Below, in pieces: positions 1-64,000 of a DNA stretch of 64,000 nt. A program made the translations under genes and the position numbers. Below the pieces are notes generated by a model that saw only the letters and a list, made by a program, of their open reading frames with translations, was not told the origin of the DNA and made no database searches. How positions within the stretch are numbered: position 1 is the first letter of the stretch; the number at the start of each line of letters is the position of its first letter. Source of the stretch: Candidatus Doudnabacteria bacterium (GTDB lineage: Bacteria; Patescibacteriota; Doudnabacteria; UBA920); NCBI GenBank assembly GCA_963768175.1, contig CAVYGQ010000001.1, positions 702,305 through 766,304 on the forward strand, given 5' to 3'.

Positions 1-366
1 GCTCCTCGGCCAAGTAATTCAAATTTTCCTGCAAGGTGCCGGACAATTCGCCGATGCGGATTAAATTTAACGCGAAAGCGCCAAAAATCTTGCGGAAACG
101 CTCCAGGCTGACGTGTAGATACTGTCCGTTTTCCACGTCTTTAGCCAACACCTCCAAAATTTGCGCGGTGGATTTGCTGCCGGCCTGGGACTTTAGCAAA
201 TTCACGCACTTTAAAATCGGCATGCCGGATTTCAGCAAAATGGACAGCCGTTTGACAATCATAATTTTTTCTTTGGCCGACAATCGCAAGAAATATTGCT
301 TGGGAACTGCGGCTTCCGTTGCCGCGTAAAGCGGCGCAGCGGCTGATTTTTTGGTTCGTGGATTCA
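1..366 (-). CDS. pilC: Type II secretion / type IV pilus platform protein (GspF/PilC family), N-terminal fragment. The gene runs off the window start.
   Basis: The reverse-complement reading frame starts ATG at 366. Translation MNPRTKKSAAAPLYAATEAAVPKQYFLRLSAKEKIMIVKRLSILLKSGMPILKCVNLLKSQ... resembles the T2SSF N-terminal helical domain. It lies immediately downstream (minus strand) of pilB. It is absent from the ORF table because it is truncated by the window edge. Confidence 0.55.
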
Positions 367-541
367 TAATTTATAGCTTTCTTCGGCATCGAATTTACTT
401 CGGGCCGAAGAAAAACTTCTCCGAAAAATTTGGGTTCCCTAAATTTCTGAAAGAAATTAAGGGCTTCCAAAAAGATAGGATTTCTGCCTTCGGCAGAAAT
501 GGTTGGAAAGAAAAAACTGGTAAGTTTTGTCTTTCCAAATT

Positions 542-1975
542 CTATTCGTACAGCATCCTAAACACTTCTTCAATGGTGGTTATGCCGGCCGCGGCTTTCC
601 CCGCGCCGTCCTGAAACATGGTTACCATCCCCTGCCCCACCGCCAGTTTTTGGATCTCGCCGGCCGTGGCTTTACGCAAAATGGCATCACGGATAGTCTG
701 GTCAAGCAATAATACTTCATGCACGCCTATCCGGCCGCGATAACCGCTTTGGCTGCACTTCTCGCAACCCCGACCATAGTAGAAAACTGGCAACTCGGAC
801 TTATTTTTTAAACCAAAGGCTTCAATAAGCCTCTTTGACTCTTCCAGTGACAACTTTTTTTCCGTACGGCAAAATCCGCAAATTTTCCGCAACAGGCGCT
901 GACCAATAGCCACGTTGACGGTGGAAGCAATTAAATAAGGTTCTATGTGCAAATCCAAAAGCCGGGGCAAAGTGGTGGCGGCATCGTTGGTATGCAGGGT
1001 GGAAAATAGCAAGTGGCCGGTCAGCGCGGTGTTTACGGCCAACCCCGCGGTTTCCTGGTCGCGGATTTCGCCCACCATAATAATGTTGGGGTCCTGCCGC
1101 AAAATACTGCGCAGGCCGTTGGCAAAAGTTAGGCCGGTGCGGGAATTGACCTGTATTTGATGGATGCCTTCCAAAGAATATTCTATGGGGTCTTCCACGG
1201 TGACAATGGAAACTTCTTTGTTGCTGATCATTTTAATCAGCGTATATAAAGTGGTGGTCTTACCACTTCCGGTGGGACCGGTGGCCAAAATCATGCCATA
1301 AGGTTTTTTTATGGCACGCAGGATTTTTTCCTGGTTTAATTTGGAAAAACCCAAGGCGTCCAGATTAAATTCCGCGGCCTGGTCGGAAAGCAGGCGCAAA
1401 ACCGCGTTCTCGCCGTAATAGGTCGGCACCACGGACACGCGGACGTCAACGGGAGCCGGCAAATTCTCGTCCCAGCGGAAACGGCCGTCCTGGGCCGCCT
1501 GGTGCTCGTCAATGCGCAGGCCGGCCAAAATTTTTATGCGGGAAATAATTTCCGCGTGGAGGCCTTTGGGGAAACTTTCCGCGTCCTGCAAGACGCCGTC
1601 CACGCGCAGGCGCACGTTGACTCCCTGCTTACCGGGATCTATGTGGATATCCGAAGCCCGGTGGTTGTAAGCGTTCTCTATAATCTGGTTTACTATACTT
1701 ACAATGGAAAGTTTGGGCGTGACCAAAGCCGCGCCCTCGGCAATGGCGCGGGCCGCGTGCCCGGCCGCTTTGATAATCGGCTGGGCGGCTTCGGAAACCG
1801 CTTCTATTGCGGCCGCAGCCGGATTGTGGCCGGCGGTATGGTCTTGGCTGTCAACCTTAATCTGCGGCGCGGCGGAAAAAGCCTTACCTTTAATTTTAAC
1901 CTTAATTGAGCCTTGTTCTTGCTTCCGCTGGTCTTTGCCAAAACCTAAATTTATACCTTTTAATCCAAAAAACAT
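542..1975 (-). CDS. pilB: Type IV pilus assembly / T2SS ATPase (GspE/PilB family)
   Basis: 477 aa. Walker A motif GPTGSGKTTTLY. C-terminal CxxC...CxxC tetracysteine (CGFC...CEKC). Overall secretion-ATPase architecture. Confidence 0.9.
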   Translation of the reverse strand: MFFGLKGINLGFGKDQRKQEQGSIKVKIKGKAFSAAPQIKVDSQDHTAGHNPAAAAIEAVSEAAQPIIKAAGHAARAIAEGAALVTPKLSIVSIVNQIIENAYNHRASDIHIDPGKQGVNVRLRVDGVLQDAESFPKGLHAEIISRIKILAGLRIDEHQAAQDGRFRWDENLPAPVDVRVSVVPTYYGENAVLRLLSDQAAEFNLDALGFSKLNQEKILRAIKKPYGMILATGPTGSGKTTTLYTLIKMISNKEVSIVTVEDPIEYSLEGIHQIQVNSRTGLTFANGLRSILRQDPNIIMVGEIRDQETAGLAVNTALTGHLLFSTLHTNDAATTLPRLLDLHIEPYLIASTVNVAIGQRLLRKICGFCRTEKKLSLEESKRLIEAFGLKNKSELPVFYYGRGCEKCSQSGYRGRIGVHEVLLLDQTIRDAILRKATAGEIQKLAVGQGMVTMFQDGAGKAAAGITTIEEVFRMLYE

Positions 1976-2203
1976 AATTTTTTGGCTTAGTCAAATAAAT
2001 CCTGATAAACGGGCGTTAAATTTAAGCCTCGCATAAGCGTTTGTCAGTAAAACTGACTATACCACAAAGCTTAAATTCCGTAAAGCCCCCTATGGCTGCT
2101 TTAAATACCAAAAAATCCCCCTAACTTTAGGCTGGGAGGATTTTTTATTTTATTTCTTCGGCGAGATTTTTTCCCCGTTTCCGAAAATAACTTGGTCCTA
2201 CCG

Positions 2204-2422
2204 TTACTTCCGGTCGGTATCGGGTATTAAACCCTGCCTGATTAACGCCGAGCGCTGCATGATAATTTCCGCGTCTTTTCCGCGGAAAAGACAAATTCTG
2301 CCGCAACCGCGGCACTTGACTTCCAACGCGCTTTGCGCGCCCTGCAAAAAGCCCTTGCATAAGAGCTTGTTGCAGTCCGGGCAGCGATACTCTGGTAAAG
2401 ATTTTAAATCTATGTCGTCCAT
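2204..2422 (-). CDS. Small zinc-ribbon protein (CxxC x2)
   Basis: 72 aa with CPDCNKLL...CRGCGRIC, Com-like zinc ribbon. A hairpin terminator lies downstream at ~2110-2150. Confidence 0.4.
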   Translation of the reverse strand: MDDIDLKSLPEYRCPDCNKLLCKGFLQGAQSALEVKCRGCGRICLFRGKDAEIIMQRSALIRQGLIPDTDRK

Positions 2423-2519
2423 CTTTAAAAATCCGGTTTAAATTTTTTGCGGGTCAAGCGTATAATAGTCTAAACCTTTTTGCGTGTCAATATTTGCATT
2501 ATCTTGTTCGCGCATAAAA

Positions 2520-2556
2520 AAGACCGCCCTCTCTCCCAGTCAGACCAGGAGAGCGG
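2520..2556 (-). terminator. Rho-independent terminator downstream of the PEP-CTERM gene
   Basis: Hairpin ccgccctctctcc...ggagagcgggcgg, followed on the minus strand by TTTTTT. Confidence 0.55.
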
Positions 2557-2595
2557 GCGGTGTGCAGTCCAAGGGCGGCTAAAGGCTGGCTTCCT

Positions 2596-3210
2596 TTACC
2601 ACCGCTGAAGGCGGCGGTAAAGAGGCCCAACAATCAACAGGCCGAGGCCGAGCAGGACCAAGGTGCCAGGTTCGGGAATTTTGGGGGGTGCCGAACCCTC
2701 ATTAAAGAGCTGGCCTACCCAGCTGCACTGATTGCCTGTCTCAAGCAAGACGTAGGCGTGGCTCCAGTCGTAATTGCCGACCGAAGCCAAAACCGCCGCC
2801 ACTTGCGCCTTTTGGGCCGGAGTCAGTGGAAAATCAGCCGGATCTGTGAAATTCCAGATCTCATGCTGCAAGGACACGTCCAGCGCTTGATCGGTAGGGC
2901 TGAACCCCTGACCAAGCAGGAACATGGCCTTGAACTGATCCACAGTTAAGCCGAGCACACCGGCCAAGCCGGTCGGGTCGGCCAACGACACCACGATGAC
3001 GTTCCATTGGTTTTGCGTAATGTGGTCTTTCGCGTCAATGCACCACATCGTAATGAGTAACTCGTTAAGTTTCCCGGCAGCGTCTGCGACATAGTACGTC
3101 CCGTCGGTAAACCCTGCGGGGTAATTAACGAAGGTTAGGGTATCCGCGGCTGCAGTAGCCGGGACCAAAGCGATGATCAACAACATGAGGTACAGCAGGC
3201 ATCGTCTCAT
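2596..3210 (-). CDS. Secreted protein with C-terminal PEP-CTERM sorting signal
   Basis: 204 aa. N-terminal signal peptide MRRCLLYLMLLIIALVPATAAA. C-terminus ...PKIPEPGTLVLLGLGLLIVGPLYRRLQRW, a PEP motif plus TM helix plus basic tail. Strong SD (aaggagga) upstream. Local GC ~58% versus ~46% in the flanks. Confidence 0.6.
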   Translation of the reverse strand: MRRCLLYLMLLIIALVPATAAADTLTFVNYPAGFTDGTYYVADAAGKLNELLITMWCIDAKDHITQNQWNVIVVSLADPTGLAGVLGLTVDQFKAMFLLGQGFSPTDQALDVSLQHEIWNFTDPADFPLTPAQKAQVAAVLASVGNYDWSHAYVLLETGNQCSWVGQLFNEGSAPPKIPEPGTLVLLGLGLLIVGPLYRRLQRW

Positions 3211-3566
3211 TGATAGAGAGATCCTCCTTGTCGTCTCCCAACAGGCTCTTACAGCAGCCCGCAGGGTAAATAATTATACCATATACCGTTTTGACAAGTA
3301 AACCCCGGCACCACGCCTTTACAGGCGTGGCCTTAGGGAATTACGCTGCGCGTTTTTATAGCATTCATCCCCATCTTTACAGATGGGGCTTTCTGCGTGG
3401 TGCGGGGTAAATGGACAAAAAACAGCCTTCATAGGCTGTCTTTGACAAGATCCCCAATCCACGGATCCCTTATTAAAATTTTGTCTTAAAACCCAAAACA
3501 AAAGTTATAATACTTTTTTCAAATACCCCGCACCATTCGTCTGACTCAGGTACGGGGCAAGCTGCC

Positions 3567-6539
3567 CTACAATACTTTTTTCAGATATTGGCCGGTGTAA
3601 GAAGCCTTAACTTTTGCTAAATCTTCGGGCGTGCCAATGGCCACAACCTGGCCGCCTTTGTCTCCGCCTTCCGGGCCTAAGTCCACAACCCAGTCCGCGG
3701 TTTTTATCATATCCAAATTGTGTTCAATAACCACCACGGTGTTGCCTTTGTCCACCAGTTTATTTAGCACGCTGATTAAGCGCTTGACGTCGGCAAAATG
3801 CAAACCCGTGGTCGGCTCATCCAGCAAATACAGAGTCCGCCCAGTGGAGGCGCGCGAAAGTTCCGTGGCCAGCTTAATCCGCTGCGCCTCGCCGCCGGAA
3901 AGCGTAGTGGCGTTTTGCCCCAGGCACATATAGCCCAAACCGACCTGGCTTAAGGTTTCCAGTTTTTTGTGGATTTGCGGCAGATTGGCGAAAAAGATTT
4001 TGGCCTCGTCCACGGTCATTTCCAAAACATCGGCAATGGTTTTGTCTTTGTAATGGATTTCCAAAGCCTGCTGGTTGTAGCGCTTACCGCCGCATTCTTC
4101 GCAGGTAATGTAAACGTCGGGCAAAAAATTCATTTCCACCATAATGACCCCGTCGCCGGCGCACTTTTCACAGCGGCCGCCTTTAACGTTAAAGCTGAAC
4201 CGGCCGGCCTTGTAGCCGCGCATGCGGGCTTCCCTGGTGTCGGCAAAAATATCGCGGATCGGGGTAAACAGGCCGGTATAGGTGGCCGGGTTGCTGCGGG
4301 GGGTGCGGCCAATGGGGCTTTGGTCTATGTTGATGATTTTGTCTATATGCTCCACGCCAAGGATTTTTTTGTGTTTGCCCGGCTCTTCCTTGCTGTTGTA
4401 AAAATACTTGTAAAGCGCGCGGGCCAAAATATCGTGGAACAGCGTGGATTTGCCGCTGCCGGAAACGCCGGTCACGCAGATAAATTTTCCCAACGGGAGG
4501 TCCACGTTAATTTCCTTTAAATTAAACTCCGCGGCGCCAAAAATGGAAAGTTTGCGCCCGTTGCCCGGCCGCCTTCTTTTGGGCACTTCTATAAATTCCC
4601 TGCCGGCCAAATACTGGCCGGTCAGGCTTTTAGCGCTTTTTTGTATATCCCTGGGCGTACCCTCGGCCACCAATTCCCCGCCGTGCTTGCCGGCGCCCGG
4701 GCCGATGTCCACCACCCAGTCGGCTTCGCGGATGGTTTCTTCGTCGTGCTCCACCACAATTACCGTGTTCCCCAAGTCGCGCAAATCTTTTAGGGTCTGC
4801 AAAAGTTTGCGGTTGTCGCGCTGGTGCAAACCGATGGAAGGCTCGTCTAATATATAAAGAACGCCGGTTAGGCCCGAGCCGATTTGCGTGGCCAAACGGA
4901 TGCGCTGGGCTTCCCCGCCGGAGAGGCTGTCGGCGGCGCGGTCCAAAGACAAATACGCCAACCCGACGTTAAGCAAAAAAGCCAAACGGCCGCTGACCTC
5001 CTTTAGCACCTGTTTGGCAATGGCCAAATCTTTTTGGTTTAAGGTCTTGTTTAAATCCCGAAAAAAATTAAAGGCGGCCTGGATGTTCATGGCCGAGGCG
5101 TCCACAATTCCCACTCCGCCCACCAGCACGGCCAAAACTTCGGGCTTAAGGCGTTTGCCCTGGCAGGACGGGCATCGGCGCACGCGCATATAATTTTCTA
5201 TTTCGCTGCGCATGTATTCGGAATCGGTTTCGCCGTAGCGGCGCTCCAAATTCGGGATAACGCCTTCAAAAGCGGTGTTCATCTCAAACTCGCCGTCGCG
5301 GGTGGAAAATTCGCCCATGACTTTAACTTTTTGCCCGCCGGTACCGTAAAGGATTATGTCTATAAATTTTTTGGGCAAATCTTTAACGGGCGTATTCACG
5401 GAAAAACCGTACTCTCTGGCTACGGCCTGCAGGATGCGGCTATACCAGGACAGGCGCGACGTGGTTTTGCTCCAGGGGCGGATGGCGCCTTCGGCCAAAG
5501 TCAAACGCTGGTTGGGCATAACCAAATCCGGCTCCACGGTCAGCTTATTGCCCAGGCCTTTGCATTCCGGGCAGGCGCCATGCGGGTTGTTAAAACTAAA
5601 ATCCCGCGGATCAAGTTCGGAGAACTGCACGTGGCCTTCCGGACAGGCGAATTTTTGCGACAGTACAATCTCCTGCGGAGATTGTACCTTATTACTCTCT
5701 CCCTTCTTGTCCGCCGAAGCTTTCTTGTCCAACGTAGCCTTGGCGGAGTCGGAAGCGAAGGCGGATGGGAGAGAGTGCCCCGAACGAAGTGAGGGGGAGA
5801 GAGGGTTATTAAAATCTTCGACTTTTACCACCATCGCAATCCCATCCCCAAGGTCCAAAGCTTTCTCCAGTGATTCCGAAAGTCTGCCCTTGTCTTGAGG
5901 ATTGATGCTCAAACGGTCCACCACCACGTCTATGTTGTGCTTTTTTTGCTTATCCAAATTCAGCCGCTCGGCCTCGTTTAAATCCATAACCGTCTTGTCC
6001 ACGCGGACGCGGGCAAAACCGGCTTTCTTGATTTGTTCAAAAATCACGCGGTGTTCGCCTTTTTGGTCTTTAATAAACGGCGCCAGCAAAATAATTTTCG
6101 TGCCGGGCTTAAAACTCAACAGTTGCTCCACCATGGCGGCAATGGTTTGCCCCTGGATTTTTTTGCCGCAAACCGGACAGTGCGGCTGGCCGATGCGCGC
6201 CCAAAGCAGGCGCATGTAGTCGTAAATTTCCGTAACCGTGCCCACGGTTGACCTGGGGTTATGCGAAGCGGATTTTTGGTCTATGGATATTGCCGGGCTA
6301 AGGCCTTCTATTTTGTCCACGTCCGGTTTGTCCATCAGGCCAATAAACTGCCGCGCGTAGGCGGAAAGCGATTCCACATAGCGGCGCTGGCCTTCGGCGT
6401 AAATGGTGTCAAAAGCCAAAGACGACTTGCCGGATCCTGACAGGCCGGTTAACACCACCAGCTTGTTCCGTGGCAAATCTACGTCCAAATTTTTTAAATT
6501 GTGCTGCCGCGCCCCGCGGATGGAAATTTTGTCGTACAT
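3567..6539 (-). CDS. uvrA: Excinuclease ABC subunit A
   Basis: 990 aa. [14 protein letters not shown], duplicated ABC ATPase domains, zinc fingers (CPxC). An extra ~40-aa low-complexity segment is encoded by the palindromic element at 5694-5806. Confidence 0.95.
5694..5806. repeat. Palindromic element inserted in frame into uvrA
   Basis: Arms ctctctccc / gggagagag (repeated). Encodes [40 protein letters not shown] in the UvrA frame. Confidence 0.55.
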
Positions 6540-6576
6540 GTAGCGACCCTAATTACCCGAATGTCATCCGAATTAT

Positions 6577-6595
6577 CCGAATGGGCCCAATTCGG
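6577..6595. promoter_or_regulatory. Inverted repeat CCGAATGGGCCCAATTCGG upstream of uvrA, within an array of CCGAAT/ATTCGG repeats. Candidate operator.
   Basis: Palindrome ~60 nt upstream of the uvrA start (6539, minus). Surrounding 6555-6620 contains >=6 copies of the CCGAAT/ATTCGG hexamer. Confidence 0.3.
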
Positions 6596-6669
6596 GTCAT
6601 TCGGGTATAATTCGTAAATTCGGGTCGATAAATAAATGAGATAGACTGGTAGCAATTTTACCACATATG

Positions 6670-7600
6670 TCAAGAGAGGGCAAGAGCCTAAGGGCGGGTA
6701 TACTAGGGCAGTTGGAACAAGAGTAATATACAGTTTATGATAATTAACACTCTTGTTTTATGATAGCTCTCTTAAACCAAATACCGTCGGAAGCCAAAAT
6801 TAAGCAACAATTAAGGAAAATCGTTTTCGGAAAGAATTTGGCCTGTCCCAGGTGCCGCAGCAGAAAAGTGTATTCATCAGAAAACCGTTATCGCTGCCAG
6901 AGATGCCGCAAACCCTTTGGCCTGCTGACTGGCACTTGGCTTTCAGGGATGAAATTAAACCTCAGAACTTTCTACGCTCTACTCTGGTGCTGGACTCAAA
7001 GGATTCCCGTACTTCAGTCCCAGAAACTCTGCCATGTGGGGGAAGAAGCGGTTTACCACTGGTTTAGGCAATTTCGATTGCATTTGCCCGATTTACAGCC
7101 CATTTTAACAGGCTGTGTCCAAATGGATGAAGCTTACTTTAAACAACTTTCATTACTATTGGCTAAGCAAGTCGGGAGTAAAAAACTGGCGCATCAAGTT
7201 ATTTTTAAAAATTCTGTTAACAAGACTGAAGCCTCGCAATTCATTTTTCAAAGCATAGAGCCTAACACTAAGCTGCAAACCGACGGCTCAGGCATCTACA
7301 AAAAGATTGAGCAGTGGTGGCAGGTGAAGCATAAAGTTGATATACACAAAAAATTTGAGTTTGGATTAACCTCTGAAATTGAAGGCATGTTTGGCAACCT
7401 CAGGACTTTTATCCGACGGATGTACCACCATACTACCCCAGAATACCTGCCGGAATATGTGAGTGAATTTTGCCTCAGGTTTTCCTCACCGGAAATCTTT
7501 AGTTCGCCTAATGTTTACTTATCTAAAACGCTGAAATCTGTTCCATTTGACTAGGAATACCCCTAAGGGCTAATATTCCCCCTCTTAAGATAAAGATGTT
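6670..7600 (+). mobile_element. IS1595-family insertion sequence (approximate ends)
   Basis: Single transposase ORF. Imperfect terminal inverted repeats (caagagaggg...cctaagggc at ~6672-6700 versus gcccttagg...cccctcttaag at ~7561-7600). Sits between uvrA and a GC-rich block. Confidence 0.45.
6760..7554 (+). CDS. IS1595-family (ISXO2-like) DDE transposase
   Basis: 264 aa. N-terminal zinc ribbon CPRCRS...CQRCRK. LTGTWLSGMKLNLRTFYALLWCW helix motif. ...VQMDEAYF... and ...QTDGSGIYKKI... segments match the IS1595 DDE domain layout. Confidence 0.75.
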   Translation: MIALLNQIPSEAKIKQQLRKIVFGKNLACPRCRSRKVYSSENRYRCQRCRKPFGLLTGTWLSGMKLNLRTFYALLWCWTQRIPVLQSQKLCHVGEEAVYHWFRQFRLHLPDLQPILTGCVQMDEAYFKQLSLLLAKQVGSKKLAHQVIFKNSVNKTEASQFIFQSIEPNTKLQTDGSGIYKKIEQWWQVKHKVDIHKKFEFGLTSEIEGMFGNLRTFIRRMYHHTTPEYLPEYVSEFCLRFSSPEIFSSPNVYLSKTLKSVPFD

Positions 7601-7685
7601 ATTTAAGCCAAAACGAAACCGGATCCATACCTAATTTATCTCAAAGAGATAATTTAGATGCGGATCCGGGTATTGCGATTCCGGG

Positions 7686-8030
7686 TCATGGCGATGTGAT
7701 ATTCCTGAGGATCTCATTTAGCAGTTGCTTCCACTCCGGTGCAGGAAGTGTAACGGCCGCGAAGACGAGAGCCCCGAGAGCCAAAGCCAGAACGATGATG
7801 CAGAAGGCTTTCATCGGCGCACGAACGGTTGCGCGATACGCCCACTTTGCGCCATCTCTGACGATTCCGACGGTAACGAGAATCGTAACTACGAGAAGTG
7901 CTACTACGAGGAGGAAGTCGTCGAAGAAGATGTCGGTTTCGCTATCATCCCGCTTCCACTTCTTCTCCATCGGCCGGCTCCGCTCGCAACCGAGGTCTTT
8001 TGCTCTCTCCGGCGTCATCATTGCCTGCAT
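7686..8030 (-). CDS. Hypothetical membrane protein (GC-rich orphan)
   Basis: 114 aa, two predicted TM helices. ~55-58% GC, unlike the flanks. Confidence 0.3.
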   Translation of the reverse strand: MQAMMTPERAKDLGCERSRPMEKKWKRDDSETDIFFDDFLLVVALLVVTILVTVGIVRDGAKWAYRATVRAPMKAFCIIVLALALGALVFAAVTLPAPEWKQLLNEILRNITSP

Positions 8031-8038
8031 GGCTCCTC

Positions 8039-8299
8039 CTAGCAGGCCACCTTGACGCAGTTGGCGACCTCCAAGAATTGCTTGAGGTCGTTCTCGGTGA
8101 GCTGACGGTAAAACTTAACCTCATACGTTCCGTTGGCCCGCCGCCTGTAAGTCCTCACCCGGGTATCGCGAATCAAAAATGTTGCCAAGGCATCCTCGGA
8201 GACGCCCTCAGCGGGCTTTACAACCACCCACTGAATCCCGGGACGAATAGCTGGCTGATGCACCAGCTCGCCTTCTACCAACGAAATCCTTGTAGACAA
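8039..8299 (-). CDS. Hypothetical protein (GC-rich orphan)
   Basis: 86-aa ORF in the same GC-rich block, immediately upstream of the 7686-8030 ORF. Confidence 0.3.
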   Translation of the reverse strand: MSTRISLVEGELVHQPAIRPGIQWVVVKPAEGVSEDALATFLIRDTRVRTYRRRANGTYEVKFYRQLTENDLKQFLEVANCVKVAC

Positions 8300-8520
8300 A
8301 ACATCCTCCTTCTGGCCGGGATTGCCGGCCCAACTGATACAAATCCAATAACCAGAAACTACCAGATAATAGACATCCGGTCAAGGTGCGATTATAATTA
8401 TTTGAGATACCGATATACAGATTCATTCGGATGATACTGATAATACAGATACCTTTTTCAATACGCATCAGTATTGTCCGTATCATCGGTATTCATATCC
8501 GTATATCAGTATCATATTTT

Positions 8521-10542
8521 ATGCCCGACCTCAAACAAAAGCTTAAAAATATTCCCCAAAAACCAGGCGTCTACCTTTTTAAAGATAAGCACGGGGTTGT
8601 TTTATACGTGGGCAAAGCCAAAAATTTAAAAGCGCGCGTCAGCCAATACTTAAGCGGGCATGACGAACGCGAGCAAATCCCCTATTTGATGGAAGAGGCC
8701 GTTGATGTTGATTACACGGTCGTAAATAACGAACTGGAAAGCCTATTTTTGGAAAACACGCTTATTAAGCAGTATTTGCCCAAGTATAATATTTTACTGC
8801 GCGACGACAAAAATTACGCTTTTATAAAAATTGACTACTCAACGGAGATTCCCCAAATTGGATATGCGAGAAAAATTGATAGTTATCGGCGTCATCCTGA
8901 CCCTGAGCGAAGCGAAGGGGAAGGATCTCTTAAACAATCGGTGAAAAGAGATTCCTCGGCTGCACTCGGAATGACACCGGAAGATAAGTTCTTCGGTCCG
9001 TATAGCGCCGCATACAAAATCCGCAACACTTTGCATTTAATGCGCAAAATTTTTCCTTACTGCTCGGCGCAAAAAGTTTCCGGCAAGCCGTGCTTCTACT
9101 ATCACCTGCACCGCTGCCCGGGCGTGTGCATAGGCAAAATTTCGCTTAATGAATACAAACTCCAGCTCAAAAAAATTGAAGACTTTTTGGCCGGCAACAC
9201 GGGCAAAATCGGCAAACAACTGCAAAGCGAGATGCGCCAAGCGGCCATAAAAAAACAGTTTGAAAAAGCCGCAAGGCTTCGCGACCAGTTAAACTCCTTA
9301 AAACTTTTGGAAGAACACCAAACGGTAATTTTAGCCAAAAAAGTGGATTGGGATATTGTGTCTTTGGCATCTTCCGATGGCTATACCTGCATAAATTTAT
9401 TTAAAGTCCGCAGCGGCAAGCTGCAGGATAAGGAAAATTTTGTATACGAAACTAATGTTGATTATTTGCGCGGCCGCGCAAATAATCAACAAGACGAAAT
9501 TTTGCAAAAATTTTTGGAGCAATACTATTTGGAAACTTCCAGCATTCCCAAAATTATTTACGCCCAGTACCCAGCCCAAGGATATCGGCTGATAGAAAAA
9601 CTAATACGCTCGCGGTGCGGCCGCGCAACCAAAATTATTACGCCCCAAAGAGGCAAAGCCAAAAAACTGGTAAAGCTTGGGGTTGTCAACGCGCAGGAAT
9701 ATTTGACCAAATGGCTTTCGGACCAGGCCGGAAATTTGCCCGCCCGCAACGACTTCGTCGTAGCGAAGTCGGGCGGGGACAAAATCAACCGCGCATTACA
9801 GGGCTTAAAAGATATTTTGAAGTTGGAAAAAATTCCCCAACGGATTGAGTGCTACGACATTTCCAATATCCAAGGGACCAACGCGGTGGGTAGCATGGTG
9901 GTGTTTAATAAAGGCCTGCCGGCTAAAAGCGAATACCGCAAATTTAAAATCCGTTCCAAGTCCACGCCGGACGATTTTGCGATGATGAAGGAAATGCTAG
10001 GGAGGAGATTCGCCCGATCTGTTATTGCGAGGAGTGCATCCGACGAAGCAATCTTATCGGAGAAAGGATTGCCGCGCCCCTCGGATGCACTCGGGGCTCG
10101 CAATGACAAAGGAAGCTGGCCTCTTCCAGAGCTCATCGTAATCGACGGCGGCAAAGGCCAGTTGTCTGCAGCGATTGAAGTACTTACAACATACAACACA
10201 CAACACACAACTCCAATAATCGGCCTTGCCAAACGCATTGAAGAAATCTTTGTGCCGGGCAAATCGGATCCGATAATTTTATCGCACGACGACCCCGCTC
10301 TCCAGCTCCTGCAAAGATTGCGCGACGAAGCTCATCGTTTTGGCATAATCTTTCACCGCAAACTCCGTTCCAAAGAAGCGATAAAATCCGCGCTGGACGA
10401 CATCCCGGGGCTAGGCCCCAAAACCAAAAAACTTTTAAAAACCAAATTCGGAACCGTGGCGGATGTCAGAAAAGCCAGCTCTGATGAATTGACAAAAGTT
10501 GTCGGGGTAAAGTTGGCACAAACGATTAAACAAAATTTATAA
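8521..10542 (+). CDS. uvrC: Excinuclease ABC subunit C
   Basis: GIY-YIG N-terminus (KPGVYLFKDKHGVVLYVGKAKNLKARVSQY), UvrBC domain, RNase H-like and C-terminal HhH. The likely true start is the ATG at 8521 (MPDLKQK...); the ORF-track start at 8431 is an in-frame extension through AT-rich repeats. Contains two in-frame palindromic inserts. Confidence 0.9.
   Translation: MPDLKQKLKNIPQKPGVYLFKDKHGVVLYVGKAKNLKARVSQYLSGHDEREQIPYLMEEAVDVDYTVVNNELESLFLENTLIKQYLPKYNILLRDDKNYAFIKIDYSTEIPQIGYARKIDSYRRHPDPERSEGEGSLKQSVKRDSSAALGMTPEDKFFGPYSAAYKIRNTLHLMRKIFPYCSAQKVSGKPCFYYHLHRCPGVCIGKISLNEYKLQLKKIEDFLAGNTGKIGKQLQSEMRQAAIKKQFEKAARLRDQLNSLKLLEEHQTVILAKKVDWDIVSLASSDGYTCINLFKVRSGKLQDKENFVYETNVDYLRGRANNQQDEILQKFLEQYYLETSSIPKIIYAQYPAQGYRLIEKLIRSRCGRATKIITPQRGKAKKLVKLGVVNAQEYLTKWLSDQAGNLPARNDFVVAKSGGDKINRALQGLKDILKLEKIPQRIECYDISNIQGTNAVGSMVVFNKGLPAKSEYRKFKIRSKSTPDDFAMMKEMLGRRFARSVIARSASDEAILSEKGLPRPSDALGARNDKGSWPLPELIVIDGGKGQLSAAIEVLTTYNTQHTTPIIGLAKRIEEIFVPGKSDPIILSHDDPALQLLQRLRDEAHRFGIIFHRKLRSKEAIKSALDDIPGLGPKTKKLLKTKFGTVADVRKASSDELTKVVGVKLAQTIKQNL
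8895..8980. repeat. Palindromic element in frame within uvrC (copy 1)
   Basis: Inverted segments gagcgaagcgaagg...ctcggaatgac and aggatctctt / aagagattcct. Encodes HPDPERSEGEGSLKQSVKRDSSAALGMTPED. Confidence 0.55.
10008..10110. repeat. Palindromic element in frame within uvrC (copy 2)
   Basis: ttattgcgaggagtgcatccga ... tcggatgcactcggggctcgcaatga inverted repeat. Encodes ARSVIARSASDEAILSEKGLPRPSDALGARNDKGSW. Confidence 0.55.
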
Positions 10543-10675
10543 AATCGGAAGTCGGCACTATCATCCGACATGCCGCCCTGTCGAATGACAAGGACGGACT
10601 AATCGGAATGTCAGAACCTATGGTTTTCCATCCGATTTATCCGATTTTCTGACTCTCCGATTTTTCCGCCATACA

Positions 10676-10704
10676 TTGACACCGCCCGCCCTTTCCTTGT
10701 ATAA
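10676..10704 (+). promoter_or_regulatory. Sigma70-type promoter (TTGACA-17-TGtTATAAT) upstream of secG
   Basis: ttgacaccgcccgccctttccttgtataat. Confidence 0.45.
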
Positions 10705-10799
10705 TGGTTGGGCAAAATATTTTTTGGCCTAACTTCATCCTGTTAAATAATTTGCCCAGCAAATTGGCACTTTGTGCCATTTAACAGGACAAGAATCCT

Positions 10800-11021
10800 A
10801 TGAATTCCATTGTTTTCCGCTTCCTGAATATCCTGGTCATGCTTCTGTTAATAATCGTAGTTTCCCTACAAAACAAATCTTCCGGGCTTTCCAACGTCTT
10901 CGGTGGCGGCGGCAACATTGTCCAAACCCGCCGCGGCTTTGAAAAATGGCTGTTTTACGCCACCATTGTTTTAGGCATTATTTTTATGGCTATTAATATA
11001 AGCTTCCTGTTTAGTAAATAG
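10800..11021 (+). CDS. secG: Preprotein translocase subunit SecG
   Basis: 73 aa, two TM helices separated by a Gly-rich loop (VFGGGGN), typical SecG architecture. Confidence 0.6.
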   Translation: MNSIVFRFLNILVMLLLIIVVSLQNKSSGLSNVFGGGGNIVQTRRGFEKWLFYATIVLGIIFMAINISFLFSK

Positions 11022-11132
11022 CATTCCGATCCGGATATCCAGATAAAATCCGGATCAACGGATAACTGCGGATGCAAAAATCCGTAGACATCAGCAGATC
11101 CGGATGCATCCGTATATCGGGATCGCTTTACG

Positions 11133-12878
11133 ATGAACGGTTTCCCCGAAAACTTAACCTCTAGCGCCAAACAAATTTCTCTTGGCATAAAGGGGCTCAA
11201 ACATTTAAGCCTTTCCCGCTTGCGGAAAGTTTTTTCTTTAATGGGCAAAAACGAAAAAATCGCCGTAGGGGTGCTGGCTGTCTTAGCGCTGATTAGCCTG
11301 TTTGTATCTTTGCGCAATATTTATAACGCCCATACCACTCCTTCTCCGGACTTTGGCGGCAGTTACAGCGAAGGACTGCTTGGCCAGCCGACTTACATAA
11401 ATCCGCTTTTAACCAATGAAGAGCCGGATTTGTCTTTAACCAATTTGGTTTTTTCCGGACTCTATAAATATGACTCTGCAGGCCGGCTGGCTCCCGACCT
11501 GGCGGACGGCATGCCCACAGTTTCCCAGGACCAAAAACAATACACTATAAATTTAAAACGCAACGCGAAATGGCAGAACGGCAAACCCCTAACCGCCGAT
11601 GATGTTATTTTTACCATCGGGCTGCTTAAGGATCCGGACTACAAAAGCCCGCTGTGGCCGCTGTGGCAGGCTACCTCCGTCAGCAAGCTTTCGGATTACA
11701 GTGTCCAGTTTACCACCAAAGACATTTCCGGACCATTTATAAACAACCTTACCCTGCCCATTTTGCCCAAAGCCATTTGGGGCGGTGTGGACGCACAAAA
11801 CTTTTTGCAGTCCAAGTATAATTTGGAAGCTATAGGCAGCGGGCCTTACGCCATTAAACAGATTAAAAAATTGCCCAGCGGAAAAGTGGAAGAAATATCC
11901 CTGCAGTCAAACCCGGACTATTACGGCGGCAGGCCGAAAATTGACCAGCTGATTTTTAAATTTTACGATGACGAAGATGACATTTTAAACGCCTTCCATA
12001 GCCGGGAGATTGACGGGTTTGGCTTCGTGCCGCTGGGCAGCGATTTGTACGTGGATAAAAACCAGCCGCAGGCGCAAATTCTAACCGTGCCGCTGCCGCA
12101 GTATCAAATTGTATTTTTTAACCTGAACAATAAAATTTTAAGCGACCAAAACGTCAGGCTGGCGCTTTCTTTGGCAACGGACAAACAACAAATTATTAAC
12201 CAAGTTTTTGCCGGCAACGCGTTTTTGCCTGTGTCCCCTTGGCTGGGGCAAGGACAGATCGCCGCCACATCAACCGTAGATTTAAACCAAGCCAAAAACC
12301 TTTTGGACAACGGCGGCTGGGAAATCAACCCGGCAACCGGAATAAGGGCCAACAAGCAAGGCCAAGCTTTGGCGTTCACTGTCTCTACCAACGACTCCTT
12401 GGTTAATTCCAAGGCTGCGGAAATTTTGGCCGACCAGTGGAAAGCCCTAAACATAACCGTTAATTTAAACATTTTGCCGAGCAAACAACTTACGGACACG
12501 TTAATTAAACCCAGAACTTTTGACGTGTTACTTTTCCCACAAAAATTCAGCGCGGATCCCGACCCGTTTCCCTTTTGGCATTCCAGCCAGGTTAAAGATC
12601 CGGGCTTTAATTTAACCGGTTTTGCCGATGCCGCCGCCGACAGCCTGATTATTAACGCGCGCACGACTACCGATAAAAACGCCCAAGCCCAGGATTACCA
12701 ACAGTTTAACAGTATAATAATGTCAAAAGTCCCGATAATCTTTTTGGACCAAACCGAATATATTTACGCCGTAGACAGCAACGTAAAAAATATCCGGCTT
12801 AATGTACTTTATGACCCCAGCCAAAGGTTTAATGAAATTAGCCAATGGTATATGGCGACCAAGAGGGTATGGAAGTAG
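11133..12878 (+). CDS. ABC transporter substrate-binding protein, family 5 (peptide/oligopeptide/nickel, OppA/DppA-like), N-terminally membrane anchored
   Basis: 581 aa. N-terminal TM. Family-5 solute-binding protein length and motifs. Confidence 0.75.
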   Translation: MNGFPENLTSSAKQISLGIKGLKHLSLSRLRKVFSLMGKNEKIAVGVLAVLALISLFVSLRNIYNAHTTPSPDFGGSYSEGLLGQPTYINPLLTNEEPDLSLTNLVFSGLYKYDSAGRLAPDLADGMPTVSQDQKQYTINLKRNAKWQNGKPLTADDVIFTIGLLKDPDYKSPLWPLWQATSVSKLSDYSVQFTTKDISGPFINNLTLPILPKAIWGGVDAQNFLQSKYNLEAIGSGPYAIKQIKKLPSGKVEEISLQSNPDYYGGRPKIDQLIFKFYDDEDDILNAFHSREIDGFGFVPLGSDLYVDKNQPQAQILTVPLPQYQIVFFNLNNKILSDQNVRLALSLATDKQQIINQVFAGNAFLPVSPWLGQGQIAATSTVDLNQAKNLLDNGGWEINPATGIRANKQGQALAFTVSTNDSLVNSKAAEILADQWKALNITVNLNILPSKQLTDTLIKPRTFDVLLFPQKFSADPDPFPFWHSSQVKDPGFNLTGFADAAADSLIINARTTTDKNAQAQDYQQFNSIIMSKVPIIFLDQTEYIYAVDSNVKNIRLNVLYDPSQRFNEISQWYMATKRVWK

Positions 12879-12968
12879 TAGCCATTCAAGCATATAAGCA
12901 TACAAGCATTTAAACATCTTAGGTTTGCTTGTTTAAATGTTTAGATGTTAAAATGTTTAAATGAGCGC

Positions 12969-13055
12969 GCCGCGGTGGCGAAATTGGCAGACGCATACGC
13001 TTCAGGTGCGTACGACCTCACGGTCATGAGGGTTCAACTCCCTCCCGCGGCACCA
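12969..13055 (+). tRNA. tRNA-Leu (anticodon CAG), class II with long variable arm, CCA encoded
   Basis: GCCGCGG acceptor. D arm GCG-AAATTGGCAGA-CGC. Anticodon stem TACGC/GCGTA with loop TTCAGGT. Long variable arm. T arm GAGGG-TTCAACT-CCCTC. 3' CCGCGGC-A-CCA. Confidence 0.85.
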
Positions 13056-13089
13056 CGAATTAATACAAATAATCAAATAATCCAAATTT

Positions 13090-13710
13090 ATGAAAAAACT
13101 GTTACTTGTACTGCCTATTGCTGCCTTGTTAGCCGCCGGATGCAATTCAATCCAGCAGGCTTCAAATCAAGCCCCTGTTCAGGCTCCGGTTGTTCAAAAT
13201 ACAACTCCAACCCCTAGCCTAACACCAACTCAAACTACGCAGCCTGCCCCAACTCCAACAAGCGGGCAAAGCTATTCATTGCCACAGTGTGGAGTCAATG
13301 TGGTTGTAAGAGATGGCTTGCCCGGAAATATTAGTTCGGGGAGCCAAGGCGGTGTCATTTGGACCAGCTTAGCAGTCGGAGGTGCAATGCCAAAATCCGA
13401 ATTAGAGGTAACCTGTACACAAAAAATCGCCAACCCCCAAACTGCTGCGGATGTAAGCAAAAACGATATAGCCTTTATGTTGTCCGTGCAATCCGATGGT
13501 TCTTCAAAAGTTGATAAAGATTTATACTTGGCTTTAGACGCCCAAACAAGGTCAAATATAACCCAGCTTTACTCGGCAATGAACCAAGGCTATCGCCAAG
13601 GTTCCGAGACAATAGGTTTTTCAAACCAAGATTGGCTTTATACTTTTTCTTTCTTAAACCCGGCACAAGCCAGAAACCAAAATGATTTTGTTATTTCCGT
13701 AAATCCATGA
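13090..13710 (+). CDS. Hypothetical lipoprotein
   Basis: 206 aa. Lipobox LLAAGC. Thr/Pro-rich linker. Confidence 0.5.
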   Translation: MKKLLLVLPIAALLAAGCNSIQQASNQAPVQAPVVQNTTPTPSLTPTQTTQPAPTPTSGQSYSLPQCGVNVVVRDGLPGNISSGSQGGVIWTSLAVGGAMPKSELEVTCTQKIANPQTAADVSKNDIAFMLSVQSDGSSKVDKDLYLALDAQTRSNITQLYSAMNQGYRQGSETIGFSNQDWLYTFSFLNPAQARNQNDFVISVNP

Positions 13711-13997
13711 GACCTCTAAATTTTTGTTGACAAAAAAACCAGGGCGTGATATAATTAGAATACAAATTAAAAATCTGTCTGAAATAAAAGGAATTATCAG
13801 ATTATAATATAAAATTTAAGTAGCGGGATAACGCCAGTGTTATCAATAAATTTTGTTTTGTAATTTGCTAATTGCGAGCAAACCTAAAGGCGGTCGGCTG
13901 AGCAGGCCACTACCAAAAGGTTGTAGGTGGATTTTAATCCGCCTATAAACATTAATAATTTTTGCCTAGACGCAAATAGGCAGGACAATTTTAAAAA

Positions 13998-15878
13998 ATG
14001 ATGATGAAAAGACATCAGCCCCAGCCGCACAGGCACGGGCAGCAAAGCCGGCCGCAAGGGCAAAATCAAAATCAGCCTAAAACTGACCGTTTAGATGCGC
14101 TCATAAACAAAATGGGCGGTTTGAATTTGGGTGCCCAGCACGGTTTTAGCACCCGTTCAGGGTCTGACCCTTCAGGGTCTAAAGCGACCAGCCGCTACAC
14201 TGCCTCGCGCCAAAATTTAAGAATTATTCCCATGGGCGGCGTAGAAGAAGTCGGAGAAAACATGACCGCGCTGGAATATGGCGACGATATTATTATTATA
14301 GACATGGGTTTGGCCTTCCCCGACGAAACCATGCCGGGCATAGACTATATTATTCCCGACACCAAATGGCTGGAAGAAAATAAAAAAAGGATCCGCGGCG
14401 TTATTATTACCCACGGGCACTTGGACCACATTGGCGCCGTGCCTTACATTTTGCCCAAGCTCGGCGACCCGCCGGTTTATACTTTGGCGCTCACGGCCGC
14501 TTTTATAAAAAAGCGCCTGGAAGAATTCGGCCTTTTGGGCCGCTCCAAAATTAACAGCTTAACCAAAGACGACGTTTTGGCTCTGGGCAATTTTAAAATC
14601 AGGTTTTTTAGGATCAACCACAGCATCCCCAACTCCATCGGTTTGTGCATTACCACGCCGGTCGGCCAGATTGTCTATGTTACGGACTGGAAATTTGACC
14701 ACACGCCGGTAGACAGCAGGCCCACGGAATTTGACAAAATCGCCAAATTCGGCGCCGAAGGCGTAATGCTACTGATGTCCGATTCCACCAACGCGGAAAA
14801 ACCCGGCTACTGTATTTCGGAAAAAGAAATCGGCAACACCATAGACCGCACCTTTAGCGACATTAAAGGCCGGATTATTTTTGCCAATTTCAGCAGCAGC
14901 ATTTCGCGCATCCAGCAGGTCTTTGACGCCGCGGCCAAATATAACCGCAAAGTCATTGTCACCGGCCGGAGCATGGTTAATAACATAGAAATCGCGCTGT
15001 CTTTGGGCTACTTAAAAATCCAACCCAAAATTATTATAAAGTCCGAAGCCGCCAAAAAATTCCCGGATAACCAGATTGTCATTTTAACTACCGGGGCGCA
15101 GGGCGAAGAAGCCGCCGGCTTGGCGCGCATTGCCCGCGGCGACCACAAAACCGTAAGGATTAAAAAGGGAGACACCACCATTGTTTCCGCCTCCCCCATT
15201 CCGGGCAACGAACGGGCCATTGCCGCCATGCTGTCCAACCTAACCAGGCTTGGCTCCCACGTGATTTACAACAAGACTTTGGACATCCACACCTCCGGCC
15301 ACGCGCACCAGGAAGAATTAAAACTAATGATTGCCCTAGTCAAACCCAAATACTTTATGCCCATCCACGGCGAACACCACATGATTGTGGCGCACGCGGA
15401 ACTGGCCAAAGGCATGGGCATTCCGGAAGCCAATATTTTTGTCCTGGACAACGGACAAATTTTGGAAATCACTTCCGCCAAGGAAGCCAAAATTGTGGAA
15501 GACCCGAAAATCGCTTCGGGCTATGTGTTTATAGACGGGCTTGGCATCGGCGACGTGGGTGAAGTGGTTATCCGCGACCGGCAGGTTATGGCGCAGGACG
15601 GCATGTTCGTGATTATCATGACATTAGATAGAAGGAGCGGCAAACTGGTAAACCAGCCGGATATTATTTCCCGCGGCTTTATTTATATGAAAGGCAACGA
15701 CGATTTAATCCGCGAGGTCAAGCACGAGGTGCGCAAGCTGGTGGAAAGCAAAGGCAAGGAAAAGCTGGAGCCCAACTACGCCTACCTCCGCAACATTGTC
15801 CGCGACGAAATTGGCGAATACCTTTATCAAAAAACAGAGAGAAGACCAATGGTCCTTCCGGTCGTGATTGAAGTATAA
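13998..15878 (+). CDS. rnj: Ribonuclease J (beta-CASP metallo-beta-lactamase RNase)
   Basis: HGHLDHIG motif, MBL and beta-CASP domains, C-terminal domain. Low-complexity Gln/Pro/His-rich N-terminal extension. The start could instead be a downstream Met. Confidence 0.88.
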   Translation: MMMKRHQPQPHRHGQQSRPQGQNQNQPKTDRLDALINKMGGLNLGAQHGFSTRSGSDPSGSKATSRYTASRQNLRIIPMGGVEEVGENMTALEYGDDIIIIDMGLAFPDETMPGIDYIIPDTKWLEENKKRIRGVIITHGHLDHIGAVPYILPKLGDPPVYTLALTAAFIKKRLEEFGLLGRSKINSLTKDDVLALGNFKIRFFRINHSIPNSIGLCITTPVGQIVYVTDWKFDHTPVDSRPTEFDKIAKFGAEGVMLLMSDSTNAEKPGYCISEKEIGNTIDRTFSDIKGRIIFANFSSSISRIQQVFDAAAKYNRKVIVTGRSMVNNIEIALSLGYLKIQPKIIIKSEAAKKFPDNQIVILTTGAQGEEAAGLARIARGDHKTVRIKKGDTTIVSASPIPGNERAIAAMLSNLTRLGSHVIYNKTLDIHTSGHAHQEELKLMIALVKPKYFMPIHGEHHMIVAHAELAKGMGIPEANIFVLDNGQILEITSAKEAKIVEDPKIASGYVFIDGLGIGDVGEVVIRDRQVMAQDGMFVIIMTLDRRSGKLVNQPDIISRGFIYMKGNDDLIREVKHEVRKLVESKGKEKLEPNYAYLRNIVRDEIGEYLYQKTERRPMVLPVVIEV

Positions 15879-15893
15879 TAAATCCGAAATATC

Positions 15894-15923
15894 CCGCCCT
15901 TTGTCCGCAAAGGGCGGGGTTTA
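15894..15923 (+). terminator. Rho-independent terminator after rnj
   Basis: cccgccctttgtccgcaaagggcgggg followed by TTT. Confidence 0.65.
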
Positions 15924-15964
15924 ATTTGACTAAAATTTTTATAATGCTAAAATCATCAGACAGG

Positions 15965-16250
15965 AGGAACGATAGAAGATGTGTATTCACAATCGGAAGG
16001 GCCCCCAGCGCCAAGATTCTTCGCCGACTAGCCAACTCAACGAACCGATAATCCAGGATGCTGATAGGTCAGTGGGCGACATTCTGGACTGGAGCACGCG
16101 GATTGGACAAGGAGGGCCACGACACGCTCCCCCACCCCGCAAGCCGCCAAAGACTGAAACCGCACTTCCCGGCGACCGAGATTTGGACTAACGTCCTCAT
16201 CTGTCTGCCGCGGACGAACGACCTTCGCCCGCGGTTCCCTTTTTTTATTT
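15965..16250 (+). ncRNA. Candidate structured ncRNA or cis-regulatory leader (unclassified)
   Basis: Near-consensus promoter TTGACT-16-TAAAAT at 15925-15958. ~285 nt of ~58% GC sequence in a ~45% GC genome. Ends in hairpin ccgcgg-acgaacgaccttcgc-ccgcgg followed by a T-run (16208-16250). No credible ORF. Confidence 0.3.
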
Positions 16251-16441
16251 CATTTATTTGCTATACTAATATCAGAATTTACGCATTGACCAAGTTCGAG
16301 GCATTTTGCGAGGATTTTATGAGGCGTACTTTAGGTACGACGAATAAAACCGCAGCAAAATAACGAAGAAATTGGCCAAAGCCGCTTTGAAGGTAGGGCT
16401 CCGCCCGCCCAAAAAGCGGCGATGCGGAAATCCTGATTAAT

Positions 16442-17614
16442 ATGGATAAAAAACAAACCATTGTCTCCGGAATCAGGGCCAGCGGCAAATTACACGTTGG
16501 CAATTACCTGGGCGCGCTTAAGCAGTTTGTAGAGCTGCAAAACGACGAAACCAAAAACTGTTATTTTTTTATCGCTGATTTGCACGGCCTAACCACCCCT
16601 TTTGAGCCAAAAGAGCTGGCCAATACGATTTTGGACGTTACGGCCAGTTACTTAGCCGCCGGGATTAATCCAGAAAAAACAACTTTCTTTTTGCAAAGCC
16701 AGGTTTTGGAACATGCCCAGCTGGCCTGGATTTTTAATTGCATCACGCCGCTTGGAGAACTTTATCGGATGACACAGTTTAAAGTTAAAGGGAACCTAAA
16801 AACAAAAATCTCTGATCGTACTCCTTCGCTTTCCAAACCAGAAACTATAGGTAATCAAATTGTTGATAATTCTGGCTATTTCGAAAAATTATCAGAAAAA
16901 TATTTTGTAGAGTTTATCGACAAAGAAGGAAATCGTTCAGAAAATAAAATTGCTTCAGGATTTATAAAAACTCTTTATGACGAACTCTCAGATACTTACA
17001 AAGTTAACGCCGGACTTTTGACTTACCCCGCCTTAATGGCCGCGGATATTTTAATGTATAAAGCAGATGCGGTACCCGTGGGCGATGACCAGGTCCAGCA
17101 CGTGGAGCTGGCAAGGGTAGTAGCCAGGAAGTTTAACCACAAATTCGGCAAAACTTTTCCGGAACCCAAAACTTTTTTAACCAAACCGTTGCGGATTATG
17201 TCCTTAACCGACCCGACCAAAAAAATGAGCAAAACCGGGGACGAGGCTCTGCTGTTGGACGATTCACCCGCGGAAATAACGCGCAAGCTTAAAAAAGCTT
17301 TAACCGCAAGCGAGGCCGGCAAAAAATCCCCGGGGGAAGAAAATCTGATGCTGCTTTTGTCCCATTTTGGGAAAACTGATGAAATTGCTCATTTTATGGA
17401 GACGCAGGCAGCCGGAACTTTAAAATACAGCGAACTTAAAGAAGCCTTAGCCAAAGATATCAGTAATTATTTTGCCGATTTTCGTGAAAAGAAAAAAGAG
17501 CTTCTGGCAAGGCCGGAATATCTGGCGCAAGTCCTGGCCGAAGGCTCGCGCAAGGCCGCGGCAGTAGCCAAAGAAACATTGTTGGAAGTCAAACAAAAAA
17601 TCGGACTGCTCTAG
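16442..17614 (+). CDS. trpS: Tryptophanyl-tRNA synthetase
   Basis: HIGH-type motif GKLHVGNYLG and KMSKT(G). 390 aa, carrying a ~60-aa insertion (KVKGNLKTKISDRTPSL...SDTYKVNAG) relative to typical bacterial TrpRS. Confidence 0.9.
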   Translation: MDKKQTIVSGIRASGKLHVGNYLGALKQFVELQNDETKNCYFFIADLHGLTTPFEPKELANTILDVTASYLAAGINPEKTTFFLQSQVLEHAQLAWIFNCITPLGELYRMTQFKVKGNLKTKISDRTPSLSKPETIGNQIVDNSGYFEKLSEKYFVEFIDKEGNRSENKIASGFIKTLYDELSDTYKVNAGLLTYPALMAADILMYKADAVPVGDDQVQHVELARVVARKFNHKFGKTFPEPKTFLTKPLRIMSLTDPTKKMSKTGDEALLLDDSPAEITRKLKKALTASEAGKKSPGEENLMLLLSHFGKTDEIAHFMETQAAGTLKYSELKEALAKDISNYFADFREKKKELLARPEYLAQVLAEGSRKAAAVAKETLLEVKQKIGLL

Positions 17615-17676
17615 TCCGGTTTTTTAGTGTGATTTTCAAGTGTTAAGAAACAAAAATTCCACGGGAGGAAAAGATT

Positions 17677-18009
17677 ATGTCGGATCTTGCGGTCTACGTT
17701 CTACACATTGTAGTTAAACCCTACAAGGCCCCTTTCATCCGTCGCTCCCTGGAGGAAGCCAGAGACGATGGTGTGGCGTGGCATGGGTTCAAACTCATGG
17801 AACGTGTAGATGTAAAAGAAATCGCCAACGGCGTATTCGCCCAATCTTTCAACTCCTCAGGGAGTATTGAGGAGCTGGCTAACAACCCCAATGTCGTCCG
17901 AGTAGGCGTTTTCAATGGCTTGTGTATGAACCAAGTCATACAGGCGCCTGCCCAGGAAAGGGAACGACGCGAAACCATCATCTTTGACCGTCAGGCCGTT
18001 GCTGCCTGA
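17677..18009 (+). CDS. Hypothetical protein (GC-rich islet)
   Basis: 110-aa ORF in a 55-58% GC block. Confidence 0.3.
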   Translation: MSDLAVYVLHIVVKPYKAPFIRRSLEEARDDGVAWHGFKLMERVDVKEIANGVFAQSFNSSGSIEELANNPNVVRVGVFNGLCMNQVIQAPAQERERRETIIFDRQAVAA

Positions 18010-18041
18010 CCAGGCAAACACGAAGATAACGGAAGGGAAAC

Positions 18042-18218
18042 ATGTGCACTCCTTACGCATTGGAGCTGTACCTTACTGGCAAGACCGCCGAAGAGCTTGC
18101 CAAAATAACGGGCATCCCCGTTGAACACATCCAAGCCAGGCTAGATGCCGCCGAGCAGTATCTGGCACGGCAGGGCGCCGCAGACGCCCGAAAGGAGGCC
18201 GTATCGACAAGCTCCTGA
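18042..18218 (+). CDS. Small HTH DNA-binding protein (sigma70 region-4 / transposase-HTH-like)
   Basis: 58 aa MCTPYALELYLTGKTAEELAKITGIPVEHIQARLDAAEQYLARQ... Below the ORF-track size cutoff; found by reading the sequence. Same GC-rich islet. Confidence 0.35.
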   Translation: MCTPYALELYLTGKTAEELAKITGIPVEHIQARLDAAEQYLARQGAADARKEAVSTSS

Positions 18219-18223
18219 AACAA

Positions 18224-18260
18224 AAACCGGCGGCCGGAACCTGCATTCCCGGCCGCCACA
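18224..18260. terminator. Bidirectional hairpin terminator between the HTH ORF and the mutase gene
   Basis: ggcggccggaa...ttcccggccgcc, with U-runs on both strands. Confidence 0.55.
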
Positions 18261-18271
18261 CTCTTTTTAGA

Positions 18272-19678
18272 TTACTTTAATTTGTTGATGAGGTTTGTAA
18301 CCTCGTCAATTTTTTGTCTCAACAGCTCCTTGCTGTCTGCTTCCACATTCAAACGGAGCAAATTTTGCGTGTTAGAAACCCTTAAGTTAAACCGCCAGGA
18401 CGGATAATTAAAATCAAAACCGTCTACGTTGTCTATTTGCGCATTTTTGTAATGCTCTCTTACTTTGTCCAAAATATTCTCGTTTTCAAGTTCAAAATTT
18501 ATTTCCTCGCTAATGAAAAACTTCTCCCGCAAGGGTTTTAGGATTTCAGAGAAGGTTCTTGGCTTCAAATCACCCCCTCCTTTATCCTCCCCCGTCAAGG
18601 GGGAGGAAATGGAATTGCAGAATAATATTTCCAAAACCGCCAAAAACGGCATCAGGCCGTTATCCAAATAAAAATTATCCTTAAAATAATAGTGGCCCGA
18701 GGTTTCGCTGCCGAAGACCGCGCCTTCTTTCATCATCCGTTCCTTAATAAAGGAATGCCCGGCCTTGGCCATAACGGACTTCCCGTTGTTTTGTTCAACG
18801 ACATAGTCTATAACCCTGACCACGCGGGTGTCGTGCAAAATTTTCGCGCCCGGATATTTTTTTAAATAATACTCACTAAGCAGAGCATTGATATAAGCCG
18901 GAGTAACAAATTCGCCTTTTTCGTCAAAAAAGAAACAGCGATCCGCGTCCCCATCCCAGGCCACGCCCAAATCCGGCTTTAGCTCTTTTATGGCCGCGAT
19001 GGTTTCCGGCCGGTTGGAAGGCAGCAACGGGTCGGAAGGGCCTTTGGGAAAACTGCCGTCTAGATGGTCGTTTAAAACTTTTACAAACTTAATCGGCAAC
19101 AAAGTTTTTAATTTTTCTATGGCCGGATTGGCCATACCAAAATTGGCGTTAGCCACAATTTTTAACGGTTTGATTTTGCTGATATCAAAAGGTTCTAATA
19201 CGTGCTTATAATAATTATCATAAATCTCCTTTTTCTCCACGCTTCCTTTATCCCCACTGGCCACTGTCCACTGTCCACTAACCACTAAGTCCCGAATTTG
19301 ATATATACCACTGTCCCCGGAAATCGGTTTGCCTTTCTCCCGCACCATTTTTAAGCCTCCCCATTCCTTGGGATTATGACTGGCCGTAACTTGGATGCCG
19401 CCGTCTACATTTAGCGTGGCCGCGGCAAAATATAGCTGGTCAGTGGAAACCAAACCAATATCAATTACGTTTACTCCGGCATCGGTTAAGCCTTTAATAA
19501 CGGCTTCCGAAAACTCTTCACCGGTCAGGCGCATATCATGCCCCACAACCACAATTTTTGGACTTAAAAATTTTGCGTATGCTTGCGCTATCTTATAAAC
19601 CAAATCCGCGTTAATCTGCTCCGGATAAATCCCGCGGATGTCGTAAGCTTTAAATATTGAAGTATCTATTTTGTCCAT
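18272..19678 (-). CDS. Phosphoglucomutase/phosphomannomutase family protein
   Basis: 468 aa. Active-site TASHNP. Four-domain PGM/PMM layout. Contains an in-frame G/C palindromic insert at 18585-18607 and an in-frame short tandem repeat (ccactg)n at ~19225-19262. Confidence 0.85.
   Translation of the reverse strand: MDKIDTSIFKAYDIRGIYPEQINADLVYKIAQAYAKFLSPKIVVVGHDMRLTGEEFSEAVIKGLTDAGVNVIDIGLVSTDQLYFAAATLNVDGGIQVTASHNPKEWGGLKMVREKGKPISGDSGIYQIRDLVVSGQWTVASGDKGSVEKKEIYDNYYKHVLEPFDISKIKPLKIVANANFGMANPAIEKLKTLLPIKFVKVLNDHLDGSFPKGPSDPLLPSNRPETIAAIKELKPDLGVAWDGDADRCFFFDEKGEFVTPAYINALLSEYYLKKYPGAKILHDTRVVRVIDYVVEQNNGKSVMAKAGHSFIKERMMKEGAVFGSETSGHYYFKDNFYLDNGLMPFLAVLEILFCNSISSPLTGEDKGGGDLKPRTFSEILKPLREKFFISEEINFELENENILDKVREHYKNAQIDNVDGFDFNYPSWRFNLRVSNTQNLLRLNVEADSKELLRQKIDEVTNLINKLK
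18585..18607. repeat. G-run/C-run palindrome tcctcccccgtcaagggggagga, in frame within the mutase gene
   Basis: Perfect 9-bp arms. Encodes part of LTGEDKGGGDLKP. Confidence 0.6.
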
Positions 19679-19818
19679 AAGCTTATTTTAGCATAAAAAC
19701 AAGTTCTTGCTAAAAATTTTAACAAAAATAAAAACCCTTCTTAAGGGGTGAGGGGGCGGCAAATAGCATACCACCCCCCCCCAAGATGACTACTTTGAAC
19801 TGCCGGTCGCGGCAGCCC

Positions 19819-20073
19819 CTAGCATTCCTCAGCAGCGTCGATCGAAGCGGCTAGCGCCGCCTGCTCCCGAACCGAGCGAAACCTTCTGTTCTTTCTGCGG
19901 CTCAGTTTGGAGTCGCTATTGCCTTCTTTCTTCTTAGGAGCCATCTCCGAAAGCGCCAAGCCCAACGACCTGGCGACGCCTTCCCGCTGACTCCGCGGAA
20001 GCGGCTTGTAACGACGACCGTCTACTTTGCGACGCGAGATATCGCGCCGCGCAACCACAAAGAACGCTGCCAT
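19819..20073 (-). CDS. Hypothetical highly basic small protein (GC-rich)
   Basis: 84-aa ORF, Arg/Lys-rich. Region ~60% GC. Coding status uncertain. Confidence 0.2.
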   Translation of the reverse strand: MAAFFVVARRDISRRKVDGRRYKPLPRSQREGVARSLGLALSEMAPKKKEGNSDSKLSRRKNRRFRSVREQAALAASIDAAEEC

Positions 20074-20235
20074 TTACTTTTCCCTCCTGGGATAACATCA
20101 GATAGCGGCACCTTAGTCATGCTGACACCGCTTCTTGGTTGCAATTATAGAGATTTACTAAAACTTCGTCAAACCCTTGGCTAAAACTGGTATTTCTTAT
20201 AAAATGAAGTAGTTATTAGTTATTAATTATATGTT

Positions 20236-21333
20236 ATGAGTTTTCAGATAGGTATCGTTGGTTTACCAAATGTAGGCAAATCAACATTATTTAACGCCAT
20301 TACCAAAAGCAAAGTTGAGGCGGCAAATTACCCGTTTGCCACCATTAACCCTAACGTGGGCGTGGTGGCTGTGCCCGATGAGCGGCTGGCCAAGCTGGCA
20401 GTTTTGGAAAAGAGTGAAAAAATTGTACCCACGGCCATTGAATTTGTGGATATTGCCGGGCTGGTTAAAGGCGCCAGTAAAGGCGAAGGTTTGGGCAACC
20501 AATTTTTAAGCCACATCCGCGAAGTAAACGCCATTCTGGAAGTGGTACGGTTTTTTGTGGACGATGACATTATCCACGTCCAGGGCAACGTTGACCCAAA
20601 GCGCGATATGGAAACCGTTGCCATTGAACTGCAATTGGCCGATCTTCAAAACGTGGAAAACCGATTATCTAGTGTTTCCCGCCAGGCCAAAAGTGGCGAG
20701 CGCGAGGCAATTATCAAAAAGGCTGTTTTGGAAAAATACAAAACGGCGCTGGAAGCCGGAGCCATGGCCAACACCGTGCATTTAACGGACGAAGAAAAAG
20801 AGCACAGCAAGGATATCCAGCTGCTTACTACGAAACCAATACTTTTTGTGGCTAACGATAAATTTGATTTAAATAAAAAGGAGTTTACTCAATCCCCAGA
20901 TGACCGTCATCTGGATGACGGTCATCTGGGGCAAAAAATGATCCAAATTGACGCCCAATTGGAATCCGAGCTCGCCGAACTTTCCGACGCCGAGCGCGTG
21001 GAGTATTTAAAAGAATTGGGCTTGCCCGAGTCGGGCCTGGATAAAATCATTAAGCAGGCTTACAAAACTTTAGGGCTGATTACTTTTATAACCGCCGGGC
21101 CAAAAGAAAGCAAGGCCTGGACTTGCCCCAAAGGCACCAAAGCGCCGCAGGCAGCGGGTATTATCCATACCGATTTTGAAAAAGGGTTTATCCGCGCGGA
21201 GGTAATCCAATGGGACAAATTATTGGAAGCCGGTGGCTATGTCCAGGCGCGGGACAAAGGCTGGCTAAGGGTGGAAGGCAAAGAATACGTAATTGCAGAT
21301 GGGGATGTGGTTCATTTTAGGTTTGCCAATTAG
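20236..21333 (+). CDS. ychF: Ribosome-binding ATPase YchF (Obg-family GTPase)
   Basis: GLPNVGKSTLFNA, C-terminal TGS domain. Contains an in-frame tandem palindrome at 20893-20930. Confidence 0.9.
   Translation: MSFQIGIVGLPNVGKSTLFNAITKSKVEAANYPFATINPNVGVVAVPDERLAKLAVLEKSEKIVPTAIEFVDIAGLVKGASKGEGLGNQFLSHIREVNAILEVVRFFVDDDIIHVQGNVDPKRDMETVAIELQLADLQNVENRLSSVSRQAKSGEREAIIKKAVLEKYKTALEAGAMANTVHLTDEEKEHSKDIQLLTTKPILFVANDKFDLNKKEFTQSPDDRHLDDGHLGQKMIQIDAQLESELAELSDAERVEYLKELGLPESGLDKIIKQAYKTLGLITFITAGPKESKAWTCPKGTKAPQAAGIIHTDFEKGFIRAEVIQWDKLLEAGGYVQARDKGWLRVEGKEYVIADGDVVHFRFAN
20893..20930. repeat. Tandem perfect palindromes ccccagatgaccgtcatctgg / atgacggtcatctgggg, in frame within ychF
   Basis: Encodes SPDDRHLDDGHLG. 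Confidence 0.65.
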
Positions 21334-21493
21334 ATATTCCGGAAAAAAGACAAAATAAAAGCGCTGACCAACATCAGTCGCTTGGGTACTGCAAAGCGTC
21401 ACACGTTTCGCTGTCACATTCAGCCAGCCCGTGCTAAGGCTGTGACAATTACAAAAATCCTCTATCAAACCCACACTTCAGAATGTCAATCAA

Positions 21494-21850
21494 TCACCCC
21501 AACAATTTAATCAAACTCCTGACCACCTCGGCTCCTGCCCGGGTATTGGCATTGTGGGAAAGCCAATACATAATCGTCACCACCACCGCATCCTGTGACA
21601 GATACGTATAGTGTTCCAATTCACGTTTGCCGCCATCATCGTCGTTGGCATGCACAAACATGGTATAATGGATTAGCCCGTCTTGTTCCCAATGGGAAAT
21701 CACCAGGAGTAACTGGTCTCCAAAACTCACCGGGTGGAAGATACGGACTACGAGCCGATTAAAATCATCAAGCCCGGCCCTTGGAGTTTCTTGTCCTGAA
21801 ACGCTTTCCACCGCCTTCACGATGGATTCAAAAAATTCTCTGCTCTGCAT
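21494..21850 (-). CDS. Hypothetical protein
   Basis: 118-aa ORF with good coding look. No family recognised. Confidence 0.4.
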   Translation of the reverse strand: MQSREFFESIVKAVESVSGQETPRAGLDDFNRLVVRIFHPVSFGDQLLLVISHWEQDGLIHYTMFVHANDDDGGKRELEHYTYLSQDAVVVTIMYWLSHNANTRAGAEVVRSLIKLLG

Positions 21851-22034
21851 TTGATTAGCCCTCCTTGGCCAATATCAGTGCTTGATGGTTGATGGCACTG
21901 ATTTGTTATTATATCATTTTTTTATATTCCTGTCAATCTCGACAAAAACCCCAGCTAATGCTATACTTTTGAAACAATTTAATAACTAATTTACCCCGTA
22001 GAAATACGTAACATACTCTACCGGGGTCATATTC

Positions 22035-22074
22035 CCCCGGCTAAAGATCGGGGGATAGAAACACTGTTTCTATG
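22035..22074 (+). promoter_or_regulatory. rpsF leader structure: hairpin tcccccgg..ccggggga followed by perfect palindrome ATAGAAACA-c-TGTTTCTAT overlapping the rpsF start codon
   Basis: The palindrome spans 22055-22073; ATG at 22072 lies in its 3' arm. Confidence 0.4.
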
Positions 22075-22554
22075 CCTCAATATGAGCTTATGTACCTGCT
22101 CGGCAGCCAGACGGCCGACGACGAGGTGCCCAAAATTTCCCAGGCAATTTTAAAATTTGCCGAAGACTTTGGGGCCACCGACGTTAAGGAAGCCCAGCTG
22201 GGTAAAAAAAAACTCGCCTACCCCATAGGCAAAACCCGCAACGGACATTATGTGGTGGTAAATTTTACTATGGACGGCAAAAACATTAACACCTTTGACG
22301 CCAAAATCCGCACCCAGGACCAGAGCATTATCCGCTACCTGATTGTAAATTTGGACGAGCATTTGGCCCGGATGGCCAAAGACAAAATTGTGCAATCCAA
22401 GATAGTCCGCAAAGGCCCGCCCGCGGAAGTCAGTGTGCTTACGCCCAAAGTCCAGGCCGCGGCCAAAAAAGAAACTCCGGTTTTGGTGGAAATTAACCAG
22501 GAAGAACTGGATAAAAAGATTGAAGAAGCGCTAAGCGAAGACCTTACTAAATAG
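22072..22554 (+). CDS. rpsF: 30S ribosomal protein S6
   Basis: MPQYELMYLL... S6-like N-terminal domain with a C-terminal extension. Confidence 0.8.
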   Translation: MPQYELMYLLGSQTADDEVPKISQAILKFAEDFGATDVKEAQLGKKKLAYPIGKTRNGHYVVVNFTMDGKNINTFDAKIRTQDQSIIRYLIVNLDEHLARMAKDKIVQSKIVRKGPPAEVSVLTPKVQAAAKKETPVLVEINQEELDKKIEEALSEDLTK

Positions 22555-22637
22555 GTTCTAGTTGCTAGTTGCGAGGTTCTAGAACCTTGAACCTAGCACC
22601 TCGTACCTTTTAAAATTTATAAGTAAATTTTAAACCT

Positions 22638-23132
22638 ATGGATTTAAACAAAGTTATGATAATCGGCCGCCTTACGCGCGACCCGGAACTGCGCACCATC
22701 CCTTCCGGCGCCAGCGTCTGCCAAATTGGGCTGGCCACCAATTATGTTTACAACAACCAAGCCACGGGACAAAAAGTGGAGCAGGTGGAATACCACAATG
22801 TGGTGCTGTGGCGAAAATTGGGGGAGATAGCGGCCCAATACTTAAAAAAAGGCCGCCGCGTCTACATTGAAGGCCGCCTGCAAACCCGCAGCTGGGACGG
22901 CAAAGACGGGCAAAAAAGAAGCCGCACGGAAATAATTGCCGAAAATATGATTATGCTGGACAGCGGCTCTGGCGCTGGATCATCCGCAAGCAGCAGTTCT
23001 TACCAAGCTTCCGCTCCGACCGCAAGGTCAACACAATCCCCCGCTGAAGATTTGAGCCAGCCCGCTCCTAAAGAAGAACTCCCCACTATCCAGCAAGACG
23101 AAGACGTTAATGTGGAGGATATACCATTTTAA
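22638..23132 (+). CDS. ssb: Single-stranded DNA-binding protein
   Basis: OB-fold N-terminus MDLNKVMIIGRLTRDPELR. Disordered tail ending DIPF. Confidence 0.9.
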   Translation: MDLNKVMIIGRLTRDPELRTIPSGASVCQIGLATNYVYNNQATGQKVEQVEYHNVVLWRKLGEIAAQYLKKGRRVYIEGRLQTRSWDGKDGQKRSRTEIIAENMIMLDSGSGAGSSASSSSYQASAPTARSTQSPAEDLSQPAPKEELPTIQQDEDVNVEDIPF

Positions 23133-23197
23133 ATGAACAAAAATAATAAAAATTAAATAAATGACAAAAACGGACTGCAGTAAATTTTTGCTCATTT

Positions 23198-23473
23198 TTG
23201 TCACTTTTGATCATTTTTTTAATTACTCCTATGCGCCCATCCAATAACAACAGAGACAGCCAACCACAGGTTAAAAAGCAGTGCTATTTTTGCTCTAACA
23301 AAATCAGCACTGTGGACTACAAAGACTCGCAAACCCTGCGCCGCTTTATGTCCCCGCACGCCAAAATTTTGAGCCACAACCGCACCGGCACCTGCCCCAA
23401 GCACCAGCGGATGGTGACAAAAGCGCTGAAACAGGCCAGGCATATGGCATTACTACCCTTTGTAGCGGCTTAA
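23198..23473 (+). CDS. rpsR: 30S ribosomal protein S18
   Basis: CYFC...RRFMSPHAKILSHNRTGTCPKHQRMVTKALKQARHMALLPF. Confidence 0.85.
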   Translation: MSLLIIFLITPMRPSNNNRDSQPQVKKQCYFCSNKISTVDYKDSQTLRRFMSPHAKILSHNRTGTCPKHQRMVTKALKQARHMALLPFVAA

Positions 23474-23577
23474 GGATAATGACAAAAATTAAAAAAATGA
23501 CAAAATTGACAAAAATACACTGCAACCCTTATTTTTGTCATTTATGTCATTTTTGCTCATTTATTTAATTACTTCTT

Positions 23578-24138
23578 ATGGATTTAAACGATATGAAAAT
23601 CGGGACAATCATTCTCTGGGAAAAACAACCGGTGATGATTATTTGGAGCAACCGCATGCGCACGGCCCAAAGAAAACCCGTAATGCAAACCAAAATGCGC
23701 AACGTGATTACCGGCAAAGTTTACGAGTACTCCTTTAAATTTGGCGAAAGCATAGAGGAAGCCGATGTTACCCGCGAAAAGGCCAACTTTTTGTATGCCG
23801 ACACACAAGGCACCCACTTTATGAATAACGAGACTTTTGAGACCGTGGATATTGCCAAAGAAGTGACTGAGAGCCAGGAAAAATTTTTGAAAGAAGGAAT
23901 GGAAGTCAGCATTTTGCGCTTTAACAACAAACCCGTATCTATTGAACTGCCGATAAAAATCAAACTCAAAGTAACCGAAGCTCCGCCTTCTACCGTCGGT
24001 AACAGCGGCGGCAATGTTACCAAACCTGTCACCCTTGAAACCGGTCTGGTGGTTAACGCCCCGATGTTTATAAAAGAGGGTGACGTTGTCCGGGTAGACA
24101 CCCGCAGCGGCGAATACGTGGAACGCGCGACACAATAA
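23578..24138 (+). CDS. efp: Elongation factor P
   Basis: 186 aa, KOW-like N-terminus plus two OB domains. Typical EF-P length and motifs. Confidence 0.88.
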   Translation: MDLNDMKIGTIILWEKQPVMIIWSNRMRTAQRKPVMQTKMRNVITGKVYEYSFKFGESIEEADVTREKANFLYADTQGTHFMNNETFETVDIAKEVTESQEKFLKEGMEVSILRFNNKPVSIELPIKIKLKVTEAPPSTVGNSGGNVTKPVTLETGLVVNAPMFIKEGDVVRVDTRSGEYVERATQ

Positions 24139-24158
24139 AATATTGATTGGCGCAAATA

Positions 24159-24190
24159 ACCCCGCCTCTCTAAAGAGGCGGGGTTTTGCT
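24159..24190 (+). terminator. Rho-independent terminator after efp
   Basis: accccgcctctctaaagaggcggggttttgctttt. Confidence 0.7.
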
Positions 24191-24270
24191 TTTGGTTAAT
24201 CTTAGTTATTGCAATCTTGAATCGTTACAATCCATCACCAAAAAAATCGGCCTGCGCAGCAGTGCGTTTC

Positions 24271-27200
24271 TTATTGCGAAAAAAACTGGCACATCTGGCG
24301 GAGAGTTACCACACTCCCTTTTTGTAAATTCCCGTCAGCCGCGTTTGCCGGCACCACGCGGGAAAAATCATTGTCTATGTGCCACGAGTTATACACCGCC
24401 ACGGACGGATAGCCGTGCAGTAAAGTTCCGTCATACCAATAGACCGTACCTTTAAAATTGACATCCAGGCCGGCCATGTGAGCGGCACGCGGATTGGAGA
24501 TGATGCTACCGAGCGGCACCTGGTTAAGCTCCGGCGCCGTGATCACTAACACTGAAGTGAACTTAAAACCCAGGCCCAAAAACACGCTGGCCGAACTAAA
24601 GCCGTGCTTGGCGCCACCGGAAATTAAAAACACCGTGGGATCAGTCGGCGACTTAACCAAGGCGCCGTCATTAGGCAACAGCAGCGGACCGGCGGGCAAA
24701 GCTTGGAAAGCTGCGGTATCTAACACCGCATCTTTGAACTCGTAACCAAACGAGTACAGCATTCCGGGATTGGTAATGCCGCGGCGCACGTTATTCTGAA
24801 TTAGATAATAAGTACCGGCATCGTTAATCAGGCACATTTTAACATAAGAGTTAGCACCGGCTGTCAGCGAGCCAGCTCCGGCAATCGGCGTCGTTACACC
24901 AGCCGCGGACGACAAATAGCCGCCGGAACTGTTTTGCGAGAAAATGGCATATGAATAAACGGTACCGTTAACCAAGCCGGTATCCAGAAATGACTGGCCG
25001 ATACCGCTATATATTTGAGTTCCGTCGGTTACGCTGGTTGGAGCGGCAGAACCAACTTTGCGCACAATCACAGTCTGAACCCAACCGTAAGTAATGGAAG
25101 GATTAATCCAAGTCAGCAAGACCTGGCCGTCGCCGGGTTGAATAACAAGGTTGGTGATTGATGAACTCGCGGGGACACCACCCCCTCCGCCGCCGCCCCC
25201 TCCGCCGCCCCCTCCGCCGCCCCCTCCGCCGCCACTGAAGGCTTGAGTAGTGGCCGATGTAGACAAAGATTGAGCCGATTCATTACCGACATTGTCATAA
25301 GCGGAAACGGTGTAAGTGTAAGTGGTGGAAGGAGAAAGACTGGTATCGGAATATGAAATCTGGGCGGTTGAGGCAATCAACGAACCTCCCCGGTAAATTT
25401 TGTAGCCGGCCAGCCCGGAAGTTATGGCGCCGGAAACTGTCGGGTCTGTACTTGCGACCCATGAAAGGTTAATCTGGCTGGAAGACACCGCGGAGGAGGA
25501 TAAACTTGTTGGGATGGATGGCGCGGTAATGTCGGGATTGGCCTGGGTGGTGGCAAAAATGGCTGAACTTTTGGCGGAAATGTTTAAAGCCGCGTCAAAA
25601 GCGGCAACAGCATAGCCATAAGCGGTTTGCGTAGTTAAGCCCGTATCCCCATAACTGTTGGTAGTCGAAGTGGCAATTTGGACAGTGGGCACACAGGACG
25701 AACCTTGGCAGCGGAATACCTGGTAACCGGCCACGCCTACGTTATCCGTGGACGCGTTCCAAGTCAAATCGATTTCGGAACCGGAAACAACCGTAGCAAA
25801 AAGGCCGGTCGGCACGGTTGGAGATTGGCTGTCGGAGGTGGAGGTGGTCAACAAGGTATAATCCGAAGAAGTGGCGAGGTTACCGGCCAGGTCGTGCGAC
25901 CTGGCCCTAAAATGGTAAGTTGTATTGGCGGACAATCCGGTAAGCGAAACCGAGTGAGAAGTAACTAAAGTATTGTCTAAAGTAGTCTGGCTACCATAAG
26001 AAGCGGTCAAGCCATAGTCAGCCTGGGAATCCGCCAACTCGTTGGTGGTCCAGGTAATAGTTGCTGTTGATGCCGAGGTTGAGGATGCGACGCCGGTTAT
26101 GACGGGAGGGGTGTTATCCACGGTCAAAGTAGCGGTGGAGGGACTGGAGACATTGCCCGCAGCGTCAATTACATAAAGCTTGTAGGCGCCGGTTGTAACG
26201 GGAGCCAAAATACTGGTGGCCGTGCCGTTGGCCGCCATAGTCATGGTGGAACCGGCCGTAAAAGTAGTGGTGCCGGAAGGCGCAAACCAAACTTGGTTGC
26301 TAGCTGTACCGGAACTGACAATGGTCACGGCGGCGCCGCTTTGCTTACTGATGCTTTGGGCAAAGACCGTATTTTGATTATTCGGAGCGGTATTATCCAC
26401 GGTAAAGGTTGTGGAAGGGCCGGCGCTTGCCGCAGTGTTTCCCGCATTGTCCGAAGCCGTGCCGGCGGCAATGGTAATACCCAAAGTGCCATCGCCGGTT
26501 ATGGAAGAAATGGTGACTGTCCGCGTAGAATTACCGTTGCCTGACACGGCAACGGTTCCGTTGGCTGTACCAGTCTTGTTTAATGTAATATTACCGTTGG
26601 CTAAAGTTACCGTGTCAGCGCTAGTATACGTTACAGTAAAAGTCACTGGTCCAGATCTTGTTAAGGAAACTGATGGGGAACCAATAGATATGGTAGGGCC
26701 GGTATTATCCACGGTAAAGGTTGTGGAAGGGCCAGCGCTTGCCGCAGTGTTTCCCGCATTGTCCGAAGCCGTGCCGGCGGCAATGGTAATACCCAAAGTG
26801 CCATCGCCGGTTATGGAAGAAATGGTGACGGTTCTAGTGGAAGTGCCCGAGCCGGAAACCGCCACTGTACCGCTGGCCGTGCCAGTCTTATTTAGGGTAA
26901 TGTTTCCCGCCACAAGCGTCACGGTATCCGCTCCGGTGTATGTGACGGTATAACTAACCGGCCCGCTGGTGGCAGTGGCGACTGACGGGGAACCGATGGA
27001 CAAAGTGGGAGCGGTGTTATCCACGGTAAAAGTCGCGCCGGAAGTCGGGGCGGAAGTTACGGGATTACCGGCCAGATCCGTACCCACAGATAAGGCCACT
27101 GTGGCCGTACCATTACCAGAGCCGATGGTATATACATACGTATAAACGGTTGAAGAAGTCTTAGCCATATTGGTCGCGCCAACGGTGTTCGCGCCGGAAA

Positions 27201-27828
27201 TGGAAATTTTCGTTACCGGCGAATCCGCCATCGGCTCCGAAAAAGTGGCGGTAATCGTCAAAGAGTTCCCGGCCTTGACCGGATTTTTTGAATAGGTAAT
27301 AGCCGCGGTTGGCGGGATAATATCCTGCACAGTAATACTGCCTGCAACCCCAATCGTGGTTACCGCGTTGGCATTTGAGTCAGCGGAAATCGTGTTGGTG
27401 AGTTGAATGGGGACGGAGGTGGCGGTAATGGAACTGGCAAGGGTAAAGGTGGCAACGGATAAAATGCCGCTGCTGATAGCGTTATTGTTAAAACCCGCGA
27501 CGATGCAACGATAATCCCCCGCGGACACCATATTACACTGGGCGCTTTTACTGGCGGCTATGGAAACAGGACCGTCGGCAACACTAACTCCACTTATTTG
27601 GGAAGTGCTATAAATAAAATCCCATTGGGTAGACGAAACATTTGTTAAAACTTGGGAAACATCTATGTTCATGTTCAAACTTACCGGACCGCCCGGCGTG
27701 GCGGTTCCGGTACCCAAAGTTAGTACCGCTTGGTTGGCCGCTAATGCGATATTTTTTAGGCCAAACCCAAAAATAACTGCTACGGCAACGGCAGCGCAAA
27801 TAATGGTTGTTTTCCTCAAATTTGGCAT
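24271..27828 (-). CDS. Giant secreted/surface protein: signal peptide, tandem ~100-aa repeats, multiple fibronectin type III domains, 21-residue poly-Gly linker, conserved C-terminal domain
   Basis: 1185 aa. FN3 signatures (LTW...Y.V.A..N.S). Two near-identical 101-aa repeats. GGGGGGGGGGGGGGGGGGGGG tract. C-terminal domain shares ...SASxFLGLGFKFxxVL... with the 29152-31887 protein. Confidence 0.8.
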   Translation of the reverse strand: MPNLRKTTIICAAVAVAVIFGFGLKNIALAANQAVLTLGTGTATPGGPVSLNMNIDVSQVLTNVSSTQWDFIYSTSQISGVSVADGPVSIAASKSAQCNMVSAGDYRCIVAGFNNNAISSGILSVATFTLASSITATSVPIQLTNTISADSNANAVTTIGVAGSITVQDIIPPTAAITYSKNPVKAGNSLTITATFSEPMADSPVTKISISGANTVGATNMAKTSSTVYTYVYTIGSGNGTATVALSVGTDLAGNPVTSAPTSGATFTVDNTAPTLSIGSPSVATATSGPVSYTVTYTGADTVTLVAGNITLNKTGTASGTVAVSGSGTSTRTVTISSITGDGTLGITIAAGTASDNAGNTAASAGPSTTFTVDNTGPTISIGSPSVSLTRSGPVTFTVTYTSADTVTLANGNITLNKTGTANGTVAVSGNGNSTRTVTISSITGDGTLGITIAAGTASDNAGNTAASAGPSTTFTVDNTAPNNQNTVFAQSISKQSGAAVTIVSSGTASNQVWFAPSGTTTFTAGSTMTMAANGTATSILAPVTTGAYKLYVIDAAGNVSSPSTATLTVDNTPPVITGVASSTSASTATITWTTNELADSQADYGLTASYGSQTTLDNTLVTSHSVSLTGLSANTTYHFRARSHDLAGNLATSSDYTLLTTSTSDSQSPTVPTGLFATVVSGSEIDLTWNASTDNVGVAGYQVFRCQGSSCVPTVQIATSTTNSYGDTGLTTQTAYGYAVAAFDAALNISAKSSAIFATTQANPDITAPSIPTSLSSSAVSSSQINLSWVASTDPTVSGAITSGLAGYKIYRGGSLIASTAQISYSDTSLSPSTTYTYTVSAYDNVGNESAQSLSTSATTQAFSGGGGGGGGGGGGGGGGGGGVPASSSITNLVIQPGDGQVLLTWINPSITYGWVQTVIVRKVGSAAPTSVTDGTQIYSGIGQSFLDTGLVNGTVYSYAIFSQNSSGGYLSSAAGVTTPIAGAGSLTAGANSYVKMCLINDAGTYYLIQNNVRRGITNPGMLYSFGYEFKDAVLDTAAFQALPAGPLLLPNDGALVKSPTDPTVFLISGGAKHGFSSASVFLGLGFKFTSVLVITAPELNQVPLGSIISNPRAAHMAGLDVNFKGTVYWYDGTLLHGYPSVAVYNSWHIDNDFSRVVPANAADGNLQKGSVVTLRQMCQFFSQ
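25186..25248. repeat. (GGN)21 triplet repeat encoding a poly-glycine tract
   Basis: ccgccgccccctccgccgcc... on the plus strand. Confidence 0.8.
26395..27005. repeat. Tandem direct repeat, 2 x ~303 bp, >95% identical, inside the surface-protein gene
   Basis: Segment ggtattatccacggtaaaggttgtggaagggcc[g/a]gcgcttgccgcagtgtttcccgc... occurs at ~26395 and ~26697. Protein repeats TFTVDNT[A/G]PT[L/I]SIGSPSV... Confidence 0.7.
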
Positions 27829-27993
27829 ATTTTTGCCTTAATCAAGCCACTAAATAGATAATCGGGCCTATCTAAACTGTTGTAATTTGTATTATATCAA
27901 GTTAAAAAAATAAGCTACTTTAATAATAATATGGCATTCTTTCTGAAAGGAGAGGCGCAAGCACACGGCCCGCGCCCCACTGCAATCCACGAC

Positions 27994-28494
27994 CTACCGT
28001 TGGGGCTGGAGTGGACGCCGATGCATCCACGCCGGCGTCCTCCGGTAGGCCGGGTTGGTAACCTGCCCACCCACCCCGAGGAGGCTTAATGCGCTTCCTT
28101 GCGGAGATGAAGCCGAGACCCCGGTGATGGAGAGCGGCACTACAGAGTAACTCTGCGGCAAAACGACTGTCAAGTCGGCCACAACCCCGTTTGCCATCGC
28201 CCCAGCGTTTAAACCACCGAGTAGGCATGTTGTCCTGCCAACCGTCGAGTCGGCAGAACAAATGACCTGCTTACCAGCTGCCAAGGCCATTGGACCCGGC
28301 GACACGGTAATCCTCACGCTCGGCGAGGTCCAGATGGTCCAGAGCAACGCTGATGGACCGCTGCTTGCGCTCAATGTCAACGGAATGACTGCCGTTGAAC
28401 CGGGTGCCGCCGTAGCAGAACCGGCAGACAAGGTTGGCACAAACAAATTAAGGTGCGCAGAGTCGGGACAGTCCACGTGCCGCAGAAAAGTCAT
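27994..28494 (-). CDS. Hypothetical Ala/Ser-rich beta-sandwich-like protein. Possibly the C-terminal part of a frameshifted gene with 28448-29017.
   Basis: 166-aa ORF overlapping the upstream ORF by 47 nt in another frame. ~58% GC. Confidence 0.3.
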   Translation of the reverse strand: MTFLRHVDCPDSAHLNLFVPTLSAGSATAAPGSTAVIPLTLSASSGPSALLWTIWTSPSVRITVSPGPMALAAGKQVICSADSTVGRTTCLLGGLNAGAMANGVVADLTVVLPQSYSVVPLSITGVSASSPQGSALSLLGVGGQVTNPAYRRTPAWMHRRPLQPQR

Positions 28495-29017
28495 ACGTTA
28501 GCGGGATCGTCACTCCGATTTCGCTCGAGTTGCGGCTCTGGGCGGAATTGTCCATCAGCTCCGCCCTAACAACATAGAACCAAGTGTCGCCTGCCGACAC
28601 ATCCTGGTCTAAATAGTTCACCCGCGCCACGGGAGAGGAGTTTAACGGGTCAACATACGGCCCGCCTGAAGTTGTGGACCTATATATGCTGTACTGACAG
28701 CAAGTCACTCCCCCATCATCACTCGAACTGTCTGTCCAAGTGAGGGCAACCTCGTGGCTCCCGTCACTCAAGATACAGTCTGACAGCCCCAAGGCAGAGT
28801 TAACAACCCTCTGCACCGTTACGGCGTTGCATACGCCAACGCCGTTGATGCTGGCCGTACATGGCAATATGACAATTGCCATGTTGATTGTCCGTTGGAC
28901 GTCAACGACGTCCACGGACCCGTACGGCAGGGCCACATCGCACGCGTTGATCTGCGCGCAAGCTGTACCACAACAGGCCGCCGCCATGAACAACAAGGCA
29001 ATCCATCTCGTTGCCAT
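28448..29017 (-). CDS. Secreted protein with dockerin-like duplicated segment and FN3 domain
   Basis: Signal peptide MATRWIALLFMAAACCGTACA. Duplicated SVDVVDVQRTINMAI / CNAVTVQRVVNSALG, dockerin-like helix pairs. FN3 LTWTD...YSIYRS...YVVRA. GC-rich. Confidence 0.45.
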   Translation of the reverse strand: MATRWIALLFMAAACCGTACAQINACDVALPYGSVDVVDVQRTINMAIVILPCTASINGVGVCNAVTVQRVVNSALGLSDCILSDGSHEVALTWTDSSSDDGGVTCCQYSIYRSTTSGGPYVDPLNSSPVARVNYLDQDVSAGDTWFYVVRAELMDNSAQSRNSSEIGVTIPLTYDFSAARGLSRLCAP

Positions 29018-29151
29018 CTCAAACCCTCCTTCAACCGATAACCTATTATACCAAGAGCCTTAAAAAACTTCAACAAACTACTTAAATACAGGCAATTTAA
29101 AATCCCGCCCCGAGCGAAGTCGAGGAGCGGGATTTGCGAATTAAATTCAAC

Positions 29152-31887
29152 TTATTGCATCCTTGAATCTCCGGAAGTCATAGCAGAAAGCATGGGCAGG
29201 CGGAAATCATAAGAGTTGGCCGAGACGATGAAGCTGGCCTGTCCGCCGTTGTTTAGGAAAGTGTTCCAGTCGGGAACCGGGATAAGTCCGCTTTGATGGA
29301 CAAAATACACGGTACTGCCGCTCTTTATCCAACTGCCCCAAGGGTGTTGGGTATATGAAGTAGTAACGGTATAGCCGGAATCAACAAGGCCAGAACTGCC
29401 AACCTGTAAAACGTTGCCGAATTTAAAACCTAAACCCAAAAAGGCGGATGCGCTGGCAAACGCGGTCTTGGTATTTTTATAAACTATGTAAACCGTAGGG
29501 CCTTCGGCAATAAGCTGGCCGTTTGAATAAGTACTCGCGCCAAGCACGTTACTGGTGCCTCCCGGATACTGCAGGCCGTTTCCACTGCCGTTGTTGTAGT
29601 TGTAGGGGTAACCGCCATTATAAGAATAGCCGCTGCCGACCGTAACATATAAGTCCGGACAAGAATTGGCATTGTTCTGGCAAATCTGTAAAGTGGAACT
29701 GCCATTGGTAATGGCGTAGATATTTATTACGCTACCGTTAAAGCTCGCGCTAACCACTCCGGGGTTGCTGTTTTGGGCAATGTAATATCCATAACCGCCG
29801 TTGCCAGAAACATTTACCGTGGCACTTTGACCAATGTTCAAACCTAAAGAATATTGACTTAAAGTAATGTTGCCGTTATTGATAAAATTAACCGTAACAT
29901 AAACTGTGGCGCACTGGCCAGAATTAATGCCGCACAAAACTATTGAGCTGCTGCCGGAAGTTTGTCCGTAAAAAGTAGCCTGGTTACCCGAAACGCTAAC
30001 GGAAACTACGTAGGAATTGCTGTTGGAAGAAACATAAATAGACGGCGCATTGTAAGCCGTAACTGCCATGCTTTGTCCCTGGTTTAAACTAATGCTGGTC
30101 TGGCTTAAAGACAGGCTGCCGGTACCGTAATAATAAGACCCGCCGCCCACGGTTACATAAAGCGTGCCACAAAAACCCAAAGCGGAACTACAAACGGTAA
30201 TATTGCTGGAACCTGTTTGGTTAGCGTACAAATTCAGCACCGTGCCAGAAATACTGGCGGAAACTGCACTGGAGTTGCTGTTGGAAGAAATATAATACGC
30301 GGTATTGTTATAAAGATAATTCGTGGAATATGCGCTGCTGTTTATGGAAACCGCCAGGCTTTGGCCAACGTACAAATTGGGATTGCCAGGGCTGAACCAT
30401 AAGTTGGTATTGGCTCCCAAAACCCCGCTTACCGTTACATATAAAGTCGCGCAGGAACTGCTATAAGAGCTCTGACAAACTATGATACTGGTGTTGCCGG
30501 AACTTAAGGCACTGACATACAAACTGTTTCCGGAAATGCTGGCCGAAGCCACGGAAGAGTTGGAATTGCTGGTAACATAATAACTGCCGTATGAATTGTT
30601 GTTGTTGTAAATGGAAACCGTGGAATTTTGACCGACACTTAAACTTAGGCTGGTCGGGCTTAAAGAAATACTGCCACCGTAATAAGACCCGCCGCTCACG
30701 GTCACATAAAGATAGCCGCAATAAGAAGAATTTTGGCAAACTGTTATAGTGCTGCTCCCTGTGCTACCCGCCAGCAAATACAGCGTACTGCCGCTAAGGC
30801 TGGCGGAAACCACGCTGGAATTGGAATTGTTAGAAATGTAAAGAGAACTGCCAAGATACGCGGCATTAACAAAAACCGTGGAACTTTGGCCCACCGCCAA
30901 ATTTACCGAACTAGGACTAAAAGTAATTGTGCCATAATTTCCGCCGCCGCCCACTGTAACGTATAAAGTGGCGCAAACGCTGCTGCTTGAGCATATGCTA
31001 ATATTTGTAGACCCGGACGCCAACCCGTAAACATTTATTTGGTTGCCGGAAACAGAAGCCGAAGCAACATAAGAATTGGAATTGTTGGAAATATAGAAGC
31101 TGTTGCTATAGCCGTAAACCGGATAATTTGCGGTTACCGAGGCACTTTGGCCGACACTTAGCCCCAAACTGGTTTGGCTCAAAGTTAATCCGCCCACGCT
31201 GCAGCCGTAATAGCCGCAGCTGCCGCCGGAAACCGTTACATATAAACTGCCGCAGGTACTGCCGCCGCTCAAACAAACAGTAATCGTATCAGATCCGGTG
31301 CCGCTACCGGTAACAGTCATTTGATAACCGCTAATGTACGCGGATGCTACTGCCGAGTTGCTATTGCTGGAAATATAAGGAGCATAGGCCGACATATTCA
31401 CGCCGCTGGAAATCGAAACCGTACCGGATTGTCCCGTACTCAAATTCAGGCTAGAAGGATTCAGGGTCAGTCCGCCCACGCTGCAGCCGTAATAGCCGCA
31501 ACCACTGCCGTAGTATCCGCTGCCGTAGTATCCGCTGCCGTTGGAATAAACCGAAACCGTGGAAGACTGCAGACCGCCGACTATCACATACATTTGGATA
31601 GGATTACTGCTGCCGTCGCTAGGCATGCTAACAACCTGGGTAAAATAACCGTTGCCGTCTGTTTGGCCAATGTTATTCACCACAGTCCATAAAGAGGTGG
31701 TTTGCCGGCTGTAAAGGTTAATTTGCGAAAAAGAATTTGCATTGCTAATGCTAATTTGCACATTGCCAGAACTTCCTCCCTGATAGCTGGCCGAAAGTAT
31801 TGGCGTAGATGCCAAAGCAGGTGTGGCAAAGCCTATAAAAAGGCTTATAAACAAGACAAAAACTAAACTTTTTGACAATTTTGTCAT
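29152..31887 (-). CDS. Large surface protein with ~9 tandem bacterial Ig-like (Big_2) domains and a conserved C-terminal domain
   Basis: 911 aa. Signal peptide. Repeated module ...L[ST]LS..SL.L..GQS..V......YISSNSNS.VASASISG..L.....GS..ITVC......C.TLYVTV (Big_2 pattern). Ser/Gly/Tyr-rich. The C-terminal ~130 aa is homologous to the C-terminus of the 24271-27828 protein. Confidence 0.8.
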   Translation of the reverse strand: MTKLSKSLVFVLFISLFIGFATPALASTPILSASYQGGSSGNVQISISNANSFSQINLYSRQTTSLWTVVNNIGQTDGNGYFTQVVSMPSDGSSNPIQMYVIVGGLQSSTVSVYSNGSGYYGSGYYGSGCGYYGCSVGGLTLNPSSLNLSTGQSGTVSISSGVNMSAYAPYISSNSNSAVASAYISGYQMTVTGSGTGSDTITVCLSGGSTCGSLYVTVSGGSCGYYGCSVGGLTLSQTSLGLSVGQSASVTANYPVYGYSNSFYISNNSNSYVASASVSGNQINVYGLASGSTNISICSSSSVCATLYVTVGGGGNYGTITFSPSSVNLAVGQSSTVFVNAAYLGSSLYISNNSNSSVVSASLSGSTLYLLAGSTGSSTITVCQNSSYCGYLYVTVSGGSYYGGSISLSPTSLSLSVGQNSTVSIYNNNNSYGSYYVTSNSNSSVASASISGNSLYVSALSSGNTSIIVCQSSYSSSCATLYVTVSGVLGANTNLWFSPGNPNLYVGQSLAVSINSSAYSTNYLYNNTAYYISSNSNSSAVSASISGTVLNLYANQTGSSNITVCSSALGFCGTLYVTVGGGSYYYGTGSLSLSQTSISLNQGQSMAVTAYNAPSIYVSSNSNSYVVSVSVSGNQATFYGQTSGSSSIVLCGINSGQCATVYVTVNFINNGNITLSQYSLGLNIGQSATVNVSGNGGYGYYIAQNSNPGVVSASFNGSVINIYAITNGSSTLQICQNNANSCPDLYVTVGSGYSYNGGYPYNYNNGSGNGLQYPGGTSNVLGASTYSNGQLIAEGPTVYIVYKNTKTAFASASAFLGLGFKFGNVLQVGSSGLVDSGYTVTTSYTQHPWGSWIKSGSTVYFVHQSGLIPVPDWNTFLNNGGQASFIVSANSYDFRLPMLSAMTSGDSRMQ

Positions 31888-32089
31888 ATATCAAAAATTT
31901 AAATTATTAATGTTGGACTTTATATTATTATCCTTTTATATTGAGTTGTCAATGTTATTTTAAAAAATATTTTTATAAAATAATTCCTCTAATAAGTCAA
32001 ATAAGTCAAATTTAAACAGCTGGATACTCTCTCACAATTAGAGAGTGCCCATCTTAATGTCTGCGTTATACGCCCCATCTGCTACCATT

Positions 32090-33448
32090 CTACATTTTTT
32101 CTATAATTCTCTGCGCAGCTAAAATGTAGGCGGCAACCCGGAAAGTGGTATGGTATTTATTTTTCACCGCTAAAACATCGACGTAAGCCTGCTTGATTTG
32201 TGCGGATAGTTTTTGCAACACCTGCTCTTTGCCCCATTTTTCATTATGCATATTTTGATACCATTCATAATAACTGACGCACACGCCGCCGCTGTTGGCT
32301 AAAATGTCGGGAATAACCGTGATGTTTTTTGTGGCAAAAACCATGTCGGCAGCCGGCGTGGTCGGACCATTGGCCATTTCCACAATTAACTTGGCTTTAA
32401 TTTTTGCGGCATTGTCCCCGGTTAAGACATTTTCCAAAGCCGCGGGAACCAAGACGTCCACGGGCAACTGCAAAAGTTCTTCATTGGAAATATTTTTTGC
32501 CCCCGCGAAATTTTTTAGCGCACCGGTGGATTTTTTGTGCGCCAGAACCTTTTCAAAATTCAAACCGTCCGGATTATAAATGCCCCCTTTGGAGTCCGAC
32601 AGGGCCACAACTTTAAACCCCCGTTTTTCCGCCGCCTGCGCAAAGAAGGTGGAGACATTGCCAAAACCCTGTACGGCAATGCCGGCATTTTTTGCCAAGT
32701 CCACGACTTTGCTTTTAACCACTTCCTCAAAAACATACATCCCGCCAAAACCCGTAGCCTCTTCCCTACCCTGGCTGCCGCCGTTATCCAAAGATTTACC
32801 GGTAAACCCAGCACCAAAATTCCTTAACCAATAAGCCGTTTTACATTGAGCTGGGGTGTCTTTTTTATCTAAATATTCTTGATATTCCTGATTTTGGTGC
32901 TGGGTAAACGTGGCCATGGATTTTTTTCCCGAACACTTTTGGTATTCATCCAACATCCAGCCCATAATTTGTCCGGTGGTATTTACGTCCGGCGCCGGCA
33001 CATCCATTTCCGGACCGATAATCGGGTAAATTTTTCTAACATAACCACAGCTTAAGCGCTCCAGCTCGCCCACCGACAGTTCTTTGGGGTTAACAATAAT
33101 CCCGCCTTTGCCCCCGCCAAACGGCACGTTGACCACGGCGTTTTTAAAAGACATCCAAAAACTCAACGCCCGGACTTCGTCCAAATTCACCTGTTGGTGA
33201 TAGCGGATGCCGCCTTTGTAAGGGCCGCGCGCGTTATTATGCTGGCTGCGGAAACCAGTAAATACTTTTTGCTCGCCCGAATCCATTTTTACTGGAATGG
33301 AAACTTCCACGTAGCGGTCCGGACTTTTTAACTGCTCAATTTTGTCTTTATCCAATTTTGCTGTTTCTGCGGCTTTCTGTAATTGCTCCTTAGCCGTCTC
33401 AAACGGGTTGATGGCCATGGTAGATTTAAGACCCGCCTTGGCTCGCAA
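32090..33448 (-). CDS. gdhA: Glutamate dehydrogenase
   Basis: Catalytic motif PFGGGKGG; ELFV-type dehydrogenase architecture; 452 aa. Confidence 0.9.
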   Translation of the reverse strand: MRAKAGLKSTMAINPFETAKEQLQKAAETAKLDKDKIEQLKSPDRYVEVSIPVKMDSGEQKVFTGFRSQHNNARGPYKGGIRYHQQVNLDEVRALSFWMSFKNAVVNVPFGGGKGGIIVNPKELSVGELERLSCGYVRKIYPIIGPEMDVPAPDVNTTGQIMGWMLDEYQKCSGKKSMATFTQHQNQEYQEYLDKKDTPAQCKTAYWLRNFGAGFTGKSLDNGGSQGREEATGFGGMYVFEEVVKSKVVDLAKNAGIAVQGFGNVSTFFAQAAEKRGFKVVALSDSKGGIYNPDGLNFEKVLAHKKSTGALKNFAGAKNISNEELLQLPVDVLVPAALENVLTGDNAAKIKAKLIVEMANGPTTPAADMVFATKNITVIPDILANSGGVCVSYYEWYQNMHNEKWGKEQVLQKLSAQIKQAYVDVLAVKNKYHTTFRVAAYILAAQRIIEKM

Positions 33449-33487
33449 GGCGAGGCAGGTTAATGATTTATGATTTATGATTTAAGA

Positions 33488-34465
33488 TTAAACTCCTTTT
33501 TCGCTTTCTAAAATCGGCTGATTAAAGCTGCCGCTGGTTAACACCAAAGCGGTGACTGATGCTAATAATACCAAAGCGCCAACAATTTGCCAAACATTCA
33601 GGGTGATCCCTAAAAATTTCCAGTTCACTACGGTTAAAGCCAAAGGATAGCCTAATTCCATCAACGTTGCTACCGAAGCTTTGGTAAAACGCAGCCCATA
33701 ATAATATAGCCACAAAGAAAAAAACCCTGTTACCAAAGCGATGATGGTGACATTGCGCCAGAACAGCGGAGTCATGGCGCCAAACTGAAAATGGTAAAAA
33801 ACACCAACATAAAAGGTCAAAAAAATCAGGCCAAAAACAAAGCGCATGCCGTTGACCAGTTGCACGTCGATGTTTGACATCAAAGAACGCCCGACCACGG
33901 TGCCGGCGGCCCATAAAATTGCCGCGCCCACGGCCAGGGCCGGCCCTAAAAGGCTTAAGTGCCCGCCCGCGCGCCACAACCCCGCCGGGCTGGCCCAGCC
34001 AAACGTTACCAGGTAAGCGCCGCCTAAAGCCGGCACGGCAAACAGCCAAAACTTTGGCGAAAGTTTTTCCTTTAAAAAAATTACGGCTAAACTTATGGCA
34101 AACAACGGCTGGAGTTTTTGCAGCAAAGCGGCCACGGTAAAATTATAGTTCATAGTTACCGCAGCCTGGACATAAAGCAACGCGCCCAAAGCCGAAGCTC
34201 CAGCGCCAATATAAAACAGCCCGACCCATTGTTTAAAAGTCAACTTTTTAAAACCCCAACGCTTGCTGATTAAACCCGGCAAACTGACAATGCTGTTCAG
34301 CAGGTGTTCCAAAAACCCGACAAAAGGAACCGACAGCCCGCCGAGTAGCAGCGGCTCCCTAAACGGCGCATCCCCCGCCCAAAACAGGGAAGACAAAAAA
34401 ACTATCAGCGGTCCCTTTTTCTTAGTTTCCATATTTTCCTTTGTTGCAATAAAATGCGGTCGCAT
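33488..34465 (-). CDS. EamA/DMT-family transporter
   Basis: ~10 TM helices, duplicated EamA-like halves. Confidence 0.7.
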   Translation of the reverse strand: MRPHFIATKENMETKKKGPLIVFLSSLFWAGDAPFREPLLLGGLSVPFVGFLEHLLNSIVSLPGLISKRWGFKKLTFKQWVGLFYIGAGASALGALLYVQAAVTMNYNFTVAALLQKLQPLFAISLAVIFLKEKLSPKFWLFAVPALGGAYLVTFGWASPAGLWRAGGHLSLLGPALAVGAAILWAAGTVVGRSLMSNIDVQLVNGMRFVFGLIFLTFYVGVFYHFQFGAMTPLFWRNVTIIALVTGFFSLWLYYYGLRFTKASVATLMELGYPLALTVVNWKFLGITLNVWQIVGALVLLASVTALVLTSGSFNQPILESEKGV

Positions 34466-34466
34466 T

Positions 34467-34850
34467 TTATTGCAACAACTTATTTATTACTTTAAGGTCT
34501 TGACGAATTTGCTTTTTTAAAACATCGGCCGAATAAAATTTCCTAAACGGCCGGATATATTTTTGCAAACTGATGATGATCTTTTTACCGTAAAGGTTGC
34601 CTTTAAAATTTAATAAATGCGCTTCAATTTTTGGTAAACCGGTTTTATCAAGAGGACCAATAATTATCGCCGCGCAATATTTTTTCCGAGATGGAAGTTC
34701 CGCCCAGCCAGCAAAAATCCCCAGTTTAATTTTTAATCCCCTCCTAGAATAATCACGCCTGTCTAGATTTGCCGTGGGAAAACCCAAAGTTTTACCATAA
34801 TGTTGACCATGCAATACCTTGCCTGATATTTTGATTACTCCATGTTTCAT
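34467..34850 (-). CDS. Riboflavin kinase (monofunctional flavokinase domain)
   Basis: GKTLGFPTANL motif; 127 aa. Confidence 0.7.
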   Translation of the reverse strand: MKHGVIKISGKVLHGQHYGKTLGFPTANLDRRDYSRRGLKIKLGIFAGWAELPSRKKYCAAIIIGPLDKTGLPKIEAHLLNFKGNLYGKKIIISLQKYIRPFRKFYSADVLKKQIRQDLKVINKLLQ

Positions 34851-34967
34851 GTCTCATGCTCCATGTTTTATGATTCATGTTCCGCCAAATATTTTTCTAT
34901 GCCCCCTCCTTCGCCAAGGCTACGGAGGGCGAGCCCACATCAAACAAGTTCAGTTGTTAATAAAAGT

Positions 34968-35900
34968 TTATTTTTCTTGCTCCGACAACCACTTCTCAAC
35001 ATCCAGCGCAGCCATGCAACCTATGCCGGCGGCGGATACGGCCTGGCGGTAGCGGTAGTCCTGCACATCGCCGGCCACAAATACGCCTTCAATGTTTGTT
35101 CGGGTATTATTTTTTACCACAATATAGCCTTTTTGGTCAACTTCCACGCCGGCTGAGGCAAAAATTTTGGTGCTGGGCGTGTGGCCAATTGCCACGAACA
35201 AACCCTGTACGGGCAATATCGTTTCTTGCCTGGACGAATTATCTTTAATCTTTAATCCTTCAACCGATTTTTCTCCCAATACTTCAATAATTGTAGCATC
35301 AGTAACAAATTTTATTTTAGGGTTGTCCTGCGCCCGCTTTAGCATAATTTTGGAAGCGCGGAACTCAGGGCGGCGGTGCACAATAGTAACGGTAGTGGCG
35401 AATTTGGTCAAAAAATTGGCCTCTTCCATGGCAGCGTCTCCCCCGCCGGCAACGACCAAGTCTTTACCTTTAAAAAAGAACCCGTCGCAGGTGGCGCAGG
35501 CACTGACACCTTTGCCGCGGAGCCTTTGCTCGTTCGGCAAGCCCAGCCAGTTGGCATCTGCGCCCGTGGCAATAATTACGGTTTTAGCCTGATATTCGGC
35601 TTTAGCGGTTTTAATAAAAAAAGGCTGGCGGCCAAAATCCGCACTTTCCACGTTTTCCTGTTTGATATCGGCGCCAAAACGCTTGGCCTGCTGCATCATA
35701 TTTTCCATCAGATGCGGACCTAAAATGCCTTCGGGAAAACCGGGAAAATTTTCCACTTCCGTGGTGTCCATCAGCTGGCCTCCAGGCTTTGACCCCGCTA
35801 TCACCAACGGCTTTAATTCCGCCCGCGCGGCATATAAGGCTGCAGTCAGCCCGGCCGGTCCACTGCCGATAATTATAGTATTGTAGATATTATTTTCCAT
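34968..35900 (-). CDS. trxB: Thioredoxin reductase
   Basis: GSGPAG FAD motif, redox-active CATCDG, NAD(P) site GGGDAAMEEA. Confidence 0.9.
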   Translation of the reverse strand: MENNIYNTIIIGSGPAGLTAALYAARAELKPLVIAGSKPGGQLMDTTEVENFPGFPEGILGPHLMENMMQQAKRFGADIKQENVESADFGRQPFFIKTAKAEYQAKTVIIATGADANWLGLPNEQRLRGKGVSACATCDGFFFKGKDLVVAGGGDAAMEEANFLTKFATTVTIVHRRPEFRASKIMLKRAQDNPKIKFVTDATIIEVLGEKSVEGLKIKDNSSRQETILPVQGLFVAIGHTPSTKIFASAGVEVDQKGYIVVKNNTRTNIEGVFVAGDVQDYRYRQAVSAAGIGCMAALDVEKWLSEQEK

Positions 35901-35901
35901 A

Positions 35902-36189
35902 CTAATTGGTTTTAGAATAAAGATTTATCAATTCGACAATGGCCTTTTTCCGTTTGTTGGAATTTTTGCTGTGTACCGCGTCCCAGGCGCAAATACCCAG
36001 ATGGCCGCTTAGTATTTTTTGGTTAATTTTCCGCAAAGCCTCTATGACGGCGTGGTTTTGGTTAATAATATCCAGGCAATAAGCCCCATCCTCCACCATT
36101 TTGCTGACCGCTTTTAAGTGGCCACCGGCATAATGCAACCGGTTTAAGATATCTTTCTTATTTTGGTTGGATTTTTGGCTGGCTGGCAT
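35902..36189 (-). CDS. CsoR/RcnR-family metal-sensing transcriptional repressor
   Basis: LKAVSKMVEDGAYCLDIINQNHAVIEAL...H..C pattern. Confidence 0.65.
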   Translation of the reverse strand: MPASQKSNQNKKDILNRLHYAGGHLKAVSKMVEDGAYCLDIINQNHAVIEALRKINQKILSGHLGICAWDAVHSKNSNKRKKAIVELINLYSKTN

Positions 36190-36269
36190 AGTTGTCTTAA
36201 TTAAACCCCCCTATGGGGGGTCTAACTCAAGTATAGCCGCCGGCCTTAAGCTTGTCAAATACAAAAAAA

Positions 36270-37352
36270 TTATTGCTGCTGTCCCAAAATTACCGGAATA
36301 TCCAGCTTCTGATTGTTGCGCAATACTTTTAAAGTAACCTGGCTTCCGGCCATAAATTTTCCAATCACGTCGTCCAGCGACTCGTTCTGGTTTAAAGTAA
36401 TATCGTTAACGCCCGTAATAATGTCGCCGGCCAGAAGTCCGGCTAAAGTAGCGGGCGTACCCTGTTTAACGGCTGTAATAAGCGCGCCGTTTTGTACGGA
36501 CAAATTCCGGGTAATTTGCACGGCTGGATCGATACTTATAAACATAACTCCTAGAAACGGGCGGGAGACTGTGCCAAAAGTTTTTAGCTGCTGCACCGCG
36601 TCCTTAATAGTGTTAACCGGTACCGCAAAACCCAAACCCGAACCTTCGGTGTCAATCAGCGTATTCATGCCCACAACCTGGCCAGCCAAATTAATTAGCG
36701 GGCCACCGGAATTGCCGGGATTGATTGCCGCGTCGGTCTGAATTAAATTATGGAGCCTGGGGGTGTCTTGGCTAACGTCAACGGCGCGGCCCAAACCCGA
36801 AACCACCCCGCGGGTAACGCTGTATTGATACTTGCCCAAAGAATTGCCGATGGCAAACACGGTTTGGCCGGTTTCCAAGGAATCGGAGTCGCCTAAATTA
36901 GCCGGGGTTAAATTATTGGCGTTAATTTGAAGCAGCGCGATGTCGTCAAATTTATCCAAATTTAAAACTTTGGCCGGGTATTCGCTGCCGTCACTCAAAA
37001 CCACCGTGTAACGCATGTTCGGGTCTTCCACGACATGGTTATTACTGACTATCATCCCGGTGGAGTCCAAAACAAATCCGGTACCCAAAACTTCATTTGG
37101 GGCGGCGGTAATAGTCGGGCTGCTTGAGCTGGCGGTACTTGACGCCTGGTTTTCAACGCCAATAATGTTGACCACCCAAGCCTTGGCCGTACGTACGGCC
37201 AAAATCCCCTGCTGCTCATCGGTTAAAACCGTAGCCGAAGCCGGCGGTTTGATTGCATTAAATTTAATGGTTTGGCTTAAGGCACTGCCGGTAGCCAGCA
37301 CCGCCGCGGTAACGACGGTGGTGATAATATATGAACGATATTTTTTTATCAT
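36270..37352 (-). CDS. htrA: HtrA/DegP-family serine protease (trypsin-like + PDZ)
   Basis: GNSGGPL active-site motif, C-terminal PDZ domain, N-terminal signal/anchor. Confidence 0.85.
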   Translation of the reverse strand: MIKKYRSYIITTVVTAAVLATGSALSQTIKFNAIKPPASATVLTDEQQGILAVRTAKAWVVNIIGVENQASSTASSSSPTITAAPNEVLGTGFVLDSTGMIVSNNHVVEDPNMRYTVVLSDGSEYPAKVLNLDKFDDIALLQINANNLTPANLGDSDSLETGQTVFAIGNSLGKYQYSVTRGVVSGLGRAVDVSQDTPRLHNLIQTDAAINPGNSGGPLINLAGQVVGMNTLIDTEGSGLGFAVPVNTIKDAVQQLKTFGTVSRPFLGVMFISIDPAVQITRNLSVQNGALITAVKQGTPATLAGLLAGDIITGVNDITLNQNESLDDVIGKFMAGSQVTLKVLRNNQKLDIPVILGQQQ

Positions 37353-37366
37353 TGGTTATTTATTAT

Positions 37367-37843
37367 TTACTCTATGCCTTGTTCTTTTAGGTCGCTTAAA
37401 ATCTGCTTGGTTGCCAGCAGCCAATTGGGATTGCAGGGCTTAACATATACTCCACACATTTGCTCCAGTGTCCAATCGCTGTATTTTTTGTCCAGCAGAC
37501 GGTTAAAATCCACCACCCAAGCGCTGTAGCTGGCATAACTGCGCCAAGAAGGGGCGCCAGGTTTTATCCCAATATTACTGCAGTTATTGTCCGCACAATT
37601 TTTGCCCATGGTGCTTTCGGCAAAAGCAATGGCTAATATCAGCTTCCAATGTTCCTGTTCGGCAATGGTCTCCGAGGCCTGGACCAAAGGTGAATGCATG
37701 TCGGTCAAAAATTTTTGCAGCTGGTTTTTCCGGCTGTTGATTATGTCGGGCTGAGATGCGCTTTGAAAATAACTCTGTAAATATTCAATCGGCGTATTAA
37801 ATAAAACATCGTTACTGACGTTTCCGCTGTTTTGTTCCTGCAA
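37367..37843 (-). CDS. Glucosaminidase/muramidase-domain protein (FlgJ-like). Possibly the C-terminal part of a frameshifted gene.
   Basis: AIAFAESTMG resembles the glucosaminidase-domain ESGWG motif. Overlaps the 37812-38255 ORF (different frame), which supplies a TM anchor. Confidence 0.4.
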   Translation of the reverse strand: MQEQNSGNVSNDVLFNTPIEYLQSYFQSASQPDIINSRKNQLQKFLTDMHSPLVQASETIAEQEHWKLILAIAFAESTMGKNCADNNCSNIGIKPGAPSWRSYASYSAWVVDFNRLLDKKYSDWTLEQMCGVYVKPCNPNWLLATKQILSDLKEQGIE

Positions 37844-38255
37844 ATCGGCGCCGGCTATCGGGGAACCCGAAGGGGCCGGACTGATCGCCGCTTGACTGGT
37901 CGGTAAAAGCTCCTAAAACCTGGGGCTGATTGTCAGCCACACTACTTCTGGTATAGAGCACCGACCACATGCCGAAAACAAAAGCAAGAATCAAGCCAAA
38001 CACCGCGGCCGCTATCGGAATTTTTTTTCCGCCATGGATTCTCCGGAGAAACAAAAATGGCGCGGCCTGTTTAGCCTTAGCCTTACCGGGAACCACAAAA
38101 AAAGGGCTTAAACCGATTTTAGCCGAAGTTTTTTTGAAGGGACGCCTAACTATGCTATCCACTCTTAGCGACCTTGACCTATAGGCCTTAGATTGCACGC
38201 GGATGCCGGCCTTTTTTGATTTTTTTATTCCGTCTACATTCCTGATATTTTTCAC
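37812..38255 (-). CDS. Hypothetical membrane-anchored N-terminal segment (may belong to the same gene as 37367-37843)
   Basis: 147 aa with one TM helix; 32-nt overlap with the downstream ORF. Confidence 0.3.
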   Translation of the reverse strand: MKNIRNVDGIKKSKKAGIRVQSKAYRSRSLRVDSIVRRPFKKTSAKIGLSPFFVVPGKAKAKQAAPFLFLRRIHGGKKIPIAAAVFGLILAFVFGMWSVLYTRSSVADNQPQVLGAFTDQSSGDQSGPFGFPDSRRRFAGTKQRKRQ

Positions 38256-38504
38256 TTAATTATTATAGCATTTCCTTAACAATAAAAAAACGCCGGACTG
38301 TCCGACGATTTTTTGGCTGCGCCATGAATCCAAAGCATTGTTGAGTGATTTATTGGCAGACCATCTCGGAATAGATGCCTGCCTGCCACAGGCAGGGAAA
38401 ACTTATCTGGCTTTGGTAAAGGAGATTTATCTTAGTCTCACCCTTATTCCATTCAACTAATAGCTTTTCCACTATCTGTAACTTCAAAAAATGCTATAAA
38501 ATTT

Positions 38505-39428
38505 TTACGATTTTTGCAAGGCTTCTAAATCCTTTACCGAGCTTGCCATTCGCTGAGCGAGGGGTTCAATCTTAACAATTAAGTACTTTATTAGATTGAA
38601 CATTTTTTGCAACTCATCTTTGGTCTCAATAAAAGCACTGTAATAAATATACATTTGTTGTCCGCTGAATTCAATAGAAAATTCTTTGTAATCATCTTTG
38701 GTTTTCCCCATAAAATCCGGGGTGAATATTTCCAAAGCCTCAATTTCAAATTCCTTTCTGGTGTAGAGTGTAAAATACTTATTATAATCGCCTTCTAGCT
38801 TAAGTATTTCTGAATCTGGGAAGTTTGGCCGCAAGTTGCTAAAAAATCTAATTCCCGCTACCAATAAAATCGGAGGCAGTGGGTTCGGACAAGGGACTTG
38901 GAAAATGGTATTATTATGCGTTTCGCTGGTTTTACCTCCGCCAGTTACATAGCTATAATTGAATAGAGCAAATTTATTGCCCTGGTATTCGCCTGTAATA
39001 AAATCCTGAACGGAGCGGCTGTGGCCAATATTAAAAACTGCACCGCTTAGCCCGTCCAGGCTAGAAATTTTTTGATAACCGTATCCGTTGGCGGCCGCAA
39101 ACTGTTGCATAAATTCATGATGGACCTTGCTGTGAACATAAACATATAAGCCAAGAAATATAAAAACAGGGGCAATAAAACCAAATGCTCTAGGGTCGTT
39201 GTTGTCAACAGGCGGAACCAAGACAAGCCAAAAGTAAATTAGGGTTTCCCAGGCTATTGTGGCCACAATTCCAGCCCATAATATTTTTTTTCGCTTTAAA
39301 AAAATTTCCTTAACGCTTTTGTTTACATCATCAATGCTTTCATCAAGCACCAAGCCCTGCTGGGCGTCTGTAGCCATACCGTTGTCTGGTGTCCCTAATG
39401 AAGGTTCTATGTTATTTGAATTTTCCAT
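38505..39428 (-). CDS. Hypothetical membrane protein
   Basis: 307 aa, N-terminal TM pair plus soluble domain. Confidence 0.5.
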   Translation of the reverse strand: MENSNNIEPSLGTPDNGMATDAQQGLVLDESIDDVNKSVKEIFLKRKKILWAGIVATIAWETLIYFWLVLVPPVDNNDPRAFGFIAPVFIFLGLYVYVHSKVHHEFMQQFAAANGYGYQKISSLDGLSGAVFNIGHSRSVQDFITGEYQGNKFALFNYSYVTGGGKTSETHNNTIFQVPCPNPLPPILLVAGIRFFSNLRPNFPDSEILKLEGDYNKYFTLYTRKEFEIEALEIFTPDFMGKTKDDYKEFSIEFSGQQMYIYYSAFIETKDELQKMFNLIKYLIVKIEPLAQRMASSVKDLEALQKS

Positions 39429-39485
39429 ATTTAAAAATATAATTTTTTGATAGCTTGGGAAGCTAATATTTTAAACTTTACAATA

Positions 39486-39866
39486 TTAAACAGACTGGGC
39501 TGGCGGCGTTGGTATTGGCACTGCTGTAAGCTCCTTTTTTGCTTTATGAAGATAATAAATTATAACCCCGCTTACCCCCATATAGAGCACCATCCAGACA
39601 TAGACTAGTTGCGTGAATAACGAAGTAATTATCGTATACAGCAAACCGAACCAGATGGTGTAATATACGAATTTATACGAAGTTTTTACAAGCGTATCTA
39701 ATTTAAAAGCGAAGTAAACGCACACTACGGCTAAAATTAAATTAACTACGAAAAGATACCTTAACGAACCCTTGTAATAAGATTGGCCAAGCACATCAAA
39801 GATTGTATCTGCATTTAGCAAAAACAATCCCCCCAGCCAGCCTTTTATAGTTGTTATTGATTTCAT
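39486..39866 (-). CDS. Hypothetical small membrane protein (4 TM)
   Basis: 126-aa hydrophobic ORF. Confidence 0.45.
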   Translation of the reverse strand: MKSITTIKGWLGGLFLLNADTIFDVLGQSYYKGSLRYLFVVNLILAVVCVYFAFKLDTLVKTSYKFVYYTIWFGLLYTIITSLFTQLVYVWMVLYMGVSGVIIYYLHKAKKELTAVPIPTPPAQSV

Positions 39867-39997
39867 TTGGTTTCTTGAGTGGTTTAATTATTTGCCCTAA
39901 TTATACACCTTTTTTGCTCATAAATAAAGGGGTAAAGTTTTCTTTCGCCGATAGGTCGTATTTTTGAAAGCTCAAAACCGCCCGTGAATAGGGCGGT

Positions 39998-40246
39998 TTA
40001 TAATTTTAAACTTTTAATCAAATTTTCTTTTCTTATGCGCGACCATTTTTTAACCTGGATTTCCCTGTGCCTGGCTTCGGTTAAAGTTAAGTAGGCTTCC
40101 ATATAAACCATCCTGCCGCCACCATGAATCTTTGTGTATCTGGCACCTCGGCTAGTATTATGCCGTTCCTCGCGTTGAGGCGGATGATTTGTGCTGCCTA
40201 CGTATAAAGCCCCGTCATTGCAAAGGAAAAGATAAAAATAGAACAT
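39998..40246 (-). CDS. GIY-YIG nuclease family protein (YhbQ/UPF0213-like), copy 1
   Basis: 82 aa. MFYFYLFLCNDGALYVGSTNHPPQREERHN...R.YTKIHGGG: GIY-YIG core (Y-x-G, R, E). Confidence 0.7.
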   Translation of the reverse strand: MFYFYLFLCNDGALYVGSTNHPPQREERHNTSRGARYTKIHGGGRMVYMEAYLTLTEARHREIQVKKWSRIRKENLIKSLKL

Positions 40247-40391
40247 GAGTATTTGCCTCTCAACTCGCTACGCTCGCTCGAGGCACTCTCCTCATTTTGA
40301 TGGTTAACTTGGTCAGAGGTTCAAACGTAGTGAGAACCGGAGACCACGAGCGAATTTTAAATTTATTTAAAATGAGTCGAGTGGTAGACCA
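40150..40391. repeat. Duplicated module copy 1 (5' part of GIY-YIG gene plus ~145-bp leader), near-identical to 44131-44371
   Basis: ~240 bp at ~97% identity to copy 2. Lower identity continues through the gene 3' half (39998-40150). Confidence 0.8.
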
Positions 40392-40486
40392 TCTCGAGAC
40401 AGGTGGAAAACTTATCTGGCTTTGGTAAGAGAAATTTATAATTTATTGGCAAATGGATGCTAGGCATTTTTTTGTTTTTTGAATCT

Positions 40487-41392
40487 TTATTTAGATTTTT
40501 GATAAGCCTGGACTATGTAGCTAGTGGTAGAGGTAAGTTTTTCTTGAGTGTAATCTTGAGAATTTTTGTGCCCGAGGATTTGTAATTTTGAGAAAAAAAA
40601 TTCATTTTGTAGCCGCATTTGCACATATTGTGAGGCAATGGAATCTATATTATCAGGCTGGTTTAAGCTAAATAATTGTTCCGGATCCCCGTTTTTCAAA
40701 ACTTTTATAGTTTGCTCGTCATGCGCTTCGGCATTGGCGGGTGTTAGGTAATGGGAAAAGTCCGTACTTTGAACCACTAACGAATTTTTATTTAAAACCC
40801 TTTCTAAAACCCCTACAATTTGCTCCAGCTCGGCTTTGGGCGTGGATTCCTTAAACGTAACGGCGATAATTTTGGCATTGGGAAAATAGTATTTTATAAA
40901 CGGAAGTTCGGCGCCCAACCCGTGTTCTCGGTAAAAAAAATCCTGGATGCTGACAAATGGCAGATTAAGTAGTTTTTGGACCGCCTGGTTGTCGCTGTTC
41001 AGCGTGCCAAAAACTGTAGAGAAACTACTTTGGGAAACAGAAATATCGGTCTGTCCCAAATTAAAATGGTCTGGGCTCATTAAAAGTATTTGACTTAGGC
41101 TGCTTGAAGCCGCAAACTTAAAAGCGCCAGCAATAAGGTCAATTGCCAATAAATGGTGCGGTACGGTAATGCCGGTCACTTTTTCTGTTGTGGGAGTAAC
41201 GGTGCTAAAGTTGATTGGGGTTAAAAACGTAGATTTGTCATCAAACTGCGGCGGCACGGTCATGGTCTGAAGAGGGCTTAACTCATTTATCTCTTGGCCT
41301 AGTGGCTTATTTTTCTCCCGCAGCCAAAACAAACCCGCCAGACCTGCAAGTAAAACCAAAAATATAATCAGTCCTAATTTAAATCTCATCAT
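40487..41392 (-). CDS. Memo1/AmmeMemoRadiSam system protein B family protein, membrane anchored
   Basis: ...GITVPHHLLAIDLIAG... and ...LLMSPDH..., His-rich Memo-like motifs. N-terminal TM. Confidence 0.5.
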   Translation of the reverse strand: MMRFKLGLIIFLVLLAGLAGLFWLREKNKPLGQEINELSPLQTMTVPPQFDDKSTFLTPINFSTVTPTTEKVTGITVPHHLLAIDLIAGAFKFAASSSLSQILLMSPDHFNLGQTDISVSQSSFSTVFGTLNSDNQAVQKLLNLPFVSIQDFFYREHGLGAELPFIKYYFPNAKIIAVTFKESTPKAELEQIVGVLERVLNKNSLVVQSTDFSHYLTPANAEAHDEQTIKVLKNGDPEQLFSLNQPDNIDSIASQYVQMRLQNEFFFSKLQILGHKNSQDYTQEKLTSTTSYIVQAYQKSK

Positions 41393-43845
41393 TTAGCTTG
41401 GAGGGGATTGTACCAAAAATTCTTTGCCGGCAGCTTATCCGTTTGGTCGTAAACCCACCCCTTCCAGTCATTATCGGTCAGCCGTTGCCCACCCAGCGAA
41501 TTGGTAAATTCGTACTGGTTATATACCAAGCCTGTTACCACTCTCGGCGTATTTTCATTATTAACAATCGCCAGCATCAAATAGGGTTGACCGTCGGCTT
41601 CGTAAAGAATTTGGTTCCTAACCGCGTCAGTGGCAATGTCGGCAATCAAAGCCACTTTACCTGTGTCCTGATCGGCCTGGGTGGCGCTGTCAAACGGCTG
41701 GACCATAAACGACAGCTGAGTGGTCCTTAACTTTTCGTAATCATCCTCGCTAATGGCTTTGCCCTGCATTTCCTGTTGGGCCATGGATGCGTAAAAATTG
41801 GTAATATCCTGAAAATTCTGCAGGCGGGCGGACACGTCGCTGTTGCTGAATAAATTATTTTGGCTAAAGACCTGTTTGGTCTGGCTAATAAGCTGACCAA
41901 AGCGGTTCCAAAAATCCAGATTCGGCTCCACAAAACCCTTAACCACCGGCGGCAAAGGCGGAGGTTCTTCACCGCCGCCGCCCAGTTCGGCGTAGCTCTG
42001 TTTGGCGTACAGCAGGGTGTCGTGTTTAAGTTCAGTGTAAGAGCCTAAAAAGGTCTGAATTTGTTTGTCCAAGAACGGAACCGCCTGCATATAGGCAGGA
42101 TAACTGGAATCGTAAGGGTGCGTTAAAGAGCCGAGCACATAAAGCCAAGCGCTGCCCATGGAAGCGAACCATTCGGATTGGGTAACCTTGCCGATGTCGG
42201 ACTGCTTTTGTCCAAGTTTGGTGAAAAAGCCTTGGACATCGCTGTCGCTAAAGCCCGCGTCTTTTTGCAGGAACTGCCCGGCGTATTTTTGCGCCTGCGC
42301 GTCGCCCAGCGCGGCCGGCACAAACAAAGCCGATGGGGTGGAAGGCAACTTAACATCAGTTTTTTCCTGGCCAGCGGTTAAATCGTTCAAAATCCAGGCG
42401 TCAAAGCTAAACCGTTGGCCAAAAATCCTAAAGGCCAAGGAGCTGCGCAATAAGTCGCTTTTGGTTTGAGAAGAAATATTATTATCCACGACCACGTCAG
42501 ACAAAATTTTTGGCAGCCGCACTTGGTTTAAGTTGTCCGCCAGTTTTTGGATGCCGGCTTGGGAAACCAAATCAGCGTCGCTGGGCTGGGCCGTGCCTAA
42601 AATATTAGTTTCAAAATCCCGCCATTCCTGGTAAGTTAAGTCGTCGCTTTGGCCAGCGTAAAAGGCCGTCACGGTCATAATTTTCTGCCAGGGATCAACC
42701 GGGGTCACGCCGGACTTGCTTTTAATCTGGAATTGTTTGGCCAATAAACTGGCGTCGGTTATGCCTACGTCTTGTTGCAAAAAATAGCTACTCCGGCCTA
42801 GGTACACCATAGTGCGGAAGTAGGCGCGCAAGGCGGAATTCTTTGTGTAGTGGCTGCGCGGGGTGAACTGGGTGTAATCGGTTTTCAGGGTGTCGGAATA
42901 TTGGCCGAACAAGGGCGACACGCCGACATCGCTGGCCTTGTAAATAGCCTGCAGTTCGATTTGAATGGCGCTAATAAGCTCCGGGGTTAAACCGGCCGTA
43001 TATTTTGCCAAAATTGTTTTGGCATTATCATAGCTATCAATAGTCTGGTCTTGCTGGTCATAGGCATTTTCCTGGTCCGGGGTGTCAAACGAGTCGGGCT
43101 TAGGGGAGTTTTTATTTTCAAACAAAACCCGGGCCACAGTAATCTGGGCGAGCAAATTTTGATAGCGCTGCTGGATGTAGCCGGCATTATTCTGCTCTGC
43201 CGCGAGCAGATTGCCAGAAAGGCTAGTTAAAAAATCACCCAGGGACTGCGCTAATTCCTTTTGCTCCAATTGCTCCAAAGTCATGTCAAAAAATTTGTGG
43301 TAAGTATGAAGGACAATATCCGGGGTGACCAGCTTGGTGTTTTCCGGCGCGCGATAGTACTTGTCGGAAGCCCCACCAATAGAGTCAAAATCGCTGAGCA
43401 TCTCGTCAAAATTATAGCCGTAGCCGGAAGCAAAGCCGGTATCGGCAGCGTCAACCAGCAAAAAATGATTGTCTTTCAAAAATTTTTGCTGGGCCGGCGA
43501 AAGGTTGAGGCCGTATTTTTTAGCAACAGCAACAAAGTTAGGGATGACTTTTAAAGCGTCGTCCACCGGGTACTGGGCAACTGTGGCAGAAGCTGACTCA
43601 GTGGTGTTGGTAGCCTGCTGGCTCGCTGGTGGTTGCTTTTGCTGTAGGGCAACGGGCCGGACCGGAACAAACTTAAAAACCAAAGCCACCCCGACTATCA
43701 AAACCAAAGCAGCCGCTGACGCAATACTATATATAGCGACCTTGCTTAATCGGCGCGGCGGCGGGTTCTGCGGCGGCATACTCGGGTAATCATTTTGCTG
43801 CGGCTGCTGCGAAGCGGGATTGAAATTTTGATTATTTGCTTCCAT
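41389..43845 (-). CDS. Large membrane-anchored extracytoplasmic protein, DUF3160-like
   Basis: 818 aa, Gln/Pro-rich N-terminus, one TM, large soluble domain. 4-nt overlap with the downstream Memo-like gene (operon). Confidence 0.45.
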   Translation of the reverse strand: MEANNQNFNPASQQPQQNDYPSMPPQNPPPRRLSKVAIYSIASAAALVLIVGVALVFKFVPVRPVALQQKQPPASQQATNTTESASATVAQYPVDDALKVIPNFVAVAKKYGLNLSPAQQKFLKDNHFLLVDAADTGFASGYGYNFDEMLSDFDSIGGASDKYYRAPENTKLVTPDIVLHTYHKFFDMTLEQLEQKELAQSLGDFLTSLSGNLLAAEQNNAGYIQQRYQNLLAQITVARVLFENKNSPKPDSFDTPDQENAYDQQDQTIDSYDNAKTILAKYTAGLTPELISAIQIELQAIYKASDVGVSPLFGQYSDTLKTDYTQFTPRSHYTKNSALRAYFRTMVYLGRSSYFLQQDVGITDASLLAKQFQIKSKSGVTPVDPWQKIMTVTAFYAGQSDDLTYQEWRDFETNILGTAQPSDADLVSQAGIQKLADNLNQVRLPKILSDVVVDNNISSQTKSDLLRSSLAFRIFGQRFSFDAWILNDLTAGQEKTDVKLPSTPSALFVPAALGDAQAQKYAGQFLQKDAGFSDSDVQGFFTKLGQKQSDIGKVTQSEWFASMGSAWLYVLGSLTHPYDSSYPAYMQAVPFLDKQIQTFLGSYTELKHDTLLYAKQSYAELGGGGEEPPPLPPVVKGFVEPNLDFWNRFGQLISQTKQVFSQNNLFSNSDVSARLQNFQDITNFYASMAQQEMQGKAISEDDYEKLRTTQLSFMVQPFDSATQADQDTGKVALIADIATDAVRNQILYEADGQPYLMLAIVNNENTPRVVTGLVYNQYEFTNSLGGQRLTDNDWKGWVYDQTDKLPAKNFWYNPLQAK

Positions 43846-43981
43846 AAAATTATATATTTCTTAATCTCCAATATTGTGAAAGGAGGTTAATTAGTCAGTT
43901 ACATTATACATCTATTTTAGCTATAAATAAAACAAAAAAGTTCTCCATTTGTCGCAATGGAAAATTCTTTAGAATCAATGT

Positions 43982-44230
43982 TTATGGTTTCAGTCCTTTT
44001 GTTAGACGCTCCTTTTTCATCCGTGACCACTTTTTGACTTGGGTTTCTCTTTGCATTGCTTCTGATCTGGTGGCGTAAGTTTCAGTATATACAATTTTTC
44101 CACCGCTGTGTATTTTAGTATATCTTGCACCACGGGCCGTATTATGCCGTTCCTCGCGTTGAGGCGGATGATTTGTGCTGCCTGCGTATAAAGCCCCGTC
44201 ATTGCAAAGGAAAAGATAAAAATAGAACAT
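43982..44230 (-). CDS. GIY-YIG nuclease family protein (YhbQ-like), copy 2
   Basis: 82 aa. N-terminal half identical to copy 1, C-terminal half diverged. Confidence 0.7.
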   Translation of the reverse strand: MFYFYLFLCNDGALYAGSTNHPPQREERHNTARGARYTKIHSGGKIVYTETYATRSEAMQRETQVKKWSRMKKERLTKGLKP

Positions 44231-44371
44231 GAGTATTTGCCTCTCGGCTCGCTACGCTCGCTCGAGGCACTCTCCTCATTTTGATGGTTAACTTGGTCAG
44301 AGGTTCAAACGTAGTGAGAACCGGAGACCACGAGCGAATTTTAAATTTATTTAAAATAAGTCGAGTGGTAG
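44131..44371. repeat. Duplicated module copy 2, ending exactly at the 3' CCA of tRNA-Glu
   Basis: The repeat ends ...gagtggta. The next base begins the tRNA (gcgcca...), so the repeat abuts the tRNA 3' end. Confidence 0.8.
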
Positions 44372-44440
44372 CGCCACGGAGAATCGGACTCCGATTCACA
44401 GCTTGAAAAGCTGTTGTCCTAACCATTAGACGATGGCGCC
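44366..44440 (-). tRNA. tRNA-Glu (anticodon TTC), CCA encoded
   Basis: GGCGCCA acceptor. D arm TCGTCTAATGGTTAGGACA. Anticodon stem ACAGC/GCTGT with loop TTTTCAA. T arm CGGAG-TCCGATT-CTCCG. TGGCGCT-A-CCA 3' end. Confidence 0.8.
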
Positions 44441-44576
44441 AAAATTTATTTTTTATCTTTTATCTTTAATTTTTTACTTACTTTTGGCAGTTTAGCATAA
44501 ATCCCCTATTTTTTCAAGAGCTTTTTCGGTCAAGTTTGTTGCCAACCAGCGCCAATTCTGGTAAATTTAACTCATT

Positions 44577-45665
44577 ATGAATAAAACAATTATTTTCTTC
44601 CTCGCCATTGCCCAATCCATACTTATTTTGTTAAACTTAATTGTCTATGGATTGCTCATTACTTTTTTCCCCTCCCTGGGAGCGCACAAAATGGCCCTGC
44701 TAATAATCCTGCTTTTGCTGGCAGTATCGTTTTTAGCCTTTTCGGTTCTAACATTTACCCGCGAAAACCCCGTTTTAAGAATAGGTTATATACTTTCTTC
44801 CATTTGGACGGTATCGGCTTTTTATTTTGTCTTAGCCTCGCTAATTACTCTTATAATATACCTGTTTTACCCGGTGAATTTATCCTGTTACGGGCTTGTT
44901 GCAATAACTGTAAGCGCGGGCTTAAGTGTTTATGGATTTATAAACGCACGCGCTACCAGACTTACGGAGATTAAAATAGCTTTGCCTAATCTGCCGGCCT
45001 TTTGGAAAGGCAAAAGCGCTATAATGGTTTCCGATTTACATTTAGGCCAAATTTTAAGAAAGGATTTTGCCGATAAAATTGTTGGTTTGATAAACCGCGA
45101 AAATCCGGAAATAGTTTTTATCCCCGGGGATTTTTACGACGGCGTGCATACCGACTTTCAAAATCTGGCCGACGGATTTAAAAAAATTAATGCCCCCCAA
45201 GGCATATATTTTTGCTCCGGCAACCACGAAATGTTCGCGGGTTACGGGCAATGCGAACGGGCTTTAAAAAATGCGGGAATAAAAATTTTGGAAAACCAAA
45301 AAGTTGAAATTAACGGCTTGCAGATTGCCGGCGTGGCTTATAAACACGACACTATGCCGGATCTGGCGCAAACCTTCAAGAATATAAATTTAGACAAAAC
45401 TAAACCAAGTATTTTACTAAAGCATGTGCCGCTCCAATTACAAGAAATCCAAGAGGCGGGTTTTAACCTGGTACTTTGCGGCCATTCCCACCACGGCCAA
45501 GTGTGGCCGGGCCGGCATATTACCAAACGCTATTTCAAAAATTTTGATTATGGTTTAAAAGCTTTCAAAAATTTGCAAGTTTACACCAGCAGTGGCGCGG
45601 GTACCTGGGGCCCGCCAATAAGAATATCCACCAAACCCGAAATTGTAAAAATAAATTTTGGGTAA
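44577..45665 (+). CDS. Membrane-anchored calcineurin-like metallophosphoesterase
   Basis: Several N-terminal TM helices. MPP motifs DLHLG, GDFYDG, GNHE, GHSH. Confidence 0.75.
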   Translation: MNKTIIFFLAIAQSILILLNLIVYGLLITFFPSLGAHKMALLIILLLLAVSFLAFSVLTFTRENPVLRIGYILSSIWTVSAFYFVLASLITLIIYLFYPVNLSCYGLVAITVSAGLSVYGFINARATRLTEIKIALPNLPAFWKGKSAIMVSDLHLGQILRKDFADKIVGLINRENPEIVFIPGDFYDGVHTDFQNLADGFKKINAPQGIYFCSGNHEMFAGYGQCERALKNAGIKILENQKVEINGLQIAGVAYKHDTMPDLAQTFKNINLDKTKPSILLKHVPLQLQEIQEAGFNLVLCGHSHHGQVWPGRHITKRYFKNFDYGLKAFKNLQVYTSSGAGTWGPPIRISTKPEIVKINFG

Positions 45666-45712
45666 TTTAAACCCCGCCCTTCGCGAAGGGCGAGGTAAAT
45701 AGCAATATATTT

Positions 45713-46189
45713 TTATTGAAAGCCCGCTTGGGTTAAAGTATGGGAACCCGGCGCCAAAGCCCCAATCTGGCTACCGATACAAAAAGTAATTACATAAGTA
45801 TTGGTTACAGGGGTGGCGCCGTTATAATACATATAATAATCATTAGCGCCGTTGGTATTTGTAGCAGAACTGCAAGTCCCATCCGCAGGATTAACGGTGG
45901 CGGGCATTTTGCTTAAATAATTAGGAACTAAAAGGTTGGTTACCGCATTGGTGCTTAAAGAACTTGCCGCTGTATTTGTGGGATAGCTGAACTTGTCGTT
46001 ATAATAAAGCTCAAAAGCCTTAGCCAGCTGGTTCATATCCGCCACTCTTTTAGCATCACGGCCTTTGGCTCTGGCGTTGGCCAGCGCCACCATAACTATA
46101 GAAGCTAAAAGCGCGATAATAGCAACCACCGTCAAAAGTTCAATGAGGGTAAAACCCAGTTTTCCGCAATTTTTCCTTTTTGTTTCCAT
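45713..46189 (-). CDS. Type IV pilin / pseudopilin (prepilin-type N-terminal cleavage/methylation domain)
   Basis: ...GKLGFTLIELLTVVAIIALLASIV: class III signal. Confidence 0.75.
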   Translation of the reverse strand: METKRKNCGKLGFTLIELLTVVAIIALLASIVMVALANARAKGRDAKRVADMNQLAKAFELYYNDKFSYPTNTAASSLSTNAVTNLLVPNYLSKMPATVNPADGTCSSATNTNGANDYYMYYNGATPVTNTYVITFCIGSQIGALAPGSHTLTQAGFQ

Positions 46190-46239
46190 TGCTTTTTAAA
46201 TACACCTTTTATTATAGCATATTTAATCAAGGCTTTCAA

Positions 46240-46815
46240 CTATTGGATGATTTTGTCAATAATCCCGTACTTTTTGGCCTCTTCCGCGGTCATAAAATAG
46301 TCCCGGTCGGTGTCTTTTTCTATCTTATTCACAGGCTGACCGGTGTGCTTGGCCAAAATGGCGTTTATTTGGTTTTTAATGCGCGTCATTTCCCTGGCCT
46401 GGATTTCCACGTCTTTTTGCTGGCCTTCCGCCCCGCCCATAACCTGGTGGATAAGTACGCGGGCATTGGGCAGGGAAAATCTCTTGCCTTTGGCGCCGCA
46501 GGCAAGCAGAACCGCGGAGGCTGATGCCGCTTGGCCAAGGCAGATGGTGGAAACGTCGGCCTTAACATGCTGCATGGTGTCATAAAGCGCCATAGCTGAT
46601 GTCACGCTGCCGCCCGGAGAATTAATATAAAGTTTGATATCTTCTTTGCTGTTTTCGGCATCCAAAAAAAGCAATTGCGCAATAAGCGTATTGGCTACCG
46701 CGTCATCTATGAGTTCTCCCAAAAAAATCACGCGGTCTTTAAGCAAGCGGCTGTAAATATCGTAGCCGCGCTCCCCTTGTGGGGATTTTTCTATAACCAT
46801 TGGTACGAGTGGCAT
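46240..46815 (-). CDS. clpP: ATP-dependent Clp protease proteolytic subunit
   Basis: [14 protein letters not shown] and catalytic-triad context; 191 aa. Confidence 0.9.
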
Positions 46816-46824
46816 AAAAGTAAT

Positions 46825-46865
46825 CTCCTTCTTGGCGTCATTCCGAGCGAAGCGAGGAATCTCTT
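46825..46865. repeat. Intergenic palindromic element cgtcattccgagcgaagcgaggaatctc, related to the uvrC insert family
   Basis: Shares gagcgaagcga and tcggaatgac segments with 8895-8980. Confidence 0.5.
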
Positions 46866-46997
46866 AACTTTTGATGAGATGCTTCACTGCATTCAGTAAG
46901 ATGCCATTAATGCCGTCCCGGAATTTTTCAACTGATGATAATTTTTTACCTGGAAAATACCCGGAATCAAATTTTTAAAATCCAAATATCAAATTAG

Positions 46998-48200
46998 TCA
47001 TGTCGCCGCGCGCTCCGGTTTTACTTCTTCAGCCGCTGTTTCCTCTTTTGCAACTTCCGACGTTACTTCCGCCGGCGTTTCTTCCCCCTTGTCCGACGTA
47101 GCTTCCACCTTCGCTGAAGCTTCGGCGGACACGTCAGCGGAGTCGGAGCCAATCTTCTCCCCGTTAATATCTATTTTCCATCCCGTTAACCGGGCGGCCA
47201 ATCTGACATTTTGTCCGGCTTTGCCGATGGCTAAAGAAAGTTGGTCTTCCAAAACGCCGACTTTAGCTTCTCTGGCTTGTTCGTCCAGCTGGACATTTAA
47301 AATTTTAGCCGGCGACAGCGCGTTGGCGATAAATTTTACCTGATCGTCGGAAAATTCAATAATATCTATTTTTTCCCCGCCGAGTTCAGCCATAACCGTC
47401 TGCACGCGGCTGCCCTTTTGCCCCACGCAGCTGCCAATGGGGTCTATGCCGTCCTGGTTGGAAATTACGGCAATTTTGGAGCGCGAGCCAGCTTCCCTTG
47501 CCACGGCCTTGATTTCCACGCTGCCGTTAAAAATTTCCGGCACTTCCAGTTCAAACAGCTTACGCACCATATCAGGATGGGAGCGCGACAAAGTAATTTT
47601 CGGGCCCCTAGTGGCCGGCTCAACGTGGAGGATTAAAACTTTTATCCGCTGGCCGACGGTATATTTTTCGCCGCGGATTTGCTCGCTGGGAAACAATACG
47701 CCAGCGGCTTTGCCCAAGTCTACAAGCACGGTATCACCTTCAACTCTCTGGACAATGCCATTTTGCAATGTGCGCTCTTTGGCCTTGAAGTCCGAGAACT
47801 GCACGTTCCTTTCCGCTTCCCTCAATTTTTGGATAATCACCTGCTTGGCGGTTTGCGCAGCAATACGGCCGTAAGACGTGCCGGTTTTAGGGGTAATTTC
47901 CGTACGGATTTCATCCCCGACTTTAGCCGATTTCTTTTTTTTCTTGGCTTCATCCAAATCTATAAATTTTTGGGGGTCTTCTTCCGCTTCAGTCAGAGTT
48001 TCCACCACGGTTTTCACGTCAAAAACTTTGGTGGCCATATTCTCCGGATTAAATTCCACCACAATATTTTGGTTCTTTTCACCGTAGTCTTTCCTGAAAG
48101 CCGCTGCCAAAGACGCTTCTATCATGGAAATTAAATCCTGGCGGCTGATGCCTTTTTCTTCAGCTATTTGATCGAGAGCCTGTTCTAGTTGTTCATTCAT
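46998..48200 (-). CDS. nusA: Transcription termination/antitermination factor NusA
   Basis: N-terminal domain, S1, two KH domains. Acidic C-terminal tail. Confidence 0.9.
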   Translation of the reverse strand: MNEQLEQALDQIAEEKGISRQDLISMIEASLAAAFRKDYGEKNQNIVVEFNPENMATKVFDVKTVVETLTEAEEDPQKFIDLDEAKKKKKSAKVGDEIRTEITPKTGTSYGRIAAQTAKQVIIQKLREAERNVQFSDFKAKERTLQNGIVQRVEGDTVLVDLGKAAGVLFPSEQIRGEKYTVGQRIKVLILHVEPATRGPKITLSRSHPDMVRKLFELEVPEIFNGSVEIKAVAREAGSRSKIAVISNQDGIDPIGSCVGQKGSRVQTVMAELGGEKIDIIEFSDDQVKFIANALSPAKILNVQLDEQAREAKVGVLEDQLSLAIGKAGQNVRLAARLTGWKIDINGEKIGSDSADVSAEASAKVEATSDKGEETPAEVTSEVAKEETAAEEVKPERAAT

Positions 48201-48283
48201 ATATGTCCTATTAGTCTTATCTGACCTGTTTAATTTTTATTTGATGATCGGGGAATAAAAATGACGAGCATCGCTCGTCAAAA

Positions 48284-48703
48284 TCAACTCCAATCCTCAA
48301 CTGCATTCGGTATTATTGTAGCAGAATAGGCTGTTTTGTCAAGCCCTCCCATATTTATTACGCAAACATCAATTTGGGGCTGGAGGCGGTTGAATTTTGG
48401 GTTTTTTTGCAAATAAACCTTTACCGCCTTTAAAATTTTTATCTGCTTATAGCTATTGACCGCCTCCGCTCCGCCGCCGAATTTATCTGATGGTAAATTC
48501 CTGGCTTTTACTTCAACAAAAATTATTTTTTGCTTGTTTTTTGCGATAAAATCGATTTCTCCCAAACGTAATCCTTTTTTATTAAAAAAATTCGCGGCAA
48601 TAATTTTATAACCGCGTTTTTTATATTCTTCCTGAGCCAATTCTTCGCCAATTTGCCCTAAAGTCTTTGGCTGTTGTAGTTTGGCTTTAAATAAATTAAA
48701 CAT
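48284..48703 (-). CDS. YraN-family (UPF0102) endonuclease
   Basis: GEIDFIAKNK...IIFVEVK motif. Confidence 0.7.
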   Translation of the reverse strand: MFNLFKAKLQQPKTLGQIGEELAQEEYKKRGYKIIAANFFNKKGLRLGEIDFIAKNKQKIIFVEVKARNLPSDKFGGGAEAVNSYKQIKILKAVKVYLQKNPKFNRLQPQIDVCVINMGGLDKTAYSATIIPNAVEDWS

Positions 48704-48829
48704 ATGATGGTATTCGCGAATATACCAAATAAAACATTAATATACAAATATTTCGTAGACGCTTTGACAAAGTGACAACTTACTGTGATTTAATTTATAT
48801 ATTACCTAAAATTTGTATATTTGCGATTA

Positions 48830-49231
48830 CTACTTAGGAAGATACCTTAGCTTGACCTGCTCTTTTCCCCAAACCGCTTTTTCTTTTTTGTAATTTTTAA
48901 ACACTCCAACCAAAATTGCGATAAACCAAATAAGTCCAATTAAGACAATTAAAATGGCGACAAACCGCGTGCCAAAAAACATGGCGTTCTCGTAGCGGCA
49001 CAAGTACCATAAAATTTCCGCCAACCCGGTGCTCAAAAATAAATAATAAAACTTTTTCCTATATTTGCCGTCCACGGGATTGGGCGCCAAGACCGAAGAA
49101 ATTTTTAATACTACGCTTAGCAAAATTAAAATAACCCCCGCTAAAAAAAACAGCTTTTCCCGCGGACTGACATAAGCTGAGTTAATTTGAAAAAGATATT
49201 GGGGGGTAAGGTATTGTTTAAGCAGATTCAT
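48830..49231 (-). CDS. Hypothetical membrane protein
   Basis: 133 aa, 3-4 TM helices. Confidence 0.4.
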   Translation of the reverse strand: MNLLKQYLTPQYLFQINSAYVSPREKLFFLAGVILILLSVVLKISSVLAPNPVDGKYRKKFYYLFLSTGLAEILWYLCRYENAMFFGTRFVAILIVLIGLIWFIAILVGVFKNYKKEKAVWGKEQVKLRYLPK

Positions 49232-49321
49232 ATTTTTGAAAATTTCTACTAAATACTAAAATAACGAAATACGAAAACTGACAAATTTAGTATTTAATTC
49301 CTTTCGTATTTCGTAGAAGTG

Positions 49322-49873
49322 CTATTTCTCAAATAACACCGCATAGTGATACCCGTCGGCTTGGAGGTCTTTGTCTTTGCGGAAGCCGGCCATTTGCAGC
49401 ATAATTTCCAGTTTTTCCTGGTCCAGCCTTCTTTCCAGCGGCGGCCCAAACGGGGTGGCCGTGCGCTTCCATTCCACCGCTACTACGCGCCCGCCGGGTT
49501 TTAACACGCGATAAATATTTTGGATTAGTTCTTGCTTCTGGTCTATTTCGTGCAAAATGTTGCCGATGATTACAAGATCGCAGGAACCCGGCAAAATATC
49601 CAAAAGCGGCTTGCCCAGGTTGGCCTGAATAAGCCGGACATTTTTGTAGCCAAATTGGTTGGCAATGGAAATCGTGGCTGCCAGTTTCTGCGTTTGGATG
49701 TCCACCGCATAAACCATACCGGTAGGACCAATCATTTGCGCGGCGGGTAAAACGTAAAAACCGTTGCCGCAGCCCAAGTCTGCCACTACCTGGCCCATCA
49801 TCAGTCCCGTTTGCGCCATTACCGCGCTTGGATTTAAAAATTGAGACATAAGCATAATGAACAAAAATGGCAA
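49322..49873 (-). CDS. Class I SAM-dependent methyltransferase
   Basis: VADLGCGNGFY motif I. Confidence 0.75.
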   Translation of the reverse strand: MPFLFIMLMSQFLNPSAVMAQTGLMMGQVVADLGCGNGFYVLPAAQMIGPTGMVYAVDIQTQKLAATISIANQFGYKNVRLIQANLGKPLLDILPGSCDLVIIGNILHEIDQKQELIQNIYRVLKPGGRVVAVEWKRTATPFGPPLERRLDQEKLEIMLQMAGFRKDKDLQADGYHYAVLFEK

Positions 49874-49944
49874 AAACGACGAAAATTAAAAAATTACTGC
49901 GTCAATATTTTTGTCAATTTTGTCATTTATTTAATTTTTGTCAT

Positions 49945-50850
49945 TTATTTTATTTCCTGATATAACTTTGTTATTGCCCGCGCTTTGCCATCCGCCGATG
50001 CTTCTATCAATGCCCCGTTGATCTGCAAAACTCCTTCCTCTTCCACTTCGTTCTTGAACTTCCCTTCGGGGTGCAAAAATTTTTCCAAAACATTTTCCTT
50101 TTTTACGCCGATTACCCCGTTAAGCGCGCCAGTCATGCCGACGTCGGTAAGGTACGCTGTGCCGTTTGGTAATACGCGATTATCAACCGTGGGCACGTGG
50201 GTATGGGTACCTAAAACCGCAGTAACCCGGCCGTCCACATAGTAGCCAAAAGCGATTTTTTCGCTCGTAGCCTCGGCATGCAGGTCCACTATTATTATAT
50301 CACCTTTTTGGGATTGGTCTAAAATTAGCTTGTCTATAGTTAAAAACGGATTATCTATACTGCCTTCAAACTGATTTTCCATAAATATCTGGCCGTTTAA
50401 GTTGATAATGAGGAATTGCTGATATTCGTCACCCCTCCCTAGCCCTCCCCCTGAAGGGGAGGGAACGACACCGGTGATTCCTGCGGTTTCCCCTCCCTGG
50501 AGGGGAGGGGTTAGGGGAGGGTGAATTTGTTTAAAAAACCGATAATATCCATGCCCGGGCAAGCCGCTGGGAAAATTCGCCGGGCGGATTAATTTATCAT
50601 ATTTTTCAAAGCATTCTTCAGAAAGGTCGCCTTTGTTAAAAATATGGTTGCCCGAGGTATAGCAGTCTATGCCCAACTGGTCAATTTCCGCCAAAGTCGA
50701 CGGGGTCACACCCTTTCCGTGCGCCAAATTTTCCACATTGGCGATTACCACATCGGGCTGATACTTTTCCCGCCACTGCGGCAAGACCTCGCGGAGAATT
50801 TTCCGCCCGCCTTTGCCGACTATGTCGCCGATGAATAATATCTTTGCCAT
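49945..50850 (-). CDS. ymdB: YmdB-family metallophosphoesterase (2',3'-cyclic-nucleotide phosphodiesterase, TIGR00282-like)
   Basis: MAKILFIGDIVGKGGR..., GNHIF motif. Contains a ~30-aa Pro/Gly-rich in-frame insert encoded by a G/C palindromic element. Confidence 0.85.
   Translation of the reverse strand: MAKILFIGDIVGKGGRKILREVLPQWREKYQPDVVIANVENLAHGKGVTPSTLAEIDQLGIDCYTSGNHIFNKGDLSEECFEKYDKLIRPANFPSGLPGHGYYRFFKQIHPPLTPPLQGGETAGITGVVPSPSGGGLGRGDEYQQFLIINLNGQIFMENQFEGSIDNPFLTIDKLILDQSQKGDIIIVDLHAEATSEKIAFGYYVDGRVTAVLGTHTHVPTVDNRVLPNGTAYLTDVGMTGALNGVIGVKKENVLEKFLHPEGKFKNEVEEEGVLQINGALIEASADGKARAITKLYQEIK
50431..50523. repeat. G-run/C-run palindromic element in frame within ymdB
   Basis: cccctccctagccctccccctgaaggggagggaac...cccctccctggaggggaggggttaggggagggtg. 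Encodes HPPLTPPLQGGETAGITGVVPSPSGGGLGRG. Confidence 0.6.
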
Positions 50851-50931
50851 CGTTATTCGTTAATCGGCGGCGCAACGCGTATCGGTTTACGTTGGACGAT
50901 ACGCGCGGCGCTACCGTACACCGCTTACCGA

Positions 50932-52473
50932 TTATCTAGCATATTCAATTACCCTGGTCTCCCTGATAACATGCACTTTTATCTCGCCCGGAAACTTCAG
51001 TTCCTGCTCCAAACGGTTAGCAATGTCGCGGGCCAATTTTTGGCAGGCCAAATCGTCTAATTTTGCCGGCTGGACAAACACGCGGATTTCACGGCCGCCC
51101 TGGATGGCGTAAGTTTTTTCCACGCCTTCATAAGAGTTGGCGATATTTTCCAAATCCGTCAGGCGCTTAAGGTAATTTTCCAGGCTATCCTTGCGCGCCC
51201 CCGGGCGGGCGCCGGAAATATTGTCGCAGGCATCCACAATAATGGCCTCCACGGTCTCGGCAGTCTCAGCTTTACCGGTGACATCGGTATCGGCGTGATG
51301 GCTGGCAATGGCCTCTACAACGCGCGGGTCCAAATTAAACTTCTCGGCTACTTTTTTGCCCAGCTCCACGTGGCTGCCTTCCAAATCCTGGTCCAAGGCT
51401 TTACCAATATCATGGAGCAGCGCGCCCTGTTTGGTAATTTGCACGTCCGCGCCCAGCTCCTCGGCCATTAGCGCGCCCAATTTGGCCATTTCCACGGAGT
51501 GGCGCAGAATATTTTGCCCGTAAGAAGTCCTAAACAAAAGCCGGCCAATTAGGTGCACCAGCTTGGGCGGAAAACTGGTAATGCCCAGTTCGTAAACCGC
51601 CTGTTGTCCGGCTTCCTTAATTTGGTCGTTAATCTCCGCTTTGCTTTTTTCGTAAGCTTCCTCAATTCTGGCCGGGTGGATCCGCCCGTCCGCGATCAAT
51701 TTTTCCAAAGTCAGTTTGGCAATATGGCGGCGGATGGAATTAAAACCGGAAATCACGACCGTATCCGGGCTATCGTCAATTAAAATTTCCACGCCCATCA
51801 TCTGTTCAAAAGCGCGGATGTTTCGGCCTTCCTTCCCGATAATCCGGCCTTTCATCTCTTCGTTAGGAATGGCTACCGTAGTGGTAGTAACCTCGGCCGT
51901 AACTTCGCTGGCCACGCGTTCTATAGCCTGGGTTACAATATTGCGACCCTCTCTTTCGGCGTCTTCGTGGGTTTGTGCCAGAAGTTTCTGGTAAAGTTCC
52001 AGCATTTCCACTTTGACGGTTTTTTCCGCGTTATCAAGCAGTACTTTGGCTGCCTGCTCGCGTGTCATACCGGCAATTTTTTCCAAATTTTCCACCTGCT
52101 TGGCCCGCAGTTCCTTAATCTCTTCCTGAATTTGCTTAATTTGCTCGGCTTTGGTCTCCAAGTCAGTTTTTTGTTTATCTAGGCTGGCGGATTTTTGGTC
52201 CAACTCTTTTTCTTTACGGTCAATTCTCTCTTCAAATCTGACAATTTGGGAACGAAATTCGCTTTCCTGCTTTTTGGCCTGGTCAATTATTTCCAAAGAG
52301 CGGGTTTTAGCTTCCAATAAAAGTTCTTTTTCCCTGACCTTGGCTTCTTCTAAAATTTTCTCGGCATGCGCTTCCGCACTGCCGACTTTTTTGGTAACCA
52401 AGCTTTGACGAATAAAATAACCTATGCCGACGCCAACGGCAACGGCGATTAAACCTACTATAAATTCAATCAT
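50932..52473 (-). CDS. rny: Ribonuclease Y
   Basis: N-terminal TM, coiled coil, KH, HD domain (LLHDIGK). Confidence 0.9.
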   Translation of the reverse strand: MIEFIVGLIAVAVGVGIGYFIRQSLVTKKVGSAEAHAEKILEEAKVREKELLLEAKTRSLEIIDQAKKQESEFRSQIVRFEERIDRKEKELDQKSASLDKQKTDLETKAEQIKQIQEEIKELRAKQVENLEKIAGMTREQAAKVLLDNAEKTVKVEMLELYQKLLAQTHEDAEREGRNIVTQAIERVASEVTAEVTTTTVAIPNEEMKGRIIGKEGRNIRAFEQMMGVEILIDDSPDTVVISGFNSIRRHIAKLTLEKLIADGRIHPARIEEAYEKSKAEINDQIKEAGQQAVYELGITSFPPKLVHLIGRLLFRTSYGQNILRHSVEMAKLGALMAEELGADVQITKQGALLHDIGKALDQDLEGSHVELGKKVAEKFNLDPRVVEAIASHHADTDVTGKAETAETVEAIIVDACDNISGARPGARKDSLENYLKRLTDLENIANSYEGVEKTYAIQGGREIRVFVQPAKLDDLACQKLARDIANRLEQELKFPGEIKVHVIRETRVIEYAR

Positions 52474-52849
52474 AAAATAGCCTTACACTTGCAAAGTAAG
52501 ACGATTTAGGCTACGCAAAAATTGCTAATTTAAAAAATTAAATTAGCGGATTATCTTTTCTGTAAGTTCACTTTTTACGGACAGGTGATTAAAAGTGAGA
52601 GTAATTGGCTTAAAAAAAGACAGGATTTGCATAAAGGACCTAAACTGCGGCTACTTTGCGGAAAAATTATCAATGCTTGTAACAGTCAAATATTAACACA
52701 ATCCGCCAAAGTTGTCAAAACGAAACACAAAGTTATCAAAAACTAAATGAAACGTGTACAAAACAGTTTTGCCAATTTAACTAATTATTGTGGAAGTTAT
52801 TACTTTTTTACTCGCGTCTGGTGCGAGCGAGCTAAGCCTATTTATTATA

Positions 52850-53254
52850 TTAATGATTTAACTTCCTAAATTTTTTTACAAAAATTGTTTGTTCATTTTT
52901 TAATTCTGTCAGAGGTACCTTTTTAACTTTTAAGGGATTAAGCTCATTCCCCTTATTAACAGGAACAAGGTGCACATGAACATGGGCTACTCCAAAACCT
53001 TCAATAGCTAAGCCTATACGCTTAGCCCCAGAAATGGATTTTAATATTCGTGCAATCTTTTTTACCAGCACTAATAATTTAATGTACTGGACATCAGGCA
53101 GGCTAAAAACATCAGGCGCGTGCTTTTTCGGGATAAGCAACAAATGTCCGGGGTTTATAGGATTGGCATCAAGAAGGAGTATAAAATTTTTGTCCTCCCA
53201 AACTTTTAAACTCTCTACCCTATTTTCTATAATATCGCAAAAAATACATTTCAT
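52850..53254 (-). CDS. HIT-family (histidine triad) protein
   Basis: MKCIFCDI..., HVHVHLVP triad. Confidence 0.8.
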   Translation of the reverse strand: MKCIFCDIIENRVESLKVWEDKNFILLLDANPINPGHLLLIPKKHAPDVFSLPDVQYIKLLVLVKKIARILKSISGAKRIGLAIEGFGVAHVHVHLVPVNKGNELNPLKVKKVPLTELKNEQTIFVKKFRKLNH

Positions 53255-53265
53255 ACTTAAATTTT

Positions 53266-53300
53266 AACATATTTCGTTGTAAAAAAAAAGGAATAACCGC
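53266..53300 (-). terminator. Rho-independent terminator closing the GC-rich six-gene operon
   Basis: aggaataacc...ggttattcct hairpin followed on the minus strand by TTTTTTTTT. Confidence 0.55.
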
Positions 53301-53311
53301 GACCGAATGGG

Positions 53312-54223
53312 TTATTCCTTAAGCAAAACCAGTTGTTGTAACTGAAGCTGGATTCTTTTGTTAAAAGCCGTACTGATGTTTGGCCGTGAATGATATTCAC
53401 GCAAATGCAGCAAGGCTTGAAGAAGCCTGCCAAACACGTATATGGCTTGTGCGTTCCTCCTTGAAAGCGAGAGCGTGGCGGCAACGGGCCCCAACGCGAA
53501 TTCGCGGAAACACAAAGGACTGTCTGTGGCCGCCGGAAACTCAAATACATCCTGGAGCACGCCGCCGAAACAGGCCAGGTCTACAATTGGCATTCCTGTA
53601 ACCATTTCTGGCGGGTCTGCAAATTTCAAGATGTCTTGTGAGGCGAAAATGTTCCAGGGTATAAAATCCCAGCTGGCGAAACAATACTCGGGCATATGCA
53701 GGGATTTCAGCAGTCTCTCAAGAGTGCGTTCAACCTGGTCCAAGGGCATGGAACCGCCGACTCCGGCAAAATCCCGGTAGATGCTTTTTACTGTCGCCAT
53801 TTCGAATTCCATGTATTGGTAGGCGTCGCTGCCCGTCCTCAGACTTTCTTTGTAGACCCGGAGAAGATTAACAGCGATGTGCGCACAGATACCTTCAGCG
53901 ACACTTCCGTTTCTAATTTGTGTGCCCAGATCCGTACCACAATCCTCCATCAATATGTAGCCACAAGTGTCACTCAATTCAAACGCGGTGATGTGGGGAA
54001 TGAAGAAGCCAAGCCCTAAAGATGCCAGCTTCTCGTACCCCCGGATGTTTGCCGAGATTTCCCGGAAGGACCCCGGGTTGTCTGATGCTTTCAGAACCAA
54101 GCTTTGGTTCAGCCGGTCCCTAACCCTGAAAACAGATTTGCATCTGCGCCCGTGTTCGATTTTTTCAATCAGGGTCAAATTGAGACGCTCAATAAGATCG
54201 TCTATCACGGTTTTCCCCTCCAA
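53312..54223 (-). CDS. Protein-kinase-like fold phosphotransferase (APH/choline-kinase-like)
   Basis: Beta3 Lys context LVLKAS, hinge ILMEDCG, catalytic loop SWDFIPWN (D...N), metal-binding IVDLACFG. GC ~58%. Confidence 0.45.
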   Translation of the reverse strand: MEGKTVIDDLIERLNLTLIEKIEHGRRCKSVFRVRDRLNQSLVLKASDNPGSFREISANIRGYEKLASLGLGFFIPHITAFELSDTCGYILMEDCGTDLGTQIRNGSVAEGICAHIAVNLLRVYKESLRTGSDAYQYMEFEMATVKSIYRDFAGVGGSMPLDQVERTLERLLKSLHMPEYCFASWDFIPWNIFASQDILKFADPPEMVTGMPIVDLACFGGVLQDVFEFPAATDSPLCFREFALGPVAATLSLSRRNAQAIYVFGRLLQALLHLREYHSRPNISTAFNKRIQLQLQQLVLLKE

Positions 54224-54296
54224 AGGAATGCGGAGGCGGCACTGATGACTTGCGTCGATTTGAGCCGCCTCCTGGGTTGTTTAGATTGGCTTCACT

Positions 54297-55502
54297 CTAC
54301 TGGACATGAAGCCGAAACCACGCCCGCTTACCAACCTGCAAGATATCTCCTTCGGTTGGCGTCAGGCTTTGTGCCGGGTTGGTGATTTTCGCGCCGTTCA
54401 GCGTAACCCCTCCATGTTGGAAGAGTTGCCGAAGTTCGGCACTGCTCTTTTGGCTGCCAAAGAACAGCCGCACAATACTGAGCACGGTTTGGTCTTTGGC
54501 TTCCGCGGTGACGCTGGGGATGTCTGCGGGGATTTGGCGTTGCGAGAACGTCTGGTCAAACCACTCGCGTTCTTCCCGGGCCACCTGTTTTCCGTGGTAC
54601 CGCTGGACAATGGCCACTGCTAGCCGTTTTTTGGCTTCAAGAGGGTCGGATGCGGCCAAACTCTCCAGCGCTGCCAGCTCCGTGTCCGGCACCTCCGTGT
54701 AGACTTGGAAGTAAGTCGAAATCAAGCTGTCGGGCAAGCGCATGGTTCTGCCGAATTTGTCGCGAGGCGAGTGGCCGAGGCCGATGTAGTTGTCCAAGCT
54801 CTTGCTTTGCTTGTCCCTGCCATCGATCCCGGACGTGATTCTAGTGGTCATGATAACCTGTGGCTGCTGGCCAAACTTTTCTTGGTAGAATCGCCCCAGC
54901 ATCTCGTTGAACAGCTGGTCGGAACCAATGATAGTCAAGTCAGAGCTAAGCGCGAAAGAGTTGTAGCCTTGAAGTACCGAGTAGACTAGTTCGTGCATGT
55001 AGATGTCAGAGTTCTCGGAGATGCGCCGCTGAAACATGTCGCGCGAAATCAAGCGGCTGTGAGTGACCAAGGACAATAGCTTCAGAAACTGCGCTGTCTT
55101 CATGTCCCCAAACCACTCGGAATTCCTCCTTACCTCCAACAGTTGCGAGTTGTCAAACCGCAGGACCATCTTCGCTTGCGTGATGAATTCCTTGGTATTC
55201 CGTTCGATTTCCTCGGCTGGAATGATGGGTCGTGTTTTGCTCTTCCCGGTAGGGTCGCCGATCTGCGTCGTAAAATCCCCGACCAGAAAGACAACCTTGT
55301 GCCCGAGATCTTGCAGCCTGCGCATCATCCACAAATTGACAGCGTGTCCGATGTGCAGGTACGGAGCAGTCACGTCCACACCATACTTAATGCGGAGCTT
55401 TTTGCCGCTGCGCAAGAGCGCCTTCCATTCCTCCAGAGAGAAAACCTCTTGTGTCGTTCTGGCGAATGCCAAATCTAGTTGCCTTATCTGTTGTTCGTTC
55501 AC
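54297..55502 (-). CDS. tyrS: Tyrosyl-tRNA synthetase (class I, with C-terminal S4 domain)
   Basis: PYLHIGHAVNL (HIGH), LVGDFTTQIGDPTGKS, LQGYNSFAL, IGSDQ, KQSKS/KFGRT (KMSKS region), C-terminal S4-like domain. Confidence 0.85.
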   Translation of the reverse strand: MNEQQIRQLDLAFARTTQEVFSLEEWKALLRSGKKLRIKYGVDVTAPYLHIGHAVNLWMMRRLQDLGHKVVFLVGDFTTQIGDPTGKSKTRPIIPAEEIERNTKEFITQAKMVLRFDNSQLLEVRRNSEWFGDMKTAQFLKLLSLVTHSRLISRDMFQRRISENSDIYMHELVYSVLQGYNSFALSSDLTIIGSDQLFNEMLGRFYQEKFGQQPQVIMTTRITSGIDGRDKQSKSLDNYIGLGHSPRDKFGRTMRLPDSLISTYFQVYTEVPDTELAALESLAASDPLEAKKRLAVAIVQRYHGKQVAREEREWFDQTFSQRQIPADIPSVTAEAKDQTVLSIVRLFFGSQKSSAELRQLFQHGGVTLNGAKITNPAQSLTPTEGDILQVGKRAWFRLHVQ

Positions 55503-56134
55503 AGGGATCCCTCCCGGGTTGCCAAAACTGTATTGATTTGCGAAATTTCACTGACGGTAACAATTTCCGATGATTTATGTTCTGCAACCAGTATGCATCT
55601 GTAACCTGCTACAAACGCTTCCTGTAAATCAATCCGAATGTCATCACCAATGACGCAAACCTCGGTAGGTATCAATCTGCGTGTCTGGGAGATGCCATGG
55701 TAGGCATCAATTTTTTTATCCTTACCCCAACTTGGCCCAGGAGCGCAAATTTCGGCGAACAAATCCCGAAGTCCCAAGGCGTCCAAAGCTCTTATTGCGT
55801 AGCTTCGGGGCGCTAAGGTTACCAGGAATCTATTCCCCTTTAAATTCTCCAAAGCGTGCCGCACGCACTCGTCTCTTACAAGAAACCGTTCGGGAGCAAG
55901 GCGGTCGAACACGCCTTGGTGGTAAGAGAGAGTACTGAGTTGGTATGCCCGTATTGCTTGTAGCGGGCTCGGATAGAGTTCCTGCAACTGCTCGTAGAAC
56001 CATTCCAAGCGATCATCGCTGATTTCCAACTGGCTTTGAAACCAGGCTTTGGACAACGATGACATGGCGCGATAAAGCGGATTGGCACGCGGGTACAGCG
56101 TGCCGTCCAGGTCGAAAATAAATGCTTTGAGCAT
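55499..56134 (-). CDS. HAD-superfamily hydrolase
   Basis: MLKAFIFDLDGTLY motif I; 211 aa. Confidence 0.8.
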   Translation of the reverse strand: MLKAFIFDLDGTLYPRANPLYRAMSSLSKAWFQSQLEISDDRLEWFYEQLQELYPSPLQAIRAYQLSTLSYHQGVFDRLAPERFLVRDECVRHALENLKGNRFLVTLAPRSYAIRALDALGLRDLFAEICAPGPSWGKDKKIDAYHGISQTRRLIPTEVCVIGDDIRIDLQEAFVAGYRCILVAEHKSSEIVTVSEISQINTVLATREGSL

Positions 56135-56136
56135 GG

Positions 56137-57135
56137 TTATTCCCCAGGCCTCAGCAGTATTTTCATGATGAATTCGGACTTTCGCTGAGCTGCTGCTAAA
56201 GCGTCCGAAAACTTGGATAGAGGGTAGCGATGGCTAATAAACGCATTCATGGTAGCTTGATGACCACCAATCATGGTTACGGCCATGCCGAACTCGTGGA
56301 ACGTATAAGCGTTTGAGCCTACTAGGCGAACTTCTTTGATGAAGAGGTCTCGAGCGACCAAGGGGTAGGTATAGCCGGCGCTAAAAACACCGAGCACGAC
56401 CACTGACCCCCCGGGCTTGGACATCTGTATAGCCTGGCTGAGAGTATTAGGCTGGGCTCTCCCCACCGTTTCGTACACAATATCGAAACTGCCCGGCGGG
56501 GATTCGGAAGTAAAGACCCGAGATCCCAATCCTTCAGCAAACCTTAAGTTTTCCGGATGGACTCCTTTAAGCCAAACGTTATGGCCTTGCTGCAAAAGAG
56601 CCCAGGAAAGCAGGCAGCCGACTGTCCCGTCGCCTATGACCAAACAATCTTTGGCGGACGGAAAGGTGCGGCCAAAACTGCACGCGTGCAGACACACCGC
56701 TAGGGGGTCTGCCAACACATAGGGTTCAATATCCAGAGAGGCCGGCAACAAGACGAGGTTTGTGAGCGGTGCATCCACATATTCCGCAAACGCCCCTCTG
56801 ATCGTGCGCCCGAGCGCCTGGCCTTGAATGCACAGATTGGTCATGCCGTTCTTGCACGCCTCGCACTCCCCGCAGGAAATAAGAGGCATGGCTGCCACTT
56901 GGTCACCTGTCTTGGCTTGGCTGCCCGTACCGTTGGTCGCGATGACAGTTCCCACAAATTCATGGCCAAGAATGATTGTATGTGACGTCGGAAGTTTGCC
57001 AGCTGACAACTTGGCAACATCAGTGCCGCACAAGCCGACAACAGCGACTTTGACTCTGGCCCACCGGGCCTTCAAAGCAGCTGCTTGCACTTCCACGTAC
57101 CCGATCCGACCGTTCAGAAAGGTCGCCGCTTTCAT
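56137..57135 (-). CDS. Zinc-dependent medium-chain dehydrogenase (threonine/sorbitol dehydrogenase-like)
   Basis: GHEFVGTV, structural-zinc CGECEACK, Rossmann GDGTVG. Confidence 0.85.
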   Translation of the reverse strand: MKAATFLNGRIGYVEVQAAALKARWARVKVAVVGLCGTDVAKLSAGKLPTSHTIILGHEFVGTVIATNGTGSQAKTGDQVAAMPLISCGECEACKNGMTNLCIQGQALGRTIRGAFAEYVDAPLTNLVLLPASLDIEPYVLADPLAVCLHACSFGRTFPSAKDCLVIGDGTVGCLLSWALLQQGHNVWLKGVHPENLRFAEGLGSRVFTSESPPGSFDIVYETVGRAQPNTLSQAIQMSKPGGSVVVLGVFSAGYTYPLVARDLFIKEVRLVGSNAYTFHEFGMAVTMIGGHQATMNAFISHRYPLSKFSDALAAAQRKSEFIMKILLRPGE

Positions 57136-58244
57136 TTGCTTTCTCCCATGATGGTTGCAAGGGCCTTTTGGCTCCCGCCGGTCGCGTCGATGAATTGCCT
57201 AAGTTTTTGGAGTCCGGTTTCGCTGCGGATTGTGTCTATGGCTAAGGCATAGCCTTGGCACAAATCCGCCGCCTTACTGGCCAAAACCAGAATGGCGGCC
57301 GCGTTGAGGGCAACCGTTTGCCCCCGCGGGCCGATTGCTTTTCCTGAGAGTACCTGAACCGACAGCTGGGCGTTCTCGATTAAGGAAAGCCCCGGCTGCA
57401 AATCGTCCGGTCCCGAACAGGAAGTCTGGGTCAGTGTGGTAGGAGAGAACTCCTCGATGGGTCCGGTTACGCCTTTCTCGATCCTGCCGAACCGGTTGCT
57501 GGAAAGCGTACTGAGCTCGTCGACATAGTGTATGTCGTCGCTGGTTGAGGTAACTACCATCACGTTCTTGTAACTGAGCATGCTGAATACTTCCAGTGCG
57601 AGTTTCAGATCGGGATGGGACAGCCCATAGAGAAGCGTTTCGCAGGCAACGGGGCTGATTATCGCCGGGAAGGCGAAACTCAGAGGCGTGGGTCCGAAGG
57701 CCTTGCCTCCGTAAACCCCGTCGAATTTCGGGATGGTGTCTTCGATCGAAAATATCCCGAATCCCGTCTGCTGTAAGACAGCGATCATCGCGTTGGTTTC
57801 CAGCAGGTTCACCCCGACCGTCTTGATGAGGTCGGTAGAACCGCCGATTGAAGAGGTCGCGGCCGAGCCCGTTTTGGCAACGAAAGCTCCGGCGGCGCTG
57901 GCAACAAAGCAAGCGGGAGTGGAAATGTTGAAAGTCTTCCATCCTTTTTTGCCGCTGCCGGCCACGCCGACGAGTTTCTCGTTGTGAGGCAGGTTCGGTT
58001 TGTACCGGGTCAGTCCGTCGATGTTCAGCGCGGTTCGTATCAAAGCTACAATCTCCTGAGAGGTGGGTCCCTTGACCATCAATCCCATCAGGAACGACCC
58101 GAGCTGCGCATCACGCGCTTTGACTTGGGGGCTTGTCAGAATCAGCTCAAACGCCCTTGTCACGAGGTCAAGGTCCACCGGCGCGCCGATGTTGAGCCGG
58201 TAAAAGACCTCGGCTATTTCGAGGTTGGGATTTTTCTGTTCCAC
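57132..58244 (-). CDS. Glycosyltransferase family 3 protein (anthranilate phosphoribosyltransferase TrpD-like / nucleoside phosphorylase fold)
   Basis: N-terminal helical domain ...AQLGSFLMGLMVKGPTSQEIVAL.... GT3 core GVAGSGKKGWKTFNISTPACFVASAAGAFVAKTGSAATSSIGGSTDL. Probable true start is GTG at 58244, preceded by AAAGGAG; the ORF-track start at 58394 overlaps the upstream gene. Confidence 0.65.
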   Translation of the reverse strand: MEQKNPNLEIAEVFYRLNIGAPVDLDLVTRAFELILTSPQVKARDAQLGSFLMGLMVKGPTSQEIVALIRTALNIDGLTRYKPNLPHNEKLVGVAGSGKKGWKTFNISTPACFVASAAGAFVAKTGSAATSSIGGSTDLIKTVGVNLLETNAMIAVLQQTGFGIFSIEDTIPKFDGVYGGKAFGPTPLSFAFPAIISPVACETLLYGLSHPDLKLALEVFSMLSYKNVMVVTSTSDDIHYVDELSTLSSNRFGRIEKGVTGPIEEFSPTTLTQTSCSGPDDLQPGLSLIENAQLSVQVLSGKAIGPRGQTVALNAAAILVLASKAADLCQGYALAIDTIRSETGLQKLRQFIDATGGSQKALATIMGESK

Positions 58245-58255
58245 TGGGCGCTCCT

Positions 58256-59314
58256 TTAGCTTTCCTTCCACAACTCGCAGAGCTGGAAAAGATGCTGGGC
58301 GTAGTCGAGCTTGATCGCGTGCCAGAGCTTGGACTGCTTGCGGCACTCCTCGTAGGCCTCTTTGATCCGGTCGTTGCCGTAAAGGCTTGCCCACGCAATC
58401 ATCTGGTAGATGACGTTGGTTTCCGGAAATTGCGTTACCACTTCTCCGTGCTCGATCAGGGTCTTGATCTGCTCGGCCGGCATGCCAACGCTGATACCGG
58501 AGTCGCCGAAGCTTTTGGCCATTTTCGGATGGCCGTTAAAGCCCCGCATCACTCCGGAGTACATGGCGGCGTAATGCTTGCCCTGAAACCATTCGGGGTG
58601 TTGCTCGGCTGCCCCTTTGACGGCGAGCCGGCCGAAATTGACGTACTTGTGCTCGTCTATCCCCAAAACCACCAGCACGGCTTTGAATCCGCCGTGGCTG
58701 AGAAGTTCGAGGAAGTCGGCGATCATGAGGTTGAGCGACAGCTTCCGCCGGTAGCTCATCAGAGGGTCGACCTTGCCGCTGCGGGAGTAAAAATCGTGCA
58801 TGTCTTCCTCGGCCGCATCGAACATCTCGTCCTGCATGTAGTGGCCGATGAGGTAGGCCAGCCGCAGGGTCGTCAGGGAATCGTACTGGTTCCGCAGTGA
58901 GTTGGGAGGCGCCTGATTGAACCCGAGGTTGAGAATAAACCTCCGGTAGCAATCAGCCAATTTGCGCGTGTAATCCAGCCCTTTGGATCTGCCGTTGTAG
59001 GCATCGAGGTCGCCCAGAACGATCTGAACGGGAATTCCGTTCCGTTGCAGGCGCAACACGCGCAGGATCTGCCCGAGAGTCCCGGCGTGGGGAACCCCGG
59101 ACATGCCGAAGCCCGTTGAGACGGTGACGTTTTGTCCGGCCTGGCTTGCTTCCGCAAATGCCCGGCCGTTCATATGACACAGCCAGAGCCGCTGCAAATC
59201 CTCCCTGGCCATTTGGCCCAGGGAGAAAGTGATCTGCTCGAACTCCAGCGGGCTGTAGCCGAACTCTGCCATCACTTTTCCGTAATACTCGGGACCGAAG
59301 TCCACATCACTCAT
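58256..59314 (-). CDS. Class I aminoacyl-tRNA-synthetase paralog, TrpRS-like, with degenerate HIGH motif (HAGT)
   Basis: TVSTGFGMSGVPHAGTLGQIL...IVLGDLDAYNG aligns to the TrpRS HIGH-region layout. KMAKS in place of KMSKS. 352 aa. Confidence 0.55.
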   Translation of the reverse strand: MSDVDFGPEYYGKVMAEFGYSPLEFEQITFSLGQMAREDLQRLWLCHMNGRAFAEASQAGQNVTVSTGFGMSGVPHAGTLGQILRVLRLQRNGIPVQIVLGDLDAYNGRSKGLDYTRKLADCYRRFILNLGFNQAPPNSLRNQYDSLTTLRLAYLIGHYMQDEMFDAAEEDMHDFYSRSGKVDPLMSYRRKLSLNLMIADFLELLSHGGFKAVLVVLGIDEHKYVNFGRLAVKGAAEQHPEWFQGKHYAAMYSGVMRGFNGHPKMAKSFGDSGISVGMPAEQIKTLIEHGEVVTQFPETNVIYQMIAWASLYGNDRIKEAYEECRKQSKLWHAIKLDYAQHLFQLCELWKES

Positions 59315-59506
59315 AGAACTTTCCTCCTCAGGAATGGAACGTACTTCATAGCAGGCTTTCTGCCTACTAAAAAGCCCCTTCTATACACTCAATAAATTGG
59401 GCTTTTTAATGTGCAGACGGGCTTGTTTTTGACCCTAAATTATAATGAATTTTAGAAATTATTACAAGTGCCTAAATACTTCAAGTAATTCCCATGGTAT
59501 GATTAG

Positions 59507-60778
59507 TTGATGGATACAAAAATCAACTTATTAAACTGGGTTAAAAAATACGACATTTGGCTAATTATACTTTTAGCCTTTTTGGTGCGGATAATCGGCT
59601 TTAGGTGGATGGGTTATACCAACTTTCCGGAATTTTACCGTGACTACTATATGGTCAGCCATATTGCGCACGGCACGGTTGTTTTGCTCGGGCCCCCTTC
59701 CATGCTCCACGGCTTCCACTTTGGCCCGTTTTACTATTATTCCTTGCTACCATTTTATTTGCTGTTTGGGGGGCATCCGTTTGGCCTGATCTTTACCGGA
59801 ATTGTCTTTTCCGTATTAAGCGTTTATGCTCTTTTTAAAGTTTTACTATTATGGTCGGGTAGCCGCGCCGCGGCATTGGTAGGCGCCCTGTTTATGGCGC
59901 TTTCCGTCTACAGCCTGCATTTGGCTTCCTATGTTTCCAATCCTAATTTCCTGCCGTTGTTTGTGCTGTGGTACTTTTACTATTTGACCAAAATATTAAC
60001 CGGCGACAAGCCGACGGACTATGTTTATTTGGGGCTCGCTTTCGGGCTTAGCACCCAACTTCATGCTACGGCCATGATAGTATTACCGCTAGTGACCCTG
60101 ACCGCGCTGATTTTGCATAAATACCGGCCCCGACTAAAAACTTCCGGCATTTTTTTTGCGGCCGCGGTTTTTACCTATTTACCCTATTTATTTTACGAGT
60201 TTACCCACCACTTTGAAAATTTTAGGCGCCTGTTTATTTTAGGCACCAAAGAGTTGGCTGGCGGCCGTTATGCCTCGGGACTTAACGCGATCTGGAACTT
60301 TTTCCAGGGGACCCTAACGCCGTTTAACTATTGGTATGGCTATAGCAACATCCAGCCGAATATTTTATATTTGGTTGTTGCCATATTCGCTGTGGTCGCG
60401 CTGATTATGCTGCTATATAGAATTTTTATAAAGCGCCGGCCCGCACAGGCTTGCTTTAAAATTTCCAAAACGGGGTATTCCATAATTTTATCCTGGATAA
60501 TTTTTACCTGCGCCGTTTTGCTGCTGTTTGCCCGAGGTGTCCATGACCACTATATTATTATTCTCTGGCCGGTACCGATGATAATTCTAACTTACGCGGT
60601 TTTTTGGATGAAAGCCAGATTTAATGTTTTTGCCTCACTGCTCGCCCTGATTATAGTTACTTCCCTGCTGCAAATTTATTCCTTTTACCAATCCGGCCAT
60701 ACCCCCTGGTCGGAATTTATGCCGACCTACCAAAAGCAATACCAAAATGCCCCGGGGGTTTCGGAAATCGGTTCATAG
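59507..60778 (+). CDS. Polytopic membrane protein, putative glycosyltransferase (ArnT/PMT/GT39-like)
   Basis: 423 aa, ~10 TM helices. Architecture only. Confidence 0.4.
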   Translation: MMDTKINLLNWVKKYDIWLIILLAFLVRIIGFRWMGYTNFPEFYRDYYMVSHIAHGTVVLLGPPSMLHGFHFGPFYYYSLLPFYLLFGGHPFGLIFTGIVFSVLSVYALFKVLLLWSGSRAAALVGALFMALSVYSLHLASYVSNPNFLPLFVLWYFYYLTKILTGDKPTDYVYLGLAFGLSTQLHATAMIVLPLVTLTALILHKYRPRLKTSGIFFAAAVFTYLPYLFYEFTHHFENFRRLFILGTKELAGGRYASGLNAIWNFFQGTLTPFNYWYGYSNIQPNILYLVVAIFAVVALIMLLYRIFIKRRPAQACFKISKTGYSIILSWIIFTCAVLLLFARGVHDHYIIILWPVPMIILTYAVFWMKARFNVFASLLALIIVTSLLQIYSFYQSGHTPWSEFMPTYQKQYQNAPGVSEIGS

Positions 60779-60785
60779 ACGCCAA

Positions 60786-60832
60786 CAAGGGGCATCCTTT
60801 CGCGGCGAAAGGATGCCCCTTGTTTGATTTTG
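60786..60832 (+). terminator. Rho-independent terminator
   Basis: caaggggcatcctttcgcggcgaaaggatgccccttg followed by tttgattttg. Confidence 0.65.
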
Positions 60833-60863
60833 ATTAGACCTAATTATTGTATATAATACTCAT

Positions 60864-61349
60864 ATGCCACCGACAAAATTTAAAAATTTAGGCGTAAAAA
60901 AGAAGGGTTTCCCACATAAACCCGACAAGCATATCTTGGAAAGCTTCCAAAACCTACACCAAAACCAGCTATATTTAGTCTCTTTAGTATGCACAGAATT
61001 TACCTCCATTTGCCCCATTACGGGCCAGCCGGATTTTGGCAAATTTGAAATTGTTTACGTTCCCGACAAAAAAATAGTGGAGTCCAAATCTTTAAAGCTT
61101 TATTTGTTTTCTTTCCGCGACCACGGCGAGTTTCACGAAGACGCTACAAACCGGATTTTTCAGGACTTGTGGGAGCTAATACAACCAAAATTTATGCGCA
61201 TTATCGGCGACTTTAACGTCCGCGGCGGCATAGCTATTAAACCTCTAGTGCAAAAGTTCTCTGCCGAGGCCAAAAGACACCGGCAGGAAATTTTAGATAT
61301 GCTGGCTGGCTGGGACAATACTAACGGTAAACCGTTTACCATCGTTTAA
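60864..61349 (+). CDS. queF: NADPH-dependent 7-cyano-7-deazaguanine (preQ0) reductase
   Basis: QueF motif ...VESKSLKLYLFSFRD... (E-x-K-S-x-K-L-Y). Catalytic Cys context ICPITGQPDF. Confidence 0.8.
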   Translation: MPPTKFKNLGVKKKGFPHKPDKHILESFQNLHQNQLYLVSLVCTEFTSICPITGQPDFGKFEIVYVPDKKIVESKSLKLYLFSFRDHGEFHEDATNRIFQDLWELIQPKFMRIIGDFNVRGGIAIKPLVQKFSAEAKRHRQEILDMLAGWDNTNGKPFTIV

Positions 61350-61377
61350 AATACAGGCTAGCCCATACTATAAAATT

Positions 61378-61890
61378 ATGGATAGAAAAATTTTAAAAGT
61401 GACCGTTGCTGCGCTAGCTTCGGCTTATTTTTTTTCTTGCATAGCCAACCCCGGGCAATGGCATTTTATTGACGGGGTTAATTTGTTGGTCCACGAAGGC
61501 GGCCATGTAATTTTTTCCCCATTTGGGATGTTCCTGTATATTCTGGGAGGCAGTCTAACGCAGGTCTTGGTGCCTTTGCTGTTTGTTTTTTACTTTTTTC
61601 ATTTCGGCCAAAAATATTCCGCCAGTCTGACGCTTTTTTGGGTGGGGGAAAGTTTGCTGAATGTTTATCTTTACGCGGCGGACGCACAAAAAATGCAGCT
61701 GCAGCTGCTGTTCGGCGATAACTCTATCCATGACTGGAACTGGCTGCTTATTTATACCGGACAGCTTCACCATACCAAAGGCATTGCAACATCTATTGAA
61801 ATTTTGGGAATTATTGCCATTATTATGGCGGCATGCGGGGCATTTTATTTTGCATGGACGCAAAAAAACCAGTTACAACGAGACCTATGA
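61378..61890 (+). CDS. Small polytopic membrane protein with HEGGH (HExxH) motif; putative membrane metalloprotease
   Basis: 170 aa, 4-5 TM helices, LLVHEGGHVIF. Confidence 0.35.
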   Translation: MDRKILKVTVAALASAYFFSCIANPGQWHFIDGVNLLVHEGGHVIFSPFGMFLYILGGSLTQVLVPLLFVFYFFHFGQKYSASLTLFWVGESLLNVYLYAADAQKMQLQLLFGDNSIHDWNWLLIYTGQLHHTKGIATSIEILGIIAIIMAACGAFYFAWTQKNQLQRDL

Positions 61891-62968
61891 TTAGTAAATC
61901 TAAACTGATTTTAGCCATAGAAACCAGCTGCGACGAAACAGCCGCTGCGGTTTTGTCATATACCCCCCCTTTAATCCCCCCCTTTTTAAGGGGGGAAACA
62001 GGGGGGGTTGGCCAAAAATAAAAACCTTATCCTCGGTGGTCAAATCCCAAATTCCCATCCACAAATTGTTTGGCGGGGTGGTGCCGGAAGCGGCGGCACG
62101 GGCGCATGTCAAAAATATTTTACCAGTTGTGGAAAAAGCCCTATCTACCAGCCACTGTTCATTATCCACTATTGATTATATTGCCGTTACCCAAGGACCG
62201 GGGCTTATCCCATCACTAATTGTCGGCGTGGAATTTGCCAAGGCGCTGTCGCTGGCAACAAAAAAACCCATAATCCCGGTAAACCACATGCTGGGGCACC
62301 TATACTCGCCTTTTGGCCGCCTACAAGCTACTAGCTACAAGCTACAAGCTAACTTGTTCCCGATTATATCCCTGATAGTTTCCGGCGGGCATACCATTTT
62401 AACGCTAATGGAAAATGAAAAAAAATACAAAGTCCTCGGACAAACCGTGGACGACGCCGCAGGCGAATCTTTTGATAAGATAGCCAAACTTTTAGCCCTC
62501 TCCTACCCTGGCGGGCCCCAAGTCAGCCGGCTGGCGGAAAAATCAAAATCCCATATCCAGTTTCCCAGACCGATGATAAATAGCAAAGATTACAATTTTT
62601 CTTTTTCCGGACTGAAAACCGCCGTGCTGTATTATCTGCGCGATAACTCAAAGACAAAAAAAGAAGATGTCTGCAAAGCTTTCCAAGACGCAGCTGTTGA
62701 CGTACTGGTATCCAAAACCCTGCGCGCGGTAAAAGAATACGGCGCCAAATCCGTTAGCCTATCGGGCGGCGTGGCCGCTAATAAAGCTTTACGAAAGGCC
62801 TTAAAGCTTAAATCTGAAATCTTTAATTTAAGTTTTTTTGTTCCCCAAAAAAACTTATGCACGGACAACGCCGAAATGGTAGGCCTGGCCGCGGCTTTTA
62901 TGCTCCATAACGGATTTAAACCAAAAAATTATCGGCAAATAAAAGCCGACTCCAACCTTGAACTTTAA
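61887..62968 (+). CDS. tsaD: tRNA N6-adenosine threonylcarbamoyltransferase TsaD (Kae1/YgjD family), interrupted by a palindromic G/C element with an apparent frameshift
   Basis: N-terminus MISKSKLILAIETSCDETAAAVL (61887...) and body ...LFGGVVPEAAARAHV... (from 62036) both match TsaD. They are separated by element 61961-62012, with a TAA stop at 62019 and a frame change. The homopolymer runs (C8, C7, G6, G7) make a sequencing/assembly frameshift plausible. Confidence 0.7.
61961..62012. repeat. G-run/C-run palindromic element ccccccctttaatccccccctttttaaggggggaaacagggggggttgg inside tsaD
   Basis: Inverted C-runs and G-runs. Encodes TPPLIPPFLRGETGGVGQ in the upstream frame. Confidence 0.6.
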
Positions 62969-63029
62969 TTCTCGATGGTTTATACTATATATAAGCTTAT
63001 GTTTTGGCCGTCACCAAAATAAAAAGCGC

Positions 63030-63220
63030 CGGAAGAAAACAGCCCATAAATGGGCACGCTACAACCCGCACAATGTAGCGCGCCGATTTATCGGCCTGCA
63101 TTAGACCCGGCCGGCAGTCAGCCGTTATCTGATAAAATTAAGTCCGCCAATTGACGGAAATTTGAGATGGTACCGCCCGCGAGGGTTCTCAAGCACCACT
63201 TTGTGGTGTTTTTGTTTACA
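63030..63220 (+). ncRNA. Candidate structured RNA element between tsaD and nnr (unclassified)
   Basis: GC-rich block in an AT-rich spacer ending with hairpin caccactttgtggtg plus TTTTT. Contains a GGTACCGC segment. No ORF. Confidence 0.2.
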
Positions 63221-63305
63221 TATATCTATAATATAGAAAACAATCCGCTGACCTGTCCGCCGAAGCTTTAGCGAAGGCGGAAGCCTCAACCTAAGCGGAT
63301 AAATT

Positions 63306-64000
63306 TATGAACTATCCGATTATCAACAAAAAAATCATCAAACAACTCCGTTTGCCCAAACCCCGCTCCCATAAACGCGACAACGGCCGGCTGCTGATTA
63401 TTGCCGGCAGCGATAAATATTTTGGCGCCATGATATATGCAATTAAAATCGCTTCACGATTAGTTGATTTGGTTTATTTGCTGACTACGCGGGAAAACCA
63501 AAAGCTCGTTGCAAAATTAAAAATCCAAACCGCGGAATTTATGCCTATAAAAAGTTTTTCCAATTTCCCTCTCCCTCGAGGGAGAGGGCAGGGTGAGGGG
63601 GTAACAAGCGAAGTTGATTGCATTCTAGCCGGCCCGGGTATGGGAATATCGGCCAACACCAAACGATTAGTCTTACAAGTTCTAAAGTCCGACAAAAAAG
63701 CCGTGCTGGATGCCGATGCCTTAAATGTCTTAGACGACAAGCTTAAAAAATACCTTTCTCCATCGCACATTCTCACCCCTCACCATAAAGAATTTTATCG
63801 ATTATTCAGAATTCAAGCCACGACACAAAACGCGTCAAAAATGGCGAAAAAATATCACTGCCACATTGCGCTGAAAGGTCCGGTTGATATTATTGCCGAG
63901 CCAGATGGAAAAGTTGCTTTAAATAAGACCGGAAATGCCGGCATGACCAAAGGCGGCACCGGCGACGTTTTAGCCGGGCTCATTGCCGGATTATACTGCA
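63306..64000 (+). CDS. nnr: ADP/ATP-dependent NAD(P)H-hydrate dehydratase (YjeF C-terminal / Nnr family), runs off window end; contains an in-frame palindromic insert
   Basis: ...LLIIAGSDKYFGA..., GGTGDVLAG motif. Insert ccctctccctcgagggagagggcagggtgaggggg at 63565-63606 encodes FPLPRGRGQGEGV. Confidence 0.7.

What the first reader, a model, noticed from the sequence alone, without database searches (positions are those of the whole stretch)
53266..59506. GC-rich six-gene operon built around two class-I aaRS(-like) genes plus small-molecule enzymes; candidate acquired pathway or resistance island
Layout:
- Six tightly packed minus-strand genes, with 4-nt overlaps or 11-nt gaps.
- Their own upstream AT-rich promoter region and their own downstream terminator.
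- ~58% GC against ~46% in the flanks.

Content:
- ePK-like phosphotransferase.
- Bona fide TyrRS.
- HAD hydrolase.
- Zn-dependent MDR dehydrogenase.
- TrpD-family GT3 phosphoribosyltransferase or nucleoside-phosphorylase-fold enzyme.
- TrpRS-like paralog whose HIGH motif is degraded to HAGT (KMAKS retained).

Interpretation:
- A canonical low-GC trpS already exists at 16442-17614, so the TrpRS-like gene is an extra copy.
- Freestanding aaRS paralogs next to kinase, phosphatase, dehydrogenase and PRTase genes are the signature of aminoacyl-tRNA-dependent or aminoacyl-nucleoside natural-product pathways, or of self-resistance aaRS copies.
- This combination is not a described system that I recognise.
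Basis: partly seen in the sequence, partly recalled or inferred. Interest (0 to 1): 0.75.

Follow-up and report, generated by a model that had tools for sequence, protein, structure and literature searches.

The report
Mobile tyrosine-linked biosynthetic cassette with own TyrRS
The six genes are one copy of an undescribed gene cassette that moves between distant bacteria and archaea, pairing a novel Trp/Tyr-tRNA-synthetase-like enzyme and sugar-phosphate enzymes with its own tyrosyl-tRNA synthetase; it most likely makes a tyrosine-linked antimetabolite.

Summary
Six intact minus-strand genes lie at 53312-59314, with a promoter-like site, a structured leader and a hairpin+T9 terminator. GC is 54.1% against 46.6% elsewhere, not 58%.

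The TrpRS-like protein (here "WRSL") is not a decayed trpS. It belongs to a small, sharply separate class-Ic aaRS-like family of about 112 clusters at 50% identity. HxGT, KMSKS and an LMxADF pocket helix are conserved.

WRSL + TrpD-fold GT3 + Zn-ADH + HAD + a type-2 TyrRS recur together across phyla:
- CPR bacteria, DPANN archaea and about 55 actinomycete species.
- Clostridium beijerinckii.
- A B. thuringiensis plasmid, where the cassette is bracketed by IS elements and carries an MFS transporter.

GT3-WRSL, HAD-WRSL and HAD-TyrRS fusion proteins exist. In CPR relatives the cassette is also 5-11 GC points richer than its flanks, and no flanking genes are shared.

Best reading (about 0.5): a laterally spread pathway for a tyrosine-linked, ribose- or nucleotide-derived antimetabolite resembling an aminoacyl-adenylate mimic. 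WRSL would be the ATP-dependent ligase and TyrRS the producer's protective copy.

Rivals are an AcmD/AcmF-style Tyr-tRNA-dependent transfer, tyrosine homeostasis, and a conflict system. The product is unknown. I found no description of the cassette in databases or papers.

The parts
59439..59467 (-). Promoter-like site, TTGTAA-17 nt-TATAAT, upstream of the operon.
   Evidence: One search gives 10 of 12 matches. This is a consensus match only, and the number of such sites in the region is no higher than in shuffles.
59315..59435 (-). Structured 5' leader with an A-tract/stem/U-tract hairpin that looks like a terminator or attenuator, followed by a GAGGAGG Shine-Dalgarno.
   Evidence: MFE -38.6 kcal/mol, z = -4.08, 0 of 200 shuffles as stable. 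There is no Rfam match. It is not conserved in L004, L008, L009 or L010.
58256..59314 (-). WRSL: a class-Ic (Trp/Tyr) aaRS-like paralogue of 352 aa. It carries HAGT at residue 76, KMAKS at 264 and LMIADF at 196. It is the putative ATP-dependent amino-acid ligase.
   Evidence: Profile scores: PF00579 41 bits; TrpRS models far below cut-off, 52 against 451 and 26 against 177. Family and invariant residues. Structure: AF2 pLDDT 87.6; best structural matches are archaeal and human TrpRS at TM 0.68-0.71 and archaeal TyrRS at 0.62-0.68.
57132..58244 (-). GT3 (TrpD-fold) enzyme of 370 aa, a putative phosphoribosyltransferase with a family-specific GSGKK motif.
   Evidence: Profile scores: PF00591 87 bits; TIGR01245 131 bits, below the 199 cut-off. 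Best PDB matches are TrpD at 83 bits. GTGGDG is replaced by GSGKK and KHGNR by KTGSA, while SS, GS.D and DE are kept. These features are conserved in 63 loci. Fusions to WRSL exist.
56137..57135 (-). Zn-dependent MDR dehydrogenase of the polyol/threonine-dehydrogenase type, 332 aa.
   Evidence: PF08240 and PF00107; the best NCBIfam hits are L-idonate 5-DH, threonine 3-DH and galactitol-1-P 5-DH, all below cut-off. The sequence shows a structural-Zn Cys cluster (CGECEACKNGMTNLC) and GDGTVG. It sits in the cassette in 81 loci.
55499..56134 (-). HAD phosphatase of 211 aa, closest to pyrimidine 5'-nucleotidases.
   Evidence: PF00702; TIGR01993 65 bits, below the 143 cut-off. It has the DLDGT motif. 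Relatives carry HAD-TyrRS and HAD-WRSL fusions.
54297..55502 (-). Bacterial type-2 tyrosyl-tRNA synthetase of 401 aa with HIGH, KQSKS and an S4-like C-terminus. Its tyrosine-binding helix reads QGYNS where the consensus is QGYDS.
   Evidence: TIGR00234 275 bits, above the 114 cut-off. Best PDB matches are 1h3e at 267 bits and 6bqy. A TyrRS is linked to WRSL in 76 of 87 loci. The Asn181 codon AAC lies at 54960-54962; only 2 of the 120 closest homologues have Asn there.
53312..54223 (-). APH/ePK-like phosphotransferase of 303 aa with a TTG start. It is lineage-specific: other lineages carry P-loop kinases in its place.
   Evidence: There is no direct Pfam or NCBIfam hit. The L009 homologue, 47-49% identical, hits PF01636 APH at 26 bits, above 23.2. 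P-loop kinases occur in L001, L024 and Streptomyces loci.
53281..53318 (-). Intrinsic terminator: GGAATAACC, an 11-nt loop, GGTTATTCC, then T9. It overlaps the stop codon of the kinase gene.
   Evidence: Read directly from the sequence. The scan missed it because the loop is longer than 8 nt.
52850..53254 (-). HIT-family (HinT-like) nucleotide hydrolase of 134 aa. It is a recurrent neighbour of the cassette but a separate transcription unit here, and its GC is 34%.
   Evidence: HinT model at 52 bits. Adjacent to the cassette in about 14-15 CPR/DPANN loci; 58% identical in L009. GC value.

Best explanation
The block is one copy of a laterally mobile biosynthetic cassette. Its invariant core is WRSL + GT3 + Zn-ADH + HAD phosphatase + a type-2 TyrRS.

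**Proposed mechanism.** All steps are inferred unless marked otherwise.
1. The TrpD-fold GT3 enzyme couples a phosphoribosyl donor (PRPP-type) to an acceptor.
2. The HAD phosphatase and the polyol-type dehydrogenase trim and redox-tailor the ribose-phosphate moiety. Kinases re-phosphorylate it: APH-like here, P-loop in other lineages. In other lineages a viperin-like radical-SAM enzyme, methyltransferases and glycosyltransferases decorate it further.
3. WRSL keeps the class-I ATP-binding signatures and a Trp/Tyr-type pocket helix (this much is shown). It would activate an aromatic amino acid, most likely tyrosine or a tyrosine derivative. It would then join it to that ribose- or nucleotide-like scaffold, as MshC joins Cys to an amino sugar. 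The product would mimic tyrosyl-adenylate.
4. The product is an antimetabolite aimed at TyrRS or at tyrosine incorporation. The cassette's own TyrRS protects the producer. HIT (an acyl-adenylate/phosphoramidate hydrolase type) and phosphorylation provide further self-protection or pro-drug handling.

In this CPR genome the cassette was acquired horizontally.
For: **Shown**
- WRSL, GT3, ADH and a TyrRS co-occur within a few kb in nearly all 87 loci, usually with a HAD phosphatase. The loci span CPR, DPANN, Actinomycetota, Acidobacteriota, Bacillus and Clostridium.
- Fusion proteins link the components: GT3-WRSL, HAD-WRSL and PRTase-like-WRSL, and HAD-TyrRS in at least 7 clusters.
- On B. thuringiensis plasmid pBMB172 the unit is WRSL-GT3-ADH-HAD-MFS-tyrS, lying between an IS6 transposase plus a recombinase on one side and an IS4 transposase on the other.
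- In C. beijerinckii the cassette has an ABC transporter and is followed by an integrase and a resolvase.
- In Streptomyces it lies next to a transposase, SpdY and a relaxase.
- The cassette TyrRS is a foreign type or an extra copy in several hosts. It is type-2 in actinomycetes (214-224 bits to 1h3e/6bqy/6byq against 94 bits to Mycobacterium tuberculosis TyrRS 2jan). It is bacterial type-2 in DPANN, where a eukaryote/archaeal-type TyrRS sits beside it.
- DPANN and actinomycete cassette TyrRSs replace the Gln of the canonical QxYDS tyrosine-binding helix by Val or Met.
- The WRSL family is conserved and discrete, with invariant HxGT, KMSKS and LMxADF.
- Accessory genes across lineages are all nucleotide or ribose-phosphate enzymes: PRTases, an NDT-like protein, NUDIX, HIT, kinases, phosphatases and a viperin-like rSAM.
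- The cassette's GC exceeds its flanks here and in CPR relatives L004, L009 and L010. No flank genes are shared.

**Precedents from the literature**
- SbzA (IleRS-like) in the IleRS inhibitor SB-203208, and AcmD/AcmF in ascamycin (PMC12945691).
- Resistant second aaRS copies for mupirocin, indolmycin and albomycin (PMC9437257).
Against: - No product or activity is known, and every chemical step is inferred.
- The window has no exporter.
- The window-type TyrRS clade (60-68% identical) also occurs without the cassette, as an apparently ordinary TyrRS in Parcubacteria and Nitrospina. In this small genome it may therefore simply be the housekeeping enzyme.
- CPR and Bacillus cassette TyrRSs have a canonical active-site helix, giving no obvious resistance signature.
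- A bacterial TyrRS in archaea would not be expected to charge archaeal tRNA-Tyr (established identity rules). This fits poorly with a simple replacement role.
- The GT3 enzyme has lost TrpD's GTGGD and KHGN motifs, so PRPP use is not assured.
- WRSL+TyrRS pairs exist without GT3, ADH or HAD (L020, L022).
Confidence: 0.5

Rival explanations
1. The overall class is the same, but the mechanism is tRNA-dependent, as in AcmD/AcmF or SbzA. The cassette TyrRS would be a dedicated supplier of Tyr-tRNA(Tyr). WRSL would be an aminoacyl-tRNA-dependent transferase that moves tyrosine onto the ribose-derived acceptor.
For: - WRSL-TyrRS is the tightest pair. It persists even where GT3, ADH and HAD are absent (L020, L022).
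- WRSL keeps a full-length aaRS architecture, including the C-terminal helical domain.
- HAD-TyrRS fusions suggest that TyrRS takes part in the pathway.
- A tRNA-Tyr gene lies inside the cassette in L024 and L026.
- Precedent: a canonical aaRS paired with an aaRS-like transferase (PMC12945691). SbzA keeps its HIGH- and KMSKS-like motifs.
Against: - WRSL's ATP-binding motifs are invariant, whereas AcmF has lost most of the residues needed for ATP binding and alanine activation (PMC12945691).
- WRSL is mildly acidic: pI about 6.4 and a C-terminal domain net charge of about -2.4. The tRNA-binding TrpRS and TyrRS of the same window have pI 8.5 and 9.3. This evidence is weak.
- In DPANN a bacterial TyrRS would lack a matching bacterial tRNA-Tyr, and none was found near those loci.
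Confidence: 0.2
2. The pathway is not an antibiotic pathway but one that consumes tyrosine, for example to make a cell-surface glycoconjugate or a cofactor-like molecule. The linked TyrRS would safeguard tRNA-Tyr charging, or sense tyrosine while it is drained, as proposed for tyrS in tyramine (tdc) operons.
For: - GT4 and GT2 glycosyltransferases accompany the cassette in about 49 loci.
- L091 couples two TyrRS genes to a PLP decarboxylase, a HAD-GT4 fusion, an APH kinase and a HAD.
- The cassette is common in tiny CPR and DPANN genomes, where antibiotic clusters are rare (own knowledge).
- CPR cassette TyrRSs look canonical.
Against: - The cassette is sporadic and mobile: it sits on a plasmid between IS elements and in integrative-element-like contexts.
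- It is linked to exporters in Firmicutes.
- DPANN and actinomycete copies carry active-site substitutions.
- No T-box or other tyrosine-sensing leader was found.
Confidence: 0.12
3. The cassette is a conflict or anti-phage system that produces a modified nucleotide or aminoacyl-nucleotide on infection. TyrRS and HIT would be its effector-handling or self-protection parts.
For: - The cassette's radical-SAM enzyme (family 5, in 32 loci) resembles prokaryotic viperins in the two members scanned. L001 matches pVip at E 3e-19 over nearly the whole model, and L093 at 4e-11.
- Kinases accompany it, as in the 'viperins associated with kinases' model.
- HIT matches the Thoeris ThsC HIT model.
- Neighbours often include restriction-modification, TOTE, Abi, Fic or PemK genes.
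Against: - None of the six window proteins hits any PADLOC model.
- The window copy lacks the viperin-like gene.
- The link to exporters, and the adjacent NRPS in L003, suggest secreted chemistry.
- Mobile-element and defence-island neighbours are also typical for any cargo gene.
Confidence: 0.08
4. The arrangement is ordinary. A housekeeping tyrS happens to lie next to a decaying trpS duplicate and unrelated metabolic genes, with no shared function.
For: - TyrRS is bona fide.
- Relatives of it occur in housekeeping contexts.
- The GC shift is moderate, and other parts of the window reach 52-58% in 1-kb windows.
Against: - WRSL is a conserved family with about 50 invariant positions, not a pseudogene.
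- The gene set is conserved across domains and is fused in several combinations.
- Flanking genes are never shared.
Confidence: 0.02

Closest known systems
SB-203208 / altemicidin (sbz) pathway: the class-I IleRS-like enzyme SbzA, making an IleRS inhibitor (PMC12945691)
   Same: - A class-I aaRS paralogue with retained signature motifs attaches the cognate amino acid to a small-molecule scaffold.
- The product mimics the aminoacyl-adenylate of the aaRS type encoded in or near the cluster.
- That cluster was found by resistance-gene logic.
   Different: - The synthetase family differs: IleRS-like there, Trp/Tyr class Ic here.
- The scaffold enzymes differ: no GT3, ADH or HAD set in sbz.
- SbzA uses Ile-tRNA, whereas WRSL's donor is unknown.
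- The cassette here is short, mobile and found across domains.
Ascamycin AcmD (AlaRS) + AcmF (AlaRS-like transferase) (PMC12945691)
   Same: A canonical aaRS and a paralogue of the same aaRS class are encoded together in a nucleoside-type pathway.
   Different: - AcmD and AcmF are class II.
- AcmF is truncated and lacks most of the residues needed for ATP binding and alanine activation.
- WRSL is full length with invariant HxGT and KMSKS.
MshC (CysRS-like Cys:GlcN-Ins ligase of mycothiol synthesis; from established knowledge)
   Same: MshC is a class-I aaRS paralogue that keeps its ATP-dependent adenylation chemistry and transfers the amino acid to a sugar-derived acceptor instead of tRNA. This is the mechanism I consider most likely for WRSL.
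   Different: - The subclass and the amino acid differ.
- MshC works in primary thiol metabolism, is vertically inherited in Actinobacteria and has no linked aaRS.
Self-resistance aaRS copies in aaRS-inhibitor producers (mupirocin IleRS, indolmycin TrpRS, albomycin SerRS; PMC9437257)
   Same: A second, evolutionarily distinct aaRS of the targeted type is encoded with the pathway. Here this applies to a type-2 TyrRS in actinomycetes, a bacterial TyrRS in DPANN and a plasmid tyrS in Bacillus.
   Different: - I found no TyrRS-based example in the literature searched.
- Resistance is untested.
- In the CPR host the copy may be the only TyrRS.
HisZ-HisG (aaRS paralogue + phosphoribosyltransferase complex; from established knowledge, cited in PMC9437257)
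   Same: An aaRS paralogue is genetically, and in relatives physically by fusion, coupled to a PRPP-type transferase.
   Different: - HisZ has lost catalysis and acts as a regulatory subunit in histidine synthesis.
- WRSL keeps its catalytic motifs.
- No Trp or His pathway genes are present.
TrpD, anthranilate phosphoribosyltransferase
   Same: The fold is the same (PF00591/PF02885), TrpD structures are the best PDB matches, and the SS, GS.D and DE metal/pyrophosphate motifs are retained.
   Different: - It scores below the TIGR01245 cut-off.
- GTGGDG is replaced by GSGKK and KHGNR by K-T-G-S.
- There is no trp operon context.
SB-219383 (a tyrosine-containing TyrRS inhibitor from Micromonospora; PMC7916415, PMC13271063)
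   Same: It is a natural TyrRS inhibitor described as a tyrosine analogue with a sugar-like 7-oxa-2-azabicyclo[3.2.1]octane core (PMC7916415, PMC13271063). That it is a tyrosyl dipeptide comes from my own recollection. This is the kind of product the cassette could make. The cassette occurs in Micromonosporaceae (L036, L038, L053, L058).
   Different: Its gene cluster was not found in the literature available to me. The link is a lead only.

Membership tests
Canonical tryptophanyl-tRNA synthetase | Scores above the curated TrpRS model cut-offs. | tested here: not met
   TIGR00233 scores 25.6 against 176.75, and NF008925 52.3 against 451. With the family profile no canonical TrpRS or TyrRS cluster is reached beyond 257 hits in 1.84 billion.
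Canonical tryptophanyl-tRNA synthetase | HIGH and KMSKS signatures. | tested here: met
   HAGT and KMAKS are present. HxGT and KM[SA]KS are conserved family-wide. Some genuine TrpRSs also deviate from HIGH (own knowledge), so this feature does not discriminate.
Canonical tryptophanyl-tRNA synthetase | Charges tRNA-Trp and is the genome's TrpRS. | tested here: not met
   A canonical trpS lies at 16442-17614. Charging itself is not testable with these tools.
Cyclodipeptide synthases | A catalytic domain of about 230-300 aa without ATP-binding signatures or an anticodon domain, matching the CDPS Pfam model. | tested here: not met
   The protein is 352 aa and full length, aligning over about 367 columns with TrpRS structures. 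KMSKS is retained, and only PF00579 is hit.
aaRS-inhibitor gene cluster with a self-resistant aaRS copy | The producer carries an additional, divergent copy of the target aaRS inside the cluster. | tested here: inconclusive
   The feature is met in relatives. These are the plasmid tyrS in Bacillus, a bacterial plus a native-type TyrRS in Woesearchaeota, and a type-2 copy in actinomycetes. For this window's genome only 64 kb is visible and no second TyrRS lies in it.
aaRS-inhibitor gene cluster with a self-resistant aaRS copy | Biosynthetic enzymes and an exporter are co-located. | tested here: inconclusive
   The enzymes are present. Exporters occur in the Bacillus and Clostridium versions but not in the window.
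aaRS-inhibitor gene cluster with a self-resistant aaRS copy | The product inhibits the cognate aaRS while the cluster copy is insensitive. | not testable with these tools
   This needs metabolite isolation and enzyme assays.
aa-tRNA-dependent aaRS-like transferases (AcmF/SbzA type) | An aaRS paralogue is encoded with, or depends on, a canonical aaRS of the same class. | tested here: met
   WRSL is adjacent to TyrRS in 76 of 87 loci.
aa-tRNA-dependent aaRS-like transferases (AcmF/SbzA type) | Uses aminoacyl-tRNA rather than ATP plus free amino acid. | not testable with these tools
   The conserved ATP motifs and the acidic C-terminal domain argue weakly against it.
TrpD (anthranilate phosphoribosyltransferase) | Equivalog score, GTGGDG and KHGNR substrate motifs, and a trp operon context. 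| tested here: not met
   The score is 130.7, below 199.05. The motifs are GSGKK and KTGSA instead. No trp genes are adjacent.
GT3 / TrpD-fold superfamily | PF00591 and PF02885 domains. | tested here: met
   Scores are 87.3 and 27.1 bits, both above cut-off.
HisZ/HisG-type regulatory aaRS-paralogue/PRT complex | The paralogue has lost its catalytic motifs and the pair serves an amino-acid biosynthetic pathway. | tested here: not met
   The catalytic motifs are invariant, and the 87 loci examined showed no amino-acid pathway context. Only the coupling and fusion to a PRT is shared.
Tyramine (tdc) operon-type tyrS | tyrS lies next to a tyrosine decarboxylase and an antiporter, with a T-box leader. 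| tested here: not met
   The window has no decarboxylase or antiporter and no T-box. A related arrangement exists in L091.
Known anti-phage defence systems (PADLOC) | The proteins match defence-system models. | tested here: not met
   None of the six genes has a hit. Only the neighbouring HIT matches (ThsC-type), and in other loci the rSAM matches pVip-type models.

The most novel reading that the evidence does not exclude
WRSL is a genuine, previously unrecognised aminoacyl-tRNA synthetase for a non-canonical aromatic amino acid that the neighbouring GT3, ADH and HAD enzymes synthesise. Examples would be a ribosylated or ribitylated tyrosine derivative. On this reading the cassette is a portable 'make-and-charge' module analogous to pylSBCD, spread across bacteria and archaea. 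The linked TyrRS would keep normal Tyr decoding apart from the new substrate.

The evidence does not exclude this:
- WRSL has the full aaRS architecture with intact ATP motifs.
- It has an anticodon-domain-like C-terminus.
- Its pocket has a small residue where archaeal TyrRS has Tyr32.
- A tRNA-Tyr gene lies inside some cassettes.
Probability: 0.03. Interest if true: 0.95.

Novelty: new variant of a known kind. Interest (0 to 1): 0.72.

Why it matters
If the main reading is right, three things follow.

- **A new pathway type.** This would be the first gene-level description of a natural pathway aimed at tyrosyl-tRNA synthetase. It is built around a new class-Ic aaRS-like ligase family. A four-enzyme minimal version on a Bacillus plasmid could be expressed directly. 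It might also be the unknown gene cluster of SB-219383-type inhibitors.
- **Chemical weaponry in tiny genomes.** The same short cassette moves between Patescibacteria, DPANN archaea, Firmicutes and actinomycetes. That would give ultra-small episymbionts, usually thought to lack specialised metabolism, a portable chemical weapon or a tyrosine-linked metabolite.
- **A new family either way.** Even if the product is not an antibiotic, WRSL and its fused GT3 partner define an uncharacterised enzyme pair with a clear experimental entry point.

Tried and rejected
**Searches that returned nothing**
- Exact look-up of the window's own WRSL, and of its 100% identical database copy P0001 on a 949-kb contig, returned no contig.
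- No T-box or riboswitch is upstream: Rfam at gathering threshold and at E ≤ 1 found nothing. The stable leader hairpin is not conserved in relatives.
- No dedicated tRNA lies in or near the window cassette. The odd 'tRNA-???' in L032 reads as an intron-containing archaeal tRNA with anticodon CGU, not a tRNA-Tyr.
- PADLOC gave no hit for the six genes.
- Nine completed literature searches found no description of the cassette or of any TyrRS-based self-resistance. A tenth query failed on syntax.

**Readings rejected**
- A pseudogenised second trpS: rejected by family conservation.
- A cyclodipeptide synthase: rejected by length, motifs and fold coverage.
- A HisZ-like regulatory subunit: rejected because the catalytic motifs are invariant and no amino-acid pathway is present.
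- A single 'cassette-specific resistant TyrRS clade': not supported. Cassette TyrRSs are polyphyletic within type 2. The DPANN copy scores 367 bits to PDB 6bqy against about 251 bits to the window copy. The Bacillus copy is 59% identical to the window copy. The window-type clade also occurs in housekeeping contexts.

**Technical note**
- A GC3 filter for gene calling in the actinomycete loci was too strict. It was replaced by ORF lists plus Pfam.

Full report

Yes. Six intact ORFs lie head to tail on the minus strand.
- A 352-aa Trp/Tyr-RS-like protein, here called WRSL, at 58256-59314.
- A TrpD-fold GT3 protein at 57132-58244. The mechanical ORF extends to 58394. The GTG at 58244 is preceded by AAGGAG, gives the 370 aa seen in homologues, and leaves an 11-nt gap.
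- A Zn-MDR dehydrogenase at 56137-57135, overlapping GT3 by 4 nt.
- A HAD phosphatase at 55499-56134.
- A TyrRS at 54297-55502, overlapping HAD by 4 nt.
- After a 73-nt gap, a 303-aa ORF at 53312-54223.

Pfam and NCBIfam confirm every domain call except the last. The 303-aa ORF has no direct hit. Its homologue in L009, 47-49% identical, passes the Pfam APH threshold, so 'ePK-like phosphotransferase' is reasonable.

A promoter-like site lies at 59439-59467 on the minus strand. The 121-nt leader folds unusually well, with z = -4.1. A clean hairpin plus T9 terminator at 53281-53318 overlaps the stop codon of the last gene; the simple scan missed it because of its 11-nt loop.

The GC of the block is 54.1% against 46.6% for the rest. 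That makes it the highest 6-kb window in the 64 kb, about 3 sd above the others, but it is not 58%. The canonical trpS at 16442-17614 is genuine, and no other TyrRS lies in the window.

**2. What is the TrpRS-like gene?**

It is not a decaying trpS.
- Its homologues form a compact family of 347 hits, 46-82% identical among the best 120. They come from Patescibacteria, DPANN and Asgard archaea and a Bacillus.
- About 50 positions are invariant, including T-G-x-G-x-x-G-x-P-H-x-G-T, G-D-L-D-A-x-N-G, a pocket helix L-M-x-A-D-F and P-K-M-x-K-S.
- A profile of the family finds only 112 clusters at E ≤ 1e-30, and 257 at E ≤ 1e-3, among 1.84 billion representatives. It is therefore sharply separated from the true TrpRS and TyrRS families.
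- By sequence profile the nearest solved structures are archaeal TyrRS (E 3e-10) and archaeal TrpRS (1e-8).
- A confident AlphaFold model (pLDDT 87.6) superposes over its full length on archaeal and human TrpRS (TM 0.68-0.71) and on archaeal TyrRS (0.62-0.68), at 16-20% identity.

'HAGT' is thus the family's own conserved variant of HIGH. The enzyme most likely still binds ATP and an aromatic amino-acid-like substrate. That last point is an inference from the motifs.

**3. Gene neighbourhood elsewhere**

This is the decisive evidence. I used look-ups of homologues, a scan of one genome per species, tblastn of the window proteins against all loci and de novo ORF-family clustering. WRSL, GT3, ADH and a TyrRS lie together in nearly all 87 loci, usually with a HAD phosphatase. 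The loci cover:
- CPR lineages: Magasanik-, Kaiser-, Moran-, Dojkabacteria and Saccharimonadia.
- DPANN: Woese-, Nano- and Aenigmatarchaeota.
- About 55 actinomycete species: Streptomyces, Saccharopolyspora spinosa, Nocardia, Nocardiopsis, Dactylosporangium, Amycolatopsis, Jiangella and Micromonosporaceae.
- An acidobacterium and a melainabacterium.

None of the window's other genes is found in the 20-kb flanks of any locus, apart from HIT.

Three contexts are especially telling.
- On B. thuringiensis plasmid pBMB172 the unit is WRSL-GT3-ADH-HAD-MFS-tyrS, lying between an IS6 transposase plus a recombinase on one side and an IS4 transposase on the other.
- In Clostridium beijerinckii the unit follows an ABC transporter and is followed by an integrase and a resolvase.
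- In Streptomyces sp. GBA 94-10 it is followed by a transposase, SpdY and a relaxase.

Fusion proteins tie the parts together.
- HAD-TyrRS occurs in L004 and in at least 7 clusters.
- GT3-WRSL occurs as P0326, P0350 and P0317.
- HAD-WRSL occurs as P0249.
- WRSL is also fused to a long N-terminal region carrying a type-I-PRTase-like LLDDNIMSGMT motif, in P0272 and P0303.

Accessory genes vary by lineage but share a theme of nucleotide and ribose-phosphate chemistry.
- Kinases: APH-like here, P-loop or AAA_33 elsewhere.
- A ComF-like PRTase, a nucleoside-deoxyribosyltransferase-like protein, NUDIX and HIT.
- SAM methyltransferases, and GT2 and GT4 glycosyltransferases.
- A radical-SAM enzyme in 32 loci. 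The two members scanned (L001, L093) resemble prokaryotic viperins.

A variant in L020 and L022 pairs WRSL and TyrRS with LuxE/LuxC-like acid-reducing enzymes instead of GT3, ADH and HAD.

**4. The TyrRS**

The window's enzyme is a bona fide type-2 bacterial TyrRS: TIGR00234 at 275 bits, and best PDB match T. thermophilus 1h3e.

Cassette TyrRSs are type-2 in every lineage, including hosts where that type is foreign.
- The S. spinosa copy scores 214-224 bits to type-2 structures against 94 bits to the mycobacterial enzyme.
- The DPANN copies are bacterial.
- In Woesearchaeota they sit immediately beside a eukaryote/archaeal-type TyrRS that scores 339 bits to human TyrRS, so two TyrRS genes coexist there.

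DPANN and actinomycete cassette copies replace the Gln of the canonical Q-x-Y-D-S tyrosine-binding helix by Val or Met. CPR and Bacillus copies are canonical.

The copies are not one clade.
- The Bacillus plasmid TyrRS is 59% identical to the window's, whereas WRSL is only 47% identical.
- The DPANN copy is closer to PDB 6bqy than to the window's.

This pattern suggests repeated recruitment or replacement of a TyrRS by the cassette.

Against over-reading this, TyrRSs 62-68% identical to the window's occur without the cassette in Parcubacteria and Nitrospina. In this roughly 0.95-Mb genome the gene may therefore double as the housekeeping enzyme.

Curiously, the window's own copy reads Q-G-Y-N-S. 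The Asp that binds the tyrosine hydroxyl is Asn (codon at 54960-54962). Only 2 of the 120 closest homologues share this state, and the 87%-identical nearest relative does not.

**5. Composition and acquisition**

The cassette is GC-richer than its flanks here (+7.5 points). The same holds in the closest CPR relatives: L004 +5, L009 +11 and L010 +8. In DPANN and actinomycetes it matches the host. Together with the unshared flanks and the mobile-element contexts, this supports lateral spread within this CPR group. The adjacent HIT gene is only 34% GC, yet a HIT gene neighbours the cassette in about 15 CPR/DPANN loci.

**6. Mechanism**

The following is shown:
- a conserved, fused and co-transferred set of WRSL, a TrpD-fold transferase, a polyol-type dehydrogenase, a phosphatase and a TyrRS;
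- catalytic signatures intact in all of them.

The following is inferred.
1. GT3 attaches a phosphoribosyl unit to an acceptor. Its TrpD metal/pyrophosphate motifs SS, GS.D and DE are kept, but GTGGDG is replaced by GSGKK and KHGNR by K-T-G-S, so the substrates differ.
2. HAD, ADH and kinases tailor the sugar phosphate.
3. WRSL adenylates an aromatic amino acid and ligates it to that scaffold, in the manner of MshC.

The product would resemble tyrosyl-adenylate. The linked TyrRS, the exporters in Firmicutes, HIT and phosphorylation would protect the producer.

Literature precedents exist.
- SbzA is an IleRS-like enzyme in the pathway to the IleRS inhibitor SB-203208 (PMC12945691).
- AcmD/AcmF are an AlaRS plus an AlaRS-like transferase in ascamycin biosynthesis (PMC12945691).
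- Resistant second aaRS copies are known in mupirocin, indolmycin and albomycin producers (PMC9437257).

SB-219383, a tyrosine-containing TyrRS inhibitor from Micromonospora with a sugar-like bicyclic core (PMC7916415, PMC13271063), is the kind of product expected. I found no published cluster for it, so this is only a lead.

I put about 0.5 on this reading. The rivals are:
- an AcmD/AcmF-style tRNA-dependent version, 0.2;
- a non-antibiotic tyrosine-consuming pathway with a homeostatic TyrRS, 0.12 (compare L091);
- a conflict or antiviral nucleotide system, 0.08;
- chance adjacency, 0.02.

**7. Novelty**

All database names for the family are 'hypothetical protein', automatic 'tryptophanyl-tRNA synthetase' or 'nucleotidyl transferase family protein'. 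Literature searches found nothing on the cassette or on TyrRS-based self-resistance; the library does not cover all journals.

The principle is known: an aaRS paralogue used as a ligase, together with a cluster-encoded aaRS. The enzyme family, its GT3 partner, the TyrRS link and the cross-domain mobile distribution appear to be undescribed. I therefore rate it a new variant of a known kind, with high interest because a six-gene plasmid version offers a direct experimental test.

Noticed in passing
window 54960-54962 (TyrRS residue 181), and residue 175: The window's TyrRS reads VYSVLQGYNSF where 115 of the 120 closest homologues have QGYDS, typically preceded by YP as in the four nearest homologues checked. 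The Asp that binds the tyrosine hydroxyl in characterised TyrRSs is Asn here. The nearest relative (87% identical) has Asp. This could be altered specificity, relaxed constraint or a sequencing error.
   Followed up: partly
window 59315-59435 (minus strand): The operon's 5' leader folds into a very stable terminator-like hairpin (A-tract/stem/U-tract; -38.6 kcal/mol, z = -4.1). It lies between the promoter-like site and the Shine-Dalgarno. There is no Rfam match and it is not conserved in CPR relatives. It may be a lineage-specific attenuator.
   Followed up: partly
window 54224-54296 (minus strand): A 9-bp inverted repeat, GGAGGCGGC...GCCGCCTCC, lies in the 73-nt gap between tyrS and the kinase gene, with no T-run after it. 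The kinase ORF starts with TTG and has no obvious Shine-Dalgarno. Its expression may be separately controlled.
   Followed up: no
window 52850-53254: The HIT gene beside the cassette is only 34% GC, against 54% for the cassette and 47% for the genome. Even so, a HIT gene neighbours the cassette in about 15 CPR/DPANN loci, and it matches a Thoeris ThsC-type HIT model.
   Followed up: partly
window 16442-17614: The canonical trpS is 390 aa and matches the 328-position TrpRS model in two stretches. It therefore carries an insertion of roughly 60 residues.
   Followed up: no
L011 7701-9974 (also L012-L014, L017, L028, L029): Woesearchaeota carry a bacterial type-2 TyrRS (about 403 aa) and a eukaryote/archaeal-type TyrRS (337 aa) side by side, directly upstream of WRSL. 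The 337-aa protein scores 339 bits to human TyrRS, and its HIGH-equivalent motif reads SIAY.
   Followed up: partly
L001 11058-12066; L093 9108-10004: Many cassettes (32 loci) include a radical-SAM enzyme of about 298 aa. The two members scanned (L001, L093) resemble prokaryotic viperins (pVip E 3e-19 in L001). In L001 it is preceded by a 48-aa ORF and accompanied by a P-loop protein, echoing 'viperins associated with kinases'.
   Followed up: partly
L091 6628-15122: A different TyrRS-centred cluster lies on a 621-kb contig. It has two TyrRS genes (68% and 35% identical to the window's), a PLP-dependent decarboxylase, a HAD-GT4 fusion, an APH kinase and a HAD. It sits just upstream of pheST.
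   Followed up: partly
L020 7481-13171; L022 6458-13473: In this variant WRSL and TyrRS are paired with LuxE-like (AMP-binding) and LuxC-like (aldehyde dehydrogenase) enzymes instead of GT3, ADH and HAD. L022 adds an Fe-ADH and L020 a nucleoside-deoxyribosyltransferase-like protein. L022 is followed by Fic and a TOTE conflict-system primase-helicase.
   Followed up: partly
L024 15849-15934; L026 15850-15935: A bacterial tRNA-Tyr(GTA) gene lies inside the cassette of the Saccharibacteria- and Dojkabacteria-labelled MAG loci L024 and L026, between a ComF-like PRTase and the downstream ORF that grouped with TyrRS.
   Followed up: no
L003 5491-12487: In Bacillus pseudomycoides the four-gene core is followed by an MFS transporter, a large NRPS and a phosphopantetheinyl transferase. 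A radical-SAM/SPASM gene lies upstream.
   Followed up: no
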